Counted from the first letter of the stretch, positions 1-32,000 are shown. The stretch is DNA of 32,000 nucleotides from Nitrososphaera viennensis EN76 (GCF_000698785.1 NZ_CP007536.1:1020001-1052000); one strand, 5' to 3'. A program made the numbers and translations. The notes: a model not told the origin generated them from the letters alone.

Positions 1-90
1 AACATATCGTGAGCAAAATGCGCAAAATCTTTATTTTTTTTATTTAGCCTCGTCGGAATTTCTGCTGCGAGCGCGGTTGGTTATATTGCT

Positions 91-666
91 ATGAATAATC
101 CATCTTCTGCAGTCCAGCCCACTTCTGGATTCGTACCAAAGCAACTCATAGTACAAATTGGTTCGGATGCATCAAAATCGGGAGAGACTCTGCCAGTAAA
201 CGTTAATCAGCAAATCAGCCCTAGCGGACCGGTCGATTCCATAACACTGATCGAAATAATGCCAGATTGGAATGTTACAGATACCAATACGCATGACTTT
301 TCAATCGTGGACGCCAATAACAAATCTGCGATAAGGGTGGGAGAACCAATTGTCCACGAAGCAGCCTTGGCAAGACTGAAAGTAAATTGTGGCGTTGGCG
401 ACGATAGGGTGGCGCTTTTTCCGCGGCCCATAACCGTGCGGCTTGCCAGTGACACAAATGGCGATCTGCTGATAAAATATTCTCTGACAGGATTGAATCC
501 CAAAGCTGATGGAACATACGAATTGAAATTTGCATCAGTTTATCCGACCAAAGTCGTTCTGCCACAAAACGCAGACATCACAACTAATCATTCTGCGGAA
601 TGCAATGGCCAGTACGAAGACTTTGGTAAAATATTTGTCTATGACATGGTTTTTAGATTGAGGTAA
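91..666 (+). CDS. hypothetical protein, no recognisable family
   Basis: 191-codon ATG ORF in the lower-GC left end of the window; no motif recognised. In-frame codons upstream (13-90) encode a hydrophobic stretch (SLFFLFSLVGISAASAVGYIA) with no start codon of its own; see the T8-run finding. Confidence 0.45.
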   Translation: MNNPSSAVQPTSGFVPKQLIVQIGSDASKSGETLPVNVNQQISPSGPVDSITLIEIMPDWNVTDTNTHDFSIVDANNKSAIRVGEPIVHEAALARLKVNCGVGDDRVALFPRPITVRLASDTNGDLLIKYSLTGLNPKADGTYELKFASVYPTKVVLPQNADITTNHSAECNGQYEDFGKIFVYDMVFRLR

Positions 667-709
667 AACCCTCACTCGGAGCCGGAGACTATCTTGCAAT
701 GACTTCTCA

Positions 710-1432
710 TCAGATTGGTGCCTTATTGTAGAGGTTTTTTGTTGTTCTGTGCCGAAAAGTGCTATTCGTACCGTCTTTAATTCGTGTGTTGCCGAAGCCT
801 CTCGTAATGATTATTATGCCGACTATTCCCGCAGCCATCCGAGACAACTCAAATGGACCAAATTCCGGAATAGGATGAGCGAGTTCTAGTTTGTATAGCT
901 TTGAAGCAATCCCTGTTGTCAGATACGGGTTAATGCCGACTAGGACTGTACTGCCATCTCCACTTACGATGTAGCTTGTCGGAGCTTCAAGACCCGTATA
1001 GGGCGTATGCCTGTACGAACCGTCGGTGCTTGTAACTCTTAGATCTGCAATGGGAATTCTGGCGCCGGCCCCTTGGATGTATGTAACAAGTTCATCGTTA
1101 GGACTCCACTTTAGATCGTGTGGACTAGTTCCGGCTTTTTCATATACCGTAGAAGTTTCATTCTTTTCGATATCCAGTACGAGAAGCCGTATCAATCCAA
1201 AGTAGACTTGCCCTTCAATATTCTTGGCGATTGGAATCGCGATTCTTTTTCCATCGTGACTGACGGCGAAATCTGATGCCAAGTTTCCTTCGTATAGTTT
1301 TGAAATCTTGTTGCCAGTAGAATCTGTGAGCCAGAATGTATTGAATTGCTCAGATGCACCCTCTGCTGACGAAGTTGAGTGTTTTTCGGCAATGACCAGG
1401 TTGTAGGTGCCATTTCCGTTGGCATTTCGCAA
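710..1432 (-). CDS. TolB/PD40-like beta-propeller repeat protein with PEFG-type C-terminal anchor; apparently 5'-truncated
   Basis: PD40-like strands (FAVSHDGKRIAIP, LKWSPNDELVTY, YIVSGDGSTVLVG). The C-terminal HPIPEFGPFELSRMAAGIVGIIIITRG resembles the thaumarchaeal PEFG-CTERM sorting signal. Only a TTG start is available, there is no signal peptide, and the frame opens at 1453 inside the tRNA-like element. Confidence 0.5.
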   Translation of the reverse strand: MRNANGNGTYNLVIAEKHSTSSAEGASEQFNTFWLTDSTGNKISKLYEGNLASDFAVSHDGKRIAIPIAKNIEGQVYFGLIRLLVLDIEKNETSTVYEKAGTSPHDLKWSPNDELVTYIQGAGARIPIADLRVTSTDGSYRHTPYTGLEAPTSYIVSGDGSTVLVGINPYLTTGIASKLYKLELAHPIPEFGPFELSRMAAGIVGIIIITRGFGNTRIKDGTNSTFRHRTTKNLYNKAPI

Positions 1433-1450
1433 AACGTCAAAGTCATAGTA

Positions 1451-1534
1451 GGTTCAAGCCGGGGCTCGAACCCACAGTGGTAGCAGGCACAGAGGGACTC
1501 AAACCCTCCAACCGCAGAAATTACTTCTTTTAAC
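1451..1534 (-). pseudogene. degenerate class-II tRNA-like element, tRNA-Ser(UGA)-like
   Basis: The minus strand reads 26 nt, then a perfect 5-bp stem GAGGG/CCCTC with loop TTTGAGT (U33, anticodon TGA at 1501-1499, purine 37). A 16-nt variable region follows, then a T-arm-like GTGGG-TTCGAGC-CCCGG, then 7 nt plus a discriminator. The 84-nt total fits class-II layout. However U8, G18G19 and the D-stem are not conserved and the acceptor pairs only 5 of 7. Confidence 0.3.
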
Positions 1535-1639
1535 CTTGTGCGTGCATGATGTTGCCGCAAATGAAAAACAAGAAACCGGAAAGGGCGAAAGAGCAGCAGT
1601 ACATGCTTGGCGGCTCCTCGAAAATTCGTGTTTCGCGTT

Positions 1640-1699
1640 TTATGCACGTACGTGCTCATTTTATGCAATTATGCACGCTCGAAATCCGGCCTTATGCAC
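1640..1699 (+). repeat. four direct copies of TTATGCA(C/A) in a non-coding region
   Basis: Copies at 1640-1647, 1661-1668, 1669-1676 and 1692-1699, plus the 10-bp palindrome CACGTACGTG at 1646-1655. Positions were cross-checked against ORF-track frames. Confidence 0.7.
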
Positions 1700-1809
1700 C
1701 ACGTTTGTTTTTGCAGAATATATCCCAGCATACGCTCAAAATATTCCAAAAAAGGAACAATATTCCAGCTCGGGCAAGGCAATTATTTCAGTACCAATAC
1801 CCGTCAAGA

Positions 1810-1817
1810 TTAATATA
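1810..1817 (+). promoter_or_regulatory. TATA-like box (TTAATATA) upstream of the FKBP gene
   Basis: AT-rich octamer about 27 nt upstream of ATG 1841. The same spacing recurs at other genes in this window. Confidence 0.45.
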
Positions 1818-1840
1818 AGGTAGAAACCGTCTCGCAATTC

Positions 1841-2605
1841 ATGCCTTTGGAAAAGGGTTCACTTGTATTGGTAGATTACACTGCTAAAGTTAAGGACACT
1901 AACGAGGTTTTCGAGACTACTCGCGAGGAAGAGGCGAAAAAGACCGACCTCTACGACCCGACCCGCAAGTACGAGCCCAGGCTCGTCTCGGTGGGCGAGG
2001 CGTGGGTGCTCAAGGGCCTCGACGAGGCGCTGGCAAAGGCGGGCGTCGGCGACAAGATGAACGTCGAAGTCACGCCGGACAAGGGCTTTGGCGAGCGCGA
2101 CCCGAACAAGGTGAGGATGATCCCGCAGCGCAAGCTCGGCGACAAGGCAGACGAGGTCCGCGTCGGCGACGTGGTGGAGCTGGACGACAGGACAGGGATC
2201 GTCCGCTACGTCGGCTCTGGCAGGCTGCAGGTCGATTTCAACCACCGCCTTGCAGGCAAGACGCTCGTGTACGACGTCAACGTCATCAAAAAGCTTGACA
2301 CCGACAACGACAAGATAACTGCCCTCATAAAGCGCAGGATCCCGATAGAGGACGCCAAGATCAAGTTCAACCTGTCAGGCGCAAACCTGGACATGGAGCT
2401 GCCCGAAGAGACGTACATGGCAGAGGGCCTGCAGATAATAAAGAGGGCGGTTGCAAACGACATATTCAAGTTCGTCCCGGCTGTCAAGAACATCAAGTTC
2501 ATAGAAAACTACGCAGCCCCGCAGCCGGCTACTGAAAAGAAGGAAGAAGGAGCGGCAGCCAAGCCGGCTGCCGCGGCCACCGAAGCCAAGGCAGAAGCAA
2601 AATAA
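1841..2605 (+). CDS. FKBP-type peptidyl-prolyl cis-trans isomerase, archaeal long (SlyD/FKBP26-like) form
   Basis: 254 aa. FKBP-domain pattern (VSVGEAWVLKGLDEAL, GFGERDPNKV, LAGKTLVYDVNV) with an inserted flap region, an extra C-terminal domain and an Ala/Lys/Glu-rich tail. Confidence 0.85.
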   Translation: MPLEKGSLVLVDYTAKVKDTNEVFETTREEEAKKTDLYDPTRKYEPRLVSVGEAWVLKGLDEALAKAGVGDKMNVEVTPDKGFGERDPNKVRMIPQRKLGDKADEVRVGDVVELDDRTGIVRYVGSGRLQVDFNHRLAGKTLVYDVNVIKKLDTDNDKITALIKRRIPIEDAKIKFNLSGANLDMELPEETYMAEGLQIIKRAVANDIFKFVPAVKNIKFIENYAAPQPATEKKEEGAAAKPAAAATEAKAEAK

Positions 2606-2631
2606 CCTTCCCCTTTTTACCCCTTTTATGG
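2606..2631 (+). terminator. pyrimidine/oligo-T tract after the FKBP stop codon
   Basis: CCTTCCCCTTTTTACCCCTTTTATGG lies directly after TAA. Archaeal terminators are typically oligo-T runs. Confidence 0.35.
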
Positions 2632-2642
2632 TAGCAAAAACT

Positions 2643-2652
2643 TATTATATTA
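2643..2652 (+). promoter_or_regulatory. TATA-like box (TTATTATATT) upstream of the iscA-like gene
   Basis: Centred about 28 nt upstream of ATG 2675, which implies a leaderless or very short-leader mRNA. Confidence 0.45.
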
Positions 2653-2674
2653 AAAAACACAAGTTTCCTGCAGC

Positions 2675-3025
2675 ATGGAAAGCGCTCAACACGTACAAAG
2701 CATAACAGTAACCCCAAAGGCGGCAGAAAAGGTCGCCGAGTTCATGAAGCAGGAGGGCAATACTGGCCTCTTTTTGAGGGTTTATGTCACCGGCGGCGGA
2801 TGCTCGGGCCTGTCATACGGCATGGGCTTTGAGGAAAAGCCGGACGAGGACGACAGCATCATCGAGCAGAACGGCGTCAAGGTTCTTGTTGACAGCTACA
2901 GCCAGAGGTACCTGAGAGGCGCAAACATCGACTATGTCGAGAGCCTGATGGGTTCCGGCTTCAAGATCAACAACCCGAACGTCACAAAGAGCTGCTCGTG
3001 CGGACACTCGTTCAGCACAGAGTGA
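2675..3025 (+). CDS. iscA: A-type iron-sulfur cluster insertion/carrier protein (HesB/IscA/ErpA family)
   Basis: 116 aa. Carries the GGGCSG motif and the C-terminal CSCGHSF signature of A-type Fe-S carriers. Confidence 0.9.
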   Translation: MESAQHVQSITVTPKAAEKVAEFMKQEGNTGLFLRVYVTGGGCSGLSYGMGFEEKPDEDDSIIEQNGVKVLVDSYSQRYLRGANIDYVESLMGSGFKINNPNVTKSCSCGHSFSTE

Positions 3026-3122
3026 GTAAGCAAAAACTCTCTCTCCCTCTTTTCCTTCTTCTTTTCTTCTCGTTTGGATAAAACCTTATTAGAAGACCCT
3101 TTGCGACGGATTTGCATCACAC

Positions 3123-3845
3123 TTGCCTCATGCGCGCAGGATAATCGACATTATTTTCATAGCACTGGTCCTTGTCGCCATCTCGATCACGGCGATCGTG
3201 GTCGCCAGGATCGTGACCGACGCGTTCAAGCCAGCAACGCTTGAAAGCAATAGCAGCGTCGAAGAAGGCGCTAACGCCAAACTGACCATTACAGACCCGG
3301 ACGCGAATTTTCAAGATCAGTCTGAAAACCCAGCAATGCCACAAAGCCAGACAAATACAGGCGATTTTGCTTTAATTCTTACAGATGCAGAACAGGCGGG
3401 AGGGCCGCTTGACCACCCCGCCGCAACCGCACTGTACGAATACGCGCCTTTCACCCTCCCGATAACGTGGGGCGCGGTCGCCGGGACCGTCATCTGGCGG
3501 GGCAGGGTCAGGTCGCAGTGGAGCAAGCAGGGCTACGACTATGACACCTTCAAGCTCATTACAAAAATGCGCGGAAGCCCGACCCGCCAAAAGCTTCTCG
3601 AAGCGGTCAAGAACGAGCAAAAGAACAAGCTCCAGCTTGCAAACGAGCTCGGAGTCGACTGGAAGACAATAGACAACCATGTCGGCATGCTGCTCGAGGC
3701 CCGGCTCATAGAGGAAAAAGATGTCGTCGGCACTGCAAGGTATTATGCCATAACAGAGAGCGGCGCAAGAGTCCTGACCCTGCTTGCCAGCAGCGAGCTT
3801 GGCAATAGTAGTAGCAGCAAAGCGGATGGCGGCGATAAAAAGTGA
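3123..3845 (+). CDS. membrane-anchored winged-helix (ArsR/MarR-like) DNA-binding protein
   Basis: N-terminal hydrophobic helix (IIDIIFIALVLVAISITAIVVARIV) and a C-terminal wHTH (RQKLLEAVKNEQKNKLQLANELGVDWKTIDNHVGMLLEARLIEE). The TTG start is uncertain. The stop overlaps the next gene's GTG (GTGA). Confidence 0.6.
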   Translation: MPHARRIIDIIFIALVLVAISITAIVVARIVTDAFKPATLESNSSVEEGANAKLTITDPDANFQDQSENPAMPQSQTNTGDFALILTDAEQAGGPLDHPAATALYEYAPFTLPITWGAVAGTVIWRGRVRSQWSKQGYDYDTFKLITKMRGSPTRQKLLEAVKNEQKNKLQLANELGVDWKTIDNHVGMLLEARLIEEKDVVGTARYYAITESGARVLTLLASSELGNSSSSKADGGDKK

Positions 3846-4387
3846 GCAGGATTGCTTTTCTGGTTCTGGTTTTTTTCTGCATGCTCTGCATGGTGACGCT
3901 GTCCAACGTGCCAAAGGCGCAAGCGTGCAGCTGTAGCGGTCCGAGGCCGCCGGACGAGATGTTTGAAAAAAGCACCGCGGTGTTTGCCGGCACAGTCGTC
4001 AGCATCGAGACCGGCGACTACAGCAGAACCGTGCATTTTGGCGTGGAAAGGGCGTGGAAGGGGGTGTCGGCAAGGACGCTTGCGCTGACCACGGCAGGTT
4101 CAGGTGCTTCGTGCGGCTATGATTTTGACAAAGGAAAGGAATACGTCGTATACGCCCACGGAAGCGAGGAATCCTCTCTGGAGGCAAGCATGTGCAGCCG
4201 GACACAACTGCTTGCTGATGCGTACGACGACCTTGCTTACCTTGGCGAAGGCTACATTCCGGCGCCAGGCCAGCCAATAGTTGTAAAAGAGCCGGGCGAC
4301 CCGTTCCTGCCGTTTATAGGCATCGGGGTCGCCGTCACTGCAGCGATCGTGCTTTTTACCCTGAGAAAGAGCAAACAACAGAAATGA
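3842..4387 (+). CDS. secreted TIMP/NTR-like Cys-x-Cys protein with C-terminal sorting-signal-like anchor
   Basis: A signal peptide ending in AQA is followed by CSCSGPRPP. Later SCGYDF and SMCSRT cysteines parallel the TIMP N-domain disulfide partners. The tail PGDPFLPFIGIGVAVTAAIVLFTLRKSKQQK has a motif, a TM segment and a basic end. Confidence 0.6.
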   Translation: MSRIAFLVLVFFCMLCMVTLSNVPKAQACSCSGPRPPDEMFEKSTAVFAGTVVSIETGDYSRTVHFGVERAWKGVSARTLALTTAGSGASCGYDFDKGKEYVVYAHGSEESSLEASMCSRTQLLADAYDDLAYLGEGYIPAPGQPIVVKEPGDPFLPFIGIGVAVTAAIVLFTLRKSKQQK

Positions 4388-4414
4388 AAAAATTGTGGGG
4401 CGGTTCCTTTGCGT

Positions 4415-5935
4415 TTATGCCATCTTTTCCTTCTCCTGTTTTGGCGCCCTCCTCTTTAGCAGCAGAGAGAAGGCCAGCGACGCGGCCGACAGCAGGCTGG
4501 CCGTAAGGAAGACCATGTTGTACGATTCGGGGGCAGGGTACGAGCTTCCTTGTGCCGACGACGTATGCTGCAGCTGCTGCATGTACAGCCCTGCGAGCGC
4601 CGGGCCTATCGACATCCCTATGAAGAACAGCAGCGCGCCCACGCCCACCGATATTCCCGTGAACTCTGCCGGGGACGAAGACACGATGATGTTCCATCCT
4701 GCGGTGCTTGTCAGCGAAAGGCCGGTGGCTATTATTGCGAGGTTGGTCGACACCAGCAGACCCGACGAATGGAACAGGAGCAGGCCGATTCCTCCAATCA
4801 GGCTGATTATGCCGCCAACTATCGTGGGCTTGATGTTTCCTATCTTGTTTATGATAAAGGCCGTCGCGGTGGCAAACACCAGGAACATTATCATGAACGG
4901 GAGCTGGACGTTTGCCGCGTCTACCGCGTTCCCGCCAAACCCAAACGGCTGCGGGCTCCTTACCAGCTGCACCACGGACGGGTACACAAGGAACATCGTT
5001 ATCCCTGTCGCCATCAGTATTATGTACGACGGCAGGAGGATCTTGTGCTTCAGCAGCCTCAGGTCGAGCAGCGGCGATGCCGTCCTTTTCTCTATGGCGA
5101 CAAAGAGCACAAGCGAAACTGCCGATGCTGTAAAGGCGCCTGCTATCTGTGCCAGGTTCCCCGGGTTGACCCCGGTCTCTACAAGCGTCATTCCCATCAG
5201 AAACGACGATATCGCGGCTGACAATGCTATTGCGCCCTTGATGTCTATTGCAGGCGACGGCTTGCCGGTGTTCCCCGTGCCCTTGGCAGACAGCAGCCGC
5301 AGGCGCGCTTCTCTGCTGCCGTTGTCTTTGACGAGTATGGCGATCATCAGAGTCACTATCGCCGCGACCGGGGCTATGGTAAAGAACGTGGAGTGCCAGC
5401 CAAAGTGCTGGATTATGCTGGCCCCTATCAGCAGGCCGACCACGGAACCGGCCGAATACGCAGAGCCGAATACCCCCACGGCTATGGCGAGTTTTGACGG
5501 CGGGAACGAGTCCCTCAGGAGGCTAAAGGCAGCAGGGACGGCTGCAAGGCCCACACCCTGGATTATCCTACTGGCAAGCAGGAACGATATGCTGTTTGCA
5601 AAGCCTCCCGCGGTGATGCCGGCAACATATATTGAAAGCAGTATGAGCAGTATTTTCTTTTTGCCGTACATGTCGGACAGCTTGCCGGCAATCGGTGTCA
5701 TTACGGCGGCCACTATCAAATACGCGCTGAATATCCACGCCGAAGTGCCGTACGGTATGTCAAAGTCCTGCATTATCTCAGGAATAGCCGGCAACAGCAT
5801 GGTCTCCGAGAACATCACTGCCAGGAGAGTGCTGCTGAGTATGGCCAAGGTGAACCACGCTGAACGGCTGCTGGTTACTGCTACCGGCGCGTTCTGCTCT
5901 TTTTCCTCCGTTCGTCTCCTCTTTTCCTCTTTCAT
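4415..5935 (-). CDS. MFS transporter, DHA2 (EmrB/QacA-like, 14-TM) drug:H+ antiporter family
   Basis: 506 aa and highly hydrophobic with many TM segments. MFS loop motif GKLSDMYGKKK after TM2. ATG start at 5935. Confidence 0.85.
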   Translation of the reverse strand: MKEEKRRRTEEKEQNAPVAVTSSRSAWFTLAILSSTLLAVMFSETMLLPAIPEIMQDFDIPYGTSAWIFSAYLIVAAVMTPIAGKLSDMYGKKKILLILLSIYVAGITAGGFANSISFLLASRIIQGVGLAAVPAAFSLLRDSFPPSKLAIAVGVFGSAYSAGSVVGLLIGASIIQHFGWHSTFFTIAPVAAIVTLMIAILVKDNGSREARLRLLSAKGTGNTGKPSPAIDIKGAIALSAAISSFLMGMTLVETGVNPGNLAQIAGAFTASAVSLVLFVAIEKRTASPLLDLRLLKHKILLPSYIILMATGITMFLVYPSVVQLVRSPQPFGFGGNAVDAANVQLPFMIMFLVFATATAFIINKIGNIKPTIVGGIISLIGGIGLLLFHSSGLLVSTNLAIIATGLSLTSTAGWNIIVSSSPAEFTGISVGVGALLFFIGMSIGPALAGLYMQQLQHTSSAQGSSYPAPESYNMVFLTASLLSAASLAFSLLLKRRAPKQEKEKMA

Positions 5936-5957
5936 GCCCGCAACTTTTAGAATAATG

Positions 5958-5967
5958 AATATATAAA
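5958..5967 (-). promoter_or_regulatory. TATA-like box (minus strand TTTATATATT) for the MFS gene
   Basis: About 25-30 nt upstream of ATG 5935 on the minus strand. Confidence 0.4.
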
Positions 5968-5974
5968 CACAGAG

Positions 5975-5998
5975 GTTTACAAATTAGTTTACAAATTA
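5975..5998. promoter_or_regulatory. tandem perfect 12-bp repeat GTTTACAAATTA x2, candidate operator
   Basis: Copies at 5975-5986 and 5987-5998, immediately distal to the MFS TATA box. A third near-identical copy sits in the equivalent position of the adjacent regulator's promoter. Confidence 0.55.
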
Positions 5999-6075
5999 TA
6001 CGAGCTACGTGCTAGATCATGCCCGGCTATAGAGATTCAATAGGCAGTTGCAGATTTTAGGCAACCAATCTCTAT

Positions 6076-6747
6076 CTAACTATTGTTCTGTATCTCAAAC
6101 CTGCACACGCGGTCGCCGTTGGCAGCCCTGTGGGTGGCTTCCACTTTTGCATCAAGGAGTTTTTCAAACATCTCGACCTCGGTGCTGCACGCCTCGCCGT
6201 GCTTTTCTGCTATTTCAAGGATCGGGCAGTTGTATTCCAGCAAGATGTGGCCGCTTCCTCCTCCTTTCTGGCGCCCGTGTTTCTTTGATTCTGCAATGTA
6301 GCCTTCTTCGTCTCGAATCCTTGCCAGTTCCTTGACTTTTGCATCAAAGGTCAGGCCCTTTAGGCGCGGGTAGTACTTGTCGTAAAGTTCGCTCTGCCGC
6401 TCGCGCAATATTTTTTCGACGCCTTCCTTGCCCATGTTGCGCTCTATGAAATCAAGCGCGCAGACTGCAACGGCGTTGTACGCCTTTGGAAACACCCTTT
6501 TGCAGTCATTTGTCAGTTGATAAAACATCTTGGGCCGGCCGACGCCCTTCCTTATTTCGATGCTCTCTACCAGCCCCCTTTCCTGCAATACTGCCAGATG
6601 CTTGTGAACAGCCATCTTGGATATCTTCATGGCTTCAGCCAGGTCCCTGAGCTGGGCTTGCTGCATGACCTTGAGGTAGTACAGAATCTTCTTTTTTGGG
6701 CCGCTGTATCCACCCGCAATTTCATTCGATTCTGGGGCAGAGTCCAT
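6076..6747 (-). CDS. ArsR/COG2345-type winged-helix transcriptional regulator with Cys-containing C-terminal domain (SufR-like architecture)
   Basis: 223 aa. N-terminal wHTH (ILYYLKVMQQAQLRDLAEAMKISKMAVHKHLAVLQERGLV). The C-terminal domain has three spaced Cys (NCP, ACS, VCRF). Confidence 0.7.
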   Translation of the reverse strand: MDSAPESNEIAGGYSGPKKKILYYLKVMQQAQLRDLAEAMKISKMAVHKHLAVLQERGLVESIEIRKGVGRPKMFYQLTNDCKRVFPKAYNAVAVCALDFIERNMGKEGVEKILRERQSELYDKYYPRLKGLTFDAKVKELARIRDEEGYIAESKKHGRQKGGGSGHILLEYNCPILEIAEKHGEACSTEVEMFEKLLDAKVEATHRAANGDRVCRFEIQNNS

Positions 6748-6770
6748 ATGCTTTGATTCTTTTTTGGCAA

Positions 6771-6778
6771 GAATATAC
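6771..6778 (-). promoter_or_regulatory. TATA-like box (minus strand GTATATTC) for the regulator gene
   Basis: About 30 nt upstream of ATG 6747 on the minus strand. Confidence 0.35.
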
Positions 6779-6784
6779 CTTTTG

Positions 6785-6796
6785 GTTTACAAATAA
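6785..6796. promoter_or_regulatory. third copy of the operator-like motif (GTTTACAAATAA)
   Basis: Matches the 5975-5998 repeat unit at 11 of 12 positions. It lies 6-7 nt distal to the regulator's TATA-like box, the same placement as in the MFS promoter. Confidence 0.5.
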
Positions 6797-6899
6797 TAGT
6801 AGGCACAACGTCGCGGTCCGTTTCTGCTCCACGACATGCCAGTCATCCCATATCATTCTGGGACGCCGTCCTGCGCACGCGCGCACACACAGAGAGAGA

Positions 6900-7015
6900 C
6901 AGCCGGTAGCTGTAAAGGAGCAGGGCGACGCGCCTCTGCCATTTATAGGCATGGGGCCGCAGCGGTTGTGTAATGATTATGCTTTTCACCCTGAAAAAGC
7001 ATGCAACAAGAATGA
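6900..7015 (+). pseudogene. decayed 3'-terminal fragment of a paralog of the TIMP-like gene (sorting-signal region)
   Basis: The DNA aligns by eye with 4271-4387. QPVAVKEQGDAPLPFIGMG matches QPIVVKEPGDPFLPFIGIG, and after a 1-nt indel a second frame gives IMLFTLKK against IVLFTLRK. Nothing homologous lies upstream. Confidence 0.6.
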
Positions 7016-7111
7016 AGTAATCAGAAATTGTGTGTTTTTGTTCATCGAATGAACTAGTCTTTTCAGTGAATGAACTACTATCAATAAATAAACAATTATC
7101 GGTTTTTCCTT

Positions 7112-7294
7112 GTGGGACGATCTGCCCTCATTTCAATTTCATCTGGGGTGCTAACCGCCGCTGCTGCAGTGGCGCTCCCTGCATTGAGCATCATCATCAG
7201 CAGCATCCTCGCAATTCCCAATTCAGGGTCGGAACAGGAGCGCAGTGGAAACTTGCCATCATCAATATTTTTGGCGATCAGCAAGGCAGGATAA
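7112..7294 (+). CDS. candidate small hydrophobic membrane protein (60 aa)
   Basis: GTG ORF with a TM-like core (VLTAAAAVALPALSIIISSILAI). AATAAATA lies about 25 nt upstream, matching the local promoter spacing. It competes with overlapping ORFs in other frames. Confidence 0.3.
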   Translation: MGRSALISISSGVLTAAAAVALPALSIIISSILAIPNSGSEQERSGNLPSSIFLAISKAG

Positions 7295-7386
7295 TGCTAA
7301 CGATTACAGCGGCAGAAAGTGCAAAAATGAATGCTGCAGGAACAATCAAGCTGCTTGCCCGAATGAAACGCGAGATTGAAAAATAG
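7294..7386 (+). CDS. candidate 30-aa basic peptide coupled to the preceding small ORF
   Basis: ATG overlaps the upstream TAA (TAATG). Sequence MLTITAAESAKMNAAGTIKLLARMKREIEK. No homology recognised. Confidence 0.2.
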   Translation: MLTITAAESAKMNAAGTIKLLARMKREIEK

Positions 7387-7448
7387 AGACATGAGTTGAC
7401 TTGACCTGAGAAACTTGCATCGCACGGTAAATCAAATGTGGAAAAGTA

Positions 7449-7712
7449 CTAGCCATCGTGCAGTTCTATCACCACCATCATTGTCTGCGTCGCCTTGACC
7501 TTTTCCATCCGCCTTATGCGCCGGTTCACGACCTCCTTTAGCCGGTCTTCGGTATCAGCACAGACTTTAACAATTATGTCAAAAGTGGAGCCGTAAATCT
7601 GGCAGGCCTCGACGACCCCCGGCAGCGTCTTGAGCTCGTCAATGAGTGCATTCTCGCATCCAAGTTCGCAGTTTATCAGAATGTATGCTGACGGCATGGA
7701 ACCACGACACAT
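7449..7712 (-). CDS. stand-alone Lrp/AsnC ligand-binding (RAM) domain protein
   Basis: About 80 aa with a RAM-domain pattern (AYILINCELG, LPGVVEACQIYGSTFDIIVKV) and no HTH. The start may be the Met at 7697. Confidence 0.65.
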   Translation of the reverse strand: MCRGSMPSAYILINCELGCENALIDELKTLPGVVEACQIYGSTFDIIVKVCADTEDRLKEVVNRRIRRMEKVKATQTMMVVIELHDG

Positions 7713-7852
7713 GCACTGTGCAGATCTCTGGAAAAGTCAGGCGGGTGACAATAATATTCTGGCTGCTGCCGTACCGGTTCTACGGCGGCAACCTCCTTCT
7801 CCGACAGGGTCATTTTTCTACTTCACCTAAAACCACTCCACCACCACCATCA

Positions 7853-9301
7853 TCATACGTCATAGTACATCCTGAACTGCTGCTCCTTTGAGCCATCTCC
7901 GGCTTCTGCCACCTCTTTTTCCTTGAGGGCAAGGTAAGTTTCCAGCAGTTCGTCGCTAAAGCACGACTTTAGGTAGCCGCTATCGCTCTTTAGCGCGTCC
8001 AGCGAGTCTTTCAGGCTGCCAGGGAGCGGTTTGATCCCAAGGCTGCTCCGCTGGCTGTCAGACATTCTGTAGATATTTTCGTTTATCGGATCTCCGGGGT
8101 CCATCTTTTTCTTGATGCCGTCAAGGCCCGCTGACACAATGGCGGAAAACGCCAGATACGGGTTGGCTGAAGGGTCCGGCGCCCGGAACTCGATGCGCTT
8201 TGATCCAGAGCTTCCCCTCTCGTTTACCGGCACCCGTATGATGGCCGACCTGTTTCCCCGCGACCAGGCGGCGTACACAGGCGCTTCAAAGCCCGGAACC
8301 ATCCTGTAATACGAGTTTACCGTCGGCGCGGCAAGGGCGGCCAGCGAAGCCGAGTGGCTGAGCAGCCCCCCGACAAAGTACCTCCCCGCCTGGCTGAACT
8401 CGGCGTACTCGTCGGCAGAATCATAGAAAATGTTGCGGCTATCCTGTCCTGCTGCCGGCGACTTGGTCCACAGGCTCACGCTGACGTGCATGCCCGAGCC
8501 ATTGTCGCCGGCCCTCCTGTCATTTTCGTCAAAGATCGGTTTTGGCATAAAGTTTGCCACCTTGTCGTGCTTTTTTGCCACGCTTCTGACGACGTCTTTG
8601 TACACCTGGACGTTGTCTGCCGCCTTGGTCAGCGTGTCGTGCATAAAGTTGATCTCTATCTGGCCGCTGCTTGCAACTTCGTGGTTCAGGTTCGTGACCT
8701 TGATCGAGTAATATTTTTCCAGCATCTCTGCGACCTCGAACCTGAATTCCAGCAAGGAGTCCTGGAAGGGAGGCGCGTCGTACCCTCCCTTTCTGCGGAG
8801 CGGGTACTTGCTGTGGCCTTCATCCTCTACGGATACGATTTTGGCCTCCTGGCCGCCTCCAAAAACAATGTCGTCAAAAATAAAGCACTCGACCTCGGGC
8901 CCGACCTGGCATGCGAGCCCGTCGTAGGCGAGGCGCTCCTCCACGCACTGCGACACGTGCCTGGGGTCCCGGGGAAGCCTTCCCTTTCCAAAGCCCCTGT
9001 ACACGTCGGCAATAACCGTCGCCACGTTAAATTCAGGCAGCGGGACTTTTCTCAAAGTCGACCTGTCCGGGACCAGCAGGAGATCCGACTCGTCTATGGT
9101 CGCAAAGCCTCTCACCGACGAGCCGTCCAGGCCGACGCCGCTTTTGAAATACTCCCGAAGGTTCCTGTTCCCGCTGAAAACATATTTTGCCAGAAACCGG
9201 CCGGGAACGTCCGTGTACCTTATCTGGATAAACTCGGCAGCCGTGATGTCATCGGGGCTGCTGTGCCGCCGCAGCTCTAGCGAATTGTCTCTAAGGGACA
9301 T
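7853..9301 (-). CDS. glnA: glutamine synthetase, type I
   Basis: GS signatures include GDNGSGMHVSVSLW and the C-terminal catalytic domain. The start is placed at ATG 9301 because a TATA-like CTTATATT lies about 30 nt upstream. The ORF-track GTG at 9340 would put that TATA box inside the CDS. Confidence 0.9.
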   Translation of the reverse strand: MSLRDNSLELRRHSSPDDITAAEFIQIRYTDVPGRFLAKYVFSGNRNLREYFKSGVGLDGSSVRGFATIDESDLLLVPDRSTLRKVPLPEFNVATVIADVYRGFGKGRLPRDPRHVSQCVEERLAYDGLACQVGPEVECFIFDDIVFGGGQEAKIVSVEDEGHSKYPLRRKGGYDAPPFQDSLLEFRFEVAEMLEKYYSIKVTNLNHEVASSGQIEINFMHDTLTKAADNVQVYKDVVRSVAKKHDKVANFMPKPIFDENDRRAGDNGSGMHVSVSLWTKSPAAGQDSRNIFYDSADEYAEFSQAGRYFVGGLLSHSASLAALAAPTVNSYYRMVPGFEAPVYAAWSRGNRSAIIRVPVNERGSSGSKRIEFRAPDPSANPYLAFSAIVSAGLDGIKKKMDPGDPINENIYRMSDSQRSSLGIKPLPGSLKDSLDALKSDSGYLKSCFSDELLETYLALKEKEVAEAGDGSKEQQFRMYYDV

Positions 9302-9327
9302 ATATACAATAGATATGGCGCTTGTAC

Positions 9328-9335
9328 AATATAAG
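9328..9335 (-). promoter_or_regulatory. TATA-like box (minus strand CTTATATT) for glnA
   Basis: Lies in the divergent glnA/lrp intergenic region, about 30 nt from ATG 9301. Confidence 0.4.
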
Positions 9336-9383
9336 GCCACTCACGATTATTGTTAAAATATGCAATCCTAAATCAGAAAATAC

Positions 9384-9391
9384 TTTATATT
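9384..9391 (+). promoter_or_regulatory. TATA-like box (TTTATATT) for the Lrp/AsnC gene
   Basis: About 30 nt upstream of ATG 9420. Confidence 0.4.
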
Positions 9392-9419
9392 TGTAAATCA
9401 ATGCATGCATGACGGCCAT

Positions 9420-9863
9420 ATGGACAAAACGGATGTAAAGATACTCGAAAAGCTGCTGGCTGACGCCAGGATGTCCTACCGCAGGATAGCAGAGGAGATT
9501 GGCGTCTCGCCTCCGACGGTGCTGGCAAGGGTGGAAAAGCTGCAAAAGGAAGGCGTGGTCAAGTCCTACTCTGCCATGCTCGACCACGAAAAGCTGGGCT
9601 ACGACCTAACTGCCATAATCGACATAACTGCGGCCAAGGGCAAGATAATCGAGATCGAGAAACAGATAGCCCGGTTCCCAAACGTCTGCGCGGTCTATGA
9701 CATAACGGGCCTGACTGACATGACAGTCATTGCCAAGTTCAAGAACAGAAAGGAGCTCAGCAACTTTGTGAAAAAGGATCTTTCCCTGCCATACGTCGAA
9801 AGGACAAACACCCACGTGGTGCTGATAACGGTAAAAGAGGATTTCAGGTTTGTCGAAAGCTAG
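9420..9863 (+). CDS. Lrp/AsnC family transcriptional regulator (HTH + RAM domain)
   Basis: MDKTDVKILEKLLADARMSYRRIAEEIGVSPPTVLARVEKLQKEGVV is an AsnC-type HTH, followed by a RAM domain. ATG 9420 is preferred over 9405 on TATA spacing. Confidence 0.85.
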   Translation: MDKTDVKILEKLLADARMSYRRIAEEIGVSPPTVLARVEKLQKEGVVKSYSAMLDHEKLGYDLTAIIDITAAKGKIIEIEKQIARFPNVCAVYDITGLTDMTVIAKFKNRKELSNFVKKDLSLPYVERTNTHVVLITVKEDFRFVES

Positions 9864-10022
9864 TTAGCGCATTATGTGTGTGTGAATATATGCAAAGCCG
9901 GATTTCTCGGCTTTCTGCAGTGCACTTGAGATCACAGAGTGAAATTGCATTTTCTGGACAACATTTTGAAATAATTCTTCCCTGTTAACTACCGTGTATG
10001 GCTTTAGTTTGGTGAAGCAGCC

Positions 10023-10334
10023 ATGAAAGTGAAAATGTGGAGGCTCGTGATAAGGATAAAGAAACATGACACATTGCACGGAAAGCCGCTGCACAACGCG
10101 CTCATAGATTTTCTGATCAAAGCTGGAATCAGCGGGGCCACAGTCTGGGCGGGAGCTGACGGCTTTGGCAAGCATGGCAGGTCGAGAATCCACCTGGAAG
10201 GAATCAGGATTGACTATCCACTTTTGATCGAGGTTGTAGAAGAGCGGCCAAAGCTGGAGCCCTTGCTCCCGCAAATCGGGCGAATGGTAGGAGACCACGG
10301 CCTAGTTACGCTTGAAGAAGTACTGGTTTTTTAG
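10023..10334 (+). CDS. DUF190/UPF0166 PII-like small protein, paralog 1
   Basis: 103 aa with the GATVWAGADGFGK motif typical of DUF190. Identical to the ORF at 13731-14042 at 52 of 103 residues by hand count. Confidence 0.7.
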   Translation: MKVKMWRLVIRIKKHDTLHGKPLHNALIDFLIKAGISGATVWAGADGFGKHGRSRIHLEGIRIDYPLLIEVVEERPKLEPLLPQIGRMVGDHGLVTLEEVLVF

Positions 10335-10397
10335 AAGAAAAAAGTATTTGCGCAATATTTTTTCAGGCCGGGATGAGCCGACAAGCTAGCGCTGCCC

Positions 10398-10403
10398 GAA
10401 ACC
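10398..10403. repeat. GAAACC, left copy of a putative target-site duplication
   Basis: Lies immediately outside the left inverted repeat. The same hexamer in the same orientation lies immediately outside the right repeat. Confidence 0.5.
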
Positions 10404-10485
10404 ATACACTGGTAATTCTTAGGCGGATTTGCTAGGCTTTCCTTCGTAATATCACTGGCGACCCGCGGAAGAGCTACCAGTGTAG
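10404..10485. repeat. 82-bp left terminal inverted repeat
   Basis: ATACACTGGTAATTCTTAGGCGGATTTGCTAGGCTTTCCTTCGTAATATCACTGGCGACCCGCGGAAGAGCTACCAGTGTAG is the reverse complement of 13488-13569 with 3 mismatches. Confidence 0.85.
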
Positions 10486-10596
10486 GAAATCAGTCGCATG
10501 TCAACAAGCACTGAAAAAGTGATCTATCCTGATGCTGTATAAACAGGAGATAGGTTTGCCAAAATGGGTAAATAAAAGTTATATTTCTATATATCT

Positions 10597-10860
10597 GTGA
10601 AAAGAGATAGAAGAAACTTCTATCCGAGTTTAAGAGTAATATCAAAGATCTTGAGAATTCTCTTGGAGAACCCTACAATCACAAGGACCGACTTGTGCCA
10701 GAAGGCGGGGCTAAATTATAGCAGGTTTTTGAATCATCTTGATTGGCTAGGACAAAAAGGCATCATTGAGCTCAAGCTTGATTCTTGTAGAGTGGTTGTA
10801 ACGCTGACTAAAAATGGCCGAGAATTTACCATGATGCTCAATCAAAACAACATAAGATAG
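10597..10860 (+). CDS. small winged-helix DNA-binding protein
   Basis: ILRILLENPTITRTDLCQKAGLNYSRFLNHLDWLGQKGIIEL is a wHTH pattern common in small archaeal, plasmid and viral regulators. The start is ambiguous: GTG 10597 lies too close to a TATA-like run at about 10582-10595, and TTG 10651 is an alternative. Confidence 0.6.
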   Translation: MKRDRRNFYPSLRVISKILRILLENPTITRTDLCQKAGLNYSRFLNHLDWLGQKGIIELKLDSCRVVVTLTKNGREFTMMLNQNNIR

Positions 10861-10937
10861 ACGTTTGCGTCTATCTAGAGTACAATCCTGTACAATTATT
10901 ATACAAAAATGTTAGCGAAGCTTATTAGTTCATATCT

Positions 10938-12128
10938 ATGGCATGTCGTACCATGGCAAATCGTGTACCGAATGCCATAAACGGGGTAATGATGTCACTG
11001 CTTCTTTTGCTGGCGGCATACTCGCTGCCTGCGGTGATATCTCTGACCACAAAAGTAAACGATTCAGGTAATCAAGCACTTGCAACCAGCAATACAATCC
11101 CTGATGACAAGATACTAAAAAGAAATTGGAGTGATTGGAAAGATCAATACACGGAGGATGAATTTTATACATTAGAGAATAACACGCAGTGGTATACGGA
11201 TACTCTCAAAAATAACCCATCTCTGAACAACGTTATGAATGATGCCATAGCAAAAGACCTCACAGTGATACATAACTTCCACACCATGATTCACAAAAAG
11301 GATTATGGTCAAGAAGTTTTAGCATTGATTGTGTCAAAGCAGAGAATAACTCATACATACTCTGCAGATGAACCAGTTAAGCGATTACATGATTGGCTAA
11401 TATCTAAATACGCAGTGCCATCTACTGTATCAGAAATAGACAAAAGACTACAGGATATGGAATATGACAAATATGCTCCACTTGTAAGTCAAGTCATAGG
11501 TGCATATGATGACGCCGCTAAAAATGGCGTTGTACCATATGAACTCTATGCTCAAGACAAGGATTATTGGGGAAATGTGTCATTTCTATCATTTTGCCAG
11601 TTAGATGTGAATTGTTCATTCGGTGAAACAGATAACAATGCCAATACTGCAAATACAAACTTTAGTGGCAACATACTAGATTATGTATACATTCTAGTTT
11701 CCTATCTGGACAAAATGTATGAATCACACAATGCTTATGCATTGACTACGCACTACACTACATACTTCTTCTACCAGTTTACACCATCAAATGGTTGCCT
11801 AGACGGTATGTCTTGTCCTATTGTTCAATATACTAGCGGAACAACTGGACCTGTCAGTCTTCACTTTGACAGCAATGGAAAACACGCTCAAGGATCAAGC
11901 ATGTCAGTATACGCTGTCGCATATGACCAAAACAACTATCAGAGTTCACATAATGTAACGTTTACCGTCACAGTCCAGGGGTATAGTGTAAATAATTACC
12001 AATGTGTAGATTCATTAACTGGCACCGGTTATATTCAGAAAACCCAGAATTGTTCTATACCAGGCTATAGCCAAACCACACCTTGGACATTTTTCATAGA
12101 CGGAACTGCTGATGTTTGGTCTAATTAG
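10938..12128 (+). CDS. secreted orphan protein, Asn-rich with many N-x-S/T sequons
   Basis: 396 aa. Hydrophobic N-terminal signal or anchor (MMSLLLLLAAYSLPAVISL). No recognisable domain and no C-terminal anchor. AT-rich codon usage. Confidence 0.6.
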   Translation: MACRTMANRVPNAINGVMMSLLLLLAAYSLPAVISLTTKVNDSGNQALATSNTIPDDKILKRNWSDWKDQYTEDEFYTLENNTQWYTDTLKNNPSLNNVMNDAIAKDLTVIHNFHTMIHKKDYGQEVLALIVSKQRITHTYSADEPVKRLHDWLISKYAVPSTVSEIDKRLQDMEYDKYAPLVSQVIGAYDDAAKNGVVPYELYAQDKDYWGNVSFLSFCQLDVNCSFGETDNNANTANTNFSGNILDYVYILVSYLDKMYESHNAYALTTHYTTYFFYQFTPSNGCLDGMSCPIVQYTSGTTGPVSLHFDSNGKHAQGSSMSVYAVAYDQNNYQSSHNVTFTVTVQGYSVNNYQCVDSLTGTGYIQKTQNCSIPGYSQTTPWTFFIDGTADVWSN

Positions 12129-12160
12129 ATATATTGATATATCTAATACCCCCTTTTTTT
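12125..12160 (+). terminator. perfect 10-bp-stem hairpin followed by a T7 run between the two cargo genes
   Basis: TTAGATATAT-TG-ATATATCTAA (12125-12146) overlaps the TAG stop. TACCCCC and TTTTTTT (12154-12160) follow. Confidence 0.5.
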
Positions 12161-12173
12161 ACTTGTGATTGTT

Positions 12174-13295
12174 ATGAAACAATTACACCTTTTAATAATC
12201 TTGGCAGTGGCAGCATCTTTCATCAGCGGTATCGGCCTTACCATGTTTATGTCATCATCTTACACATCAAATGACCCAAACCATGTTGTTGTGGCTAATC
12301 AGATTGATAATAATACATTCATCTCTCAAGATAACGGTACTGTTTTTGCAGCCGTCAATCCGAATACAAACCGGATTTATCTAGCAAATGAAGTCAGCAA
12401 TACTGTATCTGTAGTAGACGGAAACGACAATGCAAAGATTGCAAGCATACAGGCTAGTGGTTTGCCTTTAAAGTTAGCTGTCAACCCAGATACAAACAGA
12501 ATCTATGTTACAGAACATCACATTGTTAACAACATAGAACAAAACGGTACGGTAACTGTCATAGATGGAAGCAACAATGCAAAGATTGCAAGCATACAGG
12601 TTGGCGCATATTCACAAATATCTGTCAACCCAGATACAAACAGAATCTATGTTACAGAACATCACATTGTTAACAACATAGAACAAAACGGTACGGTAAC
12701 TGTCATAGATGGAAGCAACAATGCAAAGATTGCAAGCATACAGGTTGGGGTGAATCCTTCTGGAATAGCTGTCAACCCAGATACAAACAGAATCTATGTG
12801 ATACACCACTATAATAAAATAAATGACAAATGGCAAAACGGTACGGTAACTGTCATAGATGGAAGCAACAATGCAAAGATTGCAAGCATACAGGTTGGGG
12901 TGAATCCTTCTGGAATAGCTGTCAACCCAGATACAAACAGAATCTATGTTACTAACTATATAGATGGCACCGTCTCTGTGATTGATGGTAATAGTAACAC
13001 AGTCATAGGCAAGCCAATCAAATTAGATTTTGGTGTTGAAGGAATAGCAGTTAATCCTCTTGCAAATAAGATCTATGTCGCTAATGGAATAACTGCCACC
13101 GTATATGTCATAGATGGTGGCGATACTGGAAGCAAAGTGGATGAGATTCGGAAACTATTTGCCTGGAACGTAGCTGTCAATCCAGTCACAAACAAGATCT
13201 ATGTGCCAAGCTATTTCTTTAACAATCTTTCAGTAGTAGACGGCAAGCATGATAACATAATGACAGTCATTCCAATAGGAATGTATCCTGACTAA
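12174..13295 (+). CDS. YVTN-family beta-propeller repeat surface protein
   Basis: N-terminal signal or anchor (MKQLHLLIILAVAASFISGIGL), then about 8 repeats of the VNPDTNRIYV...G.V.VIDG..N type (40-residue YVTN repeat). ATG 12174 is preferred over GTG 12165. Confidence 0.8.
   Translation: MKQLHLLIILAVAASFISGIGLTMFMSSSYTSNDPNHVVVANQIDNNTFISQDNGTVFAAVNPNTNRIYLANEVSNTVSVVDGNDNAKIASIQASGLPLKLAVNPDTNRIYVTEHHIVNNIEQNGTVTVIDGSNNAKIASIQVGAYSQISVNPDTNRIYVTEHHIVNNIEQNGTVTVIDGSNNAKIASIQVGVNPSGIAVNPDTNRIYVIHHYNKINDKWQNGTVTVIDGSNNAKIASIQVGVNPSGIAVNPDTNRIYVTNYIDGTVSVIDGNSNTVIGKPIKLDFGVEGIAVNPLANKIYVANGITATVYVIDGGDTGSKVDEIRKLFAWNVAVNPVTNKIYVPSYFFNNLSVVDGKHDNIMTVIPIGMYPD
12478..12949 (+). repeat. intragenic near-perfect tandem DNA repeats (period 144-150 bp)
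   Basis: 12478-12604 is identical to 12622-12748 (127 bp). 12684-12799 is identical to 12834-12949 (116 bp). All units are in frame within the YVTN gene. Confidence 0.85.
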
Positions 13296-13487
13296 GAGAT
13301 AATCGAAGAACACATGCGCGTGTGTCCGAACCTACTATAATGTCGATATCTTGGTAGAACGCGATTGGGCTAACCACCAATTCAATAATTACAAATTTAC
13401 CAAGATGTACTGCTGATCAACTTGTCGTTTGCTCAATGGATGAGATGCTCAAGTCCAGCCGACGCCAAGTTACCAAAAACTGTAACT

Positions 13488-13569
13488 CTACACTGGAAAC
13501 TCTTCGGCGGGTCGCCAGTGATATTACGAAGGAAAGCCTAGCAAATCCGCCTAAGAATTACCAGTGTAT
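13488..13569. repeat. 82-bp right terminal inverted repeat
   Basis: Reverse complement of 10404-10485, identical at 79 of 82 positions by hand alignment. Confidence 0.85.
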
Positions 13570-13575
13570 GAAACC
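13570..13575. repeat. GAAACC, right copy of a putative target-site duplication
   Basis: Lies immediately outside the right inverted repeat, in direct orientation relative to 10398-10403. Confidence 0.5.
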
Positions 13576-13730
13576 AATAAAGCTTTATAGCCGCGGATAC
13601 TGCTACAACAAATAATACAGGCTATGGCATTAGCCCTGGCGCAGGCCAAAACTGCCCTTTTGAAGAGAGGCGCGGATAATGCCTACTACTACCAGTAGAA
13701 AAAAGAAGGATTGGTGAGCACACACATACA

Positions 13731-14042
13731 TTGGAACTAAGGGCATGGCGCCTGATAATAAGAATAAAGAAGAGCGACCAGCTGCGCGGAAATAGTATTG
13801 AAGAGATTCTGCTCGATTTTCTCAGGGCCAACAGGGTTTGGGGCGCCACAGTCTGGGTAGGAGTCGACGGTTTTGGCAAGCGAAGAAAAGCGGTGAGAAA
13901 AGTTGAAGGGATAACGTTTGACTGCCCCCTTGTCATAGAAGCGATAGATGAAAAGGAAAGACTAGAGCCCTTGCTGATCGAGATAAGGCAGATAGTTGGC
14001 GACAATGGTCTGGTCACTTTGCAGGAGGTTGGCATCATATAA
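13731..14042 (+). CDS. DUF190/UPF0166 PII-like small protein, paralog 2
   Basis: 103 aa with a TTG start and the GATVWVGVDGFGK motif. Collinear with paralog 1. The stop overlaps the next ATG (TAATG). Confidence 0.65.
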   Translation: MELRAWRLIIRIKKSDQLRGNSIEEILLDFLRANRVWGATVWVGVDGFGKRRKAVRKVEGITFDCPLVIEAIDEKERLEPLLIEIRQIVGDNGLVTLQEVGII

Positions 14043-14875
14043 TGAGCAGAAAAATCCGGGCAATATTTGCAGACTATGATGGTACGCTGTGCCCTGCCGC
14101 AAACTTGCGATCTAGTGATGACGGAACGTCGTTCATACCAAGCCCTCTGGGAGAGACCCTGTGGACTCTCTCAGGATATATCCCGGTCTGCATAATCTCG
14201 AGCAAAGATTCACACTTTCTAGTCAACAGGGCGCCATTTGCAACCGTGTTCTCCTGCATCATGGGAATTGAGACCCTGGTGGTCAAAAGGCGCAACAATA
14301 ATGACATTCTGCCAGAGATTGAAAAGCGCAGGCTATCCATCAATAGAGCAAGGCTTCGAGAAAATGCGCGCAAGCTTGATTCCATATCGCAAATTGTCCA
14401 GTCAGAGTTCCCATTTGTGACGGCTGAAAAAAAGCGAACCAGCGACGATTTGCTTGCCGGCGTCACAGTCGACTGGAGGAAAAAGAAGGACTGGGATGAA
14501 CCGCGGGATGCCATAGAATCCTATGTACGGAAGATCGTCTCAAAATACAACAACAAATCCTTCAGGCCCGTGTATCTAGAGACTTACTCGTCGCATCCAT
14601 TCATCGATATCTATGCTACGAAATGCGACAAAGGCACCGGCTTTAAGCATGTCCTTTCAGAGATAAAGATGAAGGGCGAAGGCCAGATCATGTATCTTGG
14701 GGATTCTGAAAATGACAACCCTGCATTCCGGCTGGCTGACATCCCTATTGGAATCAGGTCAGACCCGCGACTAAAACCTAGATTGGAATGCGACTTTGTT
14801 CTAGAACAGGACATGCTTGCATCATTTCTGCAGCGCCTGCTAAGAAATGACCTGGTATTTTCAGAGGCATTGTAG
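14042..14875 (+). CDS. HAD-IIB family phosphatase, trehalose-phosphatase-like
   Basis: Motif I FADYDGTL, a DKG motif, and motif IV YLGDSENDNPAF. The cap-domain size fits the HAD-IIB/OtsB-like class. Confidence 0.65.
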   Translation: MSRKIRAIFADYDGTLCPAANLRSSDDGTSFIPSPLGETLWTLSGYIPVCIISSKDSHFLVNRAPFATVFSCIMGIETLVVKRRNNNDILPEIEKRRLSINRARLRENARKLDSISQIVQSEFPFVTAEKKRTSDDLLAGVTVDWRKKKDWDEPRDAIESYVRKIVSKYNNKSFRPVYLETYSSHPFIDIYATKCDKGTGFKHVLSEIKMKGEGQIMYLGDSENDNPAFRLADIPIGIRSDPRLKPRLECDFVLEQDMLASFLQRLLRNDLVFSEAL

Positions 14876-15075
14876 TCAAGTTGTCGGCGGTTGTTTGCTC
14901 ATGGTTATTGAGCGTCAGCAAAGACTGGATAGAACCTTGAGCGATTCCACCTACCAGCCGCGGAATAGCATATATAATAAAAGAACTATTGTGCGCGGAG
15001 TAGTTTCCACTGGAAGCACGCCCCCTCCCCTCTGCCCTTCCCTACGCGCAGAGACAGAAAGAGAAAGAGAGAGGG

Positions 15076-16329
15076 TTACGGCCAGAGGCCGCGGATCTTG
15101 ATCGCTTCGACGACCCTGTTGACTGCCAGGACCATCGAGGCCTTGCGCATGTTGACGCTGTATTCCTCGTGTGTGTGGTAGATGTCGAGGAACGCCTTTG
15201 TAATGTTCTTGTCAAGTTTCTGGTTAACTTCGGCCTCCGACCAGTACTCGCGCCGGAGGTTCTGCAGCCACTCAAAGTACGAGACCGTGACACCGCCCCC
15301 GTTTGCCAGGATGTCGGGTATCACAAGCGCCTGGTTCTTGTAGAGAACGTCGTCGGCATCAGGAGTCGTTGGCCCGTTTGCAGCCTCGGCCACGATCTTG
15401 GCCTTGACGTTCTTGGCGTTCTTGGCGTTTATCTGGTTTTCAAGCGCGGCAGGTATCAGGATAGTGCAGTCGGTCTCCAGCAAGTCCTCGTTGCTTATTG
15501 ATTTTGCGCCGGAAAACCCGACGACAGAGCCCGTCTTTTCCTTGTGCTTGCGGAGCGCCTGCACGGACATGCCGGCCTTGTTGTAGACGCCGCCCTTCGA
15601 GTCCGATGCTGCAATCACGGTCGCTCCCTGCTCCTCTACGAGCTGCGACGCAAACTGGCCGGCGTTGCCAAAGCCCTGCACAGCAACGGTGGCGTTTTTC
15701 ATGTTTATCTTGAGCTTCTTTGCCGCTTCCCTCACCGTAAAGGACAACCCCCTGCCGGTCGCCTCGTTCCTGCCAAGCGAGCCGCCAATCGGGATCGGCT
15801 TGCCGGTGATGACTTCGGGCTGCACATAGTTGCCCTTTAGCGCCGAGTAGGTGTCCATTATCCAGGCCATCTCGTTGCCGCCAGTGTAGACGTCAGGAGC
15901 GGGGATATCCGTGTGCGGGCCTATGATGTCGGCGATGCCGTAGGCATAGCGCCGGGTCATCCTTTCAAGCTCGCCCTTTGACATCTCCTTTGGGTTGCAG
16001 ATGATTCCGCCCTTGCCTCCGCCGTACGGGATGTCGGCAATTGCGCACTTCCAGGTCATCCACATCGAAAGTGCCTTCACTTCGTCGACCGTGACCTGAG
16101 GGTGGTAGCGGATTCCGCCCTTGTACGGGCCGCGGGCGTCGTTGTGCTGCGACCTAAAACCGGTGAAAACCTTGATCTCGCCAGAGTCCATCTTGACCGG
16201 GATAGAGACTGTAAGGACACGCTTTGGGTGCGCCAGGACCTGGTGCATGCCCTTGTCGAGCTTTATCAGTTTTGCCACTTCGTCAAGCTGCTTGAGTGCC
16301 ATCTCAAAAGGGTTGATCGGCTGGGACAT
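15076..16329 (-). CDS. gdhA: glutamate dehydrogenase
   Basis: 417 aa. Contains KGGIRYHP, PYGGGKGGI and a Rossmann GFGNAG motif. Confidence 0.92.
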   Translation of the reverse strand: MSQPINPFEMALKQLDEVAKLIKLDKGMHQVLAHPKRVLTVSIPVKMDSGEIKVFTGFRSQHNDARGPYKGGIRYHPQVTVDEVKALSMWMTWKCAIADIPYGGGKGGIICNPKEMSKGELERMTRRYAYGIADIIGPHTDIPAPDVYTGGNEMAWIMDTYSALKGNYVQPEVITGKPIPIGGSLGRNEATGRGLSFTVREAAKKLKINMKNATVAVQGFGNAGQFASQLVEEQGATVIAASDSKGGVYNKAGMSVQALRKHKEKTGSVVGFSGAKSISNEDLLETDCTILIPAALENQINAKNAKNVKAKIVAEAANGPTTPDADDVLYKNQALVIPDILANGGGVTVSYFEWLQNLRREYWSEAEVNQKLDKNITKAFLDIYHTHEEYSVNMRKASMVLAVNRVVEAIKIRGLWP

Positions 16330-16388
16330 GCCTCCAATCTAACAAAATAGCGTATTTAAGCCTAAGGTTTTGCCTAAGGCCAGGCCTA

Positions 16389-16742
16389 TTATACATTCAT
16401 GCGCTGAGAGATGAGCAATTTGAGCTCCTCGTCGCTCTTGCCGGCGAAGTCGATGCCAAGCGAGGCTGCTATCATCTCCAGCTTTTCCCGCTCTGTTGCA
16501 ACGGGGCGGGTTATCCTCGGGATCTTATTTATGCCGGCGTCCCTCCTTGCCTGCTCGGCAGCACCCTGCATCTCTTGCCTGAACTGCTGGCGGGCCTTTT
16601 CGTACTCGCCAACCGCCTTTCCGAATGTGCGCGAGACCTGCGGCAGGCGCTTTGCACCAAAGATGAGTATAAGCGCAACAAGGATTATGATTATCCATTC
16701 TGATCCCGCTATGTTCATCATGAGCAGGCCGGAAAACGGCAT
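16389..16742 (-). CDS. tatA: twin-arginine translocase subunit TatA/E family
   Basis: An N-terminal TM helix followed by FGAKRLPQ and an amphipathic helix. The start may be the Met at 16721. Confidence 0.75.
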   Translation of the reverse strand: MPFSGLLMMNIAGSEWIIIILVALILIFGAKRLPQVSRTFGKAVGEYEKARQQFRQEMQGAAEQARRDAGINKIPRITRPVATEREKLEMIAASLGIDFAGKSDEELKLLISQRMNV

Positions 16743-16776
16743 ATCTCTCTATGTGTAGACTGAATATGAACTGGAA

Positions 16777-17418
16777 TTAAATATTTCCGCCCAGCAGCCT
16801 CTTTTCAAGGCCGCCTATGGCGTCGACCATCGCCTTGCGCCTCTTTTCCTCCGTGACGACTGCCCGGATGTCCTCGATAAGCATCCTTGCCACGTCAAGC
16901 TTTTTGCGCAGGCCGGCCACGATGTTGTCGTACACTGCAAAGGGGTAGACTGCGCCGTAAATATCCTCCATCACGGCAAACAAGCTCTCGGCGTCCTTCT
17001 CGTTGCCGGATCGCATGCGGTCGTACACCAGCCTCTTTATCTCACCGACGCAGTCCAAAAGCCCGGTGAGGTACGACGGGCCCGATACTTCAAGGTCGGC
17101 CATTGACGGGAGCTGCTGCGACTGCCCTTCCATCACCGCCCGCAGCACGTACGCCTCCACCAGCTCCTGTTCCGCCAATGCGATGTACCGGTAGAGGTCG
17201 TCGCCGGCGTGGACGCGAAACTCGGCAAGCATGGCCTTTGCCTGGCCCATCATTTCGGCCGCCTCGCCAAGCTGCCCGTGGTGCATCGCGATTATCGACT
17301 TGCTGCATAGCATCACCGCGTCGCGTGTTCCCTTGATCAGTTTTTCGCGGCGCTCCTGCACGTCCTTTAGGTCCCTGTTGATGGCTTCAAGCGAGCCCTG
17401 AATGCTAACAACTGGCAT
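16777..17418 (-). CDS. translin-family nucleic-acid-binding protein (COG2178-like)
   Basis: REKLIKGTRDAVMLCSKSIIAMHHG and YLTGLLDCVGEIKRLVYDRMRSGN parallel conserved translin helices. Confidence 0.65.
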   Translation of the reverse strand: MPVVSIQGSLEAINRDLKDVQERREKLIKGTRDAVMLCSKSIIAMHHGQLGEAAEMMGQAKAMLAEFRVHAGDDLYRYIALAEQELVEAYVLRAVMEGQSQQLPSMADLEVSGPSYLTGLLDCVGEIKRLVYDRMRSGNEKDAESLFAVMEDIYGAVYPFAVYDNIVAGLRKKLDVARMLIEDIRAVVTEEKRRKAMVDAIGGLEKRLLGGNI

Positions 17419-17521
17419 ATACGCTGTCTAGCGCGACAGGTTTGGATAAAAGACTTGCGACGATGGCAGCGACTACAATTTTTATAGACGGGACAGATAA
17501 CCGCTAGGCGGACTTAGTTAG

Positions 17522-18031
17522 TTGGGCAACCTTCGCCGGAGCAGGGGCTATGCCTTTGAGCACGGGCTTGTTGAGCGCTTTAACGCGCTCAAAGGGTGGC
17601 ACGCGCGCCGCCTCGGCGGGTCATCGACCGGCCTGCCGGACATTGTGGCGGTAAACAACATACAGGGCATACTGCTCACCATCGAGGCCAAGTCCGGCAC
17701 AAGCGACATCCTGTACGTGCCGCAGGACCAGATCGAAAGGTGCATGGTAGTCACGGACATGTTTGCCATCTATCCCACCCGCCACATCGTCTTTGCATTC
17801 AAGTTCATGAGCAAGAAGAGGTTCCGGCGCAAGAACGCGACAGTGTACGAGCAGCGCAGGCTCGTAGAATACTACAAGGTCGCAGACGCGCTTTCGAGCA
17901 TGAGGCCGCTTCCCATAGTAAAGTGCACGTACGACGGCAGGACGTTTGCGATGCTTGACGGCAAGACCGTGGAGCTGAACCTGCCCGACCTCCCCATGCC
18001 GTTTCACAAAAACAACGGTGCAATGAAATGA
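17522..18031 (+). CDS. hjc: Hjc-like Holliday junction resolvase / PD-(D/E)xK nuclease with C-terminal extension
   Basis: RGYAFEHGLVERF...GLPDIVAV...LTIEAKSG fits the E...D...ExK pattern of archaeal Hjc. TTG start. About 30 extra C-terminal residues. Confidence 0.55.
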   Translation: MGNLRRSRGYAFEHGLVERFNALKGWHARRLGGSSTGLPDIVAVNNIQGILLTIEAKSGTSDILYVPQDQIERCMVVTDMFAIYPTRHIVFAFKFMSKKRFRRKNATVYEQRRLVEYYKVADALSSMRPLPIVKCTYDGRTFAMLDGKTVELNLPDLPMPFHKNNGAMK

Positions 18032-18441
18032 AGACAGCAGCATTTCTTGAATTTCCAGCGATAGGCGAAAAGGCAGAGATCGAGCTTGATGGCGCGCAGT
18101 CGCCCCGGACGGTCAAGGCGATTATCGGCAGCCTGCCCCTGACCATGACGATCGAAAGGTGGGGCGACGAGCTGTATTCAGAGGCGACGCCGGTAAAGGT
18201 TGCAAAGGAAAACGCAAAACCAGAGGTGTGCCTGTTTGACGTCGCGTACTGGCCTAAAGGCAGCGCGCTGTGCTTCTTTTACGGACCTACGCCAATAAGC
18301 AAGGCGCGCGGCACGATAGTGCCATACTCGCCAGTCAACATTGTCGGCAGGATAAAGTCAAGGCCGCCAGACATCCAGGATTTCCTGCGCAGGGTAGAAG
18401 AGGCGCACGTAGCAAAGCGCGTGCCTGCGATCCTGCGCTAG
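18028..18441 (+). CDS. cyclophilin-like superfamily protein (TM1367/Cyclophil_like type)
   Basis: 137 aa. The SPRTVKAIIGSLPL...WGDELY...DVAYWPKGSALCFFYGPTP...NIVGRI pattern matches this family. ATGA overlap with the upstream gene. Confidence 0.6.
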   Translation: MKTAAFLEFPAIGEKAEIELDGAQSPRTVKAIIGSLPLTMTIERWGDELYSEATPVKVAKENAKPEVCLFDVAYWPKGSALCFFYGPTPISKARGTIVPYSPVNIVGRIKSRPPDIQDFLRRVEEAHVAKRVPAILR

Positions 18442-19211
18442 CGGCAGCCGTACTTGTGGGCCCACGGCTCTGAGGCAAACTCGCTTTCATCGCAGAAATT
18501 CGTGGACGCCACGGCGTGCCCTGATTCCAAAAGCTCGGCGTTTAGCATCTTGTCGCCACAAAACACCTTTGCCACCATCCTGCCATAGCTTCCCGCCTGC
18601 TGCCCGTCATCCTCGTCCACAAGCGCAGTCGAGCCGACGGGGCACAATGCCGCCGTAAAGTCCGTCGCTTCCTTGTAGCCAGGCTCCCCTCTTTCGGGCG
18701 TGTTTACGAGCGCAAGCCGGATTGCAATATTGTTGACCCGGATTGTGTCGCCGTCCGTTATTCTCGTGACCGTGCCAGAAAAGCATACAGCGGCGCCGAC
18801 GCAACGGGCTACCGAGGAAACGCCGGCGACGTCGAGAAAACCGGCAGAGGCTTTGGAGAGTGGTTTCGGAGTGGACAGGCCGTCCCAAACGAAAACCTGG
18901 ATTATGTACCTCCCTTCTTTTTGCGGGGTCCACGGCAGTTCAAAAGAGCGCTGTCCTGTAAAGGAGACCTCCTCCCACCCTAAATAGTCTGTATAGCCGT
19001 CTTGGTCCTTTACCTGCACAATGTACAAGATCGAGTCCTGCCGGCTTGAAGTAATGTCCACCTGTATCGACATCTGTCTTCCGGCCTCAAACTGGCCACC
19101 TTGTGGCACCACCAGCAACTTGTTTATTGTAACGTCATCATTATCAACCGTCTGAGCGAGTGCGGGGATTGGCACCAAAGCTAGAGCGACCAAAAAGAGG
19201 GCCTTGAGCAC
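18438..19211 (-). CDS. secreted staphylococcal-nuclease (SNase/thermonuclease)-like protein with N-terminal beta-rich domain
   Basis: Signal peptide (MLKALFLVALALVPIPALA), a middle Ig-like region, and a C-terminal SNase core (TRITDGDTIRV...RLALVNTPE...YGRMVAKV). GTG start with a TATA-like box about 25 nt upstream. Confidence 0.75.
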   Translation of the reverse strand: MLKALFLVALALVPIPALAQTVDNDDVTINKLLVVPQGGQFEAGRQMSIQVDITSSRQDSILYIVQVKDQDGYTDYLGWEEVSFTGQRSFELPWTPQKEGRYIIQVFVWDGLSTPKPLSKASAGFLDVAGVSSVARCVGAAVCFSGTVTRITDGDTIRVNNIAIRLALVNTPERGEPGYKEATDFTAALCPVGSTALVDEDDGQQAGSYGRMVAKVFCGDKMLNAELLESGHAVASTNFCDESEFASEPWAHKYGCR

Positions 19212-19504
19212 AGCTCTTGAAAGGCCGTGTAGTTATATTAGATTGTAGGTTCATATTGCGGAATTGCTGTAATATTTTCAGTAATAGATACCCCGGACTC
19301 GCGGTAACGGGCGCAAACGCTGCAAGCATTTGTATTTCAACAATCCATATTTTACCATCTAGAGCAGAAAATGTGTAATTTTTCTTAATCAGAAAATAAT
19401 TGTTAAAAATTCTCAATAGTACAAACCCCGAATACAATTATACTTAGTTCCACAGGCCTTATAAGTTGCAAACGCGATACTATATTGCTTTTCAGAGAGA
19501 GAAA

Positions 19505-20410
19505 ATGAAAACATCGCTAGTATCCCCATGCAAACACGAAAAGACGGTCACAGACCCAGAGTCTGGCGAGATTATTTGCCGGAGCTGCGGGCTCGTGATA
19601 TCGGACAAGATACAAGAGATGCGGCCCGAATGGCGCGCGTTTACCTCTCAAGAGGCAGACGACAGGGCTAGGACTGGAATCCCCAGTTCCCTCGCACGCC
19701 ATGACATGGGCCTGTCTACAGTGATTGCAAGGACGGACAAGGACGCAAGCGGGCGCCTGATAGAGGGTGTCATGAAGTCAACTATGGACAGGCTGAGGGC
19801 GTGGGATTTCCGCACGCAGGCCCACTCGCCGACTGATAGGAACCTCAGGCAGGCGTTCTCGGAGCTGGACAGGCTAAAAGACAAGCTGTCGCTGTCCGAC
19901 GCCGTGGTGGAAAAGACGGCTTACATATACAGAAAAGCGCAAGAGCGCGGTCTCGTAAGGGGCAGGACCATATCCGCGACCCTTGGAGCGGCGCTGTACA
20001 TTGCGATACGCGAGACAGGCATGTCAAGGACGCTAAAAGACATCGCCGAGACCAGCAACGTCAAGCGCAAGGACCTGGCAAGGATGTACAGGCTCGTAGT
20101 GCTTGAACTGGACCTGAAAATCCCGATGATAGACCCGATGAAGTGCATCGCAAGGGTCGCAAGCAAGTCGGGATTGAGCGAAAAGACCAAGCGGCATGCT
20201 ATGAACATCATGTATGATGTCGTAAAGAGCGGCATGTCCGCCGGCAAGGACCCTATGGGACTTGCGGCATCAGTGCTGTACATGGCGTCGCTTGAGACAG
20301 GCGAGAACAGGACCCAGACGGACATCGCCGAGGCCGCAGGGGTCACCGAAGTGACCGTCAGAAATAGGTACAAGAATCTAAAGAGCCGGCTTGATTCGCT
20401 GGCGAATTAG
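19505..20410 (+). CDS. tfb: transcription initiation factor TFB (TFIIB homolog)
   Basis: N-terminal zinc ribbon (CKHEK...CRSCG) and two cyclin-fold repeats. ATG 19505 is preferred over the upstream TTG at 19466. Confidence 0.9.
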   Translation: MKTSLVSPCKHEKTVTDPESGEIICRSCGLVISDKIQEMRPEWRAFTSQEADDRARTGIPSSLARHDMGLSTVIARTDKDASGRLIEGVMKSTMDRLRAWDFRTQAHSPTDRNLRQAFSELDRLKDKLSLSDAVVEKTAYIYRKAQERGLVRGRTISATLGAALYIAIRETGMSRTLKDIAETSNVKRKDLARMYRLVVLELDLKIPMIDPMKCIARVASKSGLSEKTKRHAMNIMYDVVKSGMSAGKDPMGLAASVLYMASLETGENRTQTDIAEAAGVTEVTVRNRYKNLKSRLDSLAN

Positions 20411-20494
20411 ACTCTACTGCTACCTCCCCCTTTTTGATATTAGTTAATAATGATAAACACCTAAATAGCAATTTTTAGTAGACATCGTGCAACC

Positions 20495-21913
20495 GTGGCA
20501 GCGTCTGCCGACGTTTCCTCCATCATCAAGAGAAATGCGCTGCGCTATTCGCTTGTAGCAATAGCATCCGTTTTTGTCTTCGAGTTTACAGCAGGCATCA
20601 TCACAAACAGCCTTGCTGTCCTGGCAGACAGCACCCACGCGCTGCTCGACGCTGTAGTGACTGCAATACTGATAATCGCAGTGAGCCTTGCCGCCAAGCC
20701 CCGCGACAAGGAGCACACGTATGGCCACGGCAGGATAGAGACGATAGGCGGCTTTATCGGCGGAACCGCGCTCTTCGTAGTTTCAATATTTTTCATATAC
20801 GAGGCTGTGGCAAGGCTCGTATTCGGGGGCACGGCCGCACTATCGGTCAACCCCGGCGTGATAGGCTTTGCAGCAGTCGTGTACACGCTTGCAGTCGACG
20901 CTTTCAGGATGGCGGTGCTTGGCAGGGCGATGCGCAGGATAAGCGCCGCCACGCTCAAGGCCGACCTCTACCACGCAATAGCTGACTTTGCATCGACCGC
21001 AGTGGCCCTTGTCGGCCTGTGGCTTGTCACCACCGGCTTTTACCAGGGCGACGCGATTGCCGCAATTGTCCTGGGCATATTCCTTGCTTATCTCAGCAGC
21101 AGGTTTGCGTACCAGAACGCGTTCGAGCTGACAGACAGCATCCCGCCGAGGCTGGTGGCAAGGGTCCGCCAGGCTGCCGCAGGCACAGAAGGCGTGCTTG
21201 ACTGCAAGGACGTCAAGATGAGAAGGGTTGGAAGCGAGATCTTTGCAGAAGTCACGATAAGCCTAAAGGCGGACATCAGTTTTGAAAAGGCGCACGAGAT
21301 AAGCGCGCTGGTAGAGCGCAACATCGAGTCAAGCCTTGTAGAAACAGGCGACGCCGTTGAAAGCGTCACCGTGCACTTTGAGCCGATATACAGCCCCGAC
21401 CTGCCGCTTGAATCGATAATCGAGCGCGCGGCGGCACGCGTGTCGGGGGTAAAGGGCGTCCACAACATCATCGTTTCAAGGGTCGACGGCACCGACAGGC
21501 TGGAAGTGTCGCTCCACATCCAGGTCAACAGGTCAGCAAGCCTGAGCGAGGCGCACGCAATAGCAAGCGCGGTCGAAGAGTCGATAAAGGGTCAGGTCAA
21601 GCGCGCGGAAAACGTGACCGTGCATCTGGAGCCCCTCATGCCGGCGGTGGCCGGCGTCCAGCCGCTTGCAGACGTCGAAATCCAGAACTCCATACGGCAG
21701 ATCGTTCTTGCGGCAGGCGATATCAAGAAGGTTGGAAGGATAGCGACGTTTAGGACCGACGAGGACACGCTCAAGATAGACGTCGACATTGGCTTTTCAT
21801 CCGACGGGCCAGCCACGATAGAGCAGGTGCACGAGCTCGTGACAGAGATAGAGAAACAGATACGCGCCAAGTATCCCGGCTCGATAGTCACGATACATGC
21901 CGAGCCGGGCTAG
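20495..21913 (+). CDS. cation diffusion facilitator (CDF) metal transporter with three tandem C-terminal cytoplasmic domains
   Basis: Six-TM CDF core (SLAVLADSTHALLDAV, HAIADFAST), then three ZT_dimer-like modules ending VTVHFEP, VTVHLEP and VTIHAEP. Confidence 0.8.
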   Translation: MAASADVSSIIKRNALRYSLVAIASVFVFEFTAGIITNSLAVLADSTHALLDAVVTAILIIAVSLAAKPRDKEHTYGHGRIETIGGFIGGTALFVVSIFFIYEAVARLVFGGTAALSVNPGVIGFAAVVYTLAVDAFRMAVLGRAMRRISAATLKADLYHAIADFASTAVALVGLWLVTTGFYQGDAIAAIVLGIFLAYLSSRFAYQNAFELTDSIPPRLVARVRQAAAGTEGVLDCKDVKMRRVGSEIFAEVTISLKADISFEKAHEISALVERNIESSLVETGDAVESVTVHFEPIYSPDLPLESIIERAAARVSGVKGVHNIIVSRVDGTDRLEVSLHIQVNRSASLSEAHAIASAVEESIKGQVKRAENVTVHLEPLMPAVAGVQPLADVEIQNSIRQIVLAAGDIKKVGRIATFRTDEDTLKIDVDIGFSSDGPATIEQVHELVTEIEKQIRAKYPGSIVTIHAEPG

Positions 21914-21934
21914 CTGACTGAATCCCTTTATATC

Positions 21935-22822
21935 TTGGCCTGTTCGCTTGCTCTTGTGGCCGCAGTAATCACCATAAACCTGCCGCTTGCCAAGAAACTT
22001 GTACCGCCGCGCAGGGCGTCGTCGAAAAAGGGCGACAACGGCACGGTGCTTGTCGCCGGCGGCAGCAGGTTCTACCACGGCGCACCGGTGTTTACCAGCA
22101 TGGCGGCGCTGCGCGCAGGCACGGACCTCGTCTACACCGCGGTTCCCCGCTCGATAATCACAGAGGTGCGATGCTTTTCGCCGGCGCTGATTGCACTTCC
22201 GCTTCCCGACGACAAGCTGACTGTGGGCGCGGCAAACAGGCTTGCGGCAATGCTTCCAAAAAAGTCCGACGCGGCTGCCGTAGGCATGGGAATGAGCATA
22301 GCCGGCCCGGAGGCGATAATCGTGCTTGTAAGAAAGCTCAAAGAGCGCGGGACGAAAATCCTGCTTGACGCTTCCGCGCTCGTGCCGGAGATACTGCCAG
22401 AGATTGCAAGCACAAACACCGTCGTGACTCCCCATGCAGGCGAGTACAAGCGATTGTTTGGCGAAGATCCTGGCAAGGATGAAAAGGAAAGGATTGCAAA
22501 CGTGACCGCTAACGCAAAAAAATATGGAATAACAATCCTGCTCAAGGGGCCCACCGACATTGTTTCTGATGGCAAGAGCACCGGGATAAACCGCACGCAC
22601 AACTGTGCCATGACGGTCGGAGGCACGGGCGACGTGCTTGCAGGCATTACTGCGGGCCTAATGTGCAAGGTCCCGCCCTTTGAGGCGGCGCTCCTTGCAG
22701 TCTATTTCAACGGGCTTGCGGGCAACCTTGCGTTTAACCGCGTCGGCCTGCACATGACGTCCGCGGACTTGCTGGAAGACCTGCCGGTTGCCATGAAGCG
22801 CTTTGACGTGATAATCAAATAA
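21935..22822 (+). CDS. nnrD: ADP/ATP-dependent NAD(P)H-hydrate dehydratase (YjeF C-terminal/carbohydrate-kinase family)
   Basis: KKGDNGTVLVAGGSRFYHGAPVFTSMAALRAGTDLV and C-terminal GGTGDVLAG motifs. The start is uncertain (TTG 21935 or GTG 21956). Confidence 0.8.
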   Translation: MACSLALVAAVITINLPLAKKLVPPRRASSKKGDNGTVLVAGGSRFYHGAPVFTSMAALRAGTDLVYTAVPRSIITEVRCFSPALIALPLPDDKLTVGAANRLAAMLPKKSDAAAVGMGMSIAGPEAIIVLVRKLKERGTKILLDASALVPEILPEIASTNTVVTPHAGEYKRLFGEDPGKDEKERIANVTANAKKYGITILLKGPTDIVSDGKSTGINRTHNCAMTVGGTGDVLAGITAGLMCKVPPFEAALLAVYFNGLAGNLAFNRVGLHMTSADLLEDLPVAMKRFDVIIK

Positions 22823-22850
22823 TATAGCGGATAATACAACAGCACCTTGC

Positions 22851-23657
22851 TTGAAATCAGTGATCGTAACCGGGGCGTCAAGCGGCATCGGCAGGGCCGC
22901 TTCGTACCGGCTTGCAAGTGCAGGATACAGGGTGTATGGCCTTGCAAGGAGTTATGACAAACTGCAAGAGATGGCTGGCGAGCTTGCAAACTTCTTCTTT
23001 GTCCCTGTCGAGTTTGACGTGACAAAGCCCGACAAGTTTGACCGGGTGCTGGATCCGATAATCAAATCAGGCGTCTTTGGCCTTGTCAACAACGCCGGCT
23101 ATGTCGAGCCCGGCGCCATCGAGGATTTGTCGATGGAAAGCGTCAGGGCGCAGTTTGAGACCAACTTTTTCGGGCTTGTCGGTGTCACGAAAAAGATCCT
23201 GCCGGCGCTGATTGCGCAGAAGGAAGGCAGGATTGTAAACGTCAGCTCGATGGCAGGGATGGTGTCGCTTCCCACCATAGGCATGTACTGCGCGACCAAG
23301 CACGCGCTTGAAGCGTTCACGGAGGCGCTGCGTATGGAGCTGTGGAACACAGGGATAAAGGTCGCAAGCATAAACCCAGGAGTGATAGAGACAAACATAC
23401 ATTTTGTGACAGACGAAAAGGTGTCGCAGTTAAAGAATTCCAGGTTTGCAAGAGCGTACAAAAAGTACCTGCAGGAGACGCCCCGCGGCCTGCCGGCATC
23501 AATAGTTGCAGATGCCATATACGACGCGGTGTCGTCTCCAAAGCCGAAATACAGGTACCTGCTTGGCTCGGCAAGGGAAAAGGCAGGCGTGCGGCTCAGG
23601 CGCATTGCGCCGGACGACACCATACATGCGCTTGTAGCAAAGCGCGTTCTTGGATAA
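22851..23657 (+). CDS. short-chain dehydrogenase/reductase (classical SDR)
   Basis: TGASSGIG cofactor motif, NNAG, and the catalytic YxxxK (YCATKHA). The TTG start sits about 25 nt after a TATA-like AATAATATAG. Confidence 0.85.
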   Translation: MKSVIVTGASSGIGRAASYRLASAGYRVYGLARSYDKLQEMAGELANFFFVPVEFDVTKPDKFDRVLDPIIKSGVFGLVNNAGYVEPGAIEDLSMESVRAQFETNFFGLVGVTKKILPALIAQKEGRIVNVSSMAGMVSLPTIGMYCATKHALEAFTEALRMELWNTGIKVASINPGVIETNIHFVTDEKVSQLKNSRFARAYKKYLQETPRGLPASIVADAIYDAVSSPKPKYRYLLGSAREKAGVRLRRIAPDDTIHALVAKRVLG

Positions 23658-23712
23658 CTGCTGCGGCTAGCAATTTAATAGCCCCTGTTATTGAAAAAGA
23701 GAGTGTACACAT

Positions 23713-24072
23713 ATGAGCGAGCAAGGCCACAATAATAATAACAACAACACCATCTCGTTTGACGAGTTTATCAAGGTGCAGCTAAAGATCGGCAAGGTCA
23801 TTAGCGCAGAGGCCATTCCCGGCATGAAAAAGGTGTTCAAGGCCATTGTCGACATTGGCACAGAAAAGCGCGAGGTCGCAGTGGGCGCGGCTCTGTGGAT
23901 AAAGCCGGAGGATTTTGTCGGCAGGACCGTCGTGATATGTACCAACCTTGCGCCCAGAAAAATTGGCGAAATGACGTCAAACGGCATGCTCTTGGCGGCA
24001 GACGGTCCAGAAGGCAAGCCGGTTTTCCTTACCACGGTTGAAGAGGCGGCGCTTGGCGCGCCTATACACTGA
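23713..24072 (+). CDS. tRNA-binding domain protein (CsaA/Trbp111-like OB fold)
   Basis: FDEFIKVQLKIGKVISAE...VVICTNLAPRKIGEMTSNGMLLAA matches the tRNA_bind domain pattern. Confidence 0.75.
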   Translation: MSEQGHNNNNNNTISFDEFIKVQLKIGKVISAEAIPGMKKVFKAIVDIGTEKREVAVGAALWIKPEDFVGRTVVICTNLAPRKIGEMTSNGMLLAADGPEGKPVFLTTVEEAALGAPIH

Positions 24073-24080
24073 CTAACTAG

Positions 24081-24803
24081 CTAGCCTATCCCGGGCCCAA
24101 ACTTGCCTGGCTCTTTCTTTTTCTGTATTTCCTCAAGTATCGACTCGTAGTGCTGGTCAAGTGGCTTGGTGTCAAGGGGGATCTTTTCCAGCTTTGAAAA
24201 CGCGGCCACTATGCTCTTTGCCGCAAGCGGCTGCGGGACAGTGGTTTCCGCTATCTCGCCAAACAGGCCGATTGCGTCGATGCCCCGCTCTGCGGCAAGG
24301 CCGAGGATCACCCCGTTAAACCACGTGATGCTAGAGATTTCGCTTCCGACTAGGTCTATGCCGGCCTTTGCCAGCGCCTTTTTCAGTTCCGACCTGTTGA
24401 CCACTCCGCATACCCTCGGCGCGCCCGTCAGTTGCTCGCGGAGGTAGCCGCCGGCGCCGTACAGCTTTTTTACCGTGCCGATTTTTTGCGCATAGTCTAA
24501 AAAGGCATTGCACAGCGCGTATAGTTGCCCAGGGTCCTGCGGCTGCGACTCGCCCGTGAACACCAGCAGTTTGTGCGCCCTGTCATAAAATACCTTGTAA
24601 GTGTCGCTTGCGCTTTTTACCACGCCGTTAGAGTACGACACCCACGGCTTGTCGCTTGCCACGACCTCGGCAACCTGCTCGCACTTTAGGTGCTGCGCAA
24701 GAAAGGACGACACGAGCCCGCCGACGCGCCCCATGTCCGGAAGCGACGCAAACGCGGTAAACTCGCCTGCCTGTACGTCTTTCAGCACGGAAAGCTTTAC
24801 CAT
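24081..24803 (-). CDS. PAC2-family proteasome assembly chaperone-like protein
   Basis: 240 aa. The N-terminal LPDMGRVGGLVSSFLAQHL pattern and overall size are typical of archaeal PAC2/DUF75 proteins. It starts 1 nt after the stop of the upstream gene. Confidence 0.5.
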   Translation of the reverse strand: MVKLSVLKDVQAGEFTAFASLPDMGRVGGLVSSFLAQHLKCEQVAEVVASDKPWVSYSNGVVKSASDTYKVFYDRAHKLLVFTGESQPQDPGQLYALCNAFLDYAQKIGTVKKLYGAGGYLREQLTGAPRVCGVVNRSELKKALAKAGIDLVGSEISSITWFNGVILGLAAERGIDAIGLFGEIAETTVPQPLAAKSIVAAFSKLEKIPLDTKPLDQHYESILEEIQKKKEPGKFGPGIG

Positions 24804-24804
24804 T

Positions 24805-25686
24805 TTATTTTCCTTCCATCCCGTTTATCTTGGCAAGAAAGGCGCAGATTGCGGTATAATCCATCTCAGAGTACCCGCTGTTGTTTGCCGCCCGGAACAT
24901 CTGCTGTACGAGCGCGGCGGTTGGAAGCGTGATGCCGTGTGCCTGCGCCGTGTCATTTGCAAGCTCTAGGTCTTTTAGCATGTTCTTCAGGTGAAAAGAG
25001 GGCTCATAGTCGTTTGCCACCATGAGCGGCCCTTTTTTCTCTGACAGGCCGGTCTTGAAGTATGTGCTGTTTAGCACCTGCACAAACACCGCAGGGTCGA
25101 TGCCAGAGCCCTTTACAAGCGTGATGCCTTCCGAGACTGCCGTTGCAATTAGCGCGATGTTGAGGTTGAGGGCAAGTTTCACCGCGTTTGCGGCACCGTC
25201 CTTTTCAGAGATGTAAAACACGTGCTTGCCCATCTTTTCCATCACCGGCCTTGCCTTTTCAAACGCCTGCCTGTTCCCGGCAACCATGGGCACAAGCTCG
25301 CCTGCCTCGGCAGCTGCAGGCCCGCCCATTACGGGCATGCCAAGCATTTCGATGCCACCCTTGCGCAGCTCCTGCGCGCAGTACGCAGACTGCTCTGGCG
25401 AGATGGTGCTGGCGTCTGCGATTATTGCCGGTGCATCCTTGGACTTGGCGATGCCTGCGTCGCCGAAAAACACTTCCCTGACTGCGTCAAAGTTTGTCAC
25501 AATGGTTATCACAAGATCGCAGTTTGAGGCAAGTTCAATGGGGCTTGCAGCCACCCGGGCATCCTTTGAAAACGGGCCCGTCTTGGACCTGTCCCGGTTA
25601 TAGACCCAGACATCGTGGCCGGTGCTTATCAAGCGCTTTGCAATGCCAGAGCCCATCAGGCCAAGTCCGGCGATGCCAACCTTCAC
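24805..25686 (-). CDS. NAD(P)-dependent 3-hydroxyisobutyrate/6-phosphogluconate dehydrogenase-like oxidoreductase
   Basis: N-terminal GLGLMGSGIAKRL Rossmann motif and an HIBADH-type C-terminal helical domain. GTG 25686 is preferred; the ORF track extends to GTG 25725. Confidence 0.8.
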   Translation of the reverse strand: MKVGIAGLGLMGSGIAKRLISTGHDVWVYNRDRSKTGPFSKDARVAASPIELASNCDLVITIVTNFDAVREVFFGDAGIAKSKDAPAIIADASTISPEQSAYCAQELRKGGIEMLGMPVMGGPAAAEAGELVPMVAGNRQAFEKARPVMEKMGKHVFYISEKDGAANAVKLALNLNIALIATAVSEGITLVKGSGIDPAVFVQVLNSTYFKTGLSEKKGPLMVANDYEPSFHLKNMLKDLELANDTAQAHGITLPTAALVQQMFRAANNSGYSEMDYTAICAFLAKINGMEGK

Positions 25687-25868
25687 GCCATTTCTCCCCT
25701 CATGCGCCAATAAAAAACTATACACGATGGTCTATTTTTAACCTATGAGAAAAAAGGTTAAATCAATGAGCTTTGTTCTATAACAAAGTAATTGCTTCTT
25801 GATCTTGCAGTTTCCAGTACATATATACGTTTATCTCCATTTATGGCTACATATTGTAGAGGGATGGA

Positions 25869-26654
25869 ATGATCAAGATGGATATGCCGCGCCTTTTGGA
25901 CGAGAGGGGTTACAAGCCACTGAAAATGCAGGAAAAGGCGGTGGCCTCTGCGGCAATGAGCTCGCTTACAGTCCTTGGCGAGTCGTCCATCAGGGCGCTC
26001 CTTTTCCACATGTCGACCCTTGCAGGCATGCAGGAAAGAGAGCTTTTGTCAAACTACAAGGAGTTTGAAAAAGCGTTATGGTCAGCGCTTGGCAGCGGCG
26101 CCGACATCATCCTGAAGCGCTTTGACGAAGAGCTTGCAAAGAACGTGCAGGCAACGGACATGGGCCCAAACGAGGTGCTCGACGCGATGAGGAGGGACGA
26201 ATCCTACGTCTTTATGCGCAATGTTTCAGCAGGCGAGCACGTGCTGCTCCTGTACAGGAGCGTCCAGTTCCGCGACAGGATGCTTGGCGCTTTCTTTGAC
26301 CCAGTTGCAGGAGGGCGCCAGGCAAAGGGCGCAATACTGTCAGAGCCTGCCGCGCTTGCGTCTGCACCTTCCATCACATGGCACGAGCTGCAGGAAAAGG
26401 TCGCTGGCGCAAGCCTTGACGAGAAGGTGTCAGAGTGGACGTCTGCACTTGGCGCAGGAAGGCTGAGGCTTGCAAGGGACAGCACCTGGCTTTTGGAAAA
26501 CAATTTGGAGGAAACCACTGCTTCAAGATTCAAGGACGCGGCCCTCGTGTGCGCCTGCGACCTGCGCGTTGGCATCGAGCGCACAAGCAGGGCGATGGAG
26601 TCGCATGACTATGTCGTGCTTGAAGATTCCAAGACAGTGTACGCAAAAGAATGA
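25869..26654 (+). CDS. hypothetical protein, possible MEDS-like sensory domain
   Basis: 261 aa. The central EHVLLLYRSVQFRDRMLGAFFDP resembles the start of MEDS domains. The N-terminal 90 aa are unassigned. Weak call. Confidence 0.35.
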   Translation: MIKMDMPRLLDERGYKPLKMQEKAVASAAMSSLTVLGESSIRALLFHMSTLAGMQERELLSNYKEFEKALWSALGSGADIILKRFDEELAKNVQATDMGPNEVLDAMRRDESYVFMRNVSAGEHVLLLYRSVQFRDRMLGAFFDPVAGGRQAKGAILSEPAALASAPSITWHELQEKVAGASLDEKVSEWTSALGAGRLRLARDSTWLLENNLEETTASRFKDAALVCACDLRVGIERTSRAMESHDYVVLEDSKTVYAKE

Positions 26655-26672
26655 TAGATAGGATATATATCA

Positions 26673-29207
26673 TCACCTGCGCCTGAGTATAAAGCGCAGG
26701 CAGAATCTCTGGCCTTCTGGCACCTGTTCCACGCTCAAAAAGCTCGGCCCAAAGTCAAGCGGGAACTGGCCGGCAGGCGAGCACCACTTGCCGACCATCA
26801 AGTCTTCCGTGACGATCCTTACCTCGTCGTGCCAATTAGTATAGTCGTACATGTACATCTGCTCGCTGGTAAGCGACACCCGCGATATGCCGCTCAGAAG
26901 GTTGCCAAACACGTACTGCATCTGAAGCGTGCCAGAGCCGTCTTTAGAGTACGTGAAGGTCTGGACGCGCGGCGTGAGCGCGCTGTCCGAGACAAGCCTG
27001 CCAGTCCACCTGCCTAGCACCTCATCAGCAGCGGGAGCGCGCCCGTGCTCGGAAAAGATCTTTTCATGATCCTTTTCTGTCATAAATTCCACGCCGTACT
27101 TTCTTGACATGCAAAAGACAAGCATCTGCTGGCCTTCAGGCGGCACTCCAAAGAACGCTTTTCCAAGTATCGTGTCCTTGTCCACTAACTTCAAGAGGTC
27201 GTAGAACATGGCAAACTCTGCGCCGGTGTATTTCAGATGCACGACTTTGCCATAGCGTGGGTGGTCCAGAAATTCAGGCACGTTGTCTGCAAATACTGGC
27301 GCGTCGTACGGGTGCGTAATGCCAGCAATCTTGCCGTCCTTATTTTTGAAAAAGCGCTTCCAAAAGCCGCCAAAATACTTTATCGACATTGTTGCCACGT
27401 CTTGGTCAACCGGGAAGAACCCCTTCCAGTGGTTGTCATTGTGTATGGTAAGCGAGTCCTTGTCAAACGACCAGCTGGACGGGCTGGGCTCCTCGTCTGC
27501 AGCATTTATCATGGTTTCAATCGGCATCCTGTTCTTTTCGCGTGCAAACATGGCCTCAAGCCTTGCGGCCGAGCAGTACATCGGCTGTGCAAGCGAGCAG
27601 CATTCTCCCTCGCTTGCAGACAGAGGCATCTTGGAAAATGATGATTTCCAGTTCTTGCTGATGTAGTCGGCAGTCATCGTGGCAAGGGCCATCACCGTGA
27701 CCTGCGGGTTGACTCCGACTGCCGTCGGAAAGACGCTTGCGTCGCACACGAACAGGTTGCTAAAGCCGTGCACCCTGCAGTTTGAATCCACGACGCACGT
27801 GGCGGGGTCGTCTCCCATCCTGTTGCCTCCTTGGGGGTGCGCAGAGGCAAGCTGCAGCCCGTCAGGATTTTTCTCAACGGCGTGGATGAGCTTGTCAATG
27901 TCTGCCCTGCTTGAGAGCCTGAAAAAGTCCCTGTGGCCGCCAATGACCTCTATTGCGCCTGCGTCAAACCACATCTCTGCAAGGACGCGCAGGCCCTTTG
28001 CAAAATCCTGGATCACGCGAGGCGCCGGCTCGTAGTGCACCTTCGGGTTGCCGGCGGCAGTCAGCGAGACTGTCCCTGCAGGCTCGTCGCGCACCATCAC
28101 GCCGGCCATTGCATAATTGACAAAGTCGTCCATGAGTAGAGAGTGGCTCTCGTAGAACGATGGCACGCCAAGGGAGAACTGCAGCACTGGCAGGAATATG
28201 CTCTCTATCAAAAAGCCGCCGTCCCTGACGCCGTTTGTGACTCCAAACTCGTGGCACGTGTAAGCCATCGGAATGCCGTCGTACGCGTTTATCGCCTTCT
28301 GGAACCTGCCGAGCAGAAACGACGCAGGATGGAACGTCAGCCCCCTGCCCGCCCTGTCAGGCGCAATGGCATTTTTGAGCAATATCTGCGACGACGCAAT
28401 CGTGCCGGCAGAGACCACCACGGCCTTGGCGTTTACCCTGATCTTGAACTTTACCTGGCCTGTGGCCCTGTCGACAAAGTCTCCCTCGGCCCCGTCTGCA
28501 ACTCCGCTTCTGTAGGTTATCCGCTCTGCAGAGCAGTCGCAGTAGATCCTGATGCCAGTTCCGCGCACCGCCTTGCGTATGTATGTGACAAGCATGTCCT
28601 GCTTGGTTTCATAGTGGCAGCCGATGTGGCACATGCCGCACTGCATGCAGCTGCGGCAGTTCCTGTCGTTGTTGCCGGCCTTGTACCCTTTGGCCTCGCA
28701 GGCTCGCCTTAGCATCCTGTTGTTGTCGTTCAGTTCAAAGTCCTGGACCTTGCTTGCGTGGATGGCCTTCCATACTTCTTCTATGGCGGCATCCCATCTT
28801 TCGTCAGGTATGTTTGCGCCCATGCCGCGCCACTGCTCCCGCGTCACCTGCGGCGTGCGAAAGCACACGGCGTCGTTTATCACGGTCGAGCCGCCAAGGC
28901 ACTGGCCCTGCACGACCAGCATACGCAGGTTGTCGGTAAACGTGGCCCCGCCGTTCTTCCACAGGAGCGGGATCATCTCGATCTCGCGCTGGTTCATGTC
29001 CTCGGCGTCATAGTAGCCGCCCTTTTCAATGAGCACGACGGATTTCCCGTCCTGCGCCAGCTTGCTTGCGATTATCGCGCCTGCCGCGCCCGAGCCTATG
29101 ACGCAGACATCCGCGTTCTCTATAATGTCATGCGTGACAACAGTGTAGCTCTCCCGCCTGTCGCGGATCTTTTCAAGGCCGTATATCATGCCGCTGCCGG
29201 TCGTCAT
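26673..29207 (-). CDS. GMC-family FAD oxidoreductase fused to a ~300-aa C-terminal tandem GXWXG/DUF4334-like (lipocalin-like) region
   Basis: DVCVIGSGAAGAIIASKL FAD motif, a Cys cluster CRSCMQCGMCHIGCH, and the GMC C-terminal HPQGGNRMG...CDASVFP. Two modules follow with GFWKRF or GRWTG plus ...LGKAFF.../...VGKW... barrel-like patterns. ATG 29207 is preferred over TTG 29270. Confidence 0.75.
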   Translation of the reverse strand: MTTGSGMIYGLEKIRDRRESYTVVTHDIIENADVCVIGSGAAGAIIASKLAQDGKSVVLIEKGGYYDAEDMNQREIEMIPLLWKNGGATFTDNLRMLVVQGQCLGGSTVINDAVCFRTPQVTREQWRGMGANIPDERWDAAIEEVWKAIHASKVQDFELNDNNRMLRRACEAKGYKAGNNDRNCRSCMQCGMCHIGCHYETKQDMLVTYIRKAVRGTGIRIYCDCSAERITYRSGVADGAEGDFVDRATGQVKFKIRVNAKAVVVSAGTIASSQILLKNAIAPDRAGRGLTFHPASFLLGRFQKAINAYDGIPMAYTCHEFGVTNGVRDGGFLIESIFLPVLQFSLGVPSFYESHSLLMDDFVNYAMAGVMVRDEPAGTVSLTAAGNPKVHYEPAPRVIQDFAKGLRVLAEMWFDAGAIEVIGGHRDFFRLSSRADIDKLIHAVEKNPDGLQLASAHPQGGNRMGDDPATCVVDSNCRVHGFSNLFVCDASVFPTAVGVNPQVTVMALATMTADYISKNWKSSFSKMPLSASEGECCSLAQPMYCSAARLEAMFAREKNRMPIETMINAADEEPSPSSWSFDKDSLTIHNDNHWKGFFPVDQDVATMSIKYFGGFWKRFFKNKDGKIAGITHPYDAPVFADNVPEFLDHPRYGKVVHLKYTGAEFAMFYDLLKLVDKDTILGKAFFGVPPEGQQMLVFCMSRKYGVEFMTEKDHEKIFSEHGRAPAADEVLGRWTGRLVSDSALTPRVQTFTYSKDGSGTLQMQYVFGNLLSGISRVSLTSEQMYMYDYTNWHDEVRIVTEDLMVGKWCSPAGQFPLDFGPSFLSVEQVPEGQRFCLRFILRRR

Positions 29208-29208
29208 T

Positions 29209-29790
29209 TTATTTCGTGCGCCTCCAGGAAATGACGTGGCTGTGCTTTGGAAACTCTTTGGGCCTTGCAATGACCTGCGGGCCAGGGTAGCCGTACAGCC
29301 TAGCTATCTTGGGGTCGGCGTAGTGCATGTAGCTTGTAATCGACCTCATCATGAGCGTGGCAGTCCAGGCAGGGTCTATCAGCGCAGGATCAACCCCGTC
29401 GCCTGCGGCCGCAAAGAGCGCAAGCATGCGCTGCGACGCGTTGACGTACGGGTCATGGTAAGGGAGGTCATCATCGTCGGCGGTTATCCTGACATCAAAT
29501 TTCAGGTTCCTGGCATTGCTCCTTGTTTCTGTCCTTTTCTTTACCACGCCATACTCGTCGCTTATGACAAGGTAGACGTCAGGCTCGCGCTCTAGTATTT
29601 CATACTTGCCTTTGAATGACGTGTCAGAAAATTTGATCCGGAAATTGCCAAGCTTGTTCGTAAGCGCGCTCCCGAGGAAATCGTCTGCCGATCCCATGTC
29701 GCTGTCAAACGCCTCGACGAGCAGGTCTGCAACGGGCTTGCCGCCTGCATCTCTAGCCCTTCCGGTGATGGTGTAGATGGTGGTGGCCAT
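29209..29790 (-). CDS. small protein with N-terminal transthyretin/carboxypeptidase-regulatory-like beta-sandwich
   Basis: YTITGRARDAGGKPVADLLVEAFDSD...LGSALTNKLGNFRIKF fits the pattern. The stop lies 1 nt before the GMC oxidoreductase ATG, so the two are probably in one operon. Confidence 0.45.
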   Translation of the reverse strand: MATTIYTITGRARDAGGKPVADLLVEAFDSDMGSADDFLGSALTNKLGNFRIKFSDTSFKGKYEILEREPDVYLVISDEYGVVKKRTETRSNARNLKFDVRITADDDDLPYHDPYVNASQRMLALFAAAGDGVDPALIDPAWTATLMMRSITSYMHYADPKIARLYGYPGPQVIARPKEFPKHSHVISWRRTK

Positions 29791-29916
29791 GGCTGCCGTA
29801 TCTGGGCAGATTACTTAAAGTTTCTCATAAAGGGCACTCCAGAGAAAATCTTCTATAGCAGGATTCTATTGTAGCCGTTAACCATTATTAGCAAGTCGCC
29901 GCTACCTGACAGAGCG

Positions 29917-30993
29917 ATGCCTGAAGAACAAGACGACGAGCGCGTATGGTTCTCGCACTGGACAAAGGAATACCAGGTAAGGCAGGTGGGAAAAAAGCGC
30001 ATCTTTGAGTGGCTTGAGAAAAAGCCAGCAATCAAGCTTGACTGGGACAATTGCACTGTCGGCGTCGTCGGCAGATCAGACGGCATGGAGAGGCTGGTCG
30101 TGAGGAGCAAGACGTCAAAGAACAGCCAGTACATGGGAAACATCCCGGTGCAGCTCAGGTTCATGCTGATGCTCGACATTGACCCCGGATCTGTACAAGA
30201 GCCGGTGCTTGACAGGAACTACAGCCTGGCGTCGTCAGCTAGAAAGCATATTCCAGAGTCTGTGCGCAGGACGCCGCACGACCGCTGGGTGCTAAGACTT
30301 GGAGGTGGTGCGGAGATCTGGGAGTGGACAAGGCACGGCGAAGACATAAAGTCCAGTAGGACCTGGCGCCTCTACGAGAAGATAATGACTTTCGCGCAGT
30401 CTGGAATATCTGCAGGCAACGTGTTCATGGCAAGAGTAGAGGAGATCGACAGTGTCGTGCCGGTGATCTACCAGCCTGCGGTGGACTCGCTTGACAACTT
30501 TTTGCGCGAGGTGCACTGCGCCGCTGCTACTACAATTGATGGCGAGACTGTAGACGTAGAGGTCTCGCTTGTCTTTAACAACGAGCAATTGCGCAAGTTC
30601 GCCTTTGCCGATGGCCTGTACAGGTGGCTCCGCAAGCTCCTGTATGGAAGGTCGATAGACATCGAGACCTTCCGAATCCATTTTGTCAGGGACAGGCAGG
30701 ACAAAGACTATTTCATCTTTCAGGGCATCTACAGCGGCGATTATGGCCTTACCTACGACACCATCCACCTTGACACCTCGCCGGAAATGCACAGGGTGGG
30801 GTACTATTTTGCAGGCCAGAACCATCCAGTCGTGTTCATCAACACTTCCAACCACGCCATGGCAGGGCATGACAACAATGCACAGATGTGGAAATGGGAG
30901 TACGTACCTTGGGTCGCAAAGTCTCCGGTTGTGCTTGGCACCAAGTCCAGAAGCGAGCTTGACAAGCAGTTCCATTCCGTATTATTTGGCTGA
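29917..30993 (+). CDS. hypothetical protein, no recognisable family
   Basis: 358-aa ATG ORF with ordinary composition. The antisense ORF 30292-30975 looks like a GC-shadow frame. Transcribed divergently from the GMC operon. Confidence 0.55.
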   Translation: MPEEQDDERVWFSHWTKEYQVRQVGKKRIFEWLEKKPAIKLDWDNCTVGVVGRSDGMERLVVRSKTSKNSQYMGNIPVQLRFMLMLDIDPGSVQEPVLDRNYSLASSARKHIPESVRRTPHDRWVLRLGGGAEIWEWTRHGEDIKSSRTWRLYEKIMTFAQSGISAGNVFMARVEEIDSVVPVIYQPAVDSLDNFLREVHCAAATTIDGETVDVEVSLVFNNEQLRKFAFADGLYRWLRKLLYGRSIDIETFRIHFVRDRQDKDYFIFQGIYSGDYGLTYDTIHLDTSPEMHRVGYYFAGQNHPVVFINTSNHAMAGHDNNAQMWKWEYVPWVAKSPVVLGTKSRSELDKQFHSVLFG

Positions 30994-31022
30994 CCGACCC
31001 CCTCCCCTTTAGGTGTCTTTTG

Positions 31023-31030
31023 TTTTATTA
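31023..31030 (+). promoter_or_regulatory. TATA-like box (TTTTATTA) upstream of the radical-SAM gene
   Basis: About 30 nt upstream of ATG 31060. Confidence 0.35.
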
Positions 31031-31059
31031 GGCATGCATTTGCATTTGCATGTGCCAAC

Positions 31060-32000
31060 ATGTCAGGGCTATGGTATGACATTTCAGCTCCCAGGTACGA
31101 GGCCAAGCAGGCCAAGTCGATAATCCACCCCTTTGCAGTCAGGGGATACACGGGCATGACCATAAACCCGTACCAGGGCTGCCAGCACCGGTGCGCCTAC
31201 TGCTACGCTACCTACGAATGGTCGCCCGAATTCTATGACAAGGTCTATGCCAAGAGCAACGCGCCGGAGGTTCTCGAGAAGGAGCTCCAGTCATGGAAGG
31301 GAAGCACCATAAACCCAGTGATGGTCGCCTCGGCAACCGACGCCTACCAGCCGGCAGAGCTGAAGTACGGCCTGACAAGGAGGTGCGTGCAGGTGCTGCA
31401 AAAGTATAACGTGCCGTACTATGTCTTTACAAAATCCGCAATCATAGAGCGCGACCTTGAGCTGCACCGCAGGTACGCCCACAACTGCTTTGTCGTCTGG
31501 TCGATAACGACTGCAAACGAGAGGATAAGGCGCGTGGTGGAGCCTGGCACGCCCCCGGCAGAGCGGATATTTGCAGTCATCAAAAAGTTCACGGACGCCG
31601 GCGTGCCATGCGGCGTAAACGTCGACCCGATAATGCCCCTTGTCACCGACACCGACGAGGAGCTCGACGCGGTTGTGGACTGCTGCAAGGAAGCAGGCGT
31701 GAAATACGTCTTTGGCGCGATGCTCCGCATGCGCGAGGACATCTGGGACCGCATGAAGCTGGCCCTCCGGCTGCTTGGAATTCCTGACGGCGAGAGGCGC
31801 TACCGCCAGATCTATGAAATCAAAGAGCCGCTTGCCAAGCCGTATATTGCCTGCAACAAGGAATACGGAAAAAAGGTGACAGACAGGCTCTACAAGAAGA
31901 TAGAGTCGCGGGGCCTCTGCCCAGACTTTCCTGATCACGTGCGGCCACAGGACATTGACAGGTCGTGTGCAGGCCAGACCACTATGCTTTCATTCACAGA
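31060..32000 (+). CDS. radical SAM protein, SplB/COG1533-like (partial, runs off the window)
   Basis: Not in the ORF track because there is no stop in the window. Hand translation gives MSGLWYDISAPRYEAKQAKSIIHP...GCQHRCAYCYA (CxxxCxxC) and continues open to 32000. Confidence 0.75.
   Translation, partial: MSGLWYDISAPRYEAKQAKSIIHPFAVRGYTGMTINPYQGCQHRCAYCYATYEWSPEFYDKVYAKSNAPEVLEKELQSWKGSTINPVMVASATDAYQPAELKYGLTRRCVQVLQKYNVPYYVFTKSAIIERDLELHRRYAHNCFVVWSITTANERIRRVVEPGTPPAERIFAVIKKFTDAGVPCGVNVDPIMPLVTDTDEELDAVVDCCKEAGVKYVFGAMLRMREDIWDRMKLALRLLGIPDGERRYRQIYEIKEPLAKPYIACNKEYGKKVTDRLYKKIESRGLCPDFPDHVRPQDIDRSCAGQTTMLSFT

Follow-up and report, generated by a model that had tools for sequence, protein, structure and literature searches.

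A putative composite element bounded by MITE-like units in the chromosome of Nitrososphaera viennensis EN76

The chromosome of the soil ammonia-oxidizing archaeon Nitrososphaera viennensis EN76 carries a 3.2-kb, AT-rich, three-gene block that is bounded by a pair of inverted 82-bp repeats and located between two genes encoding DUF190 proteins (Table 1). In the window (the whole stretch of DNA that was analysed, 32 kb), the interior of the block has a GC content of 0.384, compared with 0.536 in the remaining sequence. The GC3 of the cargo genes (0.35–0.47) is lower than that of the neighbouring genes (0.54–0.78), and the shift in GC content coincides with the position of the repeats. The hexamer GAAACC abuts the outer end of both repeats; an agreement of 6/6 positions between random hexamers of the window has a probability of p = 3e-4. 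A domain search of the entire window detected no transposase, integrase, or recombinase. Collectively, the data support a foreign origin of the block and its arrival in one piece. An initial annotation of the locus had already described the inverted repeats, the flanking hexamers, the AT-rich interior, the three co-oriented genes, and the lack of transposition or recombination enzymes, and all of these features were recovered here.

Table 1. Features of the putative composite element and its flanks (positions counted from the first nucleotide of the window).
Feature	Position	Strand	Evidence or remark
DUF190-1, left flanking host gene	10023–10334	+	Pfam DUF190 (2e-21)
Left GAAACC, putative copy from target-site duplication	10398–10403		Read from the sequence; identical to 13570–13575
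Composite element, 3,166 bp (putative)	10404–13569		CP104300.1, 1,031,345–1,034,510; N. viennensis EN76 chromosome
Left MITE-like unit, 82 bp	10404–10485	+	Inverted-repeat pairs; hairpin z = -3.6; covariance model 104 bits
Linker, 41 bp, origin unassigned	10486–10526		Homology to L040 begins only at 10527
Three-gene cargo module, from winged-helix promoter region through propeller gene	10527–13295	+	Homology to L040
Winged-helix DNA-binding protein, 87 aa	10597–10860	+	Pfam HTH_24 (1.8e-8), HTH_45 (7.9e-7)
396-aa protein, N-terminal hydrophobic segment, family unnamed	10938–12128	+	No Pfam match
YVTN/NHL-type beta-propeller, 376 aa, N-terminal hydrophobic segment	12165–13295	+	Pfam matches to Lactonase, Cytochrom_D1, NHL
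Non-coding tail of the insert, 192 bp	13296–13487		No homology in relatives past the propeller stop codon
Right MITE-like unit, 82 bp, inverted, outer end facing right	13488–13569	-	Hairpin z = -5.1; covariance model 107 bits
Right GAAACC, native	13570–13575		Alignment with L034, L036, L038; single in relatives as GAAACCAATAA
Target-site context: TATA-like TTTATA (13584–13589) and fluoride-riboswitch-like element (13611–13692)	13584–13692	+	Both upstream of the DUF190-2/HAD operon
DUF190-2 (13731–14042) and HAD-IIB hydrolase operon, right flanking host genes	13731–14875	+	Pfam; operon conserved in relatives

The first cargo gene encodes a winged-helix protein that is 88% identical to its counterpart in L040, a contig from another Nitrososphaera lineage. 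The 396-aa protein had been considered a secreted orphan, which proved to be wrong: it has at least 95 homologue clusters at E ≤ 1e-3, and its homologues share invariant cysteines. By its sequence, the protein is a predicted exported, cysteine-containing protein. Its AlphaFold model (mean pLDDT 73.7) consists of a helical domain (residues ~50–228) and a C-terminal beta-sandwich, and a search of the PDB with this model returned no fold match. The propeller gene contains near-identical internal tandem repeats of 144–150 bp (12401–12952), which fall into four repeat families.

The same module is present in L040 and L046 with a nucleotide identity of 89.5%. In L040, positions 5826–7746 correspond to positions 10527–12444 of the window, up to the end of the L040 contig. 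In L040 and L046, the module is embedded in surroundings with a GC content of ~0.55, next to genes encoding a DUF87/TraG-like ATPase, a ParB_N protein, and a DNA methylase; it is thus associated with the mobilome and occupies different loci in different genomes. Gene pairs encoding the 396-aa protein and the propeller occur also in L043 and L044, L047 has only the propeller gene, and the winged-helix gene, through which the module may regulate itself as the initial annotation proposed, accompanies the module only in the closest lineage. No repeat unit is present to the left of the module in L040 and L046 (the only side recovered), and the homology to L040 starts 41 bp inside of the left unit; the capture of the module by the units is therefore reconstructed rather than observed. 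L046 differs from L040 by a deletion of 3,788 bp at TCCAGA.

The 82-bp repeats are complete MITE-like units and not simple termini. A direct comparison of the two units, which are reverse complements of each other, gave 79 identical positions out of 82, and a repeat search placed the arms at 10403–10485 and 13488–13570 (83 nt, 96% complementary). The three differences (unit positions 64, 71, and 73) are all located in the inner arm; the outer 62 nt are identical, and a probe of this length matched only the two arms (0 matches expected in shuffled sequences). Each unit has (sub-)terminal inverted repeats of 22 nt (TACACTGGTAAYTCTTMGGCGG). In the left unit, the outer end TACACTGGTAATTCTTAGGCGG (10405–10426) and the inner end CCGCGGAAGAGCTACCAGTGTA (10463–10484) are 82% complementary; pairing is better in the right unit, and a single strand of either unit folds as a hairpin. 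The units are non-coding (the lone overlapping ORF is a 59-aa read-through without a family match) and lie within the size range of MITEs (< ~500 bp). With inverted ends of its own, each unit provides two potential transposase-binding ends.

Another copy of the unit, colinear and 82 nt long, occurs solo in a housekeeping intergenic region of a Nitrososphaeraceae MAG from Centralia, where no transposase is encoded nearby. Scans for a degenerate 22-nt pattern, which required exact matches, revealed no further copies in species-representative genomes, JGI metagenomes, or viral contigs; the genome scan did not return the copies of the window itself, which indicates that the region was masked or that N. 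viennensis is absent from the collection. The copies detected are two in N. viennensis, both flanking the same island, and one in another MAG. A longer, autonomous element with the same termini and a transposase gene, which had been envisaged as a possible relative, was absent from the genome, metagenome, and viral scans.

The right flank of the element consists of conserved host DNA. The riboswitch-like element between the right unit and the DUF190-2 gene matches Rfam family RF01734 at E = 3.8e-5, with a sub-threshold score of 28.9 bits (gathering score, 34), and is kept upstream of the DUF190-HAD operon in relatives, and the TTTATA motif preceding it may represent the TATA box. Relatives retain the operon without the cassette. 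In L034 and L036, a single GAAACCAATAA or AAAACCAATA immediately precedes the corresponding promoter and riboswitch, and no unit is present, which indicates that GAAACC belongs to the target and not to the repeat. The spacer between the DUF190 genes would measure 224 bp after removal of the element and one hexamer. The initial annotation held that the insertion splits a tandem pair of DUF190 paralogs; there is indeed a DUF190 gene on either side, but the two are old paralogues (51% identical) with different orthologues in relatives and not a recent tandem pair. The closest match of DUF190-1 in L034 is a CrcB-linked DUF190 protein (62% identical). Distant relatives, whose HAD proteins are 66–73% identical, have one hexamer and no unit, but they are the nearest relatives found, and their upstream genes differ; an empty site in a close relative was not among the sequences searched. 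If such a site were to read GAAACCATATGAAACC, the pair of hexamers would be older than the insertion.

The arrangement is probably best explained by a non-autonomous composite element, consisting of two MITE-like units and captured cargo, that inserted once and generated a 6-bp target duplication. The same unit is present on both sides of the passenger genes, inverted and with the same end facing outward, and the whole structure is enclosed by a perfect hexamer repeat whose right copy is native. A horizontally acquired, low-GC module of three genes would have become bracketed by two units, and the entire structure would have been moved in one event by a transposase that was provided in trans and worked on the outermost ends of the two units, which are identical. 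The location of all three differences in the inner arms is as expected if only the outer ends had to remain functional. Insertion would have occurred into a GAAACC located ~8 bp upstream of the putative TATA box of the riboswitch-DUF190-HAD operon, with staggered cleavage duplicating the hexamer. Sequences resembling GAAACC are found also at the inner faces of the units, where the linker starts with GAAATC (5/6 positions) and the tail ends with GTAACT (4/6 positions); the joint probability of this likeness by chance is ~3e-4 to 1e-3. They may have been left by solo insertions that each unit underwent earlier in the donor and may also reflect a preference for GAAAYC-like targets.

The window does not encode the enzyme proposed to have mobilized the element, and a transient donor plasmid or ICE may have been its source. 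None of the scans yielded a partner transposase with matching ends, and no IS family catalogued for N. viennensis is known from its ISfinder description as an obvious source of 6-bp duplications in combination with TACAC ends. These families are IS6, IS481, ISL3, IS607, IS200/605, and IS1595 (PMC6563490 Table S3). The proposal of the initial annotation that the block is a non-autonomous element mobilized in trans is partly supported by its foreign character, the inverted repeats, the perfect 6-bp repeat, and the lack of a transposase, but neither a mobilizing transposase nor a second copy of the composite at another locus was present in any of the data searched. The element is probably immobile at present.

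The MITE-like nature of the units raises the question of whether they inserted independently of each other, with the low-GC islet arriving by another route and the two units inserting later, and separately, at GAAAYC-like targets on its edges. Each unit is a complete element, one occurs solo elsewhere, the module in L040 lacks a unit on its left, and similar hexamers surround each unit (GAAACC/GAAATC on the left and GTAACT/GAAACC on the right; the Centralia copy has none). However, these pairs are imperfect, whereas the outer pair is perfect, and the units differ at just 3 of 82 positions. Moreover, the only two copies detected would both have had to land, oppositely oriented and with the same end facing out, precisely at the two borders of a single 3-kb island within a genome of 2.5 Mb. 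Native promoter sequence directly adjoins the right unit, and the GC content shifts at the units. Independent insertion is therefore unlikely. The alternative of two MITEs, already mentioned in the initial annotation, was right about the nature of the repeats, since they are complete MITE-like units with a solo copy elsewhere, but joint movement accounts better for their placement.

A different delimitation of the units also has to be considered. Their ends can be parsed as TA-[CACTGG...CCAGTG]-TA, as in IS630/Tc1-mariner elements, whose target duplication is limited to TA; CAsTG-type ends resemble those of Tc1. The true ends of this pair of MITEs would then be CACTGG...CCAGTG, inserted at TA, and GAAACC-ATAT-GAAACC would be a pre-existing direct repeat upstream of the promoter; movement of the cassette as a composite would still be conceivable. 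Each of the four unit ends has TA next to CACTGG/CCAGTG, as does the Centralia copy, and L034 reads ATATGAAACC, which has the predicted ATAT before GAAACC and fits this parse slightly better (at 4 positions). IS630-family transposases are present in the genus, namely in N. gargensis, but none is catalogued in N. viennensis (PMC6563490 Table S3). A second GAAACC exactly 10 bp upstream of the first would have to be present by chance (~1/4096 per offset), and it is absent from L034, L036, and L038. Furthermore, the identity of the repeats passes the TA by one nucleotide on the inside and by two (A, then C/G) on the outside; a TA duplication is indistinguishable from an inverted repeat because TA is its own reverse complement. 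The likeness of the inner flanks to GAAACC would be left unexplained. Overall, a TA-duplicating pair is a quite unlikely origin of the structure.

Transposition might not have been involved at all if a plasmid or ICE fragment, or a circle, had been integrated by illegitimate, microhomology-mediated recombination at GAAACC(A), with the 82-bp hairpins serving as structural or regulatory sequences of the donor. The deletion that separates L046 from L040 documents such a rearrangement in the neighbourhood of the module, and no partner transposase has been found. However, both borders of the insert coincide exactly with the tips of inverted units that have transposon-like ends, and the unit occurs solo elsewhere; recombination at a microhomology gives no reason for this coincidence, rendering this origin very unlikely.

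The inverted repeats could also serve as substrates for homologous recombination or a distant site-specific recombinase, which would allow the cassette to flip beside the riboswitch promoter. In two Logan contigs from different runs (L016, SRR27002167; L020, SRR22137145), the left flank is followed by the right-arm variant of the unit, and L016 runs on into the reverse complement of the right end of the interior (window 13570 to 13081). Logan assemblies use k = 31, and the contig breaks at 10432, 10437, and 13541 fit an assembly at this k. With 62 identical bases shared by the arms, either orientation yields one and the same k-mer graph, so that these contigs are not decisive. A single orientation is present in the original EN76 genome, in the two newer complete genomes, and in the assemblies made with SPAdes and MEGAHIT k127. 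No recombinase of the kind located near Hin/Gin-type segments is encoded in the 32 kb, and an inversion would not alter any relation between promoter and gene inside the cassette. It would explain neither the hexamer duplication nor the foreign GC content and would be, at best, an addition to the composite transposition favoured here; that the segment inverts is highly improbable. A more far-reaching scenario is a long shot: the 82-bp units may represent an unrecognized transposon family of Nitrososphaerales that generates 6-bp duplications and is still active, picking up ICE-borne surface-protein modules and transferring them to chromosomes, with the cassette also flipping in N. viennensis cultures, as hinted at by the two contigs with the inverted junction. 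If true, a model ammonia-oxidizing archaeon would possess a surface module that was acquired horizontally, can be switched, and lies beside a riboswitch promoter.

Bacterial elements bounded by MITEs are well established, but catalogues for this archaeal group do not yet include any. In their survey of integrated mobile elements in Thaumarchaeota, Krupovic et al. 2019 list proviruses, casposons, ICEs, cryptic integrated elements, and IS-like transposons; these have either integrases and direct-repeat att sites of 10–19 bp, mostly in tRNA genes, or one or two genes including a transposase (PMC6563490). For N. viennensis, the survey gives six elements and 26 IS-like ORFs, none of which corresponds to the cassette (PMC6563490). 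It resembles the catalogued elements in that it is a foreign, low-GC island in the same host species and that its cargo is related to genes located beside ICE-like genes in a sister lineage, but it differs by its inverted ends, the 6-bp duplication, and the lack of an integrase or transposase. It also lacks a Cas1 gene, which, together with the inverted ends and a duplication of 6 bp instead of 14–15 bp, sets it apart from casposons and integrase-type iMGEs.

The 82-bp unit shares with prokaryotic MITEs its small size, the lack of coding capacity, the 22-nt terminal inverted repeats, the hairpin, and the solo intergenic copy in another genome, but very few copies were detected (two in N. viennensis, one in the MAG), no clean duplication is seen around the individual copies, and no autonomous relative is known. 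Archaeal MITEs have been named for Sulfolobus, Halobacterium, and Haloquadratum, and thaumarchaeal MITEs do not figure in the respective review (PMC10969869). Mobile insertion cassettes (MICs) are similar in that they carry passenger genes framed by IS-type inverted ends, encode no transposase, and are presumably mobilized in trans. Their ends are simple and IS-derived, as in the IS231/MIC231 type, where those of MIC231 match IS231A in the same genome, whereas the ends of the N. viennensis element are complete foldback units with two ends each and no matching IS was found. MICs are a category recognized by ISfinder and ISsaga (PMC3129680).

In the bacterial composites, a short, non-coding inverted-repeat pair brackets passenger genes in the manner of a composite transposon, without a transposase and with a duplication around the whole structure, as in N. 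viennensis. In Acinetobacter, a pair of 439-bp MITEs flanks class 1 integrons, and a pair of MITE-297 flanks a 76-kb mer region (PMC6382973). The N. viennensis element, of which there is one known instance and no known partner IS, differs from these composites in its host, an archaeon of the order Nitrososphaerales, in the much shorter units (82 bp), and in its cargo, which consists of a regulator and two predicted exported proteins instead of resistance genes.

The three-gene cassette of Nitrososphaera viennensis EN76 has the outline of a transposed element (table below). A repeat search of the window recovers inverted arms at 10403-10485 and 13488-13570 with 96% complementarity, and direct comparison of the left 82-bp arm with the reverse complement of the right one gives 79 identical bases; the three differences (unit positions 64, 71, and 73) are confined to the inner arm. 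Within the window, a 62-nt probe of the identical part hits the two arms and no other place, with zero matches expected in shuffled sequences. GAAACC stands directly outside both arms, a six-of-six match with p = 3e-4 for random window hexamers. The GC content of the interior is 0.384, compared with 0.536 in the rest of the window, and the GC3 of the cargo genes (0.35-0.47) is below that of the neighbouring genes (0.54-0.78). Gene tables and a domain search reveal no transposase, integrase, or recombinase domain in the entire 32 kb. The initial annotation had described inverted repeats, flanking hexamers, an AT-rich interior, and a three-gene cargo lacking transposition or recombination enzymes, all of which is borne out. 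The element corresponds to 1,031,345-1,034,510 of CP104300.1 (GCA_025244945.1, 2.52 Mb; CP104300.1 position = window position + 1,020,941). The cassette is no assembly artefact, for a second complete genome (CP103305.1) and the SPAdes and MEGAHIT assemblies from cultures and mock communities all have exactly the same sequence here.

Features of the cassette and its flanks (window positions)
Feature	Position	Strand	Remarks
DUF190-1	10023-10334		left host flank
GAAACC, left	10398-10403		
Element	10404-13569		3,166 bp
Left arm	10404-10485		82-bp unit
Winged-helix protein	10597-10860		cargo gene 1; HTH_24/HTH_45
396-aa protein	10938-12128		cargo gene 2; no Pfam family
Beta-propeller (YVTN) protein	12165-13295		cargo gene 3
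Propeller tandem repeats	12401-12952		four units of 144-150 bp
Right arm	13488-13569		82-bp unit, inverted
GAAACC, right	13570-13575		
TATA-like TTTATA	13584-13589		
Fluoride-riboswitch-like leader	13611-13692	+	Rfam RF01734, 28.9 bits (gathering score 34), E = 3.8e-5
DUF190-2	13731-14042		
DUF190-2/HAD-IIB operon	13731-14875		right host flank

The origin of the flanking hexamers can be traced in three related Nitrososphaeraceae contigs (L034, L036, and L038; HAD protein 66-73% identical), which retain the DUF190-HAD operon and the riboswitch-like leader directly upstream of it (1144-1211 in L034). The upstream sequences align as GCTGGATATGAAACCAATAAG-TTTAAT in L034, GGTAAAACCAATAGC-TTTAAT in L036, and (unit)...GTGTAT-GAAACC-AATAAAGCTTTATAG in the window. 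GAAACC occurs only once in the promoter-upstream region of the relatives, so the right-hand copy, about 8 bp upstream of the TATA-like motif, is native promoter-upstream sequence; the left-hand copy is, judging from this alignment, the duplicate. The concern of the initial annotation that the hexamer might belong to the repeat consensus is dispelled by the relatives, which carry it once and without the unit. A 6-bp duplication predicts the empty site GCTGCCC-GAAACC-AATAAAGC. The same junctions can be parsed in the manner of IS630/Tc1-mariner elements, with ends of the form TA-[CACTGG...CCAGTG]-TA and the empty site GAAACCATATGAAACC; L034 does read ATATGAAACC, but the upstream hexamer is present in none of the relatives examined (L034, L036, and L038), and the 6-bp duplication is, by our estimate, about an order of magnitude more likely. 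The unoccupied site that the initial annotation had envisaged did not turn up: a search for proteins identical to the two DUF190 products gave no assemblies other than those of N. viennensis EN76, all occupied, and the nearest other species have different genes upstream of the DUF190-HAD operon. Nor do the DUF190 genes represent a recent tandem duplication, as the term "tandem pair" had implied. They are only 51% identical, and the best matches of DUF190-1 (the CrcB-linked DUF190 of L034, 62%) and DUF190-2 (HAD-linked DUF190s, 77-79%) differ, which indicates old paralogues that have become neighbours. A copy of the fluoride riboswitch above threshold (45 bits) lies at another place in L034, which also has a CrcB-DUF190 pair. 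The cassette lies about 36 bp upstream of the riboswitch-like leader, and its insertion 8 bp from the promoter of this operon may matter in expression studies.

Each arm forms a small foldback element by itself: the 22 nt at its beginning (TACACTGGTAATTCTTAGGCGG) pair with the 22 nt at its end, and a single strand of either arm folds into one long hairpin (z = -3.6 and -5.1 against shuffles). The element has the end signature TACACTGGTAAYTCTTMGGCGG, the unit ends read TACACTGG, and the unit exists in a left-arm variant (GCGGAAGAGCTACC) and a right-arm variant (GCCGAAGAGTTTCC). The view of the arms as simple repeats thus holds for their inverted arrangement but misses that each is a complete unit with paired ends. 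A known RNA was rejected as an explanation, as there are no Rfam matches over the units at E <= 1. Copies were sought with a degenerate 22-nt end pattern in species-representative genomes, JGI metagenomes, and viral contigs. This pattern scan detected one more copy in a Centralia MAG of the Nitrososphaeraceae (L001; the metagenome scan yielded the same sequence, L032) but no longer, transposase-bearing element; the scan of species-representative genomes missed the two arms of the window itself, so that the region is masked or the genome absent from that collection, and the scan may not have covered the rest of the N. viennensis chromosome. Two further pattern matches (L031 and L033) lie inside a coding region and were discarded as chance. 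Two extra unit probes had no match among the viral contigs, and a covariance model searched against about 148 kb of related loci detected no diverged copies. The Centralia copy is colinear with the unit across 82 nt, with an intact inner-type and a decayed outer-type end. It is solo and intergenic, in housekeeping surroundings (HMG-CoA reductase, RadA, histidine biosynthesis); its neighbourhood contains no transposase, nor is there another copy within about 18 kb. The unit thus occurs without the cassette as well. It is rare in the collections scanned; an abundant MITE family found no support, since the pattern scans gave only this one related solo copy.

The architecture is best explained, with moderate confidence, by a non-autonomous composite that moved once and duplicated 6 bp of its target. 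At the donor stage, two MITE-like units would have come to surround the module. A transposase supplied in trans would then have acted on the two outer ends, which are identical over 62 nt, and the 3,166-bp structure would have inserted into GAAACC. The confinement of the three substitutions to the inner ends fits a composite of which the outer ends alone had to stay functional. The inner faces of the units carry GAAATC after one unit (five of six positions as in GAAACC) and GTAACT before the other (four of six), with a joint chance of about 3e-4 to 1e-3; these hexamers may be relics of earlier solo insertions of the units and may reflect a GAAAYC-like target preference. Two independent MITE insertions at the edges of an older islet are unlikely, because the sole two detected copies would both have had to land, same end outward, at the two margins of a single island, and because the hexamer pairs of the individual units are imperfect, whereas the outer pair is perfect. 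The paired elements and the outer duplication support classification as a composite; for two further hallmarks, a close-relative empty site and a second composite, the data searched gave nothing. The single transposition mobilised in trans is inferred from this architecture. An autonomous partner element with the same ends, as would be typical of MITEs, did not turn up in the scans.

Other classes of mobile elements fit less well. A casposon, provirus, or integrase element was rejected, given that Cas1, PolB, and integrase are lacking, the ends are inverted, and the duplication is 6 bp. Single-strand transposition of the IS200/IS605 type (hairpin ends, no duplication, target-specific) was weighed because it predicts the same empty site; it is unlikely since the hairpins are 82 nt long and have IS-like inverted ends, and since the matches in N. 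viennensis are all to the second ORF of the reference elements, which we take to be TnpB and not the TnpA transposase. These matches are listed in the catalogue of N. viennensis mobile elements, which reports ORFs of IS6, IS481, ISL3, IS607, IS200/605, and IS1595 and six integrated elements (PMC6563490). No catalogued IS lies near 1.03 Mb and the six integrated elements miss the locus, assuming that CP007536 and CP104300 share a coordinate origin (PMC6563490).

The cassette may also be able to invert via its inverted units. In two Logan contigs, L016 (SRR27002167_824, 6381-6870) and L020 (SRR22137145_203, 1064-1145), the left flank is connected to the right-arm variant, and beyond it L016 carries window 13570-13081 as its reverse complement, the orientation of an inverted cassette. 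However, Logan assemblies use k = 31, which agrees with contig breaks at 10432, 10437, and 13541. As this is shorter than the 62-nt identical core of the arms, the k-mer graph is the same for both orientations and the two contigs are not separable from assembly ambiguity. Every high-k or complete assembly has the reference orientation, an exact look-up of the winged-helix protein for reciprocal inversion junctions returned only the two complete genomes, and literature searches for the assembly accessions and for work on inversion or resequencing in N. viennensis brought up nothing relevant.

Functionally, the arrangement parallels the MITE-flanked composite structures of Acinetobacter (PMC6382973), and it resembles the mobile insertion cassettes of ISfinder (PMC3129680). 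The initial reading of an AT-rich, repeat-bounded, and transposase-free element stands, but the arrangement is of a kind known from MITE-flanked composites of bacteria. MITEs are known in several archaea, although a review names no thaumarchaeal ones (PMC10969869). A cassette bounded by MITEs is absent from a survey of the thaumarchaeal mobilome, which describes proviruses, casposons, ICEs, cryptic elements, and IS-like transposons (PMC6563490). Although the mobile elements of N. viennensis, the leading model among soil ammonia-oxidising archaea, have been catalogued, the cassette was missed because it carries neither integrase nor transposase. MITE-type ends may suffice for moving cargo in these archaea, in the way that resistance genes are moved in Acinetobacter. 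The signature TACACTGGTAAYTCTTMGGCGG together with the 6-bp duplication provides a search handle for the missing transposase and further captured modules; practical consequences are modest.

The cargo itself recurs elsewhere. The 396-aa protein, previously considered an orphan, has close homologues with 52-87% identity and more distant ones in at least 95 clusters at 50% identity. Its gene is paired with a YVTN propeller gene in several lineages of ammonia oxidisers, and the pair is present in a Nitrosotalea MAG (GC 0.36) and in a TARA scaffold; a third low-GC contig (L047) has the propeller gene only. In another Nitrososphaera lineage, a contig from a soil run (L040) matches window 10527-12444 with 89.5% nucleotide identity and has the same gene order (winged-helix gene, 396-aa gene, start of the propeller gene) in an unrelated upstream context. 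The homology sets in 41 bp inward of the left unit; at this place L040 carries no unit. A Nitrososphaera sp. MAG contig (L046), 98-99.8% identical to L040, extends this context: the module, which is lower in GC, adjoins conjugative-element-like genes (DUF87/TraG-like ATPase, ParB_N protein, DNA methylase; GC about 0.5-0.56). The recurrence in several genomes marks the module as a conserved unit moving between genomes. In L046, a 3,788-bp deletion at a TCCAGA microhomology (L040 3545-7332 vs. L046 9861-9866) has taken out the winged-helix gene and the greater part of the 396-aa gene, so the module is unstable in its ICE-like context; a second mobile cassette was rejected as the cause of this difference, which shows no inverted ends. 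Upstream of the module, at a distance of about 0.8 kb, L040 has a divergent second winged-helix paralogue (4894-5100, minus strand) that is 37% identical to the cassette regulator. The right-hand module boundary was not recovered in this lineage, represented by GCA_036381375.1 and SRR35086866, where contigs break in the propeller repeats; a C-terminal query returned only more distant homologues, in which the homology does not extend past the stop codon.

Neither a Pfam family nor a PDB fold matches the 396-aa protein, which belongs to an unnamed family. Its model shows a helical domain predicted with confidence (residues about 50-228), which is conserved in the family, and a C-terminal beta-sandwich, and four cysteines are invariant (C220, C226, C287, and C293). 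Carriage of the module on viruses found no support, since no relative of this protein turned up in IMG/VR. Short-read assemblies are broken at the locus by the 82-bp inverted repeats and the internal repeats of the propeller gene, where many contigs end. Two of the propeller repeat units are 99% identical in DNA, which suggests that their internal expansion is recent.
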